From Pseudomonadota bacterium (GTDB lineage: Bacteria > Pseudomonadota > Alphaproteobacteria > Rhizobiales > CBDHHC01): a stretch of 64,000 bases of DNA. The translations under genes were made by a program, and so were the position numbers. The notes beneath the pieces were generated by a model. That model did no database searches and was not told the origin of the DNA. It worked only from the letters and a program-made list of their open reading frames with translations. Below, one piece after another: positions 1 through 64,000 of this stretch. Position 1 is the stretch's first letter, and each line of letters begins with the position of its first letter. The stretch is taken from NCBI GenBank assembly GCA_039033475.1, contig JBCCCO010000001.1, positions 23,874 through 87,873 of the forward strand, in the 5' to 3' direction.

Positions 1-63
1 AAACCGAATTGCGGTCATTGATATCAAGCAGATCCTAACCGTAGAGCGTTGACAAGGTTTATT

Positions 64-576
64 ATGTCTCAAGAAAAGTGTAGTCAAAAAAATAGTTTTG
101 TTTTAGATGTGCCCCTATTTTCTGCGGTTTTAACGCCGTATCGCTCTCTTGGTCCAAAAGGTTTTGTTGTCTTTATGTGCTTGATTGGAATAATCAGTTT
201 TCTTGCTGGTGCATTCTTTTTATCTATCGGGGCATGGCCGGTAATGGGCTTTTTGTTTCTGGACGTGCTATTGATTTATCTTGCATTTAAAATGAATTAT
301 AATTCAGCGAAGGTTTATGAGACTGTTGATTTAATAGATGACTTGCTCACAATTACGCGTGTCATGCCATCTGGAAAAACAAAAACCTGGAATTTTAATG
401 CTTATTGGGTTCGCCTAGATGTGCAACAAGCACCAGGGTGTCCTGCGGTGATGTCTCTAGCCTCCCATGGAAATGTATTGGTATTCGGTCAGTTTCTAAC
501 AGATAATGAAAAATATGATTTTGCAAAAGCATTAAAAAAAGCACTTCGTGACTATCGGGGCGGTGACCACATTTAG
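64..576 (+). CDS. DUF2244-like integral membrane protein
   Basis: The ORF-track frame starts at 49, but the first ATG is at 64 (MSQEKCS). The motif LTPYRSLGPKGF followed by two adjacent hydrophobic helices is typical of the DUF2244 family. Confidence 0.55.
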   Translation: MSQEKCSQKNSFVLDVPLFSAVLTPYRSLGPKGFVVFMCLIGIISFLAGAFFLSIGAWPVMGFLFLDVLLIYLAFKMNYNSAKVYETVDLIDDLLTITRVMPSGKTKTWNFNAYWVRLDVQQAPGCPAVMSLASHGNVLVFGQFLTDNEKYDFAKALKKALRDYRGGDHI

Positions 577-691
577 GCCCAGAACCTAAGATACAGTTAT
601 CCACAGCTTATCACCAGATTTTTGAATTTACAGAGATGTAAACGTAATATGGGTCGCGTTTTTTTATATATTTCATTATATAGTGAATACT

Positions 692-1648
692 ATGCATGCT
701 AATTTGAAAAAAACTAAAAAGCCAATAGCTGAATTAGAGCATAACAGCATTGATTGTACCGGCAACTCGGAAGATAGTCATCTAAGTCAGTTGCGCACTG
801 ATTATGACTGTGTCTGTCAAATTATTTCCTACGCTGTCGCCCACTCCCGAGTATTTTCATCAAACGCAGCGCTCGCAGATGCTGTGAGTTTGAAGTTGGG
901 GCATCTTGAGACACATGTTAAGCATTGGGCTGGCTTGAATTTAACAGAGTTTTTAAAATCTTTAACGCCTGAGTATACGCGTAAAATGCTTCATGGTTCC
1001 GCAAGCCTGTTGCATATTGCTCATGAGCTTGGGGATACCGGTGCTACGTCGTTAGATAATTTGTTGATCAAACAAAAATCTATCAAAGTCACCGAGTTAA
1101 GACATTTTGAACCACGCCTTGTTGTCAGATTTGGGTTTCATGAAACGCCATTTGGTGTTGCTCTGATTATGGTTGCGCAAGACAGAATTTGTTCACTAGG
1201 ATTTTGCGATAATGCATCTGAGCAAGATGATTTATTGCAAGATATCATGACCAGATGGCCAGATGTTAGCTTTGAGCATGACCAGATTGATACGGCACCT
1301 TATATCCAACAAGTTTTTGCTCAGCAGGATGCATCTAGCCCAAAATCTCTTGATATTCTTCTTATTGGTACAGAATTTGAAATACGGGTTTGGAAAGCGT
1401 TATTAGAGGTTCCCGTAAGCCGGGCGGTCACTTACTCTGATATGGCGGAGCATCTTGGAAACCCCAATGCACAGCGAGCAGTTGGTACGGCTGTAGGGCG
1501 CAATCCAATTTCTTTTGTGGTTCCATGCCACCGCGTTTTACGCAAAGATGCAAGCCTTGGAGGGTATCATTGGGGGCTTGTGCGCAAGCAGGCAATGATT
1601 AGCTGGGAAGCGGGCAGACTGCGGGCTGAAGTTGAGATGATTGCATAA
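692..1648 (+). CDS. Ada-like regulator/methylated-DNA-protein-cysteine methyltransferase (AraC-type HTH region fused to an MGMT domain)
   Basis: The C-terminus carries the MGMT active-site motif VVPCHRVL and a GNPNAQRAVGTAVGRNP helix. The N-terminal half resembles an AraC-type HTH. The start is either GTG 683 or ATG 692. Confidence 0.8.
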   Translation: MHANLKKTKKPIAELEHNSIDCTGNSEDSHLSQLRTDYDCVCQIISYAVAHSRVFSSNAALADAVSLKLGHLETHVKHWAGLNLTEFLKSLTPEYTRKMLHGSASLLHIAHELGDTGATSLDNLLIKQKSIKVTELRHFEPRLVVRFGFHETPFGVALIMVAQDRICSLGFCDNASEQDDLLQDIMTRWPDVSFEHDQIDTAPYIQQVFAQQDASSPKSLDILLIGTEFEIRVWKALLEVPVSRAVTYSDMAEHLGNPNAQRAVGTAVGRNPISFVVPCHRVLRKDASLGGYHWGLVRKQAMISWEAGRLRAEVEMIA

Positions 1649-1680
1649 TGTGGCGATTACTCGCTTTGATGAAAATGAAT

Positions 1681-2094
1681 TCAATTTAAAGTTTGCAATC
1701 GTTCGATTTCCACTCCAACAGATGCGCATTCGCTGATAATGTCTGGTTTTTCGATGCAAACGCGCACTGCCAGGATGCGTCTGTCTTGCAAACAGTTTTC
1801 CGCAATTTGTTCGGCTAATGTTTCGATAAGATTGACGTGTTGCGCTGTGCAGATCATTTTTATATGACCCACTACGTTTTCATAGCATACGACGTTGCTT
1901 AATTTATCCTGATGACTTTCAGAGTCTTCCACGACATTCAGATCTACGGAAATGATTAGACGCTGAGGTGCTTTTTTTTCATGTTCGTGGACACCAACCG
2001 TTGCTAGAACTTCGAGAGATCTTACAAAAACGTGGCGCGTGCCACGCTTTGCATCGGCAAAAGCAAAAGGTCTGGAGTTTGGTTTTTCTGTCAT
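1681..2094 (-). CDS. folB: dihydroneopterin aldolase
   Basis: A 137 aa protein with a FolB-like pattern (VFVRSLEVLATVGVHEHEKKAPQRLIISVDL). It is adjacent to an SDR gene, as is often seen in alphaproteobacteria. Confidence 0.65.
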   Translation of the reverse strand: MTEKPNSRPFAFADAKRGTRHVFVRSLEVLATVGVHEHEKKAPQRLIISVDLNVVEDSESHQDKLSNVVCYENVVGHIKMICTAQHVNLIETLAEQIAENCLQDRRILAVRVCIEKPDIISECASVGVEIERLQTLN

Positions 2095-2118
2095 TTTTCG
2101 TGTTCCATTGAGAGGATT

Positions 2119-2913
2119 TTATGCTTTGGCCTGTTCCCCTTCAACACCTATAATATCAGGTGTTTGCCAAGCCAAATGCTGGCCATTGTCCAGGGCTAGC
2201 ATTTGTCCGGTCATTGAGGGTGTATTTATAATAAAATCTACAGCTGCGGCAATTTCTTTTGGGTCTGTGCTGCGTTCTAATAATGTTGCTTCGGCTTGTT
2301 TTGCAAATTGGTCTTTCGATTGATGAACGCTTTGTAAAACAGGACCAGGGCCAATTGCGTTGACACGAATGTTTGGGGCTAAGGCTTGGGCTAAAGTTTG
2401 GGTTGCCGTCCATAAGCCAGATTTGGCAATGGTGTAGGAGATAAACAGCGGGGTTAAACGCCAGACGCGCTGATCTATAATATTGATAATATTACCTTTT
2501 TTCTTCTTTTTCAGGGTGTTGGAAAAAGCTTGAGCTAAAAACACCGGAGCGCGCAAGTTGGTATCAATATGTGCTTGCCAACGTTCCGAAGTTAAATTTT
2601 CGATGTCATCATTTTTGAAAAGAGAAGCATTATTAATAAGGCATGTGGGGGTACCTAGATTTTTAACGCATTGTGGAATAAGGCTGGCGACATCGTCTTG
2701 AGAGGACAAATTCCCTCTAATCGCGACAGCTTTTTGGCCCTTTTTTTGAATCTCTGTTACGACCTTTTCAGCGGCATTGGCGGAGGTGTTGTAATGAAGT
2801 GCAATATCCCATCCATGGTCAGCCATGTTCAGGGCAATCGCCTTGCCAATACGTTGAGCTGCACCTGTAATTAAAGCGACGTTATGCTCTGTCTTTTGGG
2901 GTTGTTTTGCCAT
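2119..2913 (-). CDS. short-chain dehydrogenase/reductase (SDR) family oxidoreductase
   Basis: It has the N-terminal Rossmann motif ITGAAQRIGKAIA, NNAS, and a YxxxK-type catalytic region (YTIAKSGL). Confidence 0.8.
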   Translation of the reverse strand: MAKQPQKTEHNVALITGAAQRIGKAIALNMADHGWDIALHYNTSANAAEKVVTEIQKKGQKAVAIRGNLSSQDDVASLIPQCVKNLGTPTCLINNASLFKNDDIENLTSERWQAHIDTNLRAPVFLAQAFSNTLKKKKKGNIINIIDQRVWRLTPLFISYTIAKSGLWTATQTLAQALAPNIRVNAIGPGPVLQSVHQSKDQFAKQAEATLLERSTDPKEIAAAVDFIINTPSMTGQMLALDNGQHLAWQTPDIIGVEGEQAKA

Positions 2914-2968
2914 GGTGCCGTGTCATCGCGCGAACTTCTATAAGCCTGTACAATGGGCTTGATATCGC

Positions 2969-4003
2969 CTATTGGTCAATAAGTCCAGCTTCAATTGGTG
3001 TTTTGACAGCGTTGGTTTTGAGGTTTTTTGTGGCATAACTTGGATCAAGTGAATAGTAGATATAGGCAGCATAAAACAAAACAAAAGTCATTCCTGCCAT
3101 ACGGCTAATGCACATTCTTTGTAACACAAAGGGTGTGATAATAAGCGTTGCAAATAGCATCATCCAAAGATCAACACGCAAAAATTCTTGTGGCACTGGG
3201 ATTGGAGTAACCATGGAAGTTAATCCCATAATTGCCAGAATGTTAAATAGATTTGACCCAAGCACATTGCCTAGAGCTAAGCCGCACTGGCGACGAAGGG
3301 CTGCCATAACCGTTGTTACAAGCTCTGGCAAAGATGTACCCATGGCAACAATTGTCAAACCAATAACAGCTTCAGATATGCCAAATTCACGCGCAATACC
3401 AGTTGCGCCTTCAACAGTGAGATAGGCCCCGAGAGGAAGACCGAGAAGGCCAATGAGCATATATCCTGCAATTAAAAAAGGCTTTGTGCTTAAGCATTTT
3501 CCTGCGGAACATTGCAAAAATTCTAAGGTATCATCTGTGATATCTTTTGCAGCTTCTTCGTTGCTGGCTGCACGCACACCTGAATCAACAAGAAATACGA
3601 CCATTAATGCAAACAAAAGAGCCCCATGCCAAAATGCTAGGGGGCCATTGAAGCAAAGAATGATAAAAACGACACTAGCAAAAATAACAAAGAGGGTGTT
3701 CCGTCTGATGAAAGGTTGGTTGCAATTTGTTGCGTAAATAATAGCAGGAATGCCGAGGACCAAGAGCACGTTAGCAATATTGCTGCCAATAATATTGCCA
3801 ATTGTAATACCAGGAGCGCCGATCAAAGCAGCACGTAGCGAGACAACCAATTCAGGGGCTGATGTGCCAAAGGCAACAATCGTTAAGCCAATCACAAGCA
3901 TTGGTATTGAAAAGCGTACAGCTAGCGCGACAGCTCCCCTTACAAGGGTATCGCCACAGAGCACTAGGATTGCAAGGCCACTGATGAAAGATATATAAAT
4001 CAT
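2969..4003 (-). CDS. calcium/sodium:cation antiporter (CaCA/YrbG family)
   Basis: A polytopic membrane protein with the two alpha-repeat signatures GTSAPELVVS and GTSLPELVTT. Confidence 0.85.
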   Translation of the reverse strand: MIYISFISGLAILVLCGDTLVRGAVALAVRFSIPMLVIGLTIVAFGTSAPELVVSLRAALIGAPGITIGNIIGSNIANVLLVLGIPAIIYATNCNQPFIRRNTLFVIFASVVFIILCFNGPLAFWHGALLFALMVVFLVDSGVRAASNEEAAKDITDDTLEFLQCSAGKCLSTKPFLIAGYMLIGLLGLPLGAYLTVEGATGIAREFGISEAVIGLTIVAMGTSLPELVTTVMAALRRQCGLALGNVLGSNLFNILAIMGLTSMVTPIPVPQEFLRVDLWMMLFATLIITPFVLQRMCISRMAGMTFVLFYAAYIYYSLDPSYATKNLKTNAVKTPIEAGLIDQ

Positions 4004-4213
4004 AAAATTCTCTTAAAGCCCTATTACATTACTTTTCATTTTTTTGTGTGAGATGCGATGATGGGCATATGGTGAGAAAATATAAAAATAAAAGCCTATA
4101 TTGGAATATTTCTATTATTTGAGTTTTTCGCACCATAAATATTTTTTTCTTATTATATTCAATAGTTAAAGATGCTTTATTCACTTTGAGGTAACGGAAT
4201 AAGTTTCCAAACG

Positions 4214-5068
4214 TTAACCATTATCACCATCAAATACGCCACCTAATGGACCAAGAACAGAGCCTTCACCTTGGCCTCCCATCGGCCCTGCAGCAGCTAG
4301 CATGCGTCCGGCTAGACGAGAAAATGGTAAACTTTGCAGCCATACTTTCCCAGGTCCGGTAAGATTAGCAAAAAATAGCCCCTCACCGCCAAATATCATA
4401 GATTTTACTGAACCTGCACTAACAATATCATAATCAACATCTGATGTGAGTGCAGCAAGGCAGCCAGTATCAACCTGTAAAGTTTCTCCGGGCTTAAGTT
4501 GTTTTTCAATAACTGTGCCGCCGATATGGATAAATACCCAACCGTCACCTTCGAGTTTTTGCATAATAAAGCCCTCACCCCCAAATAATCCAGTGAGAAT
4601 TTTCTTTTGGAAATGAATTCCTATACTTACCCCTCTTGCAGCACACAAAAATGCATCTTTCTGACAAATCAACTGGCCATTTAAATCACTTAATTTAATG
4701 CCCAAGATATGCCCGGGGTAGGGCGCGGCAAATGCTACACGTGCCTTGCCTTGTCCTTCATGGGTAAATAAAGTTGAAAACAGACTTTCTCCAGTCAACA
4801 ATCTTTTGCCCGCTCCAGTGATTTTTCCTAAAAAACCGCTATTTTCATTTGCTTTTGAGCCGTCTCCAAAAATCGTATCCATTGTGATCTGGCTATCTTT
4901 AAACATCATTGCGCCAGCCTCGGCAATTGCACTTTCGCCTGGGTCAAGTTCGATTTCAACGAATTGCATTTCGGAGCCTTTAATTTCAAAATCAATATCA
5001 TCTGATAGCTGTGATGTTCTGGTGTGCCGCGTTGTTGGTACTGAGGGAACTGATCCAAAAATAGGCAT
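4214..5068 (-). CDS. AIM24/TIGR00266 (DUF124) family protein
   Basis: The pattern MQFVEIELDPGESAIAEAGAMM and the Gly-rich C-terminus are characteristic of the AIM24 family. Confidence 0.65.
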   Translation of the reverse strand: MPIFGSVPSVPTTRHTRTSQLSDDIDFEIKGSEMQFVEIELDPGESAIAEAGAMMFKDSQITMDTIFGDGSKANENSGFLGKITGAGKRLLTGESLFSTLFTHEGQGKARVAFAAPYPGHILGIKLSDLNGQLICQKDAFLCAARGVSIGIHFQKKILTGLFGGEGFIMQKLEGDGWVFIHIGGTVIEKQLKPGETLQVDTGCLAALTSDVDYDIVSAGSVKSMIFGGEGLFFANLTGPGKVWLQSLPFSRLAGRMLAAAGPMGGQGEGSVLGPLGGVFDGDNG

Positions 5069-5225
5069 TATTTAAAACCTGTTATGAGTGTTGGCTGATA
5101 ATTTTTATAAGGATTTGTGATTGTGTTTTAATCTCAATAAGCCTGCAATTATGAAAGGTATATTTAATATTTTTTGACTATAACTATAAAAATAATAACT
5201 TATTTTTCATTTTCCAGAGCGCGTG

Positions 5226-6902
5226 ATGACAGCTTTCTATAACAAGAAAATTAAATCTTCAAATAGTGGTGTTGGTTTCCAAAAAAAATTGGATGGTATC
5301 TCGTTATTAACCTGGATGTCATGTCTTGTTTTTTTAACAGTTTCAATATTTCTAATACTGGGCGGTATGTACATTTATTCCGATTATGAAAACGGAAAAC
5401 GTCTTGCTACAAATAACACATATATTCTCTTTGCAAGAGATATTCTGACAGCACAAGGCAAATATGAAACAGCCCTCAGCACAGTCGAATATGCCGATAA
5501 AGTTCCGACTTCCTATTTAAGCCAAAAAATTAATGCTTTCGTTACAGCCATTGAAACACTGAAAAATAGCAATCAGATTGAGGCTTTGAAAAATTATACC
5601 GATAGTCTAGGTCAAGCTGCTAAAGAGTTGAAACAAGCTCTTGAAAAAAGTCCAATTGATATCAAAGGGTTAAAAAGTAATCTCAGTAAAATGGGAGATA
5701 TCCTGTCAACATTTTCATTTATCGCTTCTGAGGGCAGTCAAGCCGAATGGAAAAATATGATGCAGGGAAATAAGAATAACTTTCAGATCATTTTTTCAAT
5801 TATCGCGCTGGGTACACTTTTGGTGTGTTTGCTTGGCTTCTTTATCATTAGCCGGATCCGTAGTGTCCTCAATAATGTTATCCGCATCAATAAAGCGGTA
5901 AGTGAGGGAAATGCAGATGTTGAGATACCAACAGGTCTTGATAAGACTGAAGTCGGTAAGCTTTATGCAGCGTTGCAAATTTTCCGCGATAACATAAAAG
6001 AGCGTGCAGAGCTACAAGCTGCACAAAAGCATGAACAGGCGCAACAAGAAGAACGACAAAGAAATGTTGAAATGCTTATCAGTGAATTCCGAGCGAGCAT
6101 TCAGACGTCTTTGCAGTCAGTTACGACGAACGTAGACGAAATGTTGCGCGTTGCAAATTCTTTAGCTTCTGTCGCAGAAGATACATCGGGTAAAGCCGCA
6201 GACACAGCTGATATGTCACAAACATCTTCCCAAAAAGCGCAGAGCGTTGCCTCGGCAACAGAGCAATTGGCGGGCTCTATAAGTGAAGTTAACCAGCAAG
6301 TTAATGATGCCAGTCAGGTGGTAGCGCAAGTCAATGATGAAGCGCGGCAAACCAATCAAAAAGTTGCTCATCTCTCAGAAGCGGCGAATAAAATTGGTGA
6401 AGTCATGACTATCATTCAGGATATAGCGGAGCAGACCAATTTACTTGCGTTAAATGCTACAATCGAAGCTGCTCGTGCGGGTGAAATGGGCAAAGGGTTT
6501 GCTGTTGTGGCATCGGAGGTGAAAACCCTCGCCAATCAAACAGCCAAAGCAACAGAAGAAATTGCAGCGCAAATTACTGCGATACAAAATTCAACTGGGG
6601 ATGCAGTTACGGCTATCAAGTCCATTAGTGATAAGCTAGAAAGCGTCAATAAATCTACAATTACCATCTCAGAATCTGTAAATCACCAAGGCGTTGCGAC
6701 AGAAGATATCTCGCAAAATATTTTGCTTGTGTCCTCTGGCATCTCGCATGTTGCAGAGAATGTTGGAGCGGTGACATCGGTTGCTTCAGAAGCGACACAA
6801 ACTGCTGCGTATGTAAATACGGTATCATCTGACGTTGCAGAGAAAACAGAGCAACTGCATCATGATATTGATGCTTTTCTTAAAAAAGTGGCGAGTGTTT
6901 AG
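5226..6902 (+). CDS. methyl-accepting chemotaxis protein
   Basis: It has two TM segments, a HAMP-like region and the highly conserved signalling hairpin [31 protein letters not shown]. Confidence 0.9.
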
Positions 6903-6903
6903 C

Positions 6904-7533
6904 CTAAGCAATCCCGATTATCTTATGGTTTTGTAAGCTTAAGCGCCATTTGGGGTGGGCTTTGCAATATTCTATTGTTTTTTCGAGATTTTCAGCTTTG
7001 TCTGGGGCATCCATTGGTTGTAAGAAGAAGTGCTTGAAATCAAGATGGATGAGTTCATCCGGGTTTTGACCCGCTTGCGGGTAGACCACTTTAAGCTCAT
7101 CGCCAGAAGTTTGGTGTAGGGTGCTACCTGCTTTAGGACTCACACAGATCCAATCGATTGTTTTTGGGACGGGTAGGGTGCCATTGGTTTCGATAGCGAT
7201 TTGAAAGTTAAGGGCGTGCAGGGCGTTAATGATGTTTTCATCAATTTGTAGCATAGGTTCACCGCCTGTCAGGACAATAAAAGGTGAAATATCAGGATCT
7301 GGCCAGAGGTTAAAGCATGATTGCGCCAGTGCCTCGGCGGTGTTAAATTTGCCGCCATTGATGCCATCTGTCCCAACAAAATCTGTATCGCAAAATTGGC
7401 ATACAGCAGTGTGACGATCCTGCTCTCGTCCGGACCATAAGTTGCACCCCGTAAAGCGGCAAAATATTGCAGCACGGCCGCTTTGTGCGCCTTCTCCTTG
7501 TAAGGTGTAGTATATTTCTTTAACGGAATACAT
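6904..7533 (-). CDS. queE: 7-carboxy-7-deazaguanine synthase
   Basis: It has the radical-SAM N-terminus YTLQGEGAQSGRAAIFCRFTGCNLWSG. It sits adjacent to queC. Confidence 0.85.
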   Translation of the reverse strand: MYSVKEIYYTLQGEGAQSGRAAIFCRFTGCNLWSGREQDRHTAVCQFCDTDFVGTDGINGGKFNTAEALAQSCFNLWPDPDISPFIVLTGGEPMLQIDENIINALHALNFQIAIETNGTLPVPKTIDWICVSPKAGSTLHQTSGDELKVVYPQAGQNPDELIHLDFKHFFLQPMDAPDKAENLEKTIEYCKAHPKWRLSLQNHKIIGIA

Positions 7534-7548
7534 CAGGTCCCAATGGCT

Positions 7549-8268
7549 CTACTGCTGTGCTTGAATTTGTTGTTGCCAAGTGTGGTACCCTTTTGCGCGT
7601 AATGTGCACGCTGGGCAATGCCCGCATCCAAAGCCCCAAGGGTGTTTTTTATCGCGTTTTCCCAAATAGCATGTATGAGTGTGTTCTATAATAAGTTTAA
7701 CAAGTGCATGGCCGCCCAGCTTGTGCGCCATTGCCCAGGTTGCTGCTTTGTCGATATGCATTAAGGGGGTGATGATTTGAAACTGAGCCTCGGTGCCCAG
7801 AGATATTGCCTGTTCTAAGGCTTTGAGTGTGGTTTCACGGCAATCTGGATATCCAGAATAATCAGTCTCGCACATGCCACCCACTAGATCAAATAGCGAG
7901 CGGCGGTAGCCAAGCGCTGCCGCATAAGTGAAAAATAGCAAATTTCTTCCTGGAACAAAGGTATTCGGCAGCCCGGCATCGGTCATGGTAATTTCAGCAT
8001 CTCCGGTGAGTGCGGTATCTGAAACTTGGCCAAGGGTTTCTAGTTTTAAAACATGATCTGCGCCGCGTTTTTCTGCCCACTGTGGGAAGGTTTGATCAAG
8101 TGCAGTTAGGACATTTTGCCGGCAAGACAGCTCGATATCATGGCGCTGGCCATAGTCAAAGCCAATGGTTTCAACGGTTTCGTATGTTTCAAGTGCCCAG
8201 GCAAGGCAAACTGTTGAGTCTTGCCCACCGGAAAACAATACCAAAGCTGAAGTTCTATCAAGTGTCAT
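7549..8268 (-). CDS. queC: 7-cyano-7-deazaguanine synthase
   Basis: It has the PP-loop [10 protein letters not shown] and a C-terminal Cys cluster (CGHCPAC). The start is probably the internal ATG at 8268 ([15 protein letters not shown]) rather than 8298. Confidence 0.9.
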
Positions 8269-8436
8269 AAATGATGTAATAATACATTGAAAAAACAAAG
8301 GGAAATATAAAAATCAGGAGTTGCAAAAATCCAGCTCTGGGCTATGTATCAATAAAGCTCGGAAAGAAACCCTGTGTGATTGTGCGAAACTTTTTGCAAA
8401 ACTAAGCTTATGGACGAGTATATACCAAACAGGCAA

Positions 8437-8576
8437 CGTCGTCATCCCGGCCAAGTACATGGCTATTGCAGATTAGATTTTAAAGCGCAACGCATACCGT
8501 CATCCCCGCGAAAGCGGGGATCTCGCTGCTATTTTTATTGAGATTCCAGCTTTCGCTGGAATGACAGGCTGAGGGG
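8437..8576. repeat. ~130-140 bp MITE-like palindromic repeat, copy A (GTCATYCC...GGRATGAC hairpin modules)
   Basis: 8478-8576 aligns almost base for base with the reverse complement of 40693-40790. It contains the hairpins tccccgcgaaagcgggga and ttccagctttcgctggaa, plus a third half-module at 8441. Confidence 0.8.
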
Positions 8577-8605
8577 GGCAGATTTGCTTTTAATATTGAT
8601 TTTAA

Positions 8606-9889
<1,284 letters not shown>

Positions 9890-9901
9890 AAAAGATAAGT
9901 G

Positions 9902-9920
9902 CTTTATGTCCTGAGCCTAG
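9902..9920 (+). repeat. short dispersed motif containing GTCCTGAGCC, copy 1
   Basis: The sequence ctttatgtcctgagcctag lies 13 nt after the eno stop. The same 10-mer occurs at 22309, 51016 and 62498. Confidence 0.45.
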
Positions 9921-9998
9921 ATCTTAATGAAATCTTAACTGGACGTTCTATAGTTTGCGGGAAGAATATATCTGATGATTATATATAATTAGGCAGTT

Positions 9999-10316
9999 AT
10001 GAGACTTCCTTTAATACACTATGGCAGGGGCTTATTGACGACAGCGCTGTTGATTTGTCTGGCTGGTTATTTTATTTTCCATGCCATAGAAGGTGCTTAT
10101 GGCTTGCGAGCTCGGGTTATCTTAAAACAGAAACTAAGCGCGTTAGAGGTTGAGTTTAAAGCATTAAGTGTTCGACGCAAAAAATTGGAGCATAAAATCA
10201 GTTTGATGCAATCTGAAAAACTGGATCCTGATATGCTTGATGAACAGGCGCGCCGTTTACTGAATATGGCTCATCCTGATGATATTGTCATATTGCGCCA
10301 AGTTTCTCCGCGTTAG
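9999..10316 (+). CDS. ftsB: septum formation initiator (FtsB/DivIC family)
   Basis: A 105 aa protein with an N-terminal TM helix followed by a coiled coil. It occupies the conserved position between eno and pdhA. Confidence 0.7.
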   Translation: MRLPLIHYGRGLLTTALLICLAGYFIFHAIEGAYGLRARVILKQKLSALEVEFKALSVRRKKLEHKISLMQSEKLDPDMLDEQARRLLNMAHPDDIVILRQVSPR

Positions 10317-10548
10317 GTTGTTTTGCGTTGGCCGATCCAAGTTAAACGCAGAATATTTTCATCATAGTAATCTCAACGTATTGTTCTCATTGATTTTGCA
10401 TCGTTTTAAGACTTAAACATTCGTGTGAAATGTGTCAGAAAATCTAGCTATATTTCGATAGATCGTGTAATAACTTAAATTAATGCGAACTTAAGAAACG
10501 AAGACAAACACAAATTTAGTGTGTGTACCATCTTTACAAGGAGGTGTC

Positions 10549-11598
10549 ATGGCCCAATCTGGTGTGTCTGTTTCGCTAACAGACAGTCAAACCCATTCTT
10601 TATCGAATTTGTCAAACAGTCCCGATATTTTACCATTTACCAAAGACCAAGAGCTTTATGCTTATCGTGAAATGCTTTTAATTCGTAGATTCGAAGAAAA
10701 GGCAGGCCAACTTTATGGCATGGGCTATATAGGTGGTTTTTGCCATCTTTACATTGGTCAAGAAGCCGTTGTGGTTGGCGTCAAAATGGCTGTGAGAGAC
10801 GATGATCAGGTGATTACAACATATCGGGATCACGGGCATATGCTTGCATGTGGGATGGATCCCAAGGGTGTTATGGCAGAGCTAACCGGTCGCCAGGGGG
10901 GATATTCACGCGGTAAAGGCGGCTCTATGCATATGTTCTCAAAAGAAAAAAGCTTTTATGGAGGTCATGGTATTGTTGGGGCCTCTGTTGCTTTAGGGGG
11001 GGGACTTGCTTTTGCGAACAGATACGAAAGTAACGATAAAATTTGTCTGTGCTATTTTGGTGATGGCGCTGCAAACCAAGGTCAGGTTTATGAGACATTT
11101 AATATGGCCAAGTTATGGAAGTTGCCCATCATCTTTATTATTGAAAACAATAAGTATGCGATGGGAACATCTATTGAAAGATCATCTTCAACCACAGATT
11201 TGTCGCAACGCGGCGTAAGTTTCGGTATTCCTGGTGAGCAGGTTGATGGTATGGACGTGCGCGCTGTTAAAGCGGCAGCTGATCGCATTGCAGCAAGAAC
11301 GCGCGCAGGCGAAGGACCTTATATTCTCGAAATTTTGACATACCGGTATCGTGGTCATTCCATGTCTGATCCTGCCAAATACCGCTCTAAAGAGGAAGTG
11401 CAAAAATATCGTCAGGAACAAGACCCGATTGAACAGGTGCGTCAGCGCATTCTTGGTGCAGGGTATATGGATGAAGCAGGGCTAAAACAAATTGATAAAG
11501 GCATTCGCGCTGTGGTAAACGAAGCAGCAGAATTTGCTCAAAATGACCCTGAACCGGATCCAGCAGAACTTTATACGGATATATTAGCAAGCGCTTAA
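10549..11598 (+). CDS. pdhA: pyruvate dehydrogenase E1 component alpha subunit
   Basis: It has the ThDP-binding region [12 protein letters not shown]...[10 protein letters not shown] and [14 protein letters not shown] 10549 is preceded by aaggagg at 10538-10544, so the GTG at 10519 in the ORF track is unlikely to be the start. Confidence 0.95.
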
Positions 11599-11650
11599 AG
11601 CTGATAAAAATGATAATTTGGGAAGAAACGTTTTTAATTTAAGAGATAGA

Positions 11651-13045
11651 ATGATGTCTATGGAAGTCTTAATGCCAGCCCTATCGCCAACTATGGAAGA
11701 GGGTAAACTCGCAAAGTGGCTCGTGAAAGAAGGTGATGATATTGCACCTGGAGACGTAATTGCGGAAATTGAAACCGATAAAGCGACAATGGAAGTTGAA
11801 GCGGTTGATGAGGGTAAAATTGGTCAGATCCTAATACAAGAAGGCACTGAAGGGGTTAAAGTTAATACCCCGATAGCTGTTATTGTAGAAGAGGGAGAAA
11901 GTGCATCTGATATAACAGCAACCACGCAATCAGATGCAAACGGACACGATAAATCTGCATCGCCTCAGGCCAATGGAGCTCACCCAGTTTCAAGCACTCA
12001 AGCCATCAATGTTGCCGAGCAAGCCCAAGCTGAGCCGGATGTTCCTGAAGGCACAGAAATGGTATCTACAACTGTGCGTGAAGCATTGCGCGATGCAATG
12101 GCAGAAGAGATGCGTGCTGATGACAAAGTTTTTGTCATGGGAGAAGAGGTCGCAGAGTATCAGGGTGCTTATAAAGTGACCCAAGGGTTGCTTGATGAAT
12201 TTGGTGACCGTAGGGTTATCGATACACCTATCACCGAACATGGATTTGCGGGCATTGGCACAGGAGCTGCCCTAGCTGGTTTGAAGCCTATTGTTGAGTT
12301 TATGACCTGGAATTTTGGTATGCAGGCCATTGACCAAATTATCAATTCAGCTGGAAAAACACTTTACATGTCGGGTGGTCAAATGGGCTGCCCGATTGTG
12401 TTTCGTGGCCCTAACGGAGCTGCTGCTCGTGTGGCGGCACAACATAGTCAATGTTATTCGGCCTGGTATGCCCATGTTCCTGGTTTGAAAGTTATTGCGC
12501 CATACTCAGCCGCTGATGCAAAGGGGTTGCTAAAGGCTGCTATTCGAGATCCAAACCCGATTGTGTTTTTGGAAAATGAATTGCTCTATGGTCAAAGCTT
12601 TGATGTGCCAAAAATAGAAGATTGGGTGTTACCAATTGGTAAAGCAAAGGTGGCAAGATCTGGTGATGATGTGACAATCGTCTCTTTCTTGATGGGGATG
12701 AAGTATTCTCTTGACGCCGCAGATGCACTAGCGAAAGAAGGCATTTCTGCTGAAGTGATTGATCTTAGAAGTTTGCGTCCGCTTGATATCCCAACAATTA
12801 TTGAGTCAGTTAAAAAGACAAATCGGCTAGTCACGGTTGAAGAAGCATGGCCCGTCTGTTCTGTGGGCTCTGAAATTTGCTCAAGAGTGGCTCATGAGGC
12901 ATTTGATTATCTGGACGCGCCTCCCACGAAAGTGACCGGTGAGGATGTGCCAATGCCGTATGCAGCAAATTTAGAAAAACTTGCCCTCCCTTCAGTGGAC
13001 AAAGTGGTCAATGCTGTGAAGTCTGTTCTCTATCGAGACAAATGA
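11651..13045 (+). CDS. pdhB: pyruvate dehydrogenase E1 component beta subunit with N-terminal lipoyl domain
   Basis: A lipoyl motif ([11 protein letters not shown]...[12 protein letters not shown]) and an Ala/Gln-rich linker precede the transketolase-like beta subunit. This architecture is known in alphaproteobacteria. The start is probably ATG 11651/11654. Confidence 0.95.
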
Positions 13046-13078
13046 CCTCTTAAGAAAAAACGAAGGAATGAGATAAAA

Positions 13079-14431
13079 ATGCCAATAGCTATTTTAATGC
13101 CAGCCCTTTCGCCAACAATGGAAGAGGGCACCCTTGCCAAATGGCATGTGAAAGAAGGTGATACTGTTGAGCCTGGTGATGTCATTGCCGAGATTGAAAC
13201 CGATAAGGCCACCATGGAAGTTGAGGCCGTTGATGAAGGAAAAGTCGCCAAAATTTTGATCAATGAGGGGACCGCAGGTGTTGCCGTTAATGAAACGATT
13301 GCAGTTCTGTTGGAAGATGGTGAAGACAATGCAGACATTGATATTGCTGCATCCTCAAAACAAGGCGGTTCTTCAAGTTCACCCGCAGAAAACGCACCAA
13401 AAGTAAATGGGTCAAACGGTTCGAACGGCATCATCATCGAGCATGAGCCTTTACAGCCGCAGCAAAATGGAAATGGGGCAGGGCGTGTGTTTGCGAGTCC
13501 GCTAGCCAAACGTCTTGCTAAAAACAATGCTATAGATTTAAGCCTCTTAAAAGGGAGTGGCCCGAATGGCCGCATTGTTAAACTTGATATTGAAAAAGCC
13601 ATCAAAGAGGGGGTGCCATCTCAGGCTGCTTCAGGAGCTGGAAAGTCTCTTGTGTCATCACCTGGCACATCAGCCGCGCGTCCAATGTCTTCAGGTATGT
13701 CGGATGAACAAGTTCTGGCGCTTTATGAACCAGATTCTTATGATATTGTTCCACTGGATAATATGCGCAAGATTATCGCAACACGACTTGTGGAATCAAA
13801 GCAATCAATACCGCACTTTTATTTAACCATAGATTGTGAGCTTGATGCCTTGCTTGCTGCACGTAAGCGTATGAACGAAGCCTCACCTAAGGAAGGGCCA
13901 AATTTTTACAAGCTCTCGGTCAATGATTTTATCATTAAAGCTTTGGCGATGGCTTTGCAACAAGCGCCCGAAGCCAATGCCACCTGGACAGAAGGTGGTA
14001 TTCTCCGTCATAAACGATCTGATGTTGGTGTGGCTGTTGCGATTGAAGGTGGGCTGTTTACTCCTGTAGTGCGCCATGCAGATTTAAAAACACTCTCTGA
14101 GATTTCAAATGAAATGAAAGATTTGGCCGGTCGAGCACGCAAGAAACGGCTCGCCCCGCATGAATATCAGGGTGGCACAACATCGATTTCTAATCTTGGT
14201 ATGTTTGGGATTAAGCGTTTTGATGCGGTGATTAATCCTCCCCATGCGACTATTCTTTCAATCGGTGCCGGTGAAAAACGTCCTGTGATTAAAGGGGATG
14301 ATGTAAAGGTTGCGACTGTAATGTCTGTGACACTCTCATGTGACCACCGCGTGGTTGATGGTGCTCTCGGAGCTGAATTGCTACAGGCCTTTAAAGTCTT
14401 TATTGAAGAGCCGGTCACAATGCTGGTGTAA
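13079..14431 (+). CDS. pdhC: dihydrolipoamide acetyltransferase (PDH E2)
   Basis: It has a lipoyl domain, an E3-binding domain ([12 protein letters not shown]) and a catalytic domain containing DHRVVDGA. Confidence 0.95.
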
Positions 14432-14435
14432 CTCG

Positions 14436-14465
14436 CCGTCATTCCCGCGAAGACGGGACTAAGCC
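14436..14465. repeat. solo hairpin module of the GTCATTCC repeat family
   Basis: The sequence ccgtcattcccgcgaagacgggactaagcc lies immediately after the pdhC stop. It shares the gtcattcccgcg...cggga module with the copies at 8.5 and 40.7 kb. Confidence 0.5.
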
Positions 14466-14496
14466 AAAAATTAGTTTACTTGATAAGGAAATAAGA

Positions 14497-15903
14497 ATGA
14501 CAGAAACATCCTTCGATCTTGTTGTTATTGGCGGAGGCCCTGGGGGGTACGTGGCAGCTATACGAGGCGCACAATTGGGTATGAAGACCGCCGTTATCGA
14601 ACGCGAACACATGGGCGGTATATGCTTAAATTGGGGATGTATTCCAACCAAGGCGCTTCTGCGCTCTTCTGAAATCAATCATCTGTTGCATAATCTTGGG
14701 GATTACGGCTTTTCAGCGGATAACATCAAATTTGATATGGGCAAGATCGTAAAACGCTCGCGAAATGTTGCTAATAAATTATCAGGCGGTGTGAGCTACC
14801 TTATGAAAAAGAATAAGGTAAGTGTTATTGACGGCGCAGCCAAAATTAAAGCCAAAGGCGTGGTTGCGGTTACCGATAAAAATGGCAAAGCCCTTGATGA
14901 TATTAAAGCCAAGCATATTATTATAGCAACAGGAGCCAGGGCTCGCACATTGCCGGGGTTAGAGCCGGATGGCAAATTGGTGTGGACCTATAAAGAGGCA
15001 ATGGTTCCAGATGAAATGCCGAAATCTTTGCTTGTTGTTGGCTCTGGTGCGATTGGTATTGAATTTGCCAGTTTTTACCGTACGCTTGGCGCTGATGTGA
15101 ATGTGGTTGAGGTGATGGATCGCGTGTTGCCTGTTGAGGATGAAGAAATTTCGGCAATGGCCCGCAAAGCTTTCGAAAAACAGGGTATGAAAATCCATAC
15201 CGGCACAATGGTCGAAAAGCTTGAAAAAGGGGCAAACACTGTTACGGCAACATTAAAATTGGCCGATAACAAACGTGAGAATATTACTGTTGATCGGGTC
15301 ATTTTGGCGATTGGAATTACTGGAAATGTCGAAAACTTAGGCCTTGAAGATCTGGGTGTTAAAGTAGACCGGGGACATATCGTAATTGATGAATACTGCC
15401 GTACAGGTGTTGAAGGCGTATATGCCATAGGTGATGTGGCCGGTGCGCCATGGTTGGCACACAAAGCAAGTCACGAGGGCACTTTGTGCGTTGAAAAAAT
15501 TGCGGGTGTTGAGGGTGTGCATCCGATAGATACCTCGAACATTCCTGGCTGTACATACTGTTGGCCGCAAGTCGCTTCTGTGGGTCTGACTGAAAAAGCA
15601 GCGCAGGAAGCCGGGCATAAGGTCCGGGTAGGGCGCTTCCCATATCAAGGCAATGGCAAGGCAATCGCTCTTGGTGAACCAGAAGGCTTAATCAAAACGG
15701 TGTTTGATAAACAAAGCGGTGAGCTATTGGGCGCGCATATGATTGGCGCGGAAGTGACCGAGTTGATACAAGGATATGGCATTGCTAAGACATTAGAAAC
15801 TACAGAGCAAGAGCTGATGCATACGGTCTTCCCGCATCCGACACTTTCAGAAATGATGCATGAAAGTGTACTTGATGCCTATGATCGTGTAATCCATATA
15901 TAA
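14497..15903 (+). CDS. lpdA: dihydrolipoyl dehydrogenase (E3)
   Basis: It has the FAD motif VVIGGGPGGYVAA, the redox-active disulfide GGICLNWGCIPTK and the C-terminal HPTLSE motif. Confidence 0.95.
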   Translation: MTETSFDLVVIGGGPGGYVAAIRGAQLGMKTAVIEREHMGGICLNWGCIPTKALLRSSEINHLLHNLGDYGFSADNIKFDMGKIVKRSRNVANKLSGGVSYLMKKNKVSVIDGAAKIKAKGVVAVTDKNGKALDDIKAKHIIIATGARARTLPGLEPDGKLVWTYKEAMVPDEMPKSLLVVGSGAIGIEFASFYRTLGADVNVVEVMDRVLPVEDEEISAMARKAFEKQGMKIHTGTMVEKLEKGANTVTATLKLADNKRENITVDRVILAIGITGNVENLGLEDLGVKVDRGHIVIDEYCRTGVEGVYAIGDVAGAPWLAHKASHEGTLCVEKIAGVEGVHPIDTSNIPGCTYCWPQVASVGLTEKAAQEAGHKVRVGRFPYQGNGKAIALGEPEGLIKTVFDKQSGELLGAHMIGAEVTELIQGYGIAKTLETTEQELMHTVFPHPTLSEMMHESVLDAYDRVIHI

Positions 15904-15945
15904 CGTAATGGATTATTATAAAAAATTGAGTAAAATCCTTGGACT

Positions 15946-16929
15946 ATGGTTACATTAATTAACACACTCTCAGATGATCAAAGGCTTGCCCGCCAGCATC
16001 CACGTCCGCGCCACCCGGAAAAGGTGAACCGGGAAGAGACCCAATTGTTGCGCAAGCCAGACTGGATCCGCGTGAAAGCACCGGTCTCTAAGGTGTATCA
16101 TGAGACACGTAAGCTTATGCGGGATAATAATCTCGTCACCGTGTGTGAGGAAGCTGGGTGTCCAAACATTGGTGAGTGTTGGGATAAGAAACATGCCACC
16201 ATGATGATCATGGGGGATACATGTACCAGAGCGTGTGCGTTTTGTAATGTGCGCACCGGTTTGCCTGAGCCGCTTGACCCCAATGAGCCAGAAAACGTTG
16301 CCGATGCTGTTGCCAAGCTCGGGCTGAAGCATGTTGTGATTACTTCTGTTGATCGCGATGATTTGGCAGACGGTGGCGCACAGCATTTTGCTGATGTTAT
16401 AAGTGCAATTCGGTCCAAAACTCCGACCACAACAATTGAGATTTTAACGCCTGATTTCTTACGTAAAGAGGGGGCTTTAGAAATAGTCGTAGACGCCAAG
16501 CCGGATGTCTTCAATCATAACCTCGAGACGGTGCCATCAAAATATCTCACCATACGTCCAGGGGCTCGGTATTTTCACTCAATACGCTTATTGCAACGGG
16601 TGAAAGAACTTGATCCGTCATTGTTTACCAAGTCTGGCATCATGGTGGGCTTAGGAGAAGAGCGCAATGAAGTGTTACAGCTGATGGATGATTTGCGCAT
16701 TGCTGACGTTGATTTTTTGACAATCGGGCAATATTTGCAACCGACCCGAAAACATGCGGCGGTTGAGTCTTTCGTAACCCCTGACGAATTCAAGTCATAT
16801 GAGCGTGTTGCATATACAAAAGGGTTTTTGCTTGTATCTTCTAGCCCGCTGACCCGTTCGTCTTATCATGCGGATGAAGACTTCTTCCAATTGAGAAAAG
16901 CGCGTGAAGATACGCTCTCTAATAGATAG
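15946..16929 (+). CDS. lipA: lipoyl synthase
   Basis: It has the two Cys clusters [12 protein letters not shown] and [10 protein letters not shown]. Confidence 0.95.
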
Positions 16930-16965
16930 TAGATCCTCGTCTTTATTCCGTATTATGATTTCCCC

Positions 16966-17418
16966 ATGCCAAATTTTCGTACAACGCGATCCGTAAATCA
17001 TTCAGCAAACAATATGTTTGACTTGGTTGCAGATGTGGAATCCTACCCGGAGTTTGTGCCCTTATGTCAGTCACTGTATGTACGTTCTCAGGAAGAAACT
17101 GATGATCAAACGGTTTTGCTTGCTGATATGACTGTGGCCTATAAGGTTCTTCGAGAGACCTTTACCAGCCGGGTGGTCTTGGATCGCGATGGGTTGAAGA
17201 TCACAACGCAAGCCGTTGAAGGGCCATTTCGCAATATGGAGAATAATTGGCAGTTCCGTGGATTAAGCGAAACTACATGCGATATTTCATTTTCACTCGA
17301 GTATGAGTTTCGCAGTTATGCCATTCAGCTGTTGGTGGGAGGGCTATTTGACAGGGCTTTTCGCAAATACGCCGATGCCTTTGAACAACGCGCAGATCAG
17401 GTTTACAGAAGGCCGTGA
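16966..17418 (+). CDS. ratA: SRPBCC/RatA (COQ10-like) family protein
   Basis: A 150 aa protein with a polyketide-cyclase/START-like pattern (VADVESYPEFVP). It is in the conserved position downstream of lipA. Confidence 0.7.
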   Translation: MPNFRTTRSVNHSANNMFDLVADVESYPEFVPLCQSLYVRSQEETDDQTVLLADMTVAYKVLRETFTSRVVLDRDGLKITTQAVEGPFRNMENNWQFRGLSETTCDISFSLEYEFRSYAIQLLVGGLFDRAFRKYADAFEQRADQVYRRP

Positions 17419-17462
17419 AGTAGCTTTATTACTTTACGGCTTATTTCTAATGTTGAATCGCG

Positions 17463-18020
17463 CTAGCGCACAATCACAATCTTTGTTTTGTATATGCCAA
17501 AGTCTTTAACTTTATCGAACAAAAGCGAAGCGTGTTCAGGATGCAAGCGAATGCAACCATGCGAAGCTGGTCGTCCTAAGTTGCGTATGTGATCTGTTCC
17601 GTGGATTGCATATCCGCCATGAAAGAAAATTGAATACGGCATTGGCGCATTATTATACTTTCTTGAGTACCATTGCTTGTGAAGGCGGACAGGGCGGTAT
17701 TTTCCTGTTGGGGTGCGATATCTTCCAATACCTGAAGACACTTTCCACTCATGCCAAAGGCTGTCGTTAATATAAACTGCCATTTTTTGCGTGGAGAGAT
17801 TTATTTTTGCAACCAAAGTGTTCTGTCCATTTGGACGTCTTTGATAATAGCCGCTCGGGGCATAAGATGCATTAAGCACTTTTCCTTGCACTTTGCTAAA
17901 ATCATTCAACCAATCATTTTGATCAAAAGCGATAGCGTTAGGCATAGAATGAGAAAGACCAAAGCCCAGAATCAAAAGCGGAATACTGAGCCGCTGGACA
18001 TTTTTTATGAATTCTAACAT
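17463..18020 (-). CDS. L,D-transpeptidase (YkuD domain), exported
   Basis: It has a signal peptide and the catalytic motif HGTDHIRNLGRPASHGCIRL. The start is probably ATG 18020. Confidence 0.85.
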   Translation of the reverse strand: MLEFIKNVQRLSIPLLILGFGLSHSMPNAIAFDQNDWLNDFSKVQGKVLNASYAPSGYYQRRPNGQNTLVAKINLSTQKMAVYINDSLWHEWKVSSGIGRYRTPTGKYRPVRLHKQWYSRKYNNAPMPYSIFFHGGYAIHGTDHIRNLGRPASHGCIRLHPEHASLLFDKVKDFGIYKTKIVIVR

Positions 18021-18161
18021 TTTACACAACCCTCAGGCGAAACAAAAAATACTAATAGAGTGTATTTTACATAATACACAGCATCTTTGTTTTCATAAAC
18101 AAGAAGGTTTAAAATTGTGTGATTTATTTTTTGAGTGTAGCAATAAAGATATAATTTTTTT

Positions 18162-18653
18162 CTAAAAATAGGCTTTTTTTAGTAATTTTAAACTTTCAGT
18201 AACTGTTGACAGCCGTATTTCATTTCGACCTATTGAGCCAAGGCGATACTCTTTATGAGAAATATTTCCATTTTTGTGAGCTGTTGCAATATGCACTAGT
18301 CCGATCGGTTTATCGTCACTGCCCCCTCCTGGTCCAGCGATACCGGTTACAGCAATCGAAATATCAGCCATGGAATTTTGCAGTGCACCTTGTGCCATTT
18401 CACAGGATACAGACTTGCTGACAGCGCCAAATCTTTCCAGAGTATTAATTGAAACATTGAGATGTTTTATTTTGGCTTGATTTGAGTAAGTGACAAACCC
18501 TCGTTCAAACACATCAGATGAGCCTGGTATTTCTGTGAGTAAAGCAGCAATTAATCCGCCTGTGCAAGATTCTGCTGTGACAATTTTGAGATGTTTTGCG
18601 CGGCATTCTAAGAGAGTGCTTTGCGCATGAGTTATGAGGTGTTCGGGGAACAT
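18162..18653 (-). CDS. CinA-family nicotinamide-nucleotide amidohydrolase domain protein
   Basis: It has TAESCTGGLIAALLTEIPGSS and TGIAGPGGG, typical of the CinA C-terminal (PncC) domain. Confidence 0.85.
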   Translation of the reverse strand: MFPEHLITHAQSTLLECRAKHLKIVTAESCTGGLIAALLTEIPGSSDVFERGFVTYSNQAKIKHLNVSINTLERFGAVSKSVSCEMAQGALQNSMADISIAVTGIAGPGGGSDDKPIGLVHIATAHKNGNISHKEYRLGSIGRNEIRLSTVTESLKLLKKAYF

Positions 18654-18662
18654 GGGCTGGTT

Positions 18663-19955
18663 CTATTCTATTGCATTCGGTGCTTTATGCATCTGCAATG
18701 ATACACTGACACTTGCCATGGCAGCAATGCCCTCACCACGTCCGGTAAACCCTAATCGCTCCGTTGTGGTTGCTTTTACGCTAATAGACGTAACAGGCAC
18801 CTCCATGATGTCAGCAAGACGTGTGCGCATCGCATCGCGATGAGGGCCGATTTTGGGGTGCTCGCAAATCAAGGTGATGTCAACGTTATGAACAATACCG
18901 TCATGTTTTTGTATTCGCTCCATAGCATCGCGTAAAAAAATATCAGATGAGGCTTCTTTCCATTGTGGATCTGATGGAGGAAAATGAGTGCCAATGTCCC
19001 CCTCTGCTATGGCACCAAGCAACGCATCTGTTAAGGCGTGAAGTCCAACATCAGCATCTGAATGGCCTGCGAGAGAATGTGTATGAGGTATCTTTACACC
19101 GCATAGTGTAACGTGTTGTTTTGTATTGTCTGTCGCTTTATTAAAAGCGTGAACATCAAAGCCAGAGCCTGCGTGAAAGATGCGTGACTGAGATTTGTGA
19201 AAAGACATTGGTTTTGCCTCTTGTTGTGTCTGCTGCAAATGCATTTCTGCCCAGATGAAGTCATCGGGTGTTGTAATCTTACGATTGCTTGGATCGCCAT
19301 CAATTACATTAACATCTAGTCCATACCATTCGGCAATAGAAGCATCATCTGTAAAATCATCCAAGCCAGATTGTGATGCCTGTTGATGAGCGGCAAGTAT
19401 TTTTTCGAAATGAAAGCATTGCGGGGTCTGTGCCTGCCAGAGGTTCGTTCGTGGAATTGTTTGGACAATTTTAAATGAGCTGTTTTTAGGTGCTGTGTTT
19501 TTGCTTTCGACATGCTTGAGTGTATTTGTGACTGGCAGAGCTGGTATAACGCCGCTATGCTTTTGCAAAGCTGCGATAAGATTTGTGATCAGTACGTCAG
19601 TGATAAAGGGCCGGGCAGCATCATGGATTAATATATTTTGAGGATGATATGAAGCAAGTGCTTGCAAGCCATTAAAGACAGAGGTTTGGCGTGTGGGGCC
19701 TCCAAAAATAGGTTCCATAATTTTATTGCTTTTAATGTGGCTAGTCTTAAAGTATAAGTCCTTGTCTTCGTTATGAATCACTACGCATACAGCGCTGATA
19801 TCATTATGATTAATAAAAGTGTTAACAGCATGCTCTAGCGCGCACATTTGTCCCAAATGCCGATATTGTTTAGGAGCTTTATTTTTTGATGTGTAGGCCC
19901 GAGTGCCTTGGCCAGCGGCCATGATGAGGGCTGCATTATTGAGGAGTTTTGACAA
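18663..19955 (-). CDS. ispDF: bifunctional 2-C-methyl-D-erythritol 4-phosphate cytidylyltransferase / MEcPP synthase
   Basis: The N-terminal IspD part has AAGQGTR and the C-terminal IspF part has GSGFDVHAF...GHSDADVGLHALTDALLGA. The frame begins with TTG. Confidence 0.92.
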   Translation of the reverse strand: MSKLLNNAALIMAAGQGTRAYTSKNKAPKQYRHLGQMCALEHAVNTFINHNDISAVCVVIHNEDKDLYFKTSHIKSNKIMEPIFGGPTRQTSVFNGLQALASYHPQNILIHDAARPFITDVLITNLIAALQKHSGVIPALPVTNTLKHVESKNTAPKNSSFKIVQTIPRTNLWQAQTPQCFHFEKILAAHQQASQSGLDDFTDDASIAEWYGLDVNVIDGDPSNRKITTPDDFIWAEMHLQQTQQEAKPMSFHKSQSRIFHAGSGFDVHAFNKATDNTKQHVTLCGVKIPHTHSLAGHSDADVGLHALTDALLGAIAEGDIGTHFPPSDPQWKEASSDIFLRDAMERIQKHDGIVHNVDITLICEHPKIGPHRDAMRTRLADIMEVPVTSISVKATTTERLGFTGRGEGIAAMASVSVSLQMHKAPNAIE

Positions 19956-20130
19956 AGTACAGGTCTCATCATGTGTTAAAATCTTAGATTTTATCTATAT
20001 GACTTTGTTATTTAAGGCAATAAATTTACTAAAATAGTGAGAAAAGTTAATTTTATTTGCAGAATTGTCTAAGAATAGTGCAGTATATATAAATGCATAT
20101 TTTTTAATCTTGAAGGGATGAAACATTCAG

Positions 20131-21150
20131 ATGCCGCGTTTATTGCAAAAGCGTAGATCATCTTTAACCATAGGGTCTGTTGAGCTGAGAAACACTGTTT
20201 TTATGGCTCCTATGTCCGGCATTACGGATTCACCTTTTAGAAAACTTGCTTACAAATTGGGGGCAGGTGTTGTTGTTACCGAAATGCTGGCTAGCAAGCA
20301 ATTGGCTGAGCATCATCCCGAAATCATGACCAAAACAGATCATGCAAACATTCACCCGTTTGTGATTCAGCTTGCAGGACGAGAAGCAAAATGGATGGCT
20401 GAAGGTGCGCGTGTATGCGAAGCGCTTGGTGCTGATATTATTGATATTAATATGGGGTGCCCGGCAAAACAAGTGACCAGTGGTCTATCTGGCTCCGCTC
20501 TGATGCGGGATCTGGATCATGCATTAACTTTAATTGATGCTGTGATTTCTAGTGTTGAACTTCCTGTCACCTTAAAAATGCGACTTGGTTGGGATGAGAA
20601 TAATATTAATGCGCCAGAGCTTGCAAAGCGTGCAGAAGCTGCGGGGGTCAAACTTGTAACTGTCCATGGCCGAACACGTTGTCAATTTTATAAAGGACAA
20701 GCAAATTGGCGACGTATCTCTGAAGTCAAAAAGTCCGTTCGCATTCCAGTTATTGCAAATGGTGATATCGTAGATTTGAACGATGTTTCACACATTTTGC
20801 GTGTATCTGGAGCAGATGGTGTTATGATAGGTCGCGGAGCATGTGGTACCCCGTGGTTTCCAGGTCAGGTGGCTCATTTTTTGCAAACGGGACGCCTTCT
20901 TGCTCCTATAAGTACTCAAGAGCAACGTTCGATCATTCAAGAACATTATGAGGACATGTTATTACATTATGGCAAGGGCGCAGGTGTGCGTAATGCCCGC
21001 AAGCACTTGGCCTGGTATTTGGAGAAAAGTGGGTTGAATATGTCAGAGGTCCGATATTGGCGTTCTAAAATCTGCCGTGAAGATGACCCGCAAAAGGTAA
21101 AAGTTATGATTAATGATTTTTATCGACAAGGATATGGTGTCGCGGCATGA
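20131..21150 (+). CDS. dusB: tRNA-dihydrouridine synthase B (NifR3)
   Basis: It has the Dus TIM-barrel motifs (APMSGITD, DINMGCPA, TVHGRTR). It is followed by ntrBC, as in other alphaproteobacteria. Confidence 0.9.
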   Translation: MPRLLQKRRSSLTIGSVELRNTVFMAPMSGITDSPFRKLAYKLGAGVVVTEMLASKQLAEHHPEIMTKTDHANIHPFVIQLAGREAKWMAEGARVCEALGADIIDINMGCPAKQVTSGLSGSALMRDLDHALTLIDAVISSVELPVTLKMRLGWDENNINAPELAKRAEAAGVKLVTVHGRTRCQFYKGQANWRRISEVKKSVRIPVIANGDIVDLNDVSHILRVSGADGVMIGRGACGTPWFPGQVAHFLQTGRLLAPISTQEQRSIIQEHYEDMLLHYGKGAGVRNARKHLAWYLEKSGLNMSEVRYWRSKICREDDPQKVKVMINDFYRQGYGVAA

Positions 21151-22301
21151 TAAGCGAGCATGGTGCAGACATTGTAGAGTTGGGGTCTAAAGCTTCAAGT
21201 GCTTTTGGCCACGCGGAGCGTGTTCTCAATGCTTTGCCTAATCCTGTAATGCTCATTAAGCTTGACAATACAATCGTCTTTGCCAATACCGCAACAGAGA
21301 CTTTTTTTCAAAGCAGTTGTAATATACTTTCGCGTCAAAAAATCACTGAAGTTGTCGCTTTTGATAGTCCTTTGATTGCATTGATAGATCAAGTGCGCAG
21401 GACAGGACTTTCTATTAATGAACAAAAAGTCGATATAAAGACTCCCTTCATGAAATATAACCACCTTACGGATATATTTTGTGGGGTGTTGCCTGAGGAC
21501 CCGTCTCTTATGATGGTCTTACTACGCGAGCGGTCTATGTCGCAAATGATAGAGAGGCATTTGACCCACAAAGTTGCGGCACGCTCTGTTTCAGGAATGG
21601 CTGCGGTACTTGCTCATGAAATTAAAAATCCCTTATCAGGAATTCGTGGAGCCGTGCAACTTTTGGAAAGCTCAATTGCTCCAGAGGAACGCTCGCTGAC
21701 AAAGCTGATTTACACTGAAATTGACCGTATTTGTACATTGGTTGATAAGATGGAAGTTTTTGGCGATAGACGTGCACAAAATTTTGCGCCAGTTAATATT
21801 CATGATGTTTTGGATCATGTGAGGCAGCTCGCAGTCAATGGATTTGCGCGTCATATTGAAATTCGGGAACATTATGACCCATCATTGCCAAGTGTTCCTG
21901 GTTGCCGGGACCAACTGATACAAGTGTTTTTAAATCTGATTAAGAATGCGGCAGAAGCAATTGGATTAGAGCGTCAAGATGGGGTTATTATTTTAACCAC
22001 AGCATTTCGCCCTGGTGTACGTTTATCTGTTCCGGGTTTGCCTCATAAAGTGAGCCTTCCTATGGAAATTCTTATAGAAGACAATGGGACAGGTATTTGT
22101 GAAAGCTTGAAACCGCATTTGTTTGAGCCTTTTATGACATCGAAAAAGACAAGCGCTGGTTTGGGTTTGGCTTTAGTTGCCAAAATTATTGATGATCATG
22201 GCGGGGTTATTGAGTGTGACACGTCTACAGCACATACTGTTTTTAGAGTTCTTATGCCAATTCTCAATAAAGCAGAAACACCGCATGAAAAGGTCAATTG
22301 A
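21147..22301 (+). CDS. ntrB: nitrogen regulation sensor histidine kinase NtrB
   Basis: It has a PAS region, the H-box LAHEIKNPLSGIRG, and N and G boxes (NLIKNAAEA, GLGLALV). It overlaps dusB by 4 nt. Confidence 0.88.
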   Translation: MISEHGADIVELGSKASSAFGHAERVLNALPNPVMLIKLDNTIVFANTATETFFQSSCNILSRQKITEVVAFDSPLIALIDQVRRTGLSINEQKVDIKTPFMKYNHLTDIFCGVLPEDPSLMMVLLRERSMSQMIERHLTHKVAARSVSGMAAVLAHEIKNPLSGIRGAVQLLESSIAPEERSLTKLIYTEIDRICTLVDKMEVFGDRRAQNFAPVNIHDVLDHVRQLAVNGFARHIEIREHYDPSLPSVPGCRDQLIQVFLNLIKNAAEAIGLERQDGVIILTTAFRPGVRLSVPGLPHKVSLPMEILIEDNGTGICESLKPHLFEPFMTSKKTSAGLGLALVAKIIDDHGGVIECDTSTAHTVFRVLMPILNKAETPHEKVN

Positions 22302-22323
22302 TTCATAGGTCCTGAGCCTAAAG
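22302..22323 (+). repeat. short dispersed motif containing GTCCTGAGCC, copy 2
   Basis: The sequence ttcataggtcctgagcctaaag fills most of the 39-nt ntrB-ntrC spacer. A 19-nt stretch (ataggtcctgagcctaaag) is identical to 51012-51030. Confidence 0.5.
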
Positions 22324-22340
22324 AATGGGAGGCGCGTAAA

Positions 22341-23783
22341 ATGGTTAAAGGTAATATACTCATCGCAGATGATGATACGGCGATACGAACTGTCCTCAAC
22401 CAAGCTATTGCCAGAGCTGGCTATACGCCAAGATCAACCGGGAATGCTGCAACATTATGGAAGTGGGTTTCTCAAGGTGAAGGGGACATGGTCATTACAG
22501 ATGTCGTCATGCCTGATGAAAATGCATTTGATCTATTGCCAAAGATGAAAAAGCTCAGGCCGGAACTTCCTATTGTTGTGATGAGCGCTCAGAATACGCT
22601 GATGACAGCAATTACTGCCACAGAGCGCGGTGCATATGAATACCTGCCCAAGCCTTTTGATTTGAACGAAGTTGTCTCTATTATTGGCCGCGCCTTATCC
22701 GAGCCGAAAAATGTTCGGACCAAAATTATGAATGAAAACGCTGATGGACTTCCACTTATTGGTCGCTCAGCTGCGATGCAAGATATTTATCGCGTGCTAG
22801 CACGTCTCATGCAAACAGACCTTACAGTCATGATTACAGGAGAATCAGGAACAGGGAAAGAGCTTGTTGCTAAAGCGCTTCATGATTATGGTAAGCGTAA
22901 GCATGGTCCATTTGTTGCGGTAAACATGGCTGCCATACCCCGTGAGCTAATTGAATCTGAATTGTTTGGTCATGAGAAAGGATCATTTACAGGTGCACAA
23001 CATAAGAGTGTCGGACGTTTCGAGCAAGCTGAAGGCGGCACCTTATTTTTAGATGAAATTGGTGATATGCCAATGGAAGCCCAAACACGTTTACTACGTG
23101 TTTTGCAAGAAGGGGAATATACAACCGTTGGTGGACGTGTCCCGATCCAAACAGATGTACGTATTATTGCGGCAACCAACCGTGATTTAATGCAGCACAT
23201 TAGACACGGTATGTTCCGCGAAGACTTGTACTACCGTTTGAATGTTGTGCCGCTCAATATGCCCCCTTTACGCGAACGTTTGGAAGATATCCCAGATCTG
23301 GTTCGGCACTTTATTTCTCAGGCAACTCAAGAAGGGCTTCAAGAAAAAAATTTAGATGCCTCTTGTTATGAGATCCTAAAATCGTATGCTTGGCAAGGCA
23401 ATGTTAGAGAGTTGGAGAATTTAGTTCGGCGTTTATGTGCAATTTATTCACATGATACCATTACGTCTGAGATTATTGAAAACGAGTTATCTGCAAATGA
23501 GATTCCTGTTCATCATGCCTCTCATAACGCGCAAGATTTAGATTTAAGTGATGCTGTAGAAGAATATTTAAATGGCTATTTTGCGAAGTATGGTTTTGAT
23601 TTACCGCCGAGCGGCCTCTATAACCGTATTTTGCGAAAAATAGAACAACCACTGATCTCACAAACACTGGCAGTAACCAGTGGCAACCAAATTAAAGCTG
23701 CGGAAGTTTTGGGACTCAACAGAAATACCTTGCGTAAGAAAATACGTGATCTTGAAATTCAAGTGATCCGCTCACCCAGATAG
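22341..23783 (+). CDS. ntrC: sigma-54-dependent response regulator NtrC
   Basis: It has a receiver domain, an AAA+ domain ([14 protein letters not shown]-like [16 protein letters not shown]) and a C-terminal Fis-type HTH. Confidence 0.92.
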
Positions 23784-24139
23784 ATTCCTGAAGTCATCAC
23801 TATCATTGCGAAATAGATGTAAATATATTTGGCATTTGGTAGACGAATTTTTATTACAGACAAGCAAAACTTGAAAAATTTTCTTATTTTCTGATTTTGC
23901 CACATTGCTGCCATTTTACAACAGTGTTATTGTCTTTAAGCAACATTATGGATAAAATCTCGCAATTTATTGTGCGCGAGCGACTTCAGAAACAGGCCTT
24001 AAGCATAATCTCAAATTTTGAAAAAAAGTGGTGAGAAAAATACATTACACTATGGCTTGATGTGCGTTTTTTAAGATAGAACTATTTTTTATAAATAATT
24101 TATCGTGTCTCTAAAGTGCAATCCGATACGACATACATA

Positions 24140-26539
24140 ATGAAAATAATGCAATATCAGAATTTTTTAGAAACCTTTCAGTTGAAGAAAAAACGCATTG
24201 GTTTTTTTCTGGGTTGGATGACTGTTGTATCCGCCGTTATAGCGTCCTTTGTAACTTATTTTATTCTCACAGGTCTAACATCAATTCGCCCGACGCATAG
24301 CGTTGTTATTACATGCTTATTGATAAATTCCATTTTGATTATTGCAATGATATGCATCATTGGGTTCAAGGTTTTTCAACTTTGGACATCGCGCCTGCGA
24401 GAAAACTCTGGAGCAAAATTACACATACGCATTGTGACACTTTTTAGTGTTATGATTGCAATCCCTGCTATCGTGCTTGCAACATTTGCGAATATCTCAC
24501 TTGATCGAGGATTGGATCACGGTTTTTCATCTCGAACAAAATCCATTGTTCAGAACTCTATTAATGTGGCGAAAGGTTTTATACGCGAGCATAGCAAAGT
24601 TGTTGCAGAACATGTCAAACTCATGGCCAGTGATTTGAACAATGCTGTTGATCTTGCAAAAGACAGCCCTGAGAAATATAAAAAATTTCTTGAGACGCAA
24701 GCTTACCTAAGAAACTTTCCTTTGTTATTTATCATTAATGATAAAGGAGAAATACTAAGTACAGGAGCAAATCGGCGTAAAGATCTTTTTTTACCGCCGC
24801 TTAAACGAGATTTAGAAGATGCAAAAGATGGCAAGACATTGGTGATTTCTCCGCGAAGTAAACCAATGATTAGAGCAATTAAGAAACTTGATGCTTATCA
24901 GAATGCTTATCTTTATGTCACTTATCCTCTTGATCCAAAAATATTAAGGTATTTGCGAGGCGCTTATACCAGCGTTGCGGAATATCGAGCGTTGCAAGAA
25001 AAAAGATCAAGTATTCAATTTGCAATGTTTTTTATGTATAGCACAATCGCGCTCACGCTTCTGCTGGCAGCGATTTGGACAGGGATATGGTTTGCCAACC
25101 GCCTTGTAAGACCAATTAGTGCACTTATCGATGCTGCGCAGTCTGTCTCGAAAGGAGACCTTGATGTTCAGGTTAAGGTGAAAGAGCGTGATGGTGATTT
25201 GGCAACGCTTAATAAAACCTTTAACAATATGACATTGGAATTGCGCTCACAACGTGATGCGCTTATGGATACCAATCTTGTATTGGATGACCGTCGCCGT
25301 TTTATGGAAACAGTGTTGTCAGGTGTAAGCGCTGGGGTTATTGGTATAAACGCAGATGGAATGATTACTTTAGCCAATGCATCTGCAATTAGCCTATTAG
25401 ATATCGATCTTGAGAGTTTGATCGGTTCACCTTTAAAGCAAAAGTTGCCAAGTTTTTCTGAAGTTTTTGATAAAGCACAGCATGACGTTCATAAAAATCG
25501 AACAGAACAGCAGGTTGACATTTTAATGAACGGTCAAGAGCGGCACTTTGCTGTAAGAGTGACCCGTGAAGGAGCTGCAAATAAGGATTGCGGTTTTGTG
25601 ATTACATTTGATGATATTACAGAACTTGTTACAGCTCAGCGCAATATGGCTTGGGCAGATATTGCAAGACGAATTGCTCATGAAATTAAAAATCCTTTGA
25701 CGCCAATCCAATTATCAGCCGAGCGGATACGAAGAAAATATAGCAGTCAAATCGAAACAGATAAGGAAATCTTTAACCAATGCACCGATACTATCATTCG
25801 TCAGGTTGGTGATATTGGACGTATGGTTGATGAGTTTTCGTCTTTTGCTCGGATGCCTCAGCCCGTCATGACACCGTATGATATCCGCAATGTTATTCGC
25901 GATGCGTTCTTTTTGTTTCGTACCAGTCACCCTGAGATAGAGTTCAAGTTAGATAATCCGAAAGAGCCGATTATTAGCCTCTGCGACCAACGCTTGCTCT
26001 CGCAGGTGATGACCAACCTTGTTAAAAATGCAAGTGAGGCTATTGAAGCGGCAAAGCATGTGCATGATCAAAATAAAACACAGGGTAAGACGACATCTTA
26101 CAAGGGACTTATTGCGGTCCGGATTCAGCTGAAAGATACGGAACATTATCTTATTGAAGTGATCGATAACGGTTGTGGGCTACCGAAAACAAAAAGAAAT
26201 AAATTGCTGGAGCCTTATATGACGACACGTGAAAAAGGAACAGGACTAGGCCTTGCAATCGTAAAGAAAATTACAGAACAACATGGTGGGACATTGCAAT
26301 TAAGAGATGCACCAAAAGATGAAGAAAGTGCTTATGATAATGACTTGCAAGGACGCGGGGCATGTATTCGCCTCACATTTCCGGTTATCAATGCTTCAGC
26401 AGATGACATGAAAAATGACAAAAAAATAGCTGAAAACATAAACTCGGATGGAGATGGTAAGGTTCAGCAAAATAATGAAACACAACAACATCAAAAAGAA
26501 CACAATAATGCTTTAACAGCTAATACAGTAACAGCTTAA
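24140..26539 (+). CDS. ntrY: sensor histidine kinase NtrY
   Basis: It has N-terminal TM helices, HAMP and PAS regions, the H-box IAHEIKNPLTPIQLSAERI and an ATPase domain. The start is probably ATG 24140. Confidence 0.88.
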   Translation: MKIMQYQNFLETFQLKKKRIGFFLGWMTVVSAVIASFVTYFILTGLTSIRPTHSVVITCLLINSILIIAMICIIGFKVFQLWTSRLRENSGAKLHIRIVTLFSVMIAIPAIVLATFANISLDRGLDHGFSSRTKSIVQNSINVAKGFIREHSKVVAEHVKLMASDLNNAVDLAKDSPEKYKKFLETQAYLRNFPLLFIINDKGEILSTGANRRKDLFLPPLKRDLEDAKDGKTLVISPRSKPMIRAIKKLDAYQNAYLYVTYPLDPKILRYLRGAYTSVAEYRALQEKRSSIQFAMFFMYSTIALTLLLAAIWTGIWFANRLVRPISALIDAAQSVSKGDLDVQVKVKERDGDLATLNKTFNNMTLELRSQRDALMDTNLVLDDRRRFMETVLSGVSAGVIGINADGMITLANASAISLLDIDLESLIGSPLKQKLPSFSEVFDKAQHDVHKNRTEQQVDILMNGQERHFAVRVTREGAANKDCGFVITFDDITELVTAQRNMAWADIARRIAHEIKNPLTPIQLSAERIRRKYSSQIETDKEIFNQCTDTIIRQVGDIGRMVDEFSSFARMPQPVMTPYDIRNVIRDAFFLFRTSHPEIEFKLDNPKEPIISLCDQRLLSQVMTNLVKNASEAIEAAKHVHDQNKTQGKTTSYKGLIAVRIQLKDTEHYLIEVIDNGCGLPKTKRNKLLEPYMTTREKGTGLGLAIVKKITEQHGGTLQLRDAPKDEESAYDNDLQGRGACIRLTFPVINASADDMKNDKKIAENINSDGDGKVQQNNETQQHQKEHNNALTANTVTA

Positions 26540-26655
26540 TTAAGACATGCCTGATTAAATTGCGGGCCTGAAAATATGCACCAAATTTAAGTAAATAAGA
26601 ATTATGAAACGCTCTATACCTAATACCTACAAAAACAAACAACAGGGGATAATCA

Positions 26656-28101
26656 ATGGCATCTGATATTTTAGTTGTAGATGATGAAGTCGATATCCGC
26701 GAATTAATTGCTGGTATCCTGAATGATGAAGGCTTTGCAACACGGCTCGCACGCAACAGCGATGAAACTCTTGCAGCCATTGAAGAGCGCAGGCCATCAT
26801 TGGTTATTCTTGATATCTGGTTGCAAGGTAGCCGTTTGGATGGATTGGATGTGCTCTTAAAGATAAAGGAAATTCATCCAGAACTTCCGGTTATTATTAT
26901 GAGTGGTCATGGAAACATCGAAACCGCAGTAACTGCAATCAAACGCGGGGCTTATGATTATATTGAAAAACCATTTAAGTCTGATCGGATTATTCTTGTT
27001 GTAAACCGAGCGCTTGAGGCATCAAAATTAAAGCGTGAAATTAAGCAGTTAAAAGAGCGCGGTGTGCAAAGCACGAAGATGATCGGCGAATCAACTGTTA
27101 TGAATCAGCTTCGTATTTCGATTGAAAAGGTTGCGCCTACCAATAGCCGGATCATGATTACAGGTCCATCTGGGACTGGTAAAGAACTTGCAGCGCGTTA
27201 TCTCCATGATATCTCTCATCGTTCTAAGGGGCCCTTTGTTGTTTTAAATGCAGCAGCTATGGTGCCCGAGCGGGTAGAGGTGGAACTTTTTGGCGTTGAG
27301 CAAACACCAACAACGCCAGGTAAGGTCGGTGCTCTTGAAGAAGCGCATATGGGAACGTTATACATCGATGAAGTTGCGGACATGCCGCTTGAGACGCAAA
27401 GTAAAGTGTTGAGAGTGCTTGTGGAGCAAAGGTTCTTGCGTTTGGGAGGCAACAAAAAAGTCAAAGTCGATGTTAGGATTATATCCTCAACATCACGAAA
27501 TCTACAGCAAGATATGGAATCCGGGCGTTTTCGTGAAGATCTCTATCATCGTTTGAATGTTGTGCCTTTGAAAGTGCCTCCTCTTAATGTCAGACGAGAT
27601 GATATTCCAGAATTGATATCTTACTTCATCAATCAGATTGCATCATCATCAGGATTGCCGCCACGTACTATTGGTCCAGATGCTATTGCCATTTTGCAGT
27701 CCAATGACTGGCCGGGCAATATTCGTCAATTGCGCAATAATATTGAGCGCTTGATGATATTGACGGAAGGAGATTCTGATACTGTAATTACAGCTGAAAT
27801 GCTGCCTGAAGAGGTTGGTAGTTCGGTTCCGTTGTCATCAAATACCGCGAGCAGTGAGCGCCTTATGTCTTTACCGCTACGTGAGGCCCGTGAAATTTTT
27901 GAACGTGAATATCTGATGGCGCAAATCAATCGTTTTGGTGGCAATATTTCAAAAACGGCTGAATTTGTTGGTATGGAGCGATCTGCATTACACCGCAAAC
28001 TTCGTGCTTTGGGGGTAAACTCATCAGAGCGTAGTGCTCATGCCGAGAATTCACATGGTCATGCGGAAAGTGGCAAAGAACGGCACCGCGTCGCATCATA
28101 A
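26656..28101 (+). CDS. ntrX: response regulator NtrX (AAA+ / Fis HTH)
   Basis: It has a receiver domain (ILVVDDE...DIWL), the Walker A motif GPSGTGKE and a C-terminal HTH. It is paired with ntrY. Confidence 0.9.
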   Translation: MASDILVVDDEVDIRELIAGILNDEGFATRLARNSDETLAAIEERRPSLVILDIWLQGSRLDGLDVLLKIKEIHPELPVIIMSGHGNIETAVTAIKRGAYDYIEKPFKSDRIILVVNRALEASKLKREIKQLKERGVQSTKMIGESTVMNQLRISIEKVAPTNSRIMITGPSGTGKELAARYLHDISHRSKGPFVVLNAAAMVPERVEVELFGVEQTPTTPGKVGALEEAHMGTLYIDEVADMPLETQSKVLRVLVEQRFLRLGGNKKVKVDVRIISSTSRNLQQDMESGRFREDLYHRLNVVPLKVPPLNVRRDDIPELISYFINQIASSSGLPPRTIGPDAIAILQSNDWPGNIRQLRNNIERLMILTEGDSDTVITAEMLPEEVGSSVPLSSNTASSERLMSLPLREAREIFEREYLMAQINRFGGNISKTAEFVGMERSALHRKLRALGVNSSERSAHAENSHGHAESGKERHRVAS

Positions 28102-28159
28102 AATTAATATCGTCTTTAAGGTCTATTGATGCATTTTATATAGAATGCGTTCATAAAGG

Positions 28160-28264
28160 TTTAGAGCCTGCAAAATGGATTTATCTAAAAGTGACATGCT
28201 CTAAATATTTATGGGCGAGCAATTTTTGCACTTTTAGGTAATAAATCCACTTGAAAGTGGGTTG
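28160..28264 (+). repeat. ~105 bp dispersed 5'-region repeat, trkA copy
   Basis: It aligns by eye with 51251-51353. The core gctctaaatatttatgggcgagcaatttttgcactttt matches gctctagatctttatgagcgagcaatttttctacttta, and the downstream acttgaaa block also matches. Confidence 0.6.
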
Positions 28265-28285
28265 TTCTAGTAGGACAAGAAGACC

Positions 28286-29662
28286 ATGAAAATTCTAATT
28301 TGCGGGGCAGGTCAAGTTGGTTTTGGTATCGCAGAGCGTCTTGCTGCCGAGGATAATGATGTTTGCGTCATTGATAGCAAGCCAGAATTGGTTCAACGCG
28401 TCTCGGATTTGTTGGATGTTCGTGGCTTTATTGGACATGGCTCTCACCCTGAAATACTCGAAGAAGCAGGCGCTGGTGATGCGGAAATGATTATTGCAGT
28501 CACCTTTTCTGACGAAGTCAACATGATGGCGTGTCAGGTGGCCAATGCTTTATTTGAAATCCCTACAAAAATTGCACGGATTCGGTCACAAAGTTACTTG
28601 GACCCAAAATGTCATGAGCTTTTTACACGCGCGCATTTGCCAATTGATGTAATTATTTCTCCTGAAATTGAGGTTGGGCATGTGGTTTTGCGCAGTATTA
28701 ATTTGCCAGGCGCCTTTGAAAGTGCGCATTTTGGTGATGGCGATATTACTGCGATAGGCGTAACGTGTAATGAAGACTGCCCTATCTTAGATACGCCGCT
28801 CAAGCAACTCACTGAATTGTTTCCAGATTTACCAGCTGTTGTTGTTGCGATTGTACGCGATGGTGCCCTTTTTGTGCCCCGCAGTAATGATCGTTTGATT
28901 GTTGGAGATGATGCGTATCTCATCGTACAAAGCGCTCATATTAGTCGAACACTGAATATTTTCGGCCATTATGAAAGTGAAACGCGACGCGTGATTATTG
29001 CAGGTGGTGGAAATATTGGTGTATCCGTGGCTCAGCAAATCGAAAAAAATCACCCTCATGTGCGTGTTAAGATTTTGGAAACCAATAGAAGCAAGGCTGA
29101 AAATATTGTCGAAGAACTACGCCGCACTGTCGTTTTAAACGGCAGCGCTTTAGATGAAGAAATTTTGCGCGAGGCAGATGTTGCAAATGCAGATCTTATG
29201 GTTGCTTTAACAAATGATGATCAAGCTAATATTTTATCAAGTGTGCTTGCCAAGCGGTTAGGGTGTGACCGGAATTTATGCTTGATCAATAACCCCGGTT
29301 ATATGACCATTAGCAGATCTTTAGGGATTGATACCCATGTGAATCCGCGCAGTATAACGGTTTCACAAATTTTGCAGCATGTCCGCAGAGGGCGTATCCG
29401 TTCGGTGCATTCTGTGCACAATGGTGCTGGTGAGATTATTGAGGCAGAAGCGCTGGAAACATCGCCAATGGTTGGTCAGGCATTAAAAGATCTGGATCTA
29501 CCCGATGGTGTACGTGTTGGAGCGATTTTACGCAAAAACAAGGTCCTTGTGCCGACCAGCTCAACGCATATTCATGCAAATGATCGTGTTGTTATATTTG
29601 CAACCGCGGAATATGTACAGCACGTTGAGCAGAAGTTCCGCGTGAGTCTGGAGTATTTTTAG
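28286..29662 (+). CDS. trkA: Trk potassium uptake system NAD-binding protein TrkA
   Basis: It has duplicated RCK/TrkA-N domains (ILICGAGQVGFGIA and IIAGGGNIGVSVA). Confidence 0.92.
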   Translation: MKILICGAGQVGFGIAERLAAEDNDVCVIDSKPELVQRVSDLLDVRGFIGHGSHPEILEEAGAGDAEMIIAVTFSDEVNMMACQVANALFEIPTKIARIRSQSYLDPKCHELFTRAHLPIDVIISPEIEVGHVVLRSINLPGAFESAHFGDGDITAIGVTCNEDCPILDTPLKQLTELFPDLPAVVVAIVRDGALFVPRSNDRLIVGDDAYLIVQSAHISRTLNIFGHYESETRRVIIAGGGNIGVSVAQQIEKNHPHVRVKILETNRSKAENIVEELRRTVVLNGSALDEEILREADVANADLMVALTNDDQANILSSVLAKRLGCDRNLCLINNPGYMTISRSLGIDTHVNPRSITVSQILQHVRRGRIRSVHSVHNGAGEIIEAEALETSPMVGQALKDLDLPDGVRVGAILRKNKVLVPTSSTHIHANDRVVIFATAEYVQHVEQKFRVSLEYF

Positions 29663-29858
29663 ATTATAAGGTGTATTAGTCGAAGTTTAATCTGACAGAT
29701 TTGGTGCGTTGGGTTAGGGAAACGTGCGCTATAAAATGACCTATCAGTTTTAGGAGGCCTGCAAAAAGCACCTTCAATATAAAGCCATATCACTGTTGTA
29801 ATACTTGGAACAAACGGTTTCCCCGAAACAACAGGCTGTAACAGTTTAAGCTAAATAT

Positions 29859-31100
29859 TCACGATGAGGGAATGTTTAATTTTTCCGTCAACTTTTCAAA
29901 CTCTCGGCGTAATTGGTCATTTTGAAAGATCTGGTCAAAGCCGGGGGCTTCCAGCCGTTCAATAGCGCGAAAAGATGATTTCGATTCTTCAATAAGCGTA
30001 TGCAATTGAAAGCTGGCTTCAACGGTTTCGTATGTGTTATCGGCGATAGAGAGATCACGTAATGTACGTCGTCTGCTTTTGAGAATTTGATTGCGCTGCG
30101 TGCGGAGATAATCACGATAAAAGCTGGCGACTTTTTCTGAAAAAGCTTGTGATTTACGATTTGCGAGCAGTATACGTCTTTGGTCGGGACGATTTTTCTG
30201 ACGTAAAAGTTTTGTTGTTTTTCGTTTGGCCGTGCGAATGTTACTAATAATTTGGTTGAGTTTTTTCAAATAGACTGTATCAATTTTTGCAACAAGTTCA
30301 TTTTGAGCATGGAGCAGCATGGCAAACAAAGCAGCATGCATTGCAAAATAACGCCGGGCAGATTTTAAACTTTCATTATTCTGTGCCATAAGTTTGCCAA
30401 GGCGTGTATCAATGACCTTGGCCGCATCAAAGGCAGCAACAAGCTTAACAATATCATTGCCCAAAACGCTACCAAGCAGTAAATCAAGCTGTTCTGGCGA
30501 TATATCAATATTCTTTGACTGGAAGTCCAGCATAATTTTTGCTTTAATGTCAGAAATAACCTCTTGGTTTCCTTCTATGCGAGTGTTCAACTCCTTAATA
30601 TTCTCATCAATGGACGAAACTGTTTCTGTAAGAAGGGAGGGTAACAAACTATCCTTTGGAGCATCAAGCCGGCGTTCTTGCAAAGTGGTAATTTGATCTT
30701 TCAATTTTACGATCGTTGCCTGGCGTTTCTTAAGTTGTGTCTGATATTCAGTTATTGGACTGTCAGTCACGATTTCGAGAGCTGAATCCATAAGCTCTCG
30801 AATAATAGTTTCTCGATCTTCTCGTGTTTCTGCCCAAGGTGGAACCGCCACAAAAAAATCACTGCGGCGGGGGAGGTTTTGAGCACCATTTCGGTAGCGC
30901 GCGGTTTGTTGTAGCAATGCGTCAATGCCATCAAGTAATTTTTTAGCGCGTTTGTCTATTTGCTCTGTTTTGATATTATCTTGCTGGGAAGGCGCTAAAA
31001 TGTTGTTTTTTTTGTTCTCTGCATATGTTGAATTTACACTTGAATAAACTAGGCTTGCAATAACAGAGATGACCGTAATGAGGGACGAGAATTTTGGCAT
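29859..31100 (-). CDS. exported coiled-coil protein, function unknown
   Basis: ATG 31100 gives the signal-peptide-like MPKFSSLITVISVIASLVYSSVNSTYA. The rest is highly charged and helical, and I recognise no family motif. It is co-oriented with the two upstream vWA genes. Confidence 0.55.
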   Translation of the reverse strand: MPKFSSLITVISVIASLVYSSVNSTYAENKKNNILAPSQQDNIKTEQIDKRAKKLLDGIDALLQQTARYRNGAQNLPRRSDFFVAVPPWAETREDRETIIRELMDSALEIVTDSPITEYQTQLKKRQATIVKLKDQITTLQERRLDAPKDSLLPSLLTETVSSIDENIKELNTRIEGNQEVISDIKAKIMLDFQSKNIDISPEQLDLLLGSVLGNDIVKLVAAFDAAKVIDTRLGKLMAQNNESLKSARRYFAMHAALFAMLLHAQNELVAKIDTVYLKKLNQIISNIRTAKRKTTKLLRQKNRPDQRRILLANRKSQAFSEKVASFYRDYLRTQRNQILKSRRRTLRDLSIADNTYETVEASFQLHTLIEESKSSFRAIERLEAPGFDQIFQNDQLRREFEKLTEKLNIPSS

Positions 31101-31282
31101 GTGCTCAGGCTTTGCTGGTATTTTAAAGTGTGTTAAACGCATGTAGTTTTTATGCAGTAGTAACATAAAGCTCTAGAAATTAATATGTGGGATAGATATG
31201 GTTGCTTAAGCCACGAATACAATGTGCATTATGTTTTTTCCATAAAAATGCAGAGAGTTTGACTTCAATCTATAGAGTGTTG

Positions 31283-32836
31283 TTATTGTATAACAATTTC
31301 GATCTCTCGTGTGTCGCCAGGTTTTACTTCAAATTCACGTTTGAAGATTTGGCCAGACCGTCTTGCCATGATGGTATAATTTCCTGCGGCTAAAATATGC
31401 GTTGGCAGGGCACCAGCGCTTTCCTTAACCACTTCTCCTTGAGGTGTTATGACACTCCAGCGAATATTGGCTAATGCCTCCCCACCACTTTGCCGTACAA
31501 GCTTAAAGCTCACTTTGGCTGCGGTATGATTGATGGTTGCTTCGGTAAGTTTGCCTGGTTCAATTGTGACATCCGCGCTGACAGTTGCATTTGCATCACC
31601 ATACTGGCTTACAATGTGATAAAGCCCGGCATTTAATCGAATGATTAGTCCAGGCTTTGCATTGCTAATAATTTTTGAACGGTTGCCAAACTGATCTCGT
31701 TCATCTGAATAAACTGTATATTGCACGGAATTTTTGGAAACTTTTTTGCCATTTGCAAGCACAGAACCAAGGCGCAAGCCACCAACATTCAAGACAAAAA
31801 CTTCGCTCATGGGCTCACCTTTTTTGATCTCAATTTTTTTGGTGAGATGTGAACGTCCATAAGCGGCATTGACCAGATAACTTCCAGGCTTTAAGGCAGC
31901 TGTAGGCCTGGCTTGGCGGTGGGTGCTAATTAGTTTGAACTTGCTTTTCTTGCGGGCTTTTGCATCAAATATACGCCAAACAATATCAGATTTTACAGGC
32001 AATCCGCCTTCTTTAATGAGCGCTAAAAATGTAATAGGAACAAGGTCATTTGCGCTTTGGCCAATGATACCTTCAGCTTGAGAAGGGTTTGTGATTTGTC
32101 CTGTAGGTTGCGTGCGCAAATCCGTATGCGCTTGCGTGTTATCTGAGCCTTGTTTTGTTGCCCAGGTGTTTGACGATGTCAAAGTTAAAGAAGAATCAAA
32201 AGCGTTTGAAAGTGCCAATTTTAGGTTGGCTTCTCCAGTTGCGGAGGCAAATATGCTACCAGTATTTTTCGCAATGCACTGTAATGCTGTTAATTGCGTT
32301 TTTTTCTTACGATCAAACGCAATAACATGAATTTTAAGCTGTTTATCTTTTTGCTTGAGAGATTGACTAACTTTGCATGGGTCATTTTGACAATTTTCGA
32401 GCCCATCACTAATTAAAATAATGCTTTTAGGGGAATTGTATTTTCTAAGTTTTTGGGCAGCAAACCTTAAGGATGCTGCAATAGGCGTTTTGCCTTTAGG
32501 TTGTATGCGCGAGATTGAATCAGCAAAAGTTGGGCCGTCAAGTTGTTTAATTGATTGAATTTGTCCAATATCTTGACAACTGTCGGATTTGCGGTGGCCA
32601 TAAGCAACAATACCTAAATTAAGACGCCCGTTATAGCGTAAAAAATTATCTGTAAGAGCATTGCGTAATATTGTAATTTTGTCGACGCGATCAATTTTCC
32701 CCCACATACTGCGAGAACCATCGACAATCAAAACACTGGTTGGACGTTCATTAGCCTCTACTTCGTCGCTCGCAATAGACGTAAAAACATTTAATAATAC
32801 AATCAAAATGAAGGGAATATAGCGTGTTTTGCTCAT
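31283..32836 (-). CDS. exported von Willebrand factor A (vWA/MIDAS) protein with three C-terminal ~75 aa repeat modules
   Basis: It has a signal peptide, the MIDAS motif DGSRS plus downstream T and D (ILISDG), and conserved Cys pairs (ENCQNDPC). Repeat modules lie at about aa 284-357, 370-446 and 457-516. Confidence 0.8.
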   Translation of the reverse strand: MSKTRYIPFILIVLLNVFTSIASDEVEANERPTSVLIVDGSRSMWGKIDRVDKITILRNALTDNFLRYNGRLNLGIVAYGHRKSDSCQDIGQIQSIKQLDGPTFADSISRIQPKGKTPIAASLRFAAQKLRKYNSPKSIILISDGLENCQNDPCKVSQSLKQKDKQLKIHVIAFDRKKKTQLTALQCIAKNTGSIFASATGEANLKLALSNAFDSSLTLTSSNTWATKQGSDNTQAHTDLRTQPTGQITNPSQAEGIIGQSANDLVPITFLALIKEGGLPVKSDIVWRIFDAKARKKSKFKLISTHRQARPTAALKPGSYLVNAAYGRSHLTKKIEIKKGEPMSEVFVLNVGGLRLGSVLANGKKVSKNSVQYTVYSDERDQFGNRSKIISNAKPGLIIRLNAGLYHIVSQYGDANATVSADVTIEPGKLTEATINHTAAKVSFKLVRQSGGEALANIRWSVITPQGEVVKESAGALPTHILAAGNYTIMARRSGQIFKREFEVKPGDTREIEIVIQ

Positions 32837-32901
32837 GAGTATTTGGTATGCTTTTGTAACAATAGTATCGTCAGGCCCTTACTTATATTATCGTTATTTT
32901 A

Positions 32902-35019
32902 TTAACGAATCATGTTTTGAGCTTGAGCAAGTATATTCACAGAGATATCATCACCAGGCTTTACTGTAAAAGATTTTTCATAGGATTGTCCTTTATATTC
33001 TGCAACAACATGATATTGGTCGGCTTTGAGTATCAGCTCAGGCACGGGACGATTTGAATTCCACAAGCTGGTGTTCAAGTCTTGATTGGCGAAAATTTTC
33101 CAAAAGACATTTTGGATAGGAAAAGATTGTGGTGCCTTGGTGAGTGACAGCTTGATCCGCCCAGCATTGTGAGCCAATCTTGCGATGTGCTCTTTTCCTG
33201 GAGTAATGGTGAGTGTTTGTTCAATATCGGCGTTTATGGTGCCATATCGACCTTTAATAAGATACCTTCCTGTTGTTAACAAATATTTCGGATTTGGTTG
33301 GCTCGTACGTACAACTTCACGGCGCTTTGCATTTTCATCGAGGCGATAAATTCTATATGATATACTGTCTTTTAGACGTACTTGCGGCGCATTTGATAAG
33401 AATGATTCTATGCTCAAAGTGCCCGTATTAAAATTCAAAGTGGTTTGGGCCGTTTGATTTACACGCACCTCAATTTTTTGTTGTAGGCGAAGATGTTTAT
33501 ATTCCGCTGTTACAAGATACTGTCCCTCAGGTAAGCTTATGACCGGATCGTTTTCTACTGTTGTGAGAAGAGGGTAATTCGAGCTGTTATTATAAAGCTT
33601 TGAAGCGGGGTGGTATATATTATATACGACTTGAGAGAGGGGGGTGCCATTTTCATGAGATAGGCTGGATAAACTTAAGCGACCGATATTAAAAGCAAGA
33701 CGTAAATCAAATATTTTTCCCGCTGTAAGCGTAACAGGTTGTTCAAGCTTTAGACTGCCATAACGGGCAATGATATTGTAATCACCTGCGGGTAAGAGGA
33801 ATTCTGGGCGGCTTAAAAAGCTGCGAGCAAATACGTTTTTTTCTCCTTTAGAAATATTGGTTTTGTAGATCTCGTAAAAGACGTTTTCTAGTATAGGTCC
33901 CGCAGTTACTCTTGAGGTTTGTAGTTTTAAGGTTCCTGCTTTGAGATTTATAACGTATGCCTTCATACCTTGAGGTGGCACAGAAACGGTTTTGCGCTCC
34001 TTTAAATTTTTTCCATACCGTGCTTCGACAACATAATGTCCTGGTTCGAGATAGACCACTGGACTTGCCGTCTGTTTTTTAATCACATCGCTATCAGAGG
34101 TTTTGCTTTTTGATTTAGCTCCTTTTTTATAAATGCGCCATTGGATATCCTTTTCAAGGAATGCGCTATTTTTAGAAAGTGTTGCCGCCAACTTAACTCT
34201 CGAAGGTCCATCGGCTTCTTCTTTTAACTTTGGGCGATCTTTGCGTTTTTTGTAATCTGCGAGAAAGTCAAGAAACAGGTGTTGATGTTGTAGGCTAGGA
34301 AAACCAAATGCCTTGGAAAGTGCATTTTTCAAACTTTTTGCATCTGTTATGTTCGCGAAGGTGCCACCCGTATGAGACGTTAGACATTGGTAATTTTTTA
34401 TATTCTTTTTGCTGAGATTAATGCCAATGACATTGACTTTTAAATCTTGCGCTTTTTTCTTGAGGGTTTTGACTGTTGTACAAGGGCCACTGCGACAGGT
34501 GTCATAGCCATCTGCGAGCAAAATGATATTCGCTTTTTTTTTCGTATAGTCCAGAGAGCGGGCCGCTTTATCTAATGTAAAACTGATAGGTGCTCTGCCT
34601 TTCGGTTGGTAGTTTTTTAAAATTTGTGCAGAATTTATTTTTTTTGATCGGTTAACTTTGAGGGGATAGGAAACATCTTTGCATCCTTTGCGTTGCTGAG
34701 CACCGAAGACCATCATACCGTAAGATATTTTTGGAGGAAGCTTTTCTAGAACGTTTGGCAATTCACGTTTTAAAATCTCATATTTGGGAGTGCCTTGCAG
34801 TTTAGCCCACATCGAACTGGAGGCATCCAAAATCACCATATGGGTACGTTGTGTGGGATCATTTCGTAAAGCGATTTGCTCTTTTTCTGAAGCTGTCGCA
34901 ATAGTGCCCACCATTAGGTATGATAGGAAGACGGCAACAACAGCTAGATCTAAAGCGTGCGCTATTCTCTGTCGTATATGTTCGTTTTTATGATTCAAAC
35001 AGAACAATCGTCTCGACAT
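32902..35019 (-). CDS. membrane-anchored/exported vWA (MIDAS) protein with five C-terminal ~75-85 aa repeat modules
   Basis: It has an N-terminal hydrophobic anchor, the MIDAS motif DASSS, and the Cys pair DTCRSGPC. Five modules start at about aa 299, 387, 472, 561 and 645. It is a paralogue of the 517 aa protein. The start is probably ATG 35019. Confidence 0.8.
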   Translation of the reverse strand: MSRRLFCLNHKNEHIRQRIAHALDLAVVAVFLSYLMVGTIATASEKEQIALRNDPTQRTHMVILDASSSMWAKLQGTPKYEILKRELPNVLEKLPPKISYGMMVFGAQQRKGCKDVSYPLKVNRSKKINSAQILKNYQPKGRAPISFTLDKAARSLDYTKKKANIILLADGYDTCRSGPCTTVKTLKKKAQDLKVNVIGINLSKKNIKNYQCLTSHTGGTFANITDAKSLKNALSKAFGFPSLQHQHLFLDFLADYKKRKDRPKLKEEADGPSRVKLAATLSKNSAFLEKDIQWRIYKKGAKSKSKTSDSDVIKKQTASPVVYLEPGHYVVEARYGKNLKERKTVSVPPQGMKAYVINLKAGTLKLQTSRVTAGPILENVFYEIYKTNISKGEKNVFARSFLSRPEFLLPAGDYNIIARYGSLKLEQPVTLTAGKIFDLRLAFNIGRLSLSSLSHENGTPLSQVVYNIYHPASKLYNNSSNYPLLTTVENDPVISLPEGQYLVTAEYKHLRLQQKIEVRVNQTAQTTLNFNTGTLSIESFLSNAPQVRLKDSISYRIYRLDENAKRREVVRTSQPNPKYLLTTGRYLIKGRYGTINADIEQTLTITPGKEHIARLAHNAGRIKLSLTKAPQSFPIQNVFWKIFANQDLNTSLWNSNRPVPELILKADQYHVVAEYKGQSYEKSFTVKPGDDISVNILAQAQNMIR

Positions 35020-35130
35020 GAGACTTATTCTCCAAATAAGCATAATTATAATACTGGAATATAATTGGACGAAAATTGTTTTTTGTAAAGCTTTTAGGTG
35101 TCAAAATTTTGCACTGAAAGAAGCTAAATA

Positions 35131-35649
35131 TCATTGGTTGGCAAGCCAAGATGCGCCTAAAAGACCTGGAGAGAGAATAACACCAGCCCAAACAAAAGCG
35201 GACGCCGAACTTGCAAGAGCGAATGGAATGAGAGGCATGGCACAAATTCCTGCGACCAGAGGTGTAAGCGACCGCAAAGGGCCAATAAAACGGGTAGCAA
35301 ACATGCTTAGCCAACCCCATTTTTTGAAAAAGGTATGTCCCCTTTCGAGTAGGTCTTTGTTATTTTTTAGCGGCCAACGGTCATGTAGATGATCCTCAAA
35401 GTAATAACCTAATGCATAGGAAATCCAATCCCCGAGAGCTGCTCCAAGTCCCGCACAGAGCCAGAGCATAAGGCCGTTTGCTCCGCTTAATGTCAATGTT
35501 GCTGAAAAGCTTAAAAGAATGAGTGTACTTGGAACAAAAAGTGAAATTCCTATAACGGATTCGGCCATACATATTATGAATGCAATAACAAGGATATATT
35601 CGTCATAGGCTTTTACAAATTCTAAAATGAAATTCCAAAAATCGCTCAC
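35131..35649 (-). CDS. DedA/VTT-domain family membrane protein
   Basis: A 172 aa polytopic protein with a DedA-like core (GDWISYALGYY...FFKKWGWLSMFATRFIGPLR). Confidence 0.75.
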   Translation of the reverse strand: MSDFWNFILEFVKAYDEYILVIAFIICMAESVIGISLFVPSTLILLSFSATLTLSGANGLMLWLCAGLGAALGDWISYALGYYFEDHLHDRWPLKNNKDLLERGHTFFKKWGWLSMFATRFIGPLRSLTPLVAGICAMPLIPFALASSASAFVWAGVILSPGLLGASWLANQ

Positions 35650-35800
35650 ATTTGGGCCTAATCACAAAAGATACAATAAAGAAAGAACATTACAAAATGT
35701 CTTATGATTTTATGAAAATCTCATGAATTCATAGCAAATTATGACAGCCTAAGTGTAAAATAAGTGGACATTACCTCATTTATTTGTAGAAAGTCGTGGC

Positions 35801-36880
35801 ATGATGCAGCTAAACGATTTTGATTTCCATCTGCCAGAAGAGTTGATAGCACTTCGCCCGGTAATGCCGCGAGATGCAGCACGTATGTTAGCCATTGGCA
35901 GACAGAACATGCCGTTTCAAGATTCGCATATTCATGCTCTTTCAGAGTTGTTGCGTGAGGGAGATGCTTTGGTTTTTAACAATACTAAAGTTATTCCGGC
36001 TCGTTTGACGGGGCATCGTGTAGGGCGAGGTGAAACATCTCCCAAAATTGAAGTGACCCTGCATCAGAAAAAAGTGGATCATGAAAAACAAGGTGTGATT
36101 TGGTCAGCTTTTGTAAAGCCGGCAAAAAAATTACAGAGTGATGATATCATTGATTTTGCTGATGGTAGCTTACAAGCTTGTGTTCTTGAGAAAGGGCAGG
36201 GGGGTGAAGTGGTTTTGGCTTTTGATGTCGAAAACGATATGTTTGAGAGCAAGCTTGCTGATGTTGGCGTGATGCCATTGCCGCCCTATATTGCTTCAAA
36301 GCGCGTGGTGGATGAAAAAGATTATGAGGATTATCAAACACAATTTGCGCGCACTCCTGGTGCCGTTGCAGCTCCAACGGCAGGGCTACATTTTACCAAT
36401 AGTTTATTAGAGCAGTTACACCAAAAAGGGGTTTCTCAACATTATATTACCCTTCATGTGGGGGCTGGCACATTCTTGCCTGTCAAAGTTGAGAATATTC
36501 ATGAGCATAACATGCATTCAGAATGGGCCGTACTTGATGCTTCAACGGCAGAGGCTCTGAATGCAGTTAAGCGAAATGGGGGGCGTATTATCGCTATTGG
36601 TACGACATCATTGCGGGTTTTGGAAAGTTTTTGTAATACACAAGGAATGTTAGCTCCAAATGCTCGTGAAACAGATATTTTTATAACGCCGGGCTATAAG
36701 TTTCGCTGTGTTGATATTTTGCTGACGAATTTCCATTTGCCAAAATCAACATTATTCATGCTTGTGAGCGCATTTTGCGGTCTTGATGTAATGAAAGCAG
36801 CTTATGCTCATGCGATTGCCCAAAAATATCGATTTTATTCCTATGGTGATGCATGTTTTCTCCATAGGTGTGATTTGTAA
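35801..36880 (+). CDS. queA: S-adenosylmethionine:tRNA ribosyltransferase-isomerase
   Basis: It has the canonical N-terminus FDFHLPEELIALRP, PLPPYI, and the C-terminal FYSYGDA. Confidence 0.95.
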   Translation: MMQLNDFDFHLPEELIALRPVMPRDAARMLAIGRQNMPFQDSHIHALSELLREGDALVFNNTKVIPARLTGHRVGRGETSPKIEVTLHQKKVDHEKQGVIWSAFVKPAKKLQSDDIIDFADGSLQACVLEKGQGGEVVLAFDVENDMFESKLADVGVMPLPPYIASKRVVDEKDYEDYQTQFARTPGAVAAPTAGLHFTNSLLEQLHQKGVSQHYITLHVGAGTFLPVKVENIHEHNMHSEWAVLDASTAEALNAVKRNGGRIIAIGTTSLRVLESFCNTQGMLAPNARETDIFITPGYKFRCVDILLTNFHLPKSTLFMLVSAFCGLDVMKAAYAHAIAQKYRFYSYGDACFLHRCDL

Positions 36881-36898
36881 AATGAAAATAACAAAAAA

Positions 36899-38023
36899 AT
36901 GACCGAGACGTTTTCGTATACCTTGAAGAAACAAGATGGCAATGCCCGTCTTGGAGAAATTATCACACCACATGGCAAGATACGCACGCCAGCATTTATG
37001 CCTGTTGGTACTGCGGCCACTGTCAAAGCGATGTTTCCTGAAACGGTAAAAGCCACTGGTGCTGATGTTATCTTGGGCAATACCTATCACCTGATGTTGC
37101 GCCCTGGTGCAGAGCGTATTGCCAGGCTGGGTGGTTTACATCAATTCATGAATTGGGAGGGGCCGATTTTGACAGATTCTGGAGGATTCCAGGTGATGTC
37201 GCTGGCAAAGTTGCGAACTCTTTCAGAGCAAGGTGTTGTGTTTCAATCTCATATTGATGGGTCACGACATGAAATTACGCCAGAACGCTCGATGGAAATT
37301 CAATGTCTGTTAGGCTCAGATATTGTTATGATTTTCGATGAATGCACATCCTATCCATGCGAGAAAGATGAAGCAGAGCGCTCTATGCAATTGTCATTGC
37401 GCTGGGCTGAAAGGTCCAAAACAGCTTTTGGAACACGCCCTGGTCAAGCGCTTTTTGGCATTGTGCAGGGGAGTATTTTTCCTGAATTGCGTGAGCATTC
37501 ATCAAAAGCATTGATCGATATTGGCTTTGATGGGTATGCTGTTGGTGGTCTTGCCGTTGGCGAAGGACAAGAGGTTATGTTTTCAACGCTCGATGTCACG
37601 GTGCCGTTTTTACCGCAAAACAAGCCGCGTTATCTCATGGGGGTTGGCACGCCTGAAGATATGATTGGAGCTGTTGCGCGGGGCATTGATATGTTTGACT
37701 GTGTGATGCCAACGCGTTCTGGGCGCCATGGTCAGGCCTTTACATGGAATGGACGGGTCAATCTAAAAAATGCCAGCCATGCAGATGATGACCGGCCTCT
37801 TGATCCTGAAAGCTCTTGCCGGGCAGCTAATGTATATAGCCGTGCTTATCTGCATCATCTGGTTAAATCTGGTGAAGTTCTTGGCGCCATGCTTTTAACA
37901 TGGATTAATGTTCATTTTTACCAAGAGCTTATGACAACGCTGCGTGATGCTATTGAAAATGGGAATTTCCAAACCGTTCGTGAAACGATTTTAGAACGTA
38001 TTGAGCGTAAGCCTATGTCGTAA
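36899..38023 (+). CDS. tgt: tRNA-guanine transglycosylase
   Basis: It has the motifs [24 protein letters not shown] and DCVMPTR. Confidence 0.95.
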
Positions 38024-38075
38024 TTGAGAGAAGCAAAATGGACCATATAAGACAATCTCTTTTTGTTTAATAACG

Positions 38076-40049
38076 CTATATATCAAGAGTGTTATCATTC
38101 ACAAATTCAGCATTGTCTTGAATGAACTTAAAACGTGCCTCAGGTTTATTGCCCATAAGTTGGTTAATGGTATCTGATGTTTCTTGACGCTCTGCATCAT
38201 CAACTTCAACACGAAGCAGCATACGTGTTTCAGGTTTCATCGTGGTTTCTTTTAATTGCGCTGCCATCATTTCACCTAAGCCTTTAAATCTGGAAATTTC
38301 GATTTTGCCGCGACCAGTGAACTCTTTTTTCAACAGCTCATCTTTATGGCTGTCCGTTTGCGCATAAATAGTCTTGCTTCCTTGCGTGATCTTATAAAGT
38401 GGAGGAACCGCTATATACAGATTTCCATTTTCTATCATGCGGGGCATCTGTTGATAGAAAAATGTAATGAGCAACGAGGCGATATGAGCGCCATCAACAT
38501 CAGCATCTGTCATTATAATTACTTTTTCATAACGCAAATCCTCATTGCGGTACCCGTTGCCGATGCCACATCCAAGGGCTTGAATAAGGTCAGAAAGCAA
38601 TTGGTTTTGTAAGAGCTTCGTACTGCTTGCGCTGGCGACATTGAGAATTTTTCCGCGTAAGGGCAACACAGCTTGATTGGTTCGATTACGGGCCTGTTTT
38701 GCAGAACCACCCGCGCTATCGCCCTCAACGATGAAAATTTCTGTGCCATCTTTAGATGATTTTGAACAATCGGCCAGTTTGCCAGGTAGGCGCAATTTGC
38801 GTACGGCTGTTTTGCGGTTGACTTCTTTTTCACGTTTGCGGCGAAGGCGCTCTTCGGATCTGGCAAGAACCCATTCCAGCAGTTTGCTGGCTTGATTGGG
38901 GTGCCCGGTTAACCAATGATCAAACTCATCGCGTATGGTGTTTTCTACAATTCTTGCAGCTTCTTGGGTTGCCAATTTATCTTTGGTTTGCCCTTGAAAT
39001 TCTGGCTCACGAATAAAGACTGAAAGCATCCCAGCAAGAGATGTGAAGACATCATCTGCTGTAATTTGTGATGTTTTCTTATTATTCGTCAATTCGCCAT
39101 AGTTTTTGAGACCTTTGGTGATGGCAGCGCGCAGTCCAGTTTCGTGGGTGCCCCCTTCAGGGGTTGGAACTGTGTTACAGTAGGAATTCAGAAAGCCATC
39201 ACGATCTCCAAGCCAACAAATTGCCCACTCAACAGAGCCGTGTTTTCCATCTTGCTCGACCTTGCCACTGAAAAAATCCTGAGCCACCATAGTGCTGCCG
39301 TCTATACGGTCTTTCAGGAAGTCTTGTAGGCCGTTTGGAAAATGAAATACAGCAGAAGTTGGTGTATTGTCTTTGGCATCGATCAAGCTTTCATCGCACG
39401 ACCACCTGATTTCCACACCGCCAAATAAATAGGCTTTTGATCTGGCCATTTTCATAAGACGCGCAGGTTTGAAGGTGGCTTTTTTACCAAATATATCAGT
39501 GTCTGGTTTAAAGCGTACTTTTGTGCCGCGACGGTTTTTAATGCTACCCAGTTTTTTCAAGGCGCCTTGAGGTTTGCCGCGTTTGAAACTTTGGCTGTAC
39601 AGTTTTTGATCTCTGGCAACTTCAACTTCCAGGTGCTCTGACAAAGCATTGACAACGGAAACTCCAACACCATGTAGGCCGCCAGAGGTTTCATATGCTT
39701 TTGAATCAAATTTTCCCCCGGCATGAAGGGTCGTCATGATCACCTCAAGGGCTGACTTCTTTTTAAATTTTGGATGAGGGTCTGTGGGAATACCCCTCCC
39801 ATTGTCGGTTACGGTTAGGTATCCATCTTCTGTTAGGCTGACATCAATCCAATCGGCATAGCCTGCAACAGCCTCATCCATGGAGTTGTCGATAACCTCT
39901 GCAAATAAGTGATGCAACGCCTTTTCATCGGTGCCGCCGATATACATACCAGGGCGTCTACGCACAGGCTCTAAGCCTTCTAGAACCTCAATATCAGCTG
40001 CAGTGTAAGATTGCTCTGCGGATTGTGAGCGTTGAGATTTCGTCGTCAT
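38076..40049 (-). CDS. parE: DNA topoisomerase IV subunit B
   Basis: It has GHKL and TOPRIM motifs (LEGLEPVRRRPGMYIGGT, EIFIVEGDSAGGSAKQ). The ~657 aa length fits ParE rather than GyrB. The start is probably ATG 40049. Confidence 0.88.
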   Translation of the reverse strand: MTTKSQRSQSAEQSYTAADIEVLEGLEPVRRRPGMYIGGTDEKALHHLFAEVIDNSMDEAVAGYADWIDVSLTEDGYLTVTDNGRGIPTDPHPKFKKKSALEVIMTTLHAGGKFDSKAYETSGGLHGVGVSVVNALSEHLEVEVARDQKLYSQSFKRGKPQGALKKLGSIKNRRGTKVRFKPDTDIFGKKATFKPARLMKMARSKAYLFGGVEIRWSCDESLIDAKDNTPTSAVFHFPNGLQDFLKDRIDGSTMVAQDFFSGKVEQDGKHGSVEWAICWLGDRDGFLNSYCNTVPTPEGGTHETGLRAAITKGLKNYGELTNNKKTSQITADDVFTSLAGMLSVFIREPEFQGQTKDKLATQEAARIVENTIRDEFDHWLTGHPNQASKLLEWVLARSEERLRRKREKEVNRKTAVRKLRLPGKLADCSKSSKDGTEIFIVEGDSAGGSAKQARNRTNQAVLPLRGKILNVASASSTKLLQNQLLSDLIQALGCGIGNGYRNEDLRYEKVIIMTDADVDGAHIASLLITFFYQQMPRMIENGNLYIAVPPLYKITQGSKTIYAQTDSHKDELLKKEFTGRGKIEISRFKGLGEMMAAQLKETTMKPETRMLLRVEVDDAERQETSDTINQLMGNKPEARFKFIQDNAEFVNDNTLDI

Positions 40050-40281
40050 GGTTTTAGGTACCTTGTTGATTATTTTAGATTTGCACTGATGCTTTGAGGT
40101 AGCTTTGTTTTTTTCCAATCAGTTGAGCAAAGAGAGTTTGATATGAGGTCATAATCACTATTTTTTTAAATATAATAATGAAGTAAGACAGGAATCATCT
40201 GTCAAAAAATATCATGTTACGTGGCATGATCTATCGTATTTATCAATAAGGTTGGTGAAAATATATCTAACTCGCTGTTTT

Positions 40282-40614
40282 TCAAGCTCTATTGTGGGTA
40301 AGTGTTTTTATAATCCAGCCAATAAGTCGCAAGATTGCGCTCACAGTAAGGCCAACAAGCAGCAATAACATAGCTTTTGGGTTAAGGTCGCCAAGTGTTG
40401 TCGCATACACATGGGACATATTTTCAGGAAAAAAGTTGCGCATATGCTGGGTCAGAAAAATCAGCACATCGCCTGCGATTACAACAAGAGAGCCAAATAC
40501 TCCCACATGGAATATATTGAGGTAGGTATAGGCAACAACAGCAAGTAAAACTTCAAAAAGCAGTTGTGCTGCTGAAATAAACGGAAGAAGAAGAATTCTA
40601 ATAATATCACTCAT
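40282..40614 (-). CDS. small hypothetical membrane protein (about 3 TM helices)
   Basis: A 110 aa hydrophobic ORF with no recognisable family motif. The coding call rests only on ORF length and TM-like composition. Confidence 0.4.
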   Translation of the reverse strand: MSDIIRILLLPFISAAQLLFEVLLAVVAYTYLNIFHVGVFGSLVVIAGDVLIFLTQHMRNFFPENMSHVYATTLGDLNPKAMLLLLVGLTVSAILRLIGWIIKTLTHNRA

Positions 40615-40692
40615 AAATTATGTCTGCCCATATTTTTATATGCTTAGATTAATCCTAGCAGGAACAAGGAAAGCACGTTTTGAATATTCAAG

Positions 40693-40822
40693 CCCTCAGC
40701 TGTCATTCCAGCGGAAGCTGAAATCTCAACAAAAATCACAGCGAGATTCCCGCTTTCGCGAGAATGACGGTATGTGTTGCGCTTTAAAAAATTTATGCAA
40801 CAACCATCGCGGAATGACGGGG
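40693..40822. repeat. ~130 bp MITE-like palindromic repeat, copy B (inverted relative to copy A)
   Basis: The reverse complement of 40693-40790 reads ttttaaagcgcaacacataccgtcattctcgcgaaagcgggaatctcgctg...ttccgctggaatgacagctgaggg. This matches 8478-8576 with few substitutions. Confidence 0.8.
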
Positions 40823-40888
40823 TTTTGTATGTTTTTCCTTAATCCATGACTAAAACCAGATTATATCATCCTTCTTAACCTATAAATA

Positions 40889-42997
40889 TTAGCCTGCCAA
40901 AAATAATTTTACCGCTTCATCACAATCAAACAAATACATCAAAGTTCGCAATGCTTGGCCTCGTTCTGTTTGCAAATAAGGATCGGAATGCCAAATAAGT
41001 TTGGCATCATCACTGGCAACTTTCAGAAAGTCTGAGAAATTTGGTAAATTGGCTAGGCGAAATTCAGGCATACCGCTTTGTCGGGCACCTAATACCTCAC
41101 CACCGCCGCGCAAACGTAAATCTTCCTCAGCAATGACAAAGCCGTCTTCAGTTTCTCGCATAATGTTGAGGCGTGATGTGGCAGTTGCGCTGAGCGGTGC
41201 TTGATAGAGCAAGATACACGAGGATTGTGCTTGCCCCCGGCCCACTCGGCCGCGCAATTGATGTAGTTGTGCCAGTCCAAAACGTTCGGCATGTTCAATC
41301 ACCATGATCGAGGCATTTGGCACATTCACCCCCACCTCAATCACAGTGGTTGAAACCAGAATGGAAAGATCTCCTGCGGAAAAGGCCGCCATGATAGCAT
41401 CTTTATCTTGTGCTTTCATCTGACCGTGAACAAGGCCGACTTTATCACCAAAATATTGTTGCAAATGTGCAAAACGTTCTTCAGCTGCGGCTAAGTCAAT
41501 CTTTTGCGAGGTTTCCACAAGCGGGCATACCCAATAGGCTTGAGTGCCTGTTGCCAGTGCACGTTTGATGCCCAAAAAGACATCTTCAATACGATCTGCG
41601 GGCAAAGCGCGCGTTGTGACAGGTTTGCGGCCTGCAGGTTTTTCTGTTAAGCGCGAGACATCCATATCGCCATAATTTGTTAACAGCAAAGTTCGCGGAA
41701 TAGGGGTGGCGGTCATTACCAGCATATCCGTGCCGGCACCTCCTCCTTTCGATTGCAGGGCGAGACGTTGATGCACCCCAAAACGATGTTGTTCGTCGAT
41801 AATCGCAAGGCCGAGGTTCCGAAAAATAACGTCATGTTGAAAAATGGCATGGGTACCAATCAAAATATCGGTGTCTCCGGATTCAACCCGGCCTAGAATA
41901 TCTTTGCGGGGGCGGCCTTTTTCTCGCCCTGTCAGCAGTTCAACTTTTATGCCTGCGGGATCTGTTAATGGCAGCAGTGTTTCCATATGCTGCCGGGCTA
42001 ATACCTCGGTTGGAGCCATCATGGCAGTTTGCAAACCCGTTTCAAGAGCAGCCGCCATCACCAACAGAGCAACGATGGTTTTCCCGCTGCCCACGTCTCC
42101 TTGCAACAGACGGAGCATTCGGTGTGGGGCGGCCATATCTGCTTTGATTTCCTGCAATGCCGTTTCTTGCGAATTTGTCAAAGAAAACGGCAATGCGTCA
42201 CGAATAACTGTTGCGATTTTTTCTGTTGCAATGATCTCCCGCCCTTTGGTTTTTTTCAAATTAGCCCGAACCAGAGCAAGAGCCAATTGATTGGCCAGAA
42301 CTTCATCATAGGCCAGGCGCAATCGGGCAGGGCTGGTTGTGGCAATATCTATCTCTTTTTCCGGGCGATGTAATTTATCAAGTGCTTCGTTAAATGTGGG
42401 AAAATGGTTTTTTGTAAGCCAACTTTCATTTTGCCATTCGGCAAGAGTGGGCATCTGCTTTAGCGCATTGACTATAATTTTGCGAAGGACTTTGTTAGAG
42501 AGCCCTGCTGTAAGGGGGTATACCGGTTCTAGCAGTGGTATTTGGTTGAATTCTTCAGGGGTAAAAATATGGTCAGGGTGGGGCAATTGTTTTTTTTCAT
42601 TAAAACTTTCTACGCGGCCACTGATATAGCGCCATTCCCCAACAGGTAATGAGCGTGATAAAAACTGTGGGTCACCACGAAAGAAAATCAGGTCGATAAA
42701 TCCGGTTTCGTCTGAACAGGTCACTCGGTAGGGAGCGCGCCCTCTTGGGCGTTGATGCTTTACAATCTGGAGTTTCATTGTGGCCAATTGTCCTGGCACA
42801 GCATCAGCAATTTGAGGTTGGGCGCTCCGATCAATCACGCCATTGGGCAGATGCCAGGTTAGATCTATCACGCGTGCATCAGCCCCATCTTTTAAACTTA
42901 AAAGTTTCTTTAGCAATGTTGCGATGCGCGGTCCCACCCCATCAAGGGTTTTTGCGTCGGCAAAGAGTGGATTAAGTATGCTGGGACGTTGAGACAC
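40889..42997 (-). CDS. recG: ATP-dependent DNA helicase RecG
   Basis: It has a wedge domain plus SF2 helicase motifs (GDVGSGKT, DEQHRFG, TATPIPRT, LHGQMK, QLHQLRGRVGRG). Confidence 0.93.
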   Translation of the reverse strand: MSQRPSILNPLFADAKTLDGVGPRIATLLKKLLSLKDGADARVIDLTWHLPNGVIDRSAQPQIADAVPGQLATMKLQIVKHQRPRGRAPYRVTCSDETGFIDLIFFRGDPQFLSRSLPVGEWRYISGRVESFNEKKQLPHPDHIFTPEEFNQIPLLEPVYPLTAGLSNKVLRKIIVNALKQMPTLAEWQNESWLTKNHFPTFNEALDKLHRPEKEIDIATTSPARLRLAYDEVLANQLALALVRANLKKTKGREIIATEKIATVIRDALPFSLTNSQETALQEIKADMAAPHRMLRLLQGDVGSGKTIVALLVMAAALETGLQTAMMAPTEVLARQHMETLLPLTDPAGIKVELLTGREKGRPRKDILGRVESGDTDILIGTHAIFQHDVIFRNLGLAIIDEQHRFGVHQRLALQSKGGGAGTDMLVMTATPIPRTLLLTNYGDMDVSRLTEKPAGRKPVTTRALPADRIEDVFLGIKRALATGTQAYWVCPLVETSQKIDLAAAEERFAHLQQYFGDKVGLVHGQMKAQDKDAIMAAFSAGDLSILVSTTVIEVGVNVPNASIMVIEHAERFGLAQLHQLRGRVGRGQAQSSCILLYQAPLSATATSRLNIMRETEDGFVIAEEDLRLRGGGEVLGARQSGMPEFRLANLPNFSDFLKVASDDAKLIWHSDPYLQTERGQALRTLMYLFDCDEAVKLFLAG

Positions 42998-43184
42998 GAA
43001 AAATTATGATCCGTAGACAGAAGCTATAAACTGTAAATGTAAACTTTTAAGTAGTGATATTCTGCAAATCAGAAAAACGAAAGTGAAAATATTACGTATA
43101 ACATGTAAGCGATACGCATATTAGCTGACAATTCCCAGATTTGTTAGTATACCAATGAAACTTAACAGCTTTTAGGATCATCAT

Positions 43185-43457
43185 ATGTCAGAGCATATAA
43201 CCGATTTTGAAACACGCAAAAAGCGTGCACTTTATAGAGCCAATCATCGCGGCATAAAAGAAATGGATATTATAATAGGAAAATTTGCAGAAGGGACACT
43301 CAAAGACATGACGGAGGCAGAGTTAAACATCTTTGAGGAATTTTTGAATATCTCTGACCGGGAATTAGAAGGCTGGATTATGCGTGACGAATATAACGCT
43401 GATGGAGAATTTGCATCCTTAGTCGATCAAGTGCGGACCTTCCACAATATTATATAA
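43185..43457 (+). CDS. sdhE: FAD assembly factor SdhE (SDHAF2/DUF339 family)
   Basis: A 90 aa protein with the motifs RGIKEMDIIIGKF and DRELEGWI. It is in the conserved position between recG and mfd. Confidence 0.8.
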   Translation: MSEHITDFETRKKRALYRANHRGIKEMDIIIGKFAEGTLKDMTEAELNIFEEFLNISDRELEGWIMRDEYNADGEFASLVDQVRTFHNII

Positions 43458-43547
43458 ATCGCAATTAAAGTGCGTTCTTGAGAGTTGCAAAATTATAAGT
43501 GGGCTTATAAACAAGTATCAAAAACTTGTTTGAAAGCGTCAAAAAGA

Positions 43548-46500
43548 ATGTCACAGCATATTGAACAACTCGCAGAATTGAATAAATCTCACATCGCAGC
43601 GAGCGCAGTTCCTGACGGACTAGATGCGCATATTCTTGCTGACTTAGTCCATAAGCTTAAGTCAGCTCAAGATCAGGCTGGATTGATTATCCATGTGGCG
43701 AGAGATAGTCAGCGCATGGAAAGCCTGTTGTTGGCCCTACGATTTTTTGCCAAAAATGCAAAGATTATCTCTTTTCCGGCTTGGGATTGTGTTCCCTATG
43801 ACCGGGTTTCTCCCAATCAAGAAATTTCAGCAAAGCGCATTTCAACGCTTACACAACTTGCATTCTCAAAGCGTAAGACGCCAACAATCATTCTCACAAC
43901 TGTAAATGCCATTTTACAACGGGTGCCGTCGCGAAAGTTTATCAAGCAGATTGTCCTACAACTCAAGCCGGGCCAATCTGTTGATATGGATAAGTTGACG
44001 AGCCGATTAGCCTTGATGGGGTTTATGCGCACAGGCACTGTTATGGATGTCGGGGAATATGCTGTGCGCGGTGGAATATTGGATCTGTTTGTTCCTGGTA
44101 ATTCCAAACCCATCCGGCTAGATTTTTTTGGCGATACCCTAGAAAGCATCCGGCAATTTGATGCAGAAACTCAACGTACAACAAAAACACTTAGTAAGTT
44201 GGTATTGTTGCCAATCTCTGAACTCTCTCATAGTGCTTCAGTTACCAAAGCGTTTCGCACCCGCTATGTTGAACTTTTTGGTGCGGTTAAAAATGAAGAC
44301 CCACTTTATGAAGCTGTTTCAAATGGTACGCGCTTTCAAGGGATGGAGCACTGGCTACCGTTGTTCCATGATGCACTGGAAACCTTGTTCGATTATACAC
44401 CAGGGGCGTGCCTGAGTTTTGATCATCTGGTGGAAGATGCTAAGTCGCGCCGTTTTGAACAAATTGCAGATCATTATCAAGCCCGCGCAGACGCCCTTGA
44501 GCAGGCAGCTTTCGGAGCAGCTCCATACAAGCCCCTTCAACCTGAAATGCTATTTTTGACAGAGCCAGAGTGGGCAACGTATCTTACGCAAAATCCGATC
44601 CGATCGTTTTCTCCATTTGAAATGCCAGATCATGTTGAAGGCTTGGATGTGGTCTCATTTGCCGGACGCAAAGGAAGAAATTTTGCAGCAGAACGCACCT
44701 CCGATACAATCAATATGTTTGAGGCGGTGGTGCAGCATATCCATGATGCTCAGGCCCGCAACAAGCGTGTGATCATTGCGTGTTGGAGCAATGGGGCTAG
44801 AGAGAGGCTGGCAACCTTGTTAAAGGAAAATGGTCTGAAAGCAGGGGAAAAAGTTATAGATTGGCAAGATGTCAAACAGCTTCATTCAAAGCAAGTGGGT
44901 TTGGCTGTGTTGGGGCTTGAGGCTGGCTTTGAGACACCTGATTTTGCTATTGTTGCAGAACAAGATATTCTTGGTGACCGCTTGGTCCGTCCCAAAAAGC
45001 GTTCGAAAAAAGATGCCAATGTGCTTTCGGAAGCGAACAGTTTGGCAGTGGGAGATCTGGTTGTCCATGTTGACCACGGCATTGGGCGGTTCATGGGTTT
45101 GAAAACGATTGAAGCTTTAGATGCTCCGCATGATTGTTTGGAGCTGAGTTATCATGGCGGTGATCGGCTGTATCTGCCGGTTGAGAATATCGAGTTATTA
45201 TCACGTTATGGGTCGGAAGATTTGAATGTCCCGCTTGATAAACTTGGCGGTATTGCATGGCAAAGCCGTAAAGCAAAACTCAAAAAACGTATCCGCGAGA
45301 TGGCAGATCAATTGATTAAGATTGCCGCACTTCGTGAATTAAAAGAAGCAACACCTTTGCAATTGCCCCAAGGGGTTTATGATGAATTTTGTGCTCGTTT
45401 TCCGTATGATGAAACCGAAGATCAGGAAAATGCAATCGCTGCTGTTGTTGAAGACTTAGGAAGCGGCAAACCGATGGACCGCTTGGTATGCGGTGATGTT
45501 GGGTTTGGCAAAACAGAAGTCGCATTGCGTTCCGCTTTGGTTGCGGTTATGGCTGGCAAGCAGGTGGCTGTTGTGGTGCCAACAACATTGTTGGCAAGAC
45601 AGCATTACGCCACTTTCAAAGAACGGTTCAAAGGCTTTCCGGTTAAAATTGCTCAGGCTTCGCGTATGGTGCCAACAAAAGAGTTGAACCAGGTCAAGAC
45701 TGACGTGCAAGCCGGGCAAATCGATATCGTGGTTGGCACCCATGCTTTGCTAGGAAAGTCAATCGCGTTTTCTGATTTGGGTTTGCTGATTATTGATGAA
45801 GAGCAACATTTTGGCGTAAAGCACAAAGAGCGGTTAAAAGAATTGCGTGAGGATATTCATGTTCTCACACTTACTGCAACGCCAATCCCAAGAACGTTGC
45901 AATTAGCTTTAACGGGGGTGCGTGAGCTATCTCTCATCACCACACCGCCAGTAGACCGGCTTGCGGTTCGTACCTTTGTCACCCCATTTGACCCTGTTAT
46001 TCTTCGAGAAGCCTTGCTGCGTGAGCGCTATCGCGGTGGTCAAAGCTTTTATGTATGTCCACGTATTTCTGATTTGGATGAGGTGCAGGCTTTTCTTTCC
46101 GAGCACGTGCCGGAGTTAAAAGTGGCCCGAGCCCATGGGCAAATGCCTCCTGGCCAGTTGGAAGATGTCATGAATGCATTCTATGACAAGCAATATGACG
46201 TCCTGCTGTCCACCACAATTGTAGAATCCGGGCTTGATATCCCAACCGCCAATACACTGATCGTGCACCGTTCTGAGATTTTCGGTTTATCCCAGCTTTA
46301 TCAGTTGCGCGGTAGAGTGGGCCGGTCCAAAACAAGAGCTTATGCCTATTTCACCATTCCAGCGCAAGGCACGCTGACAGCAACCGCTGACAAACGCCTT
46401 AAGGTGCTACAGTCCTTAGATACTTTGGGTGCAGGTTTTAGACTTGCAAGTCATGATCTGGATATCAGAGGAGCTGGGAATTTGTTGGGGGATGAACAGT

Positions 46501-47066
46501 CTGGTCACATTAAAGAGGTTGGGTTTGAACTTTATCAATCAATGCTAGAAGAAGCGGTTGCTCTTCTCAAAGATGGTGGAGAGCTTGAGATTGAAGACCA
46601 ATGGTCGCCGCAAATTGCCATTGGTACGGCGGTGCTTATTCCTGAAGCTTATGTACCGGATCTGCAATTGCGCCTTGGGCTTTATAAGCGTTTGTCTAAG
46701 GTGGAAGACCCAAGTGAGTTGGAAGGCTTTGCTGCCGAGTTGGTTGATCGTTTTGGCTCCATGCCCGAAGAGGTGCGTTATTTGCTGGAGATTGTGCGCA
46801 TCAAAACCTACTGCCGCCGCGCCGGGGTGGAACAAGTTGAAGCCGGGCCAAAGGGGGCTGTCGTGACATTCCGCAACAACCATTTTATGAACCCAGAAGG
46901 GTTACTGGTTTTTGTCAATGAATGGAGCAAGTCGGTCAAAATTCAGCCGGATCATAAGCTATTTTATCGTGTAGACTGGGATACCGCTGAAAGTCGCCTT
47001 AAAGGAACGCGGGCTTTAATCAAACGTTTGGCTGAAATTGCTGAAGAGAAAAAGCAAGCGGCGTGA
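43548..47066 (+). CDS. mfd: transcription-repair coupling factor
   Basis: It has a UvrB-homology N-terminal region, an RNAP-interaction domain and SF2 motifs (GDVGFGKTEVA, DEEQHFG, TATPIPRT, QLYQLRGRVGRS). The start is probably ATG 43548. Confidence 0.95.
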   Translation: MSQHIEQLAELNKSHIAASAVPDGLDAHILADLVHKLKSAQDQAGLIIHVARDSQRMESLLLALRFFAKNAKIISFPAWDCVPYDRVSPNQEISAKRISTLTQLAFSKRKTPTIILTTVNAILQRVPSRKFIKQIVLQLKPGQSVDMDKLTSRLALMGFMRTGTVMDVGEYAVRGGILDLFVPGNSKPIRLDFFGDTLESIRQFDAETQRTTKTLSKLVLLPISELSHSASVTKAFRTRYVELFGAVKNEDPLYEAVSNGTRFQGMEHWLPLFHDALETLFDYTPGACLSFDHLVEDAKSRRFEQIADHYQARADALEQAAFGAAPYKPLQPEMLFLTEPEWATYLTQNPIRSFSPFEMPDHVEGLDVVSFAGRKGRNFAAERTSDTINMFEAVVQHIHDAQARNKRVIIACWSNGARERLATLLKENGLKAGEKVIDWQDVKQLHSKQVGLAVLGLEAGFETPDFAIVAEQDILGDRLVRPKKRSKKDANVLSEANSLAVGDLVVHVDHGIGRFMGLKTIEALDAPHDCLELSYHGGDRLYLPVENIELLSRYGSEDLNVPLDKLGGIAWQSRKAKLKKRIREMADQLIKIAALRELKEATPLQLPQGVYDEFCARFPYDETEDQENAIAAVVEDLGSGKPMDRLVCGDVGFGKTEVALRSALVAVMAGKQVAVVVPTTLLARQHYATFKERFKGFPVKIAQASRMVPTKELNQVKTDVQAGQIDIVVGTHALLGKSIAFSDLGLLIIDEEQHFGVKHKERLKELREDIHVLTLTATPIPRTLQLALTGVRELSLITTPPVDRLAVRTFVTPFDPVILREALLRERYRGGQSFYVCPRISDLDEVQAFLSEHVPELKVARAHGQMPPGQLEDVMNAFYDKQYDVLLSTTIVESGLDIPTANTLIVHRSEIFGLSQLYQLRGRVGRSKTRAYAYFTIPAQGTLTATADKRLKVLQSLDTLGAGFRLASHDLDIRGAGNLLGDEQSGHIKEVGFELYQSMLEEAVALLKDGGELEIEDQWSPQIAIGTAVLIPEAYVPDLQLRLGLYKRLSKVEDPSELEGFAAELVDRFGSMPEEVRYLLEIVRIKTYCRRAGVEQVEAGPKGAVVTFRNNHFMNPEGLLVFVNEWSKSVKIQPDHKLFYRVDWDTAESRLKGTRALIKRLAEIAEEKKQAA

Positions 47067-47089
47067 AAGTAATTTTGGCAGACTGATCT

Positions 47090-47998
47090 ATGGACAATAA
47101 AAACAACCTCGTCGAGCTGCTTGATATTATGGCTGCACTTCGCAATCCAGACACCGGGTGCCCTTGGGATATCAAGCAAAATTTTGCATCTATTGCCCCT
47201 TATACCCTAGAAGAAGCCTACGAAGTTATTGAAGCCATTGAACAAAATGACATGCTGAATTTGCGTGAAGAGTTAGGCGACCTTCTGCTTCAAGTCGTTT
47301 ACCATGCCCGCATAGCAGAAGAACTTGGGCATTTTGATTTTCATGACGTGGCCCAAACCATTTCACAAAAGATGATACGTCGTCACCCTCATGTTTTTGG
47401 CAGCGAGGAAGAGCGCCAAAATGGTGCTCGACCTGGATTTTGGGAACGCATAAAAGCCGATGAAAAACAAGAAAAAGTGCGTAAGTATAATAATGAAGAG
47501 AATGAAGAGAATAAAAGTGACCCGAAAGTGTCTCTTCTTGATGATGTGCCAGCAGCTATGCCAGCGTTAATGCGCGCTGTGAAATTACAAAAGAGAGCTG
47601 CGAAAGTTGGCTTTGACTGGCCAGATTTAGCGCAAGTGTTTGCTAAAATGCGTGAAGAATTGACTGAGCTGGAAGTTGCGTTATCGGAAGCAAATCAAAA
47701 ACAGACTGAAGACAAACACCATATTGAAGAAGAATTTGGAGACTTGCTTTTTGTTATGGCAAATGTTGCGCGCCACCTTACAATCGAGCCTGAAACGGCC
47801 CTAAGAGGGGCAAATGCGAAGTTTACTTCTCGTTTTCATTACATAGAACAGCGTCTTGCTGAAATGGGCAAAACACCAGAACAATCATCATTAATAGAGA
47901 TGGACGCACTGTGGGATGAAGCCAAAGCAAAAGAAAAGCCAATATCTTCAACAGAAGATACTGGCTTTATTGAAAATTCGTTTCGAGTTAAAGATTAA
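47090..47998 (+). CDS. mazG: nucleoside triphosphate pyrophosphohydrolase MazG
   Basis: It has tandem MazG domains (CPWDIKQNFASIAPYTLEEAYEV, EEFGDLLF) with an Asn/Glu-rich insert between them. Confidence 0.9.
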   Translation: MDNKNNLVELLDIMAALRNPDTGCPWDIKQNFASIAPYTLEEAYEVIEAIEQNDMLNLREELGDLLLQVVYHARIAEELGHFDFHDVAQTISQKMIRRHPHVFGSEEERQNGARPGFWERIKADEKQEKVRKYNNEENEENKSDPKVSLLDDVPAAMPALMRAVKLQKRAAKVGFDWPDLAQVFAKMREELTELEVALSEANQKQTEDKHHIEEEFGDLLFVMANVARHLTIEPETALRGANAKFTSRFHYIEQRLAEMGKTPEQSSLIEMDALWDEAKAKEKPISSTEDTGFIENSFRVKD

Positions 47999-48201
47999 GC
48001 TGTAATATCAACGTTAACCCCAACTCCTTCAGCTGTATCTGATCTTGCTGGCGCTTCTGTGCTCGTTTCCGTGTTACTTTGAGCTTCCTGAGTACTCTCA
48101 GTTTCAGCTTGAGGCAGTGTCGGCTGAGCTGACTGCACAGATTGCAATTGAGCTTGCGTTTGCACTTGTGCTTGCGACGCACCTACAGAAATTTCAGACA
48201 T
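47995..48201 (-). CDS. small Q/T/S-rich protein, possibly YjfB-like putative motility protein
   Basis: A 68 aa protein. Its N-terminus MSEISVGASQAQVQTQAQLQSVQ and C-terminal GVGVNVDITA resemble the YjfB_motility pattern (SMSQAQ...G..IDI). The match is weak and made only by eye. Confidence 0.4.
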   Translation of the reverse strand: MSEISVGASQAQVQTQAQLQSVQSAQPTLPQAETESTQEAQSNTETSTEAPARSDTAEGVGVNVDITA

Positions 48202-48373
48202 TGTTGAACTCCTTTACTCAAAACATAAATGTCAGAGACTTTAAAATTCAAGCATACCCCGACTATAAGGGGACAATAGCCTATATATATTAATCAGGAG
48301 CTTAATCGCATATTTATAAAAATAATTTCAACGAACACAGTAAAGCTTTTGTAAAAGCATGATTTAAAATGCA

Positions 48374-48898
48374 TCACCCGCGCATAATCAAGCTTAGACG
48401 CTCTAAATCAACATCATATATCTCAAGACTGCGCAGGTGTTCTAGCGTGTTGCGGAAATAATCAATATTATAGCCAGAGCGCCCTTTTGAGCGACGCACG
48501 ATATAGGCTTGGCGTGAGAGAGGAAGACGGCCGGCGTATTGCCTGTGATTACGATTCACAACAAAGCAGGTGGCCCGCACAGTACGTTCAGAGCCATCAT
48601 GCAACGCGATAGGCTTTTGCTGTTCATAATACACATTGGTATTTAATTCACGAGCACGCAGATAGGCGCGAACTTTACGTTTATGGGCATGATTGATCCG
48701 AAACGCAATACCATGGCAAAATCCACCAATATCTAGACCAAGAACAAGTCCCGGGTATTTGGGGCTACCACGATGGACAATTGAGTGAATGCATAAAGAT
48801 CGGCGCAATCCTACCAAGAAACCCGGCACGGCCTCTTCATAATCAAATCCTGGCTGCCACATCAAAGAGCCATATCCAAATACCCAATGATCTGTCAC
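48374..48898 (-). CDS. chaC: ChaC-family gamma-glutamylcyclotransferase
   Basis: It has the N-terminal motif WVFGYGSLMWQPGF and YPGLVLGLD. The frame starts with GTG. Confidence 0.8.
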   Translation of the reverse strand: MTDHWVFGYGSLMWQPGFDYEEAVPGFLVGLRRSLCIHSIVHRGSPKYPGLVLGLDIGGFCHGIAFRINHAHKRKVRAYLRARELNTNVYYEQQKPIALHDGSERTVRATCFVVNRNHRQYAGRLPLSRQAYIVRRSKGRSGYNIDYFRNTLEHLRSLEIYDVDLERLSLIMRG

Positions 48899-48920
48899 GA
48901 GCTTTCTCTTAATGTTTTAA

Positions 48921-49859
48921 TTATTCACTTTTATGAGGGCGCCCAAAATCAGGCACATCTGTTTCCTGGCCAGCTTCAATAATGCTTTGGCGAATAGCGC
49001 GTGTTCGCGCAAAATGATCAAACAATTGCTGCCCATCATTACGCCGAATTGCACGCTGCAAAGCAGATAAATCTTCAGAGAAGCGTCCCAGCATTTCAAG
49101 CACAGCCTCTTTGTTATTCAAAAAAATGTCGCGCCACATTACAGGGTCAGAAGATGCAATTCTGGTGAAATCTCGAAACCCACCTGCTGAGAATTTAATA
49201 ACTTCGCTGAGTGTATCGTGTTCTAATTCCGAAGCGGTGCCAACAATATTATAGGCAATGAGGTGCGGAATGTGACTGGTAATAGCCAGTACTTTATCAT
49301 GATGTTCAGCACTCATGATCTCAACTGAACTGCCGCACGATTGCCAAAAGGTTGTTAGCTTTGCTATAGCACCCGGATCTGTGTTCTCAAGTGGGGTAAG
49401 AATACACCAACGGCCATCGTAAAGCTCAGCAAAACCTGCTTCAGGGCCAGAATATTCTGTCCCTGCAACCGGATGGCCTGGGATAAAATGTACGTCTTCT
49501 GGTAGATGAGGTAAAATATCTGTAATCACTTGGGATTTGACCGACCCCACATCCGTCAGAATAGCTCCTGGCTTCATCGCATATTTGATATCTTCAACTA
49601 TTTCACCGCATCCTCCAACGGGGACACACAGTATTATCAGGTCTGCTTCTTTTATAGCATTTGTTGGATTTTCAAAAACATCATCGACAAGCTTTAATTC
49701 AAATGCTTTCTCCCGCGTCTCAGGATTATGATCATGTCCCGAAATATGACCAGCTATTCCTTTCCTACGCATGGCATGACACAGCGATGAGCCCATGAGC
49801 CCAAGGCCGATTAAAGTGACTTTTGGAAATAGCGGTGAAGTTTTTTCAGAAATACTCAT
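48921..49859 (-). CDS. tyrC: prephenate/arogenate dehydrogenase
   Basis: It has the Rossmann motif VTLIGLGLMGSSL and the motif HPVAGTE. It is adjacent to hisC. Confidence 0.85.
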   Translation of the reverse strand: MSISEKTSPLFPKVTLIGLGLMGSSLCHAMRRKGIAGHISGHDHNPETREKAFELKLVDDVFENPTNAIKEADLIILCVPVGGCGEIVEDIKYAMKPGAILTDVGSVKSQVITDILPHLPEDVHFIPGHPVAGTEYSGPEAGFAELYDGRWCILTPLENTDPGAIAKLTTFWQSCGSSVEIMSAEHHDKVLAITSHIPHLIAYNIVGTASELEHDTLSEVIKFSAGGFRDFTRIASSDPVMWRDIFLNNKEAVLEMLGRFSEDLSALQRAIRRNDGQQLFDHFARTRAIRQSIIEAGQETDVPDFGRPHKSE

Positions 49860-49863
49860 AAGG

Positions 49864-50988
49864 CTATTGCTTGTTCATAAATTTTGTTAAAGCACCAACA
49901 ACAGCTTCATTATCGGCTTGTGAACCAACACTCAGCCGCAATGCGTTGGGTAGTCCGTACTTTTCCAATCGGCGCAGAATAATCCGCCGTTCCATGAGAA
50001 ACGCATCCGCAGCAACAGCATTGCGATCTGGATGCCCTGGAAAATGCAATAAAACAAAATTGGCAACACTGGGAGTAACCTTTAAACCAATACTGGTCAG
50101 TTTCTCACTCAACCAATCTCGCCATTTGGTATTGTGCTCAATTGCATTTTGAATATGCTGCTCGTCCTCTATAGCGGCAATGCCGGCTTTGATCGCAGGA
50201 TCACTTACATTAAAGGGACCACGAATTCTATTAAGAACATCAGCAACGTCAGGCGGACAATACGCCCAACCTAATCTCAGGCTGGCAAGGCCATAAATTT
50301 TAGAAAACGTACGCGTCATTATTGTGTTGCCGGTTTGTCCTACCAAATCCATCCCAGAGTTATAGTCCGCGTGCATCACATATTCTGCATAAGCCCCATC
50401 TAACACCAACATGATATGGTCCGCCAAACCTTCGCGCAAACGCCATAATGACTCGACTGGGCAGTATGTCCCTGTTGGGTTATTGGGATTTGCCAGGAAA
50501 ACAGCCCTGGTGCGATCTGTCACTTTATCTAAAATAGAATTAATATCTGCCGTATGATTGATTTCAGGAGCGACTACCGGCCGGGCACCATTAGCCATGA
50601 TGGCAATCTTGTAAACCAAAAAGCCATGCTCTGTGTAAATAGCTTCGTCTTCCGGCCCTAAGTATGCCGCGGCCAATAAATTCAATAATTCATCTGATCC
50701 TGCACCACAGACAATTTGGATCGGATTTAGATCATAACGCTTTGCAATGGTTTCACGCAATAATTTGGCTGATCCATCAGGGTAAAGAGCAAGTTTGGCT
50801 GAGGCATCATGATAAGCCTCTATCGCATTTGTGCTTGGCCCTAGCGGTGTTTCATTCGATGAGAGTTTTATAAGTCTCCCGGTGCCTGGCGCTTGGCTTT
50901 TTCCAGGTGTATATGCACTAATATCCAAAATACCAGCTTTTGGCAGAAGTTTCCCTTGCTCGGGAGCATATGTTTTATATTTTACCAT
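49864..50988 (-). CDS. hisC: histidinol-phosphate aminotransferase
   Basis: It shows the class-II aminotransferase pattern (LSSNETPLGP, NPNNPTG, TFSKIYGLASLRLGW). Confidence 0.9.
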   Translation of the reverse strand: MVKYKTYAPEQGKLLPKAGILDISAYTPGKSQAPGTGRLIKLSSNETPLGPSTNAIEAYHDASAKLALYPDGSAKLLRETIAKRYDLNPIQIVCGAGSDELLNLLAAAYLGPEDEAIYTEHGFLVYKIAIMANGARPVVAPEINHTADINSILDKVTDRTRAVFLANPNNPTGTYCPVESLWRLREGLADHIMLVLDGAYAEYVMHADYNSGMDLVGQTGNTIMTRTFSKIYGLASLRLGWAYCPPDVADVLNRIRGPFNVSDPAIKAGIAAIEDEQHIQNAIEHNTKWRDWLSEKLTSIGLKVTPSVANFVLLHFPGHPDRNAVAADAFLMERRIILRRLEKYGLPNALRLSVGSQADNEAVVGALTKFMNKQ

Positions 50989-51008
50989 AATAGTCGTAGA
51001 ATTTCCTA

Positions 51009-51030
51009 TTTATAGGTCCTGAGCCTAAAG
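51009..51030 (+). repeat. short dispersed motif containing GTCCTGAGCC, copy 3
   Basis: The sequence tttataggtcctgagcctaaag lies in the hisC/metX divergent region. A 19-nt stretch is identical to copy 2. Confidence 0.5.
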
Positions 51031-51157
51031 TGAAAATAATTACATGATTGCGATAATAACTTAATGAAATACCTTATAAAACATAAACCTTCAAAAAACA
51101 AAACCTCATACAAACTTGACATCCTTTATCTGAAATGTCTTTAATCGTAGAAAATAT

Positions 51158-51205
51158 GGTGATTTGGTCGGCCGGCTTGCAGCCATTTATAAATGCTAAA
51201 AGGTC
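51158..51205 (+). promoter_or_regulatory. probable SAM-II (metA/metX-type) riboswitch aptamer
   Basis: The sequence ggtgatttggtcggccggcttgcagccatttataaatgctaaaagg matches my recollection of the SAM-II consensus blocks (GAUUU, GGCUUGCAGCC, GCUAAAA). It lies upstream of metX in an alphaproteobacterial context. Confidence 0.55.
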
Positions 51206-51211
51206 TTGTGC

Positions 51212-51246
51212 ACCCGGCCATCCCATGATGCCGGGTTTTTTATTTT
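51212..51246 (+). terminator. intrinsic terminator/attenuator downstream of the putative riboswitch
   Basis: The stem acccggc/gccgggt has 7 bp and an 11-nt loop, and is followed by ttttttatttt. There is no upstream plus-strand gene to terminate, so an attenuator role fits. Confidence 0.6.
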
Positions 51247-51250
51247 GAAC

Positions 51251-51353
51251 TTTAGGGCCTGTAATTTTAAATAAATTCATTTTCCGTGCTCTAGATCTTT
51301 ATGAGCGAGCAATTTTTCTACTTTATCAAGTAAAACTACTTGAAAACGGATTG
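51251..51353 (+). repeat. ~105 bp dispersed 5'-region repeat, metX copy
   Basis: See the 28160-28264 copy. It has the same orientation relative to the downstream gene. Confidence 0.6.
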
Positions 51354-51390
51354 CTCTAAAACAAAATTACGGTGTTTTTGTATAGCCATC

Positions 51391-52590
51391 ATGCCTCAAG
51401 CCCTGTCAAAACAATTTTGGATCGATAGCGCCATGCATAGTCAAATTGCATCTTTTTCAGAAGACACGCCCCTTGCCCTAGAGTGCGGTGAACATTTTGC
51501 TCCTTTTCAGATCGCCTATCAAACCTATGGTGAACTTAATCAAGATAAATCAAATGCCATTTTAATATGCCATGCTTTAACTGGTGACCAACATGCGGCT
51601 AATATTCACCCCCTTACGACCAAATCAGGGTGGTGGAATTTAATGGTCGGACCTGGAAAACCTATTGATACGGATAGATATTTTGTAATTTGCTCCAATA
51701 TACTTGGCGGTTGCATGGGGTCGACAGGTCCAGGTTCCATAAACCCAAAAACAAACACATTTTACGGCCCAGACTTTCCCCTTATCACCATTCCAGACAT
51801 GGTTGGTGCCCAAGCAAAACTTATTGAACATTTGGGAATTGATACGCTTTTTAGTGTGATTGGCGGCTCTATGGGAGGAATGCAAGTTCTCGAATGGGCT
51901 ACGCGATTTAAAAACAAGGTTTTTAGTGCGATTCCTATTGCAGCGTGTGCTCAAGAGGCCCCGCAAAATATTGGCTTTCATGAAGTTTGTCGGCAAGCCA
52001 TTATGGCAGACCCGGATTGGCGGGATGGACATTACTTGGAACACAATACCCACCCCAAAAAAGGCCTTGCCGTTGCCCGCATGGCCGCGCATATCGGCTA
52101 TCTGTCAAAAGATATACTCTCCAAAAAATTTGGACGAAATCTGCAAGACAGGGATAATATTTCATTCGGCTTTGATGCTGACTTCCAAGTTGAAAGTTAT
52201 TTGCGTCATCAAGGTAATAAGTTTGTCGAGCGTTTTGATGCTAATAGCTACCTCTATATATCACGCGCCATTGATTATTTTGACTTGCCAGGCAAATATG
52301 GAGGCCTGGTTAATGCTTTTGCAGGTACTAAAACCAGGTTTTGCGTTATATCCTTTACCAGTGATTGGTTGCAACCCACCTCTAAAAGTCGGGAAATCGT
52401 TCGCGCTCTTAATGCTGTCGCCGCAAAAGTGAGTTTTGTTGAAATTGAAACAGATAAAGGCCACGATGCCTTCTTGCTTGACGAACCTGAATTATTTATG
52501 ACGATTTCAGGTTTTTTGGAAGCTGCCGCAAAGGCAAGAGGGTTGAACCTGACATCTGTAACAGCAGAAAATGTAAGGCATATCCCGTGA
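51391..52590 (+). CDS. metX: homoserine O-acetyltransferase
   Basis: It has an alpha/beta-hydrolase fold with GGSMGGMQ around the nucleophile and the pattern [12 protein letters not shown]. The start is probably ATG 51391, because the TTG at 51340 lies inside the repeat. Confidence 0.92.
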
Positions 52591-53237
52591 ATAAACATGC
52601 CCCAAAAGCCGCAAAGGTATACGAAATCCCAAAACGGCGCGTTGATCACCTTCTCATTGCAGATTTGGTAGACAATGGGTCAAGAGTGCTCGATATTGGA
52701 TGTAGCGATGGCGCATTATTACAACTTTTGCGCACCAACAAAAATATAGATGGTCGAGGTATAGAAATCAGCCAGAAAGGGGTGAACTTATGTGTCGCAA
52801 AGGGGCTATCTGTTGTCCATGGCAATGCGGATCATGATCTTGTTAATTATCCTGACAATGCATTCGATTTTGCTATTCTGAGCCAAACCATACAAGCCAC
52901 ATATCGCCCAAAACATGTTTTAGAGCAATTGCTGCGAATCTCTAAAAAGGCAATTGTTTCCTTTCCAAATTTTGGTCATTGGTACATTCGCACACAGTTC
53001 TTTTTTAGCGGGCACATGCCGGTCACCACAACATTACCAAAAACATGGTATGAAACAGAAAATATCCATCTTTGTACGTTCAAAGACTTTGTACAAATAT
53101 GTAATGAATTAGAGGCAAGCGTTGATAAGGTTATCGCCTTGAATAATAACGGTTATAAGGTTGGCGTGGGATTGCCACTTTTTCTAAAGAATCTTATTGC
53201 AGAACAAGGGGTATTCCTCTTAAAGCCGAAAGCTTGA
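52587..53237 (+). CDS. metW: methionine biosynthesis protein MetW
   Basis: It has the SAM-MTase-like motif [12 protein letters not shown]. It overlaps metX by 4 nt, the classic metXW pairing. Confidence 0.88.
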
Positions 53238-53547
53238 GCCGTGTACAGATCAAGCATTTAAGGAGAGGTAAATAACTTTTTTTTCACGCTGTATTTACAC
53301 AAAAAGATTGCTTTCAGTTTATATTTAAGATATGTGCAAACGTGAGTTACGTTTTATGTTCCTCAACAAGGTTGAACTTTGGACTAATAGCAGCATCTTG
53401 AATTGAAGACACCTCTTTAACAATTTCCCTGCCCACAATCTAGAGCTTTGAAACACCTTAATTATATTGAACGACACGAACTCTAATTTTTTTTCTATGA
53501 TGAAATAGAAAAAATTAAACGAACACTTTTCTAGGAGACTAAGACCC

Positions 53548-53754
53548 ATGGCTACAGGGACTGTTAAATGGTATAATTCAACAAAAGGATATGGTTTTAT
53601 TGAACCAGATGATGGCACAAAGGATGTTTTTGTGCACATTTCTGCGTTGGAACGTGCTGGCATTAATAACCTCAACGAAGGTCAAAAGCTATCATATGAA
53701 ATTACAACGAACAGAGATAAGCAAGCTGCTGCTGATATCAAATTGATTGATTAA
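53548..53754 (+). CDS. cspA: cold-shock protein (CspA family)
   Basis: It has [23 protein letters not shown]...VFVHISA (RNP1/RNP2 motifs). A long ~300-nt upstream untranslated region precedes it. Confidence 0.95.
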
Positions 53755-53793
53755 TCAATACCTTCTCTGTTCTCAAATTTTAGAACATGCTTT

Positions 53794-53828
53794 AGCCAAT
53801 CTCAAATGCTTAATTGTAGAGATTGGCT
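53794..53828. terminator. possible bidirectional terminator hairpin between convergent cspA and the methyltransferase gene
   Basis: The 10-bp stem agccaatctc/gagattggct has a 15-nt loop. There is no clear U-tract on either strand. Confidence 0.3.
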
Positions 53829-53849
53829 ATCAAACGATTGAAATCAATA

Positions 53850-54605
53850 TTACTTTTCGTGTGTTTTAAAAGCTGTCTTTGCACCTGCAAGTGATGATGC
53901 GGGTAGCGGCCCGAGACCTGAAATAATTTTAATACCTGTTTTGGGTAATGGGGCGTAGATCTCTTTTTTCGCCTCAACCATGAGCAAGCCAGAAAAAGCA
54001 GGGCTGCACAATTTACCAAACTTCTCCCAGGCCTCTATCGAAGCCAAGTTTAGCTTGATATCGAATGGCGGCATATAAAGGATATGATGCCATTTTTGCA
54101 CTGAGAATCTGGCGTGATATAACCTCCGGCCTAATTGCCTACGACTAAAAGGTTGACCATATCCAAATGGCGTCTTGTCAAAGCGCGCCCACAAGCCATG
54201 TCGATTCGGAGCAATTACAATAATATGCCCGTCGGGCACTAAAATACGCCACACTTCTTGTAGTAAATGGTTTGCGGATTCGCTCATCTCCAGGGAATGG
54301 ACAATAATACATCTATCAATAGAACTGCTGGCCAAGGGCAAGGTTTGCTCCTCAACCAAGGCGCTTTGGTAAGGCCCTTTGGCAGGCCAAAGTATCACAC
54401 CTTGAGATGCAGGCATAAGCGCTCCAAGACGCAATGCTTCCCCCCGAAATGCGCCTAAAAAGGGAGCTGCAAATCCAACTCCAAAAATATTTAAGCCTGT
54501 GACATCACTCCACTGCTGACGCAATTTTTTGCGCAGAAGACTTCTGGTTGCAATGCCGAGTGGACTTAAATAAAAATCACGTAATTCCGTAACATCAATA
54601 TGCAT
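53850..54605 (-). CDS. class I SAM-dependent methyltransferase (conserved alphaproteobacterial family)
   Basis: A 251 aa protein with a glycine-rich SAM-binding loop (IFGVGFAAPFLG) and a downstream acidic motif (IIVHSLE). The family assignment is made by eye. Confidence 0.65.
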   Translation of the reverse strand: MHIDVTELRDFYLSPLGIATRSLLRKKLRQQWSDVTGLNIFGVGFAAPFLGAFRGEALRLGALMPASQGVILWPAKGPYQSALVEEQTLPLASSSIDRCIIVHSLEMSESANHLLQEVWRILVPDGHIIVIAPNRHGLWARFDKTPFGYGQPFSRRQLGRRLYHARFSVQKWHHILYMPPFDIKLNLASIEAWEKFGKLCSPAFSGLLMVEAKKEIYAPLPKTGIKIISGLGPLPASSLAGAKTAFKTHEK

Positions 54606-54708
54606 TATAAGCCCAAGTTATAGCTGATCTAATATCCACCATCAGAGGCAGCCCGTCCTTCTTCAGGTAGGTATTTCAGTGTGGATATAAAACACATAAC
54701 TCCAAACT

Positions 54709-54756
54709 CCAAAAAAATAAAGTTTACCAGCGTGACTGGTAAACTTCATTTTTTCG
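54709..54756. terminator. strong bidirectional intrinsic terminator
   Basis: The 11-bp perfect stem aagtttaccag/ctggtaaactt has a 5-nt loop. It is flanked by an A-run (aaaaaaataa) upstream and a T-run (cattttttc) downstream. Confidence 0.7.
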
Positions 54757-54780
54757 GAGTTTAAGATCATGTAATATAAT

Positions 54781-55090
54781 TGTGTATAAGTCCCGACCAG
54801 ATTAGACGGTGTTTGTCAGTTTAAATTTAGTTTAGATATTTTTCCTTTGCAGCTTGTTTTCCGTCAATGAGAGTGAGTAATGGTATTATTCCATTACAGT
54901 GTTTCCCCTTATTGGCTCTTTCATTATTGTAATTGTTGATCCATTCGTCCAGATCTTTTTGCAGCTCTTCCGAGGGCCTGGTTTGCCTCGTTCAAAAGGG
55001 TGTTCTTTCTGGGACCAGCGAAAAACGGTGGAAATACCAATGTGCTGCCTAGCTGCAACTGTCTTCTATAAAGCGTATTACACGCTCTCT
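54781..55090 (-). mobile_element. degenerate remnant of an IS481-like transposase (3' end) with a putative terminal inverted repeat
   Basis: Minus-strand translation of about 54827-54975 gives EELQKDLDEWINNYNNERANKGKHCNGIIPLLTLIDGKQAAKEKYLN*. This is the typical IS481-family DDE integrase C-terminus (ELQxDLDxWxxxYNxERxHxG). Upstream frames are broken by stops and frameshifts. The sequence TGTGTATAAGTCCCGACC at 54781 looks like the IS end. Confidence 0.65.
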
Positions 55091-55198
55091 CATATCTGAC
55101 CTGTGTGCCATGAAAAAAGCTGTAAACCAGGTAGTTTTCTTTTGTGAATAGCTATAATCTGACGAAGTTTTTGGCGGCGAGGTTGAAGTCGATGAGCG

Positions 55199-55690
55199 TT
55201 ATTTTGGCGGGCGCAGGAAAGGTACTCTAAGACGATCCAGTGCCCCTTGTAAAATATATGCAGCGGCCATTTTATCAATCACCTCTGCGCGGCGTTTTCG
55301 TGAACGATCAGCATCAAGCAACACACGTTCAGCAGCAATAGTTGACAACCGTTCATCCCATAAAACAATTGGAATTTTTGTGATCTCAGACAAATTGCGT
55401 AAAAAAGCTCTGGTCGACTGCGCTCGCGGGCCATCACTACCATCCATGTTCATGGGATAGCCGAGAATAAAACCGCCAATATTATGCTCTTCCACAATAT
55501 CTAGAAGTTGTTCAGCATTTTTCTGAAGTTTGGTTCTCTTCAAAGTCTCCATAGGGGTTGCAATAGTTCTGTTCACATCAGATAAGGCAAGACCTATAGT
55601 TTTGGTACCCAGATCAAGCCCTAAAAGACGTTGATGAGCTTGTAATATTTCAGACAACTGCTCTAATGATGTATCTTCATTTCGTTTCAT
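55199..55690 (-). CDS. ruvX: Holliday junction resolvase-like protein RuvX (YqgF)
   Basis: It has LLGLDLGTKTIGLALSD, DERLST and AAYILQGALD. The start is probably ATG 55690. Confidence 0.88.
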   Translation of the reverse strand: MKRNEDTSLEQLSEILQAHQRLLGLDLGTKTIGLALSDVNRTIATPMETLKRTKLQKNAEQLLDIVEEHNIGGFILGYPMNMDGSDGPRAQSTRAFLRNLSEITKIPIVLWDERLSTIAAERVLLDADRSRKRRAEVIDKMAAAYILQGALDRLRVPFLRPPK

Positions 55691-55784
55691 AATAAAATAA
55701 CAGAAAATTATAATATATATGCGCAACTCTTATATGCAAAAGATAGAACCTATTGATTATTAGCATATGCAAAACGCTATATGA

Positions 55785-57104
55785 CTATTCTTTTTCAGAA
55801 TACGATGTTTTGCTCAAAATATTAGGAGCGTTAAGTTGTAACTGGTTCGTAATTTTCACTTTCACCCCTTCTCCTACTATAGAAAGCCGCGTTAATAATA
55901 CAAAATGACCTTCCGGCAAATCGCCTTGAACGAGAATATCATTTTGTGCTGTACCGACAACCTCAACTTGCCTTTTAAGCAATCGGTCATCTTCAATGAT
56001 ATAAACAAAATTTCTCTCAAACAATGACGTTTGTGGCAAGCGCGCAACATTGGTATACTTTCGGTCAGGAAAAATAATTTCTACAAAAGCTCCGGATTTA
56101 ACCGGTGCAATTTGCTCATGCTGTAGGATACGCGCAAACAATTGAACCCCTCCACTGTCAGATGTAATTTGTGGGTTTACGCGTTCTACGCGCGCTTTGT
56201 AAACCAGTGGAGATGCCCCAACTCGCCAATTTACAGCAACCTCACGGTCAATCATATTTTCATCTGAGGCTAAGATGCGCCCATATTGCGCATCCGAGAG
56301 AGTGAATTTCACATCTGTCCAGTTTTTATCAAACAAAGTGGCAACATTATCATTAGCACTGACTATACGTCCAACTTGTGCTGTTACTCCACTTACATAA
56401 GCCTCAAATGGCGCAACAAGTTTTGTATCTTTTAAATTTCGTTTGGCTTGGCGAACGCTCCATTCCCACCTTACAATGATAGCGCGTTGCTGCCCAGACT
56501 TTGCTAATTGAACATCATAGCCATTTTTACGTTTCACAATATTTTGCGTGCGCTGTACAACAAGCAGTCTGCGCTCATCCAAAGCCCGCTTTGTCACGGT
56601 ACCATCTTTGGCGAGTGCTTCTGCGCGTTGCAAATCACGCCTTCCAATCTCAAGTTGTTCTTGCTCAAACTCAAGTGCATTTTTCTCAAATTCCAAAGCA
56701 GCCAGAATTTCAGCTAATTTTGCCTTGGCCTCACTCAATTTTGCTTTGGCATCAGTCAGTGCACCTTGATATTCAAAACCATCAATTTGCAGTAAGATTT
56801 CATCTTTTTTAACGATGCCGCCAGAACGAAAATTTTCACTTACATTAATGATTTTACCTGTAACAAGAGCCCGTAAATCCACTTGCCGCCCGGCAATAAC
56901 CTCACCATAAAGCTTAATATGCGGTTGATGGTCCTGATAAGAGATTTTGGCGGCACGAACTGGCCACACTTTTTCCACCCCCTCTTTGCTCGCAATTTTA
57001 GGCTTTGAGCTTTTCAAATAGCCATAAATTTGAAGGGCTGCAAACAATACTGCTATAGGAATAATGGTTTTTAGAATAAGCCGCGTATAAGAGATATTAT
57101 TCAT
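55785..57104 (-). CDS. efflux transporter periplasmic adaptor (MFP/HlyD_D23 family), orphan
   Basis: It has an N-terminal TM helix, a lipoyl-like hairpin (VTGKIINV...VKKDEILLQID), a long alpha-hairpin and beta-barrel/MP domains. No pump gene is adjacent. Confidence 0.82.
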   Translation of the reverse strand: MNNISYTRLILKTIIPIAVLFAALQIYGYLKSSKPKIASKEGVEKVWPVRAAKISYQDHQPHIKLYGEVIAGRQVDLRALVTGKIINVSENFRSGGIVKKDEILLQIDGFEYQGALTDAKAKLSEAKAKLAEILAALEFEKNALEFEQEQLEIGRRDLQRAEALAKDGTVTKRALDERRLLVVQRTQNIVKRKNGYDVQLAKSGQQRAIIVRWEWSVRQAKRNLKDTKLVAPFEAYVSGVTAQVGRIVSANDNVATLFDKNWTDVKFTLSDAQYGRILASDENMIDREVAVNWRVGASPLVYKARVERVNPQITSDSGGVQLFARILQHEQIAPVKSGAFVEIIFPDRKYTNVARLPQTSLFERNFVYIIEDDRLLKRQVEVVGTAQNDILVQGDLPEGHFVLLTRLSIVGEGVKVKITNQLQLNAPNILSKTSYSEKE

Positions 57105-57339
57105 GTTAAGCGCATTTTCTCTAGATATAGATGAATTCCTGTTTATCCATTATGATATGAGTGTTCAAAATATTAAATCAATACATCTAGGCCCAAGACC
57201 TATAAATAGACATTATAAAGAGTTTACCTTTATTGTGTGTTACATTCTGATATATCAGCTCGCTCAATCGGGGCCAAATGTGGGCAATACGCCCAGTTTT
57301 GATTTGAATGTTTTTTGTTCGCTGTTTGTTATTCTTTCT

Positions 57340-57763
57340 AACTCGTTTGATGGCCTGGTTCTATCAAATTTTTCAGATTAAACCTAGATCAATCCACATA
57401 ATGATACGTTCTATATGACGCGATTTACGCGCCCTGAATTCACATCTCTGTGCACGATTACAAATCAACCTGATTTTATATACTTGGTCATCGATTATGT
57501 GCCACAAGATTGGCTGGTAGAATCGAAATCACTCAAACTATATTTATCATCATTTTGCAACCACGGTGCTTTTCATGAAGACTGCACGGTGTCCATTGGT
57601 AAGCACTTGGCACATTTGATTGAGCCACATTGGCTACGCACCGGTGGGTATTGTTACCCGAGGGGAGGGATCCCCATTGATGTATTTTTTAAATCAATGG
57701 GGCAAAGCTCCAGAAGGTGTCTGGATTACAGAACAAAATGTCCCATCCTACCGAGGAAGGTAG
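57340..57763 (+). pseudogene. queF: NADPH-dependent 7-cyano-7-deazaguanine reductase, pseudogene
   Basis: The core [15 protein letters not shown]...[10 protein letters not shown]...[11 protein letters not shown] is clearly QueF. Two in-frame stops (TAA 57379, TAG 57385) interrupt the N-terminal region. The canonical C-terminus [21 protein letters not shown] is in the +1 frame after a T6 run at 57685-57690. Confidence 0.7.
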
Positions 57764-57799
57764 GATGGTCGCAAATAATGATTTCAGATTGTTTTTTGA

Positions 57800-58264
57800 C
57801 TATTGTTTAGGCATAGTTGGGGCAATTGCCTGGCCTGTTGATTTAGGTATTATATCGGAAGCTTGCACCTCATGCTGTACACTACTAAAATAAGCAGTCG
57901 AGACTATACCACCTTTGGGCAACTTAATGTTTTCAAAACCACGAAATGTGTTGCCCTGCCAAGTAACTGTTGTGTTAGGTTTTAAAGTGATAGTGTAATT
58001 TCCAACACTTTTTACATCTGCGGCACTGATACCAAGATATGATAAGCCGCCCCCAGTCCAACGAGTAACTTGACTAAAATCTATCCAATCAACACCTGAA
58101 CCGCCATTGAAATAAGCATTTTTTGTATCAGAACTTACTATTACTCTATCGTTGCCTCCAAAAGTAGCAACAGATTTTGTAGAAGATGATGTTTTTACGG
58201 TATCATTTCCTGATGTTCCAAAATACCATCCGTCTTTAGGAGTATTATCTATTCCATTTGCCAT
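57800..58264 (-). CDS. small RTX-like (GGxGxDxUx) repeat protein, candidate T1SS substrate
   Basis: A 154 aa protein with no signal peptide. It has one perfect nonapeptide (GGSGVDWID) and two degenerate ones ([17 protein letters not shown]). It lies directly downstream of the T1SS genes on the same strand. Confidence 0.55.
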
Positions 58265-58470
58265 TCTTATTTCCTTTATAACTGTTTTACTTCACGTTGT
58301 TCTTTATTAAAAAAGAAAGATAATTCAATCAAAAACCCCCAATAATTAACATAGAACAATAATAACATCATAATAAACTTTGTCACTTTTTTGATCTCTA
58401 CTTTATATTTATTTTGTAACATTCTCATTTTATACTTAATTCAACCACTGTTATACATTAGGAAGTTGCA

Positions 58471-59718
58471 CTATTCTTCACGTAGCGCCCGTGACAGCTG
58501 GTCTGTGAAGGGTTTCATCAAATAACTTAACACGGTTCTGCTGTCTGTTTGAATGTATGCTTCGGCAGGCATGCCCGGCACCAGCTCTTTTCCTTTAAGG
58601 CGCTCGATTTCTCCCTCATTAAGCCCAATGCGTACCGTATAGAAAAATGCCTGGGCTTGTTCATCTTTAACCAAATCAGGAGAGACATTAATGACTGTTG
58701 CGTTTAGTTCTGGTGTGGTTCTTTGGTTAAAGCTTGGTAATTTCACTTTAACGCTTTGGCCTGTGTTAACCTGATCAATATCAGTTGGATTTATATTGGC
58801 CTCAAACACAAGTTTGGCATCTGAAGGCACAATTTGCAAAATTTCCTGCCCTGGGGCGACCACGCCACCAATGGTATGAACTGCAAGTTTGTGTATACGC
58901 CCAGAGAGAGGAGCCCGCACTTCCAGGCGGCTCTTATCTGTCGAAAATCGAGAAATATCAGAGGTTAAGCGGCCATACTCTCCCTCTAGCTCGGCAAGCT
59001 GACGCTCTTGATTGACAACACGGTTTCTTGGCACAAGGCCTTTCTGTGCCAAAGCTTTTAAGTCTTCAAGCTCACTTCTTAGCAAGATCAGCTGTTGTTC
59101 TTTGGCATTGGCCTGAGAGGACAGACCTGTGAGTTGGTCCTCTACACGCTTTTTGTCCAGTCTCACCAAAACCTCGCCTTCACTGACACCTTGGCCATCT
59201 TTGACTGAAATCTCACGAACTATGCCCCCTTCAAGGTGCTGCACTGATTTGATATTTGATTCAACGACAACTTTACCGCTTGCTATCACAGCTCCACTAA
59301 TCTGATAGAATGTTGCCCATCCTCCAATTCCAATCACCAGGACCAACAGAAGCATTTTTGCTCGTGCCATATAATGATCAATTTGGTTATCTTCATCTGT
59401 CACAGATTGTGGCACGCTGTTGCCCTGACCGTGATGGCCAGGAACAAGTTGGCGAGAAGGATGAGCGGGCTGAGGAATTGCCCTCGTGGTTGTGTGTGGA
59501 CCATAAGGCTGTGGCATTGCCGGTTGGGGGGGATAGAACGGTTGTTGTACCATTGGAGCATGCGGCATCATCGGCACGGGCATAGATGTATGCATGGCAG
59601 AATATGGGTTATGAGGCTGATGCATTGGCCCCATATGTTGCTGTTGCTGGTGTTGATACTGCATCGGAGACTGTCTCATAGCTGGATTATTCCAGTTAGG
59701 CCCTACTTTTGTTTCCAC
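58471..59718 (-). CDS. type I secretion membrane fusion protein (HlyD family) with a P/M/Q/H-rich N-terminal extension
   Basis: The core ISGAVIASGKVVVESNIKSVQHLEGGIVREISVKDG matches T1SS HlyD-family adaptors. GTG 59718 is preceded by caggggg (SD) and overlaps the ABC gene stop by 16 nt. Confidence 0.88.
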   Translation of the reverse strand: METKVGPNWNNPAMRQSPMQYQHQQQQHMGPMHQPHNPYSAMHTSMPVPMMPHAPMVQQPFYPPQPAMPQPYGPHTTTRAIPQPAHPSRQLVPGHHGQGNSVPQSVTDEDNQIDHYMARAKMLLLVLVIGIGGWATFYQISGAVIASGKVVVESNIKSVQHLEGGIVREISVKDGQGVSEGEVLVRLDKKRVEDQLTGLSSQANAKEQQLILLRSELEDLKALAQKGLVPRNRVVNQERQLAELEGEYGRLTSDISRFSTDKSRLEVRAPLSGRIHKLAVHTIGGVVAPGQEILQIVPSDAKLVFEANINPTDIDQVNTGQSVKVKLPSFNQRTTPELNATVINVSPDLVKDEQAQAFFYTVRIGLNEGEIERLKGKELVPGMPAEAYIQTDSRTVLSYLMKPFTDQLSRALREE

Positions 59719-62381
59719 TTGAGACCCCCTGTTTTATTCTGACTGATCGCTCCTGGTTTACTTTCATTTATCAGTTTTGGTTTTGTCTTAGTTAATGGCA
59801 CTTTTTTGGGTTTTAAAATTTTATCTTTCGGACCAAAGGCATCCTGCCTGCCGTCCGTAAGCACCATAATCTTATTTACATTTTCCAAAACATTAGGCCG
59901 ATGCGCCATAATAATAAATGTCCGCTGCATGCGCCGCATTGCTAAGATTGCATGACCTAGCGCTTCTTCACCGCTTTTGTCCAAATTGGAATTAGGCTCA
60001 TCCAGAACAATTAAAGCAGGCGCACCATAGAGCGCACGGGCAAGCGCTATGCGTTGTCTTTGACCGCCAGACAGCGCGAGCCCACTTTCCCCAACTCTTG
60101 TGTTATAGCCCTCTGGCAATGACGCAATCAGTTCATGCACATTTGCATAGCGCGCTGCTTCTATAATTGCTTGTGGTGTTGCGTTAGACGTAAAACGTGA
60201 AATGTTTTCGGCAACAGTTCCATTGAACAGCTCAGCATTTTGCGGCAAATATCCAACATGTTTGCCAAGTTGCTCTGGCGGCCAGTTTTCGAGAGCTGAT
60301 GAATCAAGGCGGACACTGCCCCGCAACGTCGGACATACCCCAACTAAAACCTTCGCTAAAGTAGATTTACCAGATCCGCTTTGACCAAGCACGCCCAGAG
60401 CATCGCCTGGTTCCAGATGAAAATTTAATCCCTTAAGAATCGGCATTTTTGTACCAACTGGCGCCGCAAACATATTCTCTACAACGAGATATCCACGCGG
60501 CGTTGGCAATTGAATACGATTTTGTTCCGGTGGAGGGTTCTTGAATTCACGCTGCAACCTGCCCATACTTTGTCGTGTGGCGACAAAATTGCGCCACTGT
60601 CCCACGGCCTGCTCAATAGGGGCAAGACCACGTGACATGATAATACTGCCTGCAATCATCGCACCAGGTGACATTTCACCTTGCAAAACAAAATAGGCCC
60701 CAGCAGCTAACATAGCTGACTGAAGAAACAATCTTAACACTTTAGTTATAACGGAAAATGACCCTGAAATATCAGCTGCAACAGTGTTGCTCGTTAAACC
60801 GGCATGATGTTTGTTGAGCCAACGGTCACGAAACGCATTTGCCATTCCCATGGCTTGTAGAATTTCACTGTTACGCCGACCAGATTCATAAACAGAGTCA
60901 CTTTCATGATTTTCACGTGTTGCTTTTGCCACTGGCTCTTGTGACATAAATTCATTCACCAAAGCCAATATAACAAGTATAATTGCACCTACAACAGCCA
61001 AAAAGCCAAGCGCCCAGTGCAACAGAAAAACTATTAGAAAGTAAAACGGGGCCCATGGCATATCAAAAATTGAAGCCATTGCAGGGCTACCAACAAAACT
61101 GCGCACTTGACGCAAGTCTTTTAATAATTGTGTCTGCTGGCCACCTTCAGCCGGACCTCTAACACCAACTGCACGGTCAAAAACTTGCTTGCTTAATAAC
61201 TTGTCAACACGCACCCCAACCCTTACCAGCACACGAGAACGAATAATATCCAGCAGTCCCATAAAGATAAAAAGTGCAATCACCAAAGTGAATAAGGCTG
61301 TTAGCGTCGGAACACTTCCACTTGTTAAAACACGGTCATAGACTTGCAACATGAATAGTGGACCCGTTAACATTAGAATGTTTGAAAACATACTAATGAC
61401 CAATGCACCACCTAAAGCATCGCGGCATTTGTCCCAAACATCATCATATGAATGTTGGTCTGTTTGCGCATTACTTCCAGGATGTGATGCTTTTTGAAGA
61501 GAACGCTTTTTTCGTTTTGGGTCAAAAGATTGCAAGATCCGAGGCCATTTTTGATTCAACATATTTGCAAAATGGCTCCCGGCAGGGCGCTGATTATAAT
61601 TATTTTGTGGCACAAGCCCTCGACTAAGAGCAAAATTATTCTGGCCACGAGATGGTTGCATATGAGGATATTGCTGAGGCGCATATGGTGTCATTGCTTT
61701 GTTAAAGTGTTGCACAGATGGCTGTGCAAAAAATGAATGCGCTCTGATACCTTGGTTGTGAGCTTGCTTAACATTTAGTGCCTTATGATTATGATATCCT
61801 CCATGGGCGTTGCCTTTGTGCTTGCCTGGTTGTAAAGTCAGTGTCAGTGTTGTGGCAAATATTCCCCACACCGCAATCAAAGCTGTATACATCGTAACTG
61901 TTGGAAGTTTTTGGACATATTCTATGTAGTTATAAAATGCCAACAGTGCGATCCAGCACGATATAAAGACCAGAATTGATACTGCAAACGGTACTATTTG
62001 ATGATCTGCCAGGCGAGCATTGTGCCCCCAATGCATGACAGATGATTGAAAGCGGCGCAGCTGCACGGCGTTAATATACAAAATAATAGCAAAACTGGCC
62101 GTTAACCCAATTTCTGATGCGAAAACTTTAAATGATAAAGACCCAGCTATAAACGCAGAAATACAAAAGAATATGCAGAGCAATCCCACAAATATAATAC
62201 GGTCAAGATAGGCAACAGTTGAGCGCAAAGACAAAAGGGCTCTGTTGCCTGATGTCACGAGGGTAATGGTGTAGACATTTACAAGCAATGTACTTATTAA
62301 TACAGCCACGAGTGCAGGCCAATATAAATAGCCCAAGAAAGTGAACAGCTCGACTGAATTTAAAGGCGTATTGTGTTCCAT
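59703..62381 (-). CDS. type I secretion system permease/ATPase (PrtD-type ABC exporter) with a novel N-terminal membrane extension
   Basis: The C-terminal ~580 aa form a canonical T1SS ABC: FMLQVYDRVLTSGS, Walker A GQSGSGKST, signature LSGGQRQRIALARAL and Walker B LIVLDEPNSNLD. The N-terminal ~315 aa have about 5 hydrophobic helices and a low-complexity linker. The start is GTG 62396 or ATG 62381. Confidence 0.9.
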   Translation of the reverse strand: MEHNTPLNSVELFTFLGYLYWPALVAVLISTLLVNVYTITLVTSGNRALLSLRSTVAYLDRIIFVGLLCIFFCISAFIAGSLSFKVFASEIGLTASFAIILYINAVQLRRFQSSVMHWGHNARLADHQIVPFAVSILVFISCWIALLAFYNYIEYVQKLPTVTMYTALIAVWGIFATTLTLTLQPGKHKGNAHGGYHNHKALNVKQAHNQGIRAHSFFAQPSVQHFNKAMTPYAPQQYPHMQPSRGQNNFALSRGLVPQNNYNQRPAGSHFANMLNQKWPRILQSFDPKRKKRSLQKASHPGSNAQTDQHSYDDVWDKCRDALGGALVISMFSNILMLTGPLFMLQVYDRVLTSGSVPTLTALFTLVIALFIFMGLLDIIRSRVLVRVGVRVDKLLSKQVFDRAVGVRGPAEGGQQTQLLKDLRQVRSFVGSPAMASIFDMPWAPFYFLIVFLLHWALGFLAVVGAIILVILALVNEFMSQEPVAKATRENHESDSVYESGRRNSEILQAMGMANAFRDRWLNKHHAGLTSNTVAADISGSFSVITKVLRLFLQSAMLAAGAYFVLQGEMSPGAMIAGSIIMSRGLAPIEQAVGQWRNFVATRQSMGRLQREFKNPPPEQNRIQLPTPRGYLVVENMFAAPVGTKMPILKGLNFHLEPGDALGVLGQSGSGKSTLAKVLVGVCPTLRGSVRLDSSALENWPPEQLGKHVGYLPQNAELFNGTVAENISRFTSNATPQAIIEAARYANVHELIASLPEGYNTRVGESGLALSGGQRQRIALARALYGAPALIVLDEPNSNLDKSGEEALGHAILAMRRMQRTFIIMAHRPNVLENVNKIMVLTDGRQDAFGPKDKILKPKKVPLTKTKPKLINESKPGAISQNKTGGLKWKQK

Positions 62382-62421
62382 ACACGTATCGCACACATAT
62401 TGTTTTCAATGAATATAGGCA

Positions 62422-62507
62422 GGTTCAGGGCCTATAAATAGCATCTATTCCGCGAGAGAGAACTTGCTTCCTGAACAGAATTGTATGTTATTTATAAGTC
62501 CTGAGCC
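62422..62507. repeat. 86-bp palindromic (MITE-like) element with GGYTCAGGRCYTATAAATA terminal inverted repeats
   Basis: The sequence ggttcagggcctataaata (62422-62440) is the imperfect reverse complement (16/19) of tatttataagtcctgagcc (62488-62507). It lies between tolC and the ABC gene. Confidence 0.6.
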
Positions 62508-62610
62508 CAATAACAAGCAGCTAGAGCAATCGTAACTCATGCTTATGGCGCATATACGGCAGTATCAAGATATTTCAGAGTTAACGGCTTTTTTAGATTT
62601 TGTTCGCGGC

Positions 62611-64000
62611 TTACTTAATGGCAGAAGATTGCGTATTTTTCAGATAACTTTGACCTAAATAGTCTTCATCACCTGTTTTAGGCGTATCCGAACCCCACAA
62701 CTTATTCCGGACTTTCTGATAGTAAGCTTTGGGATCATAACGCTGTACAGATGGATCAATACGATCAACTGTAAGAATTCCCATTGCGTTTAGCAATTCA
62801 TAGGCGCTCACATGTAAATCACGCTTTGTACCAAGAAGACGAATACGAGATTCGACAAGCTCTTTATCTGCATCCAGCAGGTCCATCACCGTGCGCTGCC
62901 CGATGCGCAACTCTTCTCGAATGCCTTCTAATGCTTTTTCACTTGCAATAACTGCCTCTTGATCAGATAGGCGACGTTGGCGAGCAGCCTTTAATTGCGC
63001 CCAAACGCTACCGACAGCTTCTGCCATTCTCACCTCGGTGTCGCGTTTACTACGCTCTAAACTTTCTGCAATATGGCTGGCCTCACGCACACGGGCAGAC
63101 ACTTCACCACCTTGATAAAGTGGGATATTGATTTGAGCGCGAACAAAAAAATTATCTTCTTCACCATTGTTTGAAATCACATCATTAAATGAAACATCGT
63201 CCTCTGAAGAGTAACCCGCAGACAAATCAGCTTTTGGTAAGAAATCAGCGCGCTGTTTTTCAACAGCATGCAATGCCGCCTCACTTCTATGATGAGCTGC
63301 CGCAACTTCAGGGTTAGCTTCATTCGCCAATTTCACAGCCTCCGTCAACGTCTTTGGCATTAAAATCTCTGGGAATTTAGGCATCTTGAGATGTTCGGGA
63401 GGTTTGCGCGTTACACGAGCATATCGCAATTGACTGGTTTGCAATTGAGCTTCTGCGGCTTTTAGAGCAGAGCGTGAGGCTGCAAGACGTATCTTAACTT
63501 GCTCCACATCTGTTACTGTGCCTTGACCGCGGTCATATCGATCACGCGTTCCAATTAATTCACGCCTCAAAGAGGTCACATTGCGTTTGCGTAACAGCAA
63601 AATACCTTCATCACGCAAAACTTCTAAATACGCGCGTGCTGTTTCAAATAAAATACTATTTTCCCGCGCCAATAGATCGTTACGCGCAACATGAACATTG
63701 GATTCTGCCTCATCAACAGAGGATTGTGTTTTAAACCCGTCAAAAAGAGGTTGATCAAGACGCACGCCATAACCAACGCTACCATTGTCAAAACCATCAA
63801 GTCCGCCTCCCCCTTCTGAAGAAACGCGGTAATTGCCAAATGCCGTGACTTTAGGACGATATCCAGACAGGGCTCTGGCCACACCCTCATCAGAGGCGCG
63901 GGCTTTAAAACGCTCAGCTTGCAATAACAAGTTTCGCTTGTAAGCCGCAACCATCGCATCATTAAGGCTTTCCGCGTGGGTTTGGGAAACGGACAGCACA
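62611..64000 (-). CDS. tolC: TolC-family type I secretion outer membrane protein (5' end beyond the window)
   Basis: The pattern LNDAMVAAYKRNLLLQAERFKARASDEGVARALSGYRPKV and the duplicated coiled/beta repeat structure are typical of alphaproteobacterial TolC. The ORF runs off the window edge. Confidence 0.85.
   Translation of the reverse strand, partial: VLSVSQTHAESLNDAMVAAYKRNLLLQAERFKARASDEGVARALSGYRPKVTAFGNYRVSSEGGGGLDGFDNGSVGYGVRLDQPLFDGFKTQSSVDEAESNVHVARNDLLARENSILFETARAYLEVLRDEGILLLRKRNVTSLRRELIGTRDRYDRGQGTVTDVEQVKIRLAASRSALKAAEAQLQTSQLRYARVTRKPPEHLKMPKFPEILMPKTLTEAVKLANEANPEVAAAHHRSEAALHAVEKQRADFLPKADLSAGYSSEDDVSFNDVISNNGEEDNFFVRAQINIPLYQGGEVSARVREASHIAESLERSKRDTEVRMAEAVGSVWAQLKAARQRRLSDQEAVIASEKALEGIREELRIGQRTVMDLLDADKELVESRIRLLGTKRDLHVSAYELLNAMGILTVDRIDPSVQRYDPKAYYQKVRNKLWGSDTPKTGDEDYLGQSYLKNTQSSAIK

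Follow-up and report, generated by a model that had tools for sequence, protein, structure and literature searches.

A PrtD-type type I secretion locus with an extra membrane domain on its ABC protein and an adjacent small RTX-like protein that is most likely not its cognate cargo

The ABC proteins of type I secretion systems (T1SS) have been sorted by their N-termini in three classes, which carry a C39 domain, a C39-like domain or none, and RTX proteins have C-termini poor in R, K, E and P with a typical ending [FLI][VAI] (PMC8861453). HlyB/HlyD/TolC represents the C39-like class, and the ABC proteins of PrtDEF, AprDEF and PrsDE have no N-terminal accessory domain. RTX-type turns fold at extracellular calcium levels and are, to our knowledge, almost exclusive to proteins exported by T1SS, the signals of which are disordered and poorly conserved. 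In a survey of predicted RTX proteins all but three were acidic, and some T1SS substrates, e.g. Sap, are without a recognisable signal (PMC3034196). The PrsDE pump of Rhizobium leguminosarum exports the 30-kDa RTX protein NodO (PMC3034196), and block V of the RTX region of CyaA together with its C-terminal cap (residues 1529-1681) is a minimal self-folding RTX unit (PMC6891781).

In the 64-kb stretch of DNA analysed here (the window), a tolC gene, an ABC gene, an adaptor gene, an AT-rich gap and a 154-aa ORF lie in this order with all genes on the minus strand, in agreement with a previous sequence-only reading of the locus. The tolC-family outer-membrane channel gene (62611..64000, continuing past the window end) reaches 275 bits against TIGR01844 (cutoff 225) and E 1e-61 against Pfam OEP; the ABC gene (897-aa ORF, 59703-62396) reaches 684 bits against TIGR01842, the PrtD type (cutoff 510), covering profile positions 3-542 of 544; and the 415-aa gene of the HlyD-family periplasmic adaptor (58471-59718), which overlaps the ABC stop by 16 nt, reaches 300 bits against TIGR01843 (cutoff 209). 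Each of the three family models exceeds its curated cutoff, and the claim of a dedicated tolC-ABC-HlyD T1SS is thereby borne out. The locus had also been called complete, which holds for the contig and not for the window, as the full tolC of 502 aa, seen in Logan contig L001, starts at ~64119, ~119 nt past the window end; the ~40 codons outside the window include most of the signal peptide, and the full-length N-terminus is signal-peptide-like. The likely true start of the ABC gene is the ATG at 62381, as in NCBI, in Logan and in the closest homologue, which gives 892 aa. The tolC-ABC-adaptor linkage is kept in the related loci L002, L003, L005 and L006, and the three large genes would, judging from their sequences, make up a working PrtD-type T1SS. 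Following what is established for T1SS, the ABC/adaptor complex would recognise, in the cytoplasm, the uncleaved C-terminal signal of a very acidic RTX protein that is still unfolded and then recruit TolC, and the pump would thread this protein out in one step, extracellular calcium folding its beta-rolls after export.

The locus resembles PrtDEF, AprDEF and PrsDE in its PrtD-type core, in its adaptor and TolC models and in the clustering of its genes, and the loci related to it likewise carry acidic RTX cargos with acidic-hydrophobic ends. It differs from them in that the ABC protein has, ahead of its core, five membrane helices (~183 residues) and a basic, disordered linker (~120 residues), the adaptor gains a ~115-residue Pro/Gln/His-rich extension and a canonical cargo gene is absent. 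The core of the ABC protein (59703..61463, minus strand), a six-helix transmembrane domain with a nucleotide-binding domain of the PrtD type (TIGR01842; Pfam ABC_membrane and ABC_tran), has intact Walker A, signature, Walker B and H-loop motifs on direct reading of the translation, and position 3 of the profile aligns only at residue 323 of the 897-aa ORF. Residues 1-183 (61833..62381, minus strand) are predicted by AlphaFold2 to form five long helices (9-44, 47-80, 84-117, 126-150 and 161-183; pLDDT about 80-93), an additional membrane domain at the N-terminus. Residues ~184-306 (61464..61832, minus strand) would, from the model and from composition, constitute a disordered cytoplasmic linker (pLDDT below 50 for residues 185-306), rich in Gln, Asn, His and Pro and strongly basic (K+R 17 vs D+E 4; pI 10.6). 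The ABC protein has no C39 or C39-like domain, Pfam peptidase_C39 giving no match, and the N-terminal domain matched no Pfam family in the three clade members searched.

This membrane domain is conserved across a clade of ABC homologues of 820-983 aa, in which the linkers are basic and disordered with a length of about 120-220 residues, a basic linker being found in 16 of 20 members. By sequence comparison the extension is common to a distinct alphaproteobacterial clade of type I secretion ABC proteins, and the N-terminal domain has diverged in the subclade formed by the window and its closest relative, L002. The adaptor extension (residues ~1-115; 59374-59718), a low-complexity segment rich in Pro, Gln, His and Met ahead of a core that begins near residue 115, is shared in the alignment with L002 alone, and the charge of this cytoplasmic extension is near-neutral to slightly basic. 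The atypical extensions that had been reported on both inner-membrane components are therefore real, as seen in the alignments and in the ABC model. The N-terminus of the ABC protein, a five-helix membrane domain with a linker, falls outside the three described classes, and this marks a variant architecture rather than an exclusion from T1SS; pumps of this type, whose ABC protein bears an additional membrane domain, have been little described. A literature search for T1SS ABC proteins with extra transmembrane helices found no relevant paper, and a search combining 'type I secretion' and 'TMD0' returned only a structure paper on yeast Ycf1p, in two versions.

With HlyB/HlyD/TolC this system shares the tripartite architecture and, at the N-terminus of the ABC protein, an accessory region that by analogy could hold unfolded substrate, although the region consists here of membrane helices and a disordered linker and not of a cytoplasmic C39 or C39-like fold. 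The five-helix domain and the basic linker may capture unfolded substrate in place of a C39-like domain, and a linker this basic would suit acidic rather than basic clients. In the eukaryotic ABCC and TAP transporters, TMD0 is likewise an additional bundle of membrane helices at the N-terminus, which a linker connects to the core of a type IV ABC exporter. That resemblance concerns a possible working mode and not ancestry. The protein described here is a bacterial half-transporter in a T1SS, and a sequence relationship is not expected.

The cargos of related loci are readily recognised. In about two dozen related loci (L003-L011 and many others) an ORF with RTX motifs is found immediately upstream of the ABC gene, all of these ORFs having a pI of about 4 (cargo pI about 4.05), and in L003, L005 and L006 the slot between tolC and the ABC gene holds a gene for an acidic RTX/LamG cargo of 1200-1260 aa. 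An acidic-hydrophobic motif (e.g. DDFRFVA or DDMRVG) closes 15 of the 17 cargos examined, the last 60 residues of which have a net charge of -9.7 +/- 4, with R/K/E/P at 10%; every one of 118 other RTX-repeat matches (118/118) has a pI of 5.28 or less. The corresponding slot in the window is a 229-bp intergenic region (62382..62610), and it is empty both here and in L002, so the cognate cargo would be encoded elsewhere or have been lost. A tblastn search with the large cargos for a relic in the window and in L002 found nothing.

The 154-aa ORF (57800..58264, minus strand; MEM7618901.1, AAF228_00380) is separated from the adaptor gene by the gap of 206 bp (58265-58470; GC 0.238), close to the ~200 bp of AT-rich DNA that had been noted before. 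It could be argued that this ORF is a chance open frame in AT-rich DNA, given its low GC, its AT-rich flank and the lack of any full-length match outside one metagenome-assembled genome (MAG). Such a reading is scarcely credible, however, as the ORF has an AGGA ribosome-binding site upstream, an in-frame codon likelihood (-4.03) much better than in the other two frames (-4.29 and -4.66), a gene call by NCBI as well as by Logan, a paralogue at a BLASTP E of 4e-11 and, over residues ~9-69, matches with RTX-repeat proteins at E values as low as 2e-11 (HMMER/phmmer, 1.8 billion representatives). On these features of the sequence the small gene is real, and it is compositionally distinct, with a GC3 of 0.239 vs 0.370 +/- 0.034 for 30 window genes.

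The small gene probably has its own transcription signals. A promoter-like site lies in the gap on the minus strand (58386..58359), weak evidence in view of 8 sites vs 4.7 +/- 2.1 in shuffles of the region, and 32 nt past the stop of the small ORF lies a candidate terminator in the interval between two convergent genes, a hairpin (57743..57768, minus strand) that has a stem of 10 bp and a T-rich tract behind it. No terminator-like site was found in the gap, and transcription of the pump operon could thus continue into the small gene. On the plus strand the bases of the hairpin encode the PSYRGR-stop end of a decayed queF, and this neighbouring gene has two in-frame stops and one frameshift. 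A 50-aa ORF in the gap (58276-58428, a Logan gene call) was set aside as a probable AT-rich artefact, with a GC of 0.22 and no clear ribosome-binding site. Rfam gave one sub-threshold chance match only on 57000-59000, and a search near the small gene for repeats left as insertion scars gave nothing convincing.

The small protein carries the one perfect and two degenerate calcium-binding nonapeptides that the sequence-only reading had described, GGSGVDWID (residues 54-62) being a perfect match to GGxGxDxUx and GTSGNDTVK (16-24) and TFGGNDRVI (34-42) the degenerate ones, so that the RTX-like repeats span residues 16-62 (58079-58219). The relaxed pattern GxxGxDxUx occurs six times in the six-frame translation of the 64 kb, two of the six being in the small ORF, and given this scarcity the nonapeptides exceed chance. 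Against NCBIfam RTX-region models the protein reaches E 0.0015-0.04, and Pfam HemolysinCabind (PF00353) gives no reportable score on the small protein itself. Two further statements of that reading are sustained: on direct reading the protein has no hydrophobic N-terminal segment and no Sec or Tat signal, and its C-terminus does not resemble the secretion signals of cargos from related systems, with a net charge of +3 over the last 60 residues, 25% R/K/E/P over the last 20 and no acidic-hydrophobic end. The pI of the protein is 8.86.

After the repeats come a beta module (residues 63-120; 57905-58078) that is also present in the paralogue and a disordered tail (residues 121-154) ending in ...APTMPKQ, the C-terminal letters agreeing with those given in the sequence-only reading. 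The AlphaFold2 model, of low confidence (mean pLDDT 60, the tail below 50), is all-beta over a core at residues 14-114 with a beta-hairpin module after it. A beta-roll had been suggested for checking by structure prediction, and the outcome is divided: the core is all-beta, but the mean pLDDT is low and the best Foldseek match in the PDB, at E 0.28, is not significant. RTX rolls are common among the weak Foldseek matches, and a sequence search of solved structures returned unrelated proteins at best (E 0.14). The good calcium-type turns recur every 18 residues, a period that would place them on one face of a roll, and the model is consistent with a protein that is probably a small one-sided beta-roll followed by a beta cap and a disordered tail.

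Two described proteins can be set beside the small protein. Block V of CyaA is of similar size, about 153 residues, and is likewise a short beta-roll, which needs a C-terminal cap to fold (PMC6891781). The likeness to the model of the small protein lies in the beta core followed by a beta-hairpin module, the Foldseek matches being weak. CyaA block V is acidic and has calcium sites on both faces. NodO likewise comes from an alphaproteobacterium, is a small RTX protein, lacks a signal peptide and is associated with a PrtD-type T1SS (PMC3034196). It is about twice the size of the 154-aa protein, which differs from it in being basic, in having three recognisable turns only and in falling under the Pfam RTX threshold. 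NodO is reportedly acidic, with canonical tandem repeats. The small size of the 154-aa protein is by itself unremarkable, because predicted RTX proteins under 100 residues have already been catalogued (PMC3034196).

Among billions of proteins the only full-length relative is the paralogue P0004, on a 7-kb contig of the same MAG. It has a pI of 9.66, a net charge of +4 over its last 60 residues, 25% R/K/E/P over its last 20 and no end motif, and it passes Pfam HemolysinCabind (27.4 bits, cutoff 23). Outside the RTX part both proteins share a module, TxTLK..T.V...GNTxxGFExxxL, that none of the cargos tested contains; in a search of 17 cargos with a profile of the two paralogues the RTX part alone matched, the C-terminal module being unique to the pair. 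Their N-termini (MANGIDNT..., MANIDTT...) are similar to those of the large cargos of the clade (MANGETQIGT..NDTLTG), residues 1-58 of P0004 being 46.6% identical to residues 1-53 of the L003 cargo (E 5e-6). This similarity, together with repeats that are degenerate and under the Pfam threshold, the visibly decayed queF next to the ORF and the empty cargo slot, might indicate that the small ORF is a functionless, decaying N-terminal fragment of a former RTX cargo in a genome that accumulates pseudogenes. We consider this improbable: the ORF is intact, with its ribosome-binding site and a clear in-frame codon signal, the 18-residue period of the turns looks structural and not random, and the paralogue, although diverged, keeps the same architecture from end to end with the non-RTX module included, which argues for selection on the whole protein.

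The remaining question is the relation of the small protein to the pump. According to the sequence-only reading it would be the cargo, and in this form, extended to the probable inclusion of the paralogue, it would be a genuine non-canonical, minimal passenger, whose disordered tail or RTX-like turns would serve for recognition and which calcium would fold outside the cell after its export in the unfolded state. The ORF does adjoin the pump genes, shares their strand and is not separated from them by a terminator-like site, the protein has RTX-like repeats and no signal peptide, its last ~33 residues are predicted to be disordered as T1SS signals are, the paralogue exceeds the Pfam cutoff and the N-termini of both resemble those of the large cargos. 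Moreover, the empty canonical slot here and in L002 and the new cytoplasmic extension of the adaptor could accompany a change of substrate, and the diverged ABC N-terminal domain of this subclade may reflect a shifted substrate preference. We nevertheless regard the proposal as less likely than not. The protein is basic, its C-terminus is positive, contains Pro and Lys and has no acidic-hydrophobic end motif, the GC3 of its gene is deviant, the ORF lies downstream of the adaptor gene and not upstream of the ABC gene as the cargos of relatives do, and the extensions that reach into the cytoplasm are basic in the ABC protein and near-neutral to slightly basic in the adaptor. As to the co-occurrence of homologues with the T1SS, proposed earlier as a check, the small gene is linked to T1SS genes here, a search of the 86 other related T1SS loci (L002-L087) revealed no counterpart, and in L002, the closest, the adaptor gene is followed by a cytochrome c' gene. 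A profile search of genome contigs with the two-paralogue alignment gave 44 pattern matches and 0 confirmed, in a collection evidently without this MAG. A literature search for basic RTX proteins found no relevant paper.

Because the small protein is without the marks common to the cargos of the clade, it is most likely not the cognate cargo of the system; its link to the pump is weak on the sequence data, and it would at best be a non-canonical passenger. Its position beside the pump is more plausibly incidental, or reflects no more than an opportunistic use of that machine. The wider picture, of a genuine T1SS of the clade type whose cargo is encoded elsewhere or lost and beside which the small gene stands by accident or opportunity, is one that we hold with about even confidence. 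On a further reading, unlikely as a whole, the window/L002 subclade, in which the acidic cargo gene is missing from its slot, the adaptor extension has been gained and the ABC membrane domain has diverged, may have switched to the export of a new class of small, basic, one-sided beta-roll proteins via a non-canonical signal, and the five-helix domain with its basic linker may define a fourth architectural class of T1SS ABC proteins.

The small protein serves as a caution that adjacency and a few RTX-like turns do not make a cargo, and the cargo signature of the related pumps, a very acidic protein with an acidic-hydrophobic end encoded upstream of the ABC gene, can be checked. If the basic mini-RTX pair is exported, the known range of signal and charge among T1SS substrates would be widened. 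With its membrane-embedded N-terminal domain and basic, disordered linker, a conserved clade such as this would extend the scheme of C39, C39-like and none by one class, and would give a new handle on the unsettled question of how unfolded substrates are held before transport.

The region from position 57800 to the end of the window carries four minus-strand ORFs, arranged head to tail. Three encode a type I secretion system (T1SS), and all of their products score above the NCBI curated thresholds for T1SS subfamilies: tolC (62611 to beyond 64000; TIGR01844, TolC, 275 bits against a cutoff of 225), the ABC gene (ORF 59703-62396; TIGR01842, PrtD-type ABC, 684 bits against 510) and the adaptor gene (58471-59718, 415 aa; TIGR01843, HlyD type I adaptor, 300 bits against 209), which overlaps the ABC stop by 16 nt. 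Translation of the ABC gene probably starts at the ATG at 62381 (892 aa), as both NCBI and Logan call it, and the closest homologue starts MEHN... at the matching point. The sequence-only reading had described the tolC-ABC-HlyD locus as complete, and this is true of the source contig, where tolC is whole and its start, placed by mapping the Logan contig that covers the locus (L001) onto the window, lies at about 64119; the window itself cuts the gene, and most of the signal-peptide-like N-terminus falls beyond its end. The T1SS core is ordinary. In this MAG (locus-tag prefix AAF228_), the flanking genes (tyrC, hisC, metXW, ruvX, mfd, recG) are housekeeping genes, and therefore the locus is chromosomal, with no obvious island. 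The nearest relatives of the ABC gene belong to Hyphomicrobiales-type Alphaproteobacteria, and since its core is at most 61% identical to that of any other locus, the lineage is poorly sampled.

Both inner-membrane components had been noted to carry atypical extensions, and both extensions are indeed present, the one on the ABC protein being clade-wide and the one on the adaptor common to a single other locus. About 34 of the best 120 ABC homologues are 820-983 aa long and have a common N-terminal domain that is hydrophobic and spans about 190 residues, with a variable low-complexity linker after it; we refer to them as the extended-ABC clade. In the window, the five-helix membrane domain and disordered linker are encoded at 61464-62381 (minus), with homologues in proteins P0126-P0170 and loci L003-L011. 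AlphaFold2, given 33 clade sequences, models the window protein as five long N-terminal helices (pLDDT about 80-93), a disordered stretch at residues 185-306 (pLDDT below 50) and then a standard exporter core. The linker is basic (17 K+R vs 4 D+E, pI 10.6), as in 16 of 20 clade members. No Pfam family matched the N-terminal domain. The published scheme recognises three classes of T1SS ABC protein, namely C39, C39-like and no extra domain (PMC8861453), and literature text searches returned no description of a class with a membrane domain. The N-terminal membrane domain and basic linker are a conserved feature of this clade that is beyond routine and apparently undescribed. The adaptor extension, about 115 residues rich in Pro, Gln, His and Met (59374-59718, minus), was found only in the window and in the closest related locus, L002 (counterpart at 9290-9700), and is absent from four other clade members. 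Both loci with this cytoplasmic extension are also without an upstream RTX cargo gene.

The fourth ORF (57800-58264, minus, 154 aa; MEM7618901.1) is a real gene, RTX-like but weakly so. Its ATG is preceded by an AGGA ribosome-binding site, and the codon likelihood in its own frame (-4.03) exceeds those of the other two (-4.29 and -4.66) by a wide margin; that the ORF is spurious is hardly credible. Its RTX-like nature, proposed from the sequence, is supported by a full HMMER search of 1.84 billion representative proteins, in which residues 9-69, approximately, matched RTX-repeat proteins at E values as low as 2e-11, and two of the six occurrences of a relaxed nonapeptide pattern in the six-frame translation of the 64 kb fall within it. 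NCBIfam RTX-region matches are marginal (E 0.0015-0.04), and Pfam HemolysinCabind gave no match. Three recognisable turns begin at residues 16, 34 and 54, a spacing of about 18 that equals one full beta-roll turn, and between them lie degenerate nonapeptides in which Ser, Thr and Lys abound. By the known beta-roll geometry (summarised in PMC6891781), the roll would be one-sided, a single face accommodating no more than about two calcium sites. Structure prediction, suggested as a check for such a roll, gave an AlphaFold2 model (two-sequence input only) of low-to-moderate confidence, with a mean pLDDT of 60, an all-beta core at residues 14-114 (pLDDT 63-81) and a disordered tail at 122-154. Foldseek of this model against the PDB returned nothing significant (best E 0.28), the weak matches often being RTX rolls (CyaA, PML lipase, alkaline protease, AlgE R-modules).

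The small gene has a GC3 of 0.239, against 0.370 +/- 0.034 for 30 window genes, and is separated from the adaptor gene by a gap of 206 bp (58265-58470) with a GC of 0.238. A promoter-like site in this gap (10 of 12 matches, extended TG) is weak evidence for a promoter in DNA this AT-rich. No terminator-like site was found between the adaptor and the small gene, so read-through is possible; 32 nt past the small-gene stop there is a hairpin whose stem is 10 bp long. Logan also calls a 50-aa hydrophobic ORF in the gap (58276-58428, minus), which has a GC of 0.22 and no clear ribosome-binding site and is therefore probably an artefact.

On the other side of the small gene, the convergent queF (preQ1 synthase, type II; 57340-57763, plus), overlapping the listed ORF 57415-57810, looks like a pseudogene, with two in-frame stops in its N-terminal part and a frameshift near a T6A3 run at about 57680-57690. 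Past the frameshift, what we take to be the typical QueF C-terminus continues in another frame to a stop at 57761-57763, and in codon signal the listed ORF hardly surpasses the off-frames. The defects may stem from genuine decay of the gene or from homopolymer errors in the MAG. The independent Logan assembly L001 ends inside the decayed queF, at about window position 57657 and 143 nt past the small gene, perhaps owing to variation between strains or to thin coverage at this point. Next comes a solitary RND-type periplasmic adaptor gene (55785-57104, minus; TIGR01730, 124 bits), beside which there is no RND pump or ABC partner gene, ruvX lying downstream and queF upstream.

In order to compare the small protein with the cargos of related pumps, all 87 fetched loci were surveyed for ORFs that carry two or more RTX motifs. 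In about two dozen of them such an ORF, each of pI about 4, ends immediately upstream of the ABC gene. Members of the extended-ABC clade are typically arranged as tolC, large RTX/LamG cargo, ABC and adaptor; loci L003, L005 and L006 have a 1212-1263-aa RTX/Laminin_G_3 protein in this slot, and in L007 a 1418-aa RTX protein lies directly ahead of the ABC gene. Among 17 cargos examined in detail, the last 60 residues have a net charge of -9.7 +/- 4, R/K/E/P make up 10% of the last 20, and 15 end in an acidic-hydrophobic motif (for example DDFRFVA, DDVRFVA, DDMRVG/A/I, DEFRLVA, TDFDILA, VSDIVIF). These values are in line with published data: only three of the predicted RTX proteins surveyed in PMC3034196 are not acidic, and PMC8861453 describes RTX C-termini as rich in D, L, T, V, I and F and poor in R, K, E and P, with [FLI][VAI] as the typical last residues.

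The 154-aa protein and its paralogue, the 199-aa P0004, differ from these cargos on every count compared: the pI is 8.86 and 9.66, respectively, against about 4.05, the last 60 residues carry charges of +3 and +4, R/K/E/P reach 25% of the last 20 residues in both, and the ends read ...APTMPKQ and ...PNAANFT. In fact, the 118 other RTX-repeat matches all have a pI of 5.28 or less. The small gene lies downstream of the adaptor gene, and the tolC-ABC slot, which is the cargo site in clade relatives, is in the window an empty 229-bp spacer with no detectable cargo relic. Co-occurrence of small-protein homologues with T1SS genes was looked for, and no counterpart exists in any of the 86 other related loci; in L002, whose ABC protein is 56% identical, a cytochrome c' gene follows the adaptor. 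The cargo hypothesis is the weakest part of the finding. Nor is small size alone novel, because predicted RTX proteins of fewer than 100 residues are already on record (PMC3034196).

A non-canonical passenger of this T1SS is a possible but doubtful alternative. Turns of the RTX type occur almost exclusively in exported proteins, the small protein has no signal peptide and a disordered tail, its gene adjoins the T1SS genes on the same strand, and T1SS signals are loosely defined; the beginnings of the two paralogues, MANGIDNT... and MANIDTT..., suggestively recall the MANGETQIGT..NDTLTG that starts the large cargos of the clade. Nevertheless, the charge, the C-terminal composition and end motif, the gene position, the lack of conserved linkage and the distinct base composition all speak against a passenger. 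P0004 (MEM7621265.1, AAF228_12555), encoded on a 7-kb contig of the same MAG, is the sole full-length relative in two large protein collections and aligns end to end (BLASTP E 4e-11). Its repeats are better and pass Pfam PF00353 (27.4 bits vs a cutoff of 23), and the two proteins have in common a non-RTX module, TxTLK..T.V...GNTxxGFExxxL, that matched no cargo tested. That two diverged paralogues have kept the same architecture points to a small family with a function and away from a decayed fragment, and we consider it improbable that the small ORF is a functionless relic. This pair of basic mini-RTX paralogues is also beyond routine.

In the reading that we favour, with middling confidence, the pump truly belongs to the extended-ABC clade, its cognate acidic cargo is encoded elsewhere or has been lost, and the small gene is not that cargo. 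A strikingly conserved cargo C-terminus, ...(L)H(Q/E/R)DD(F/V)RFVA, was observed in L010, L026, L033, L042, L044, L047, L065, L074, L082 and other loci, in ORFs that end just before position 8001 of their loci, and cargos of the extended-ABC clade end instead in ...DD(G)MRV(G/A/I). Such conserved C-termini constitute a usable signature for finding the cognate cargos of these pumps.
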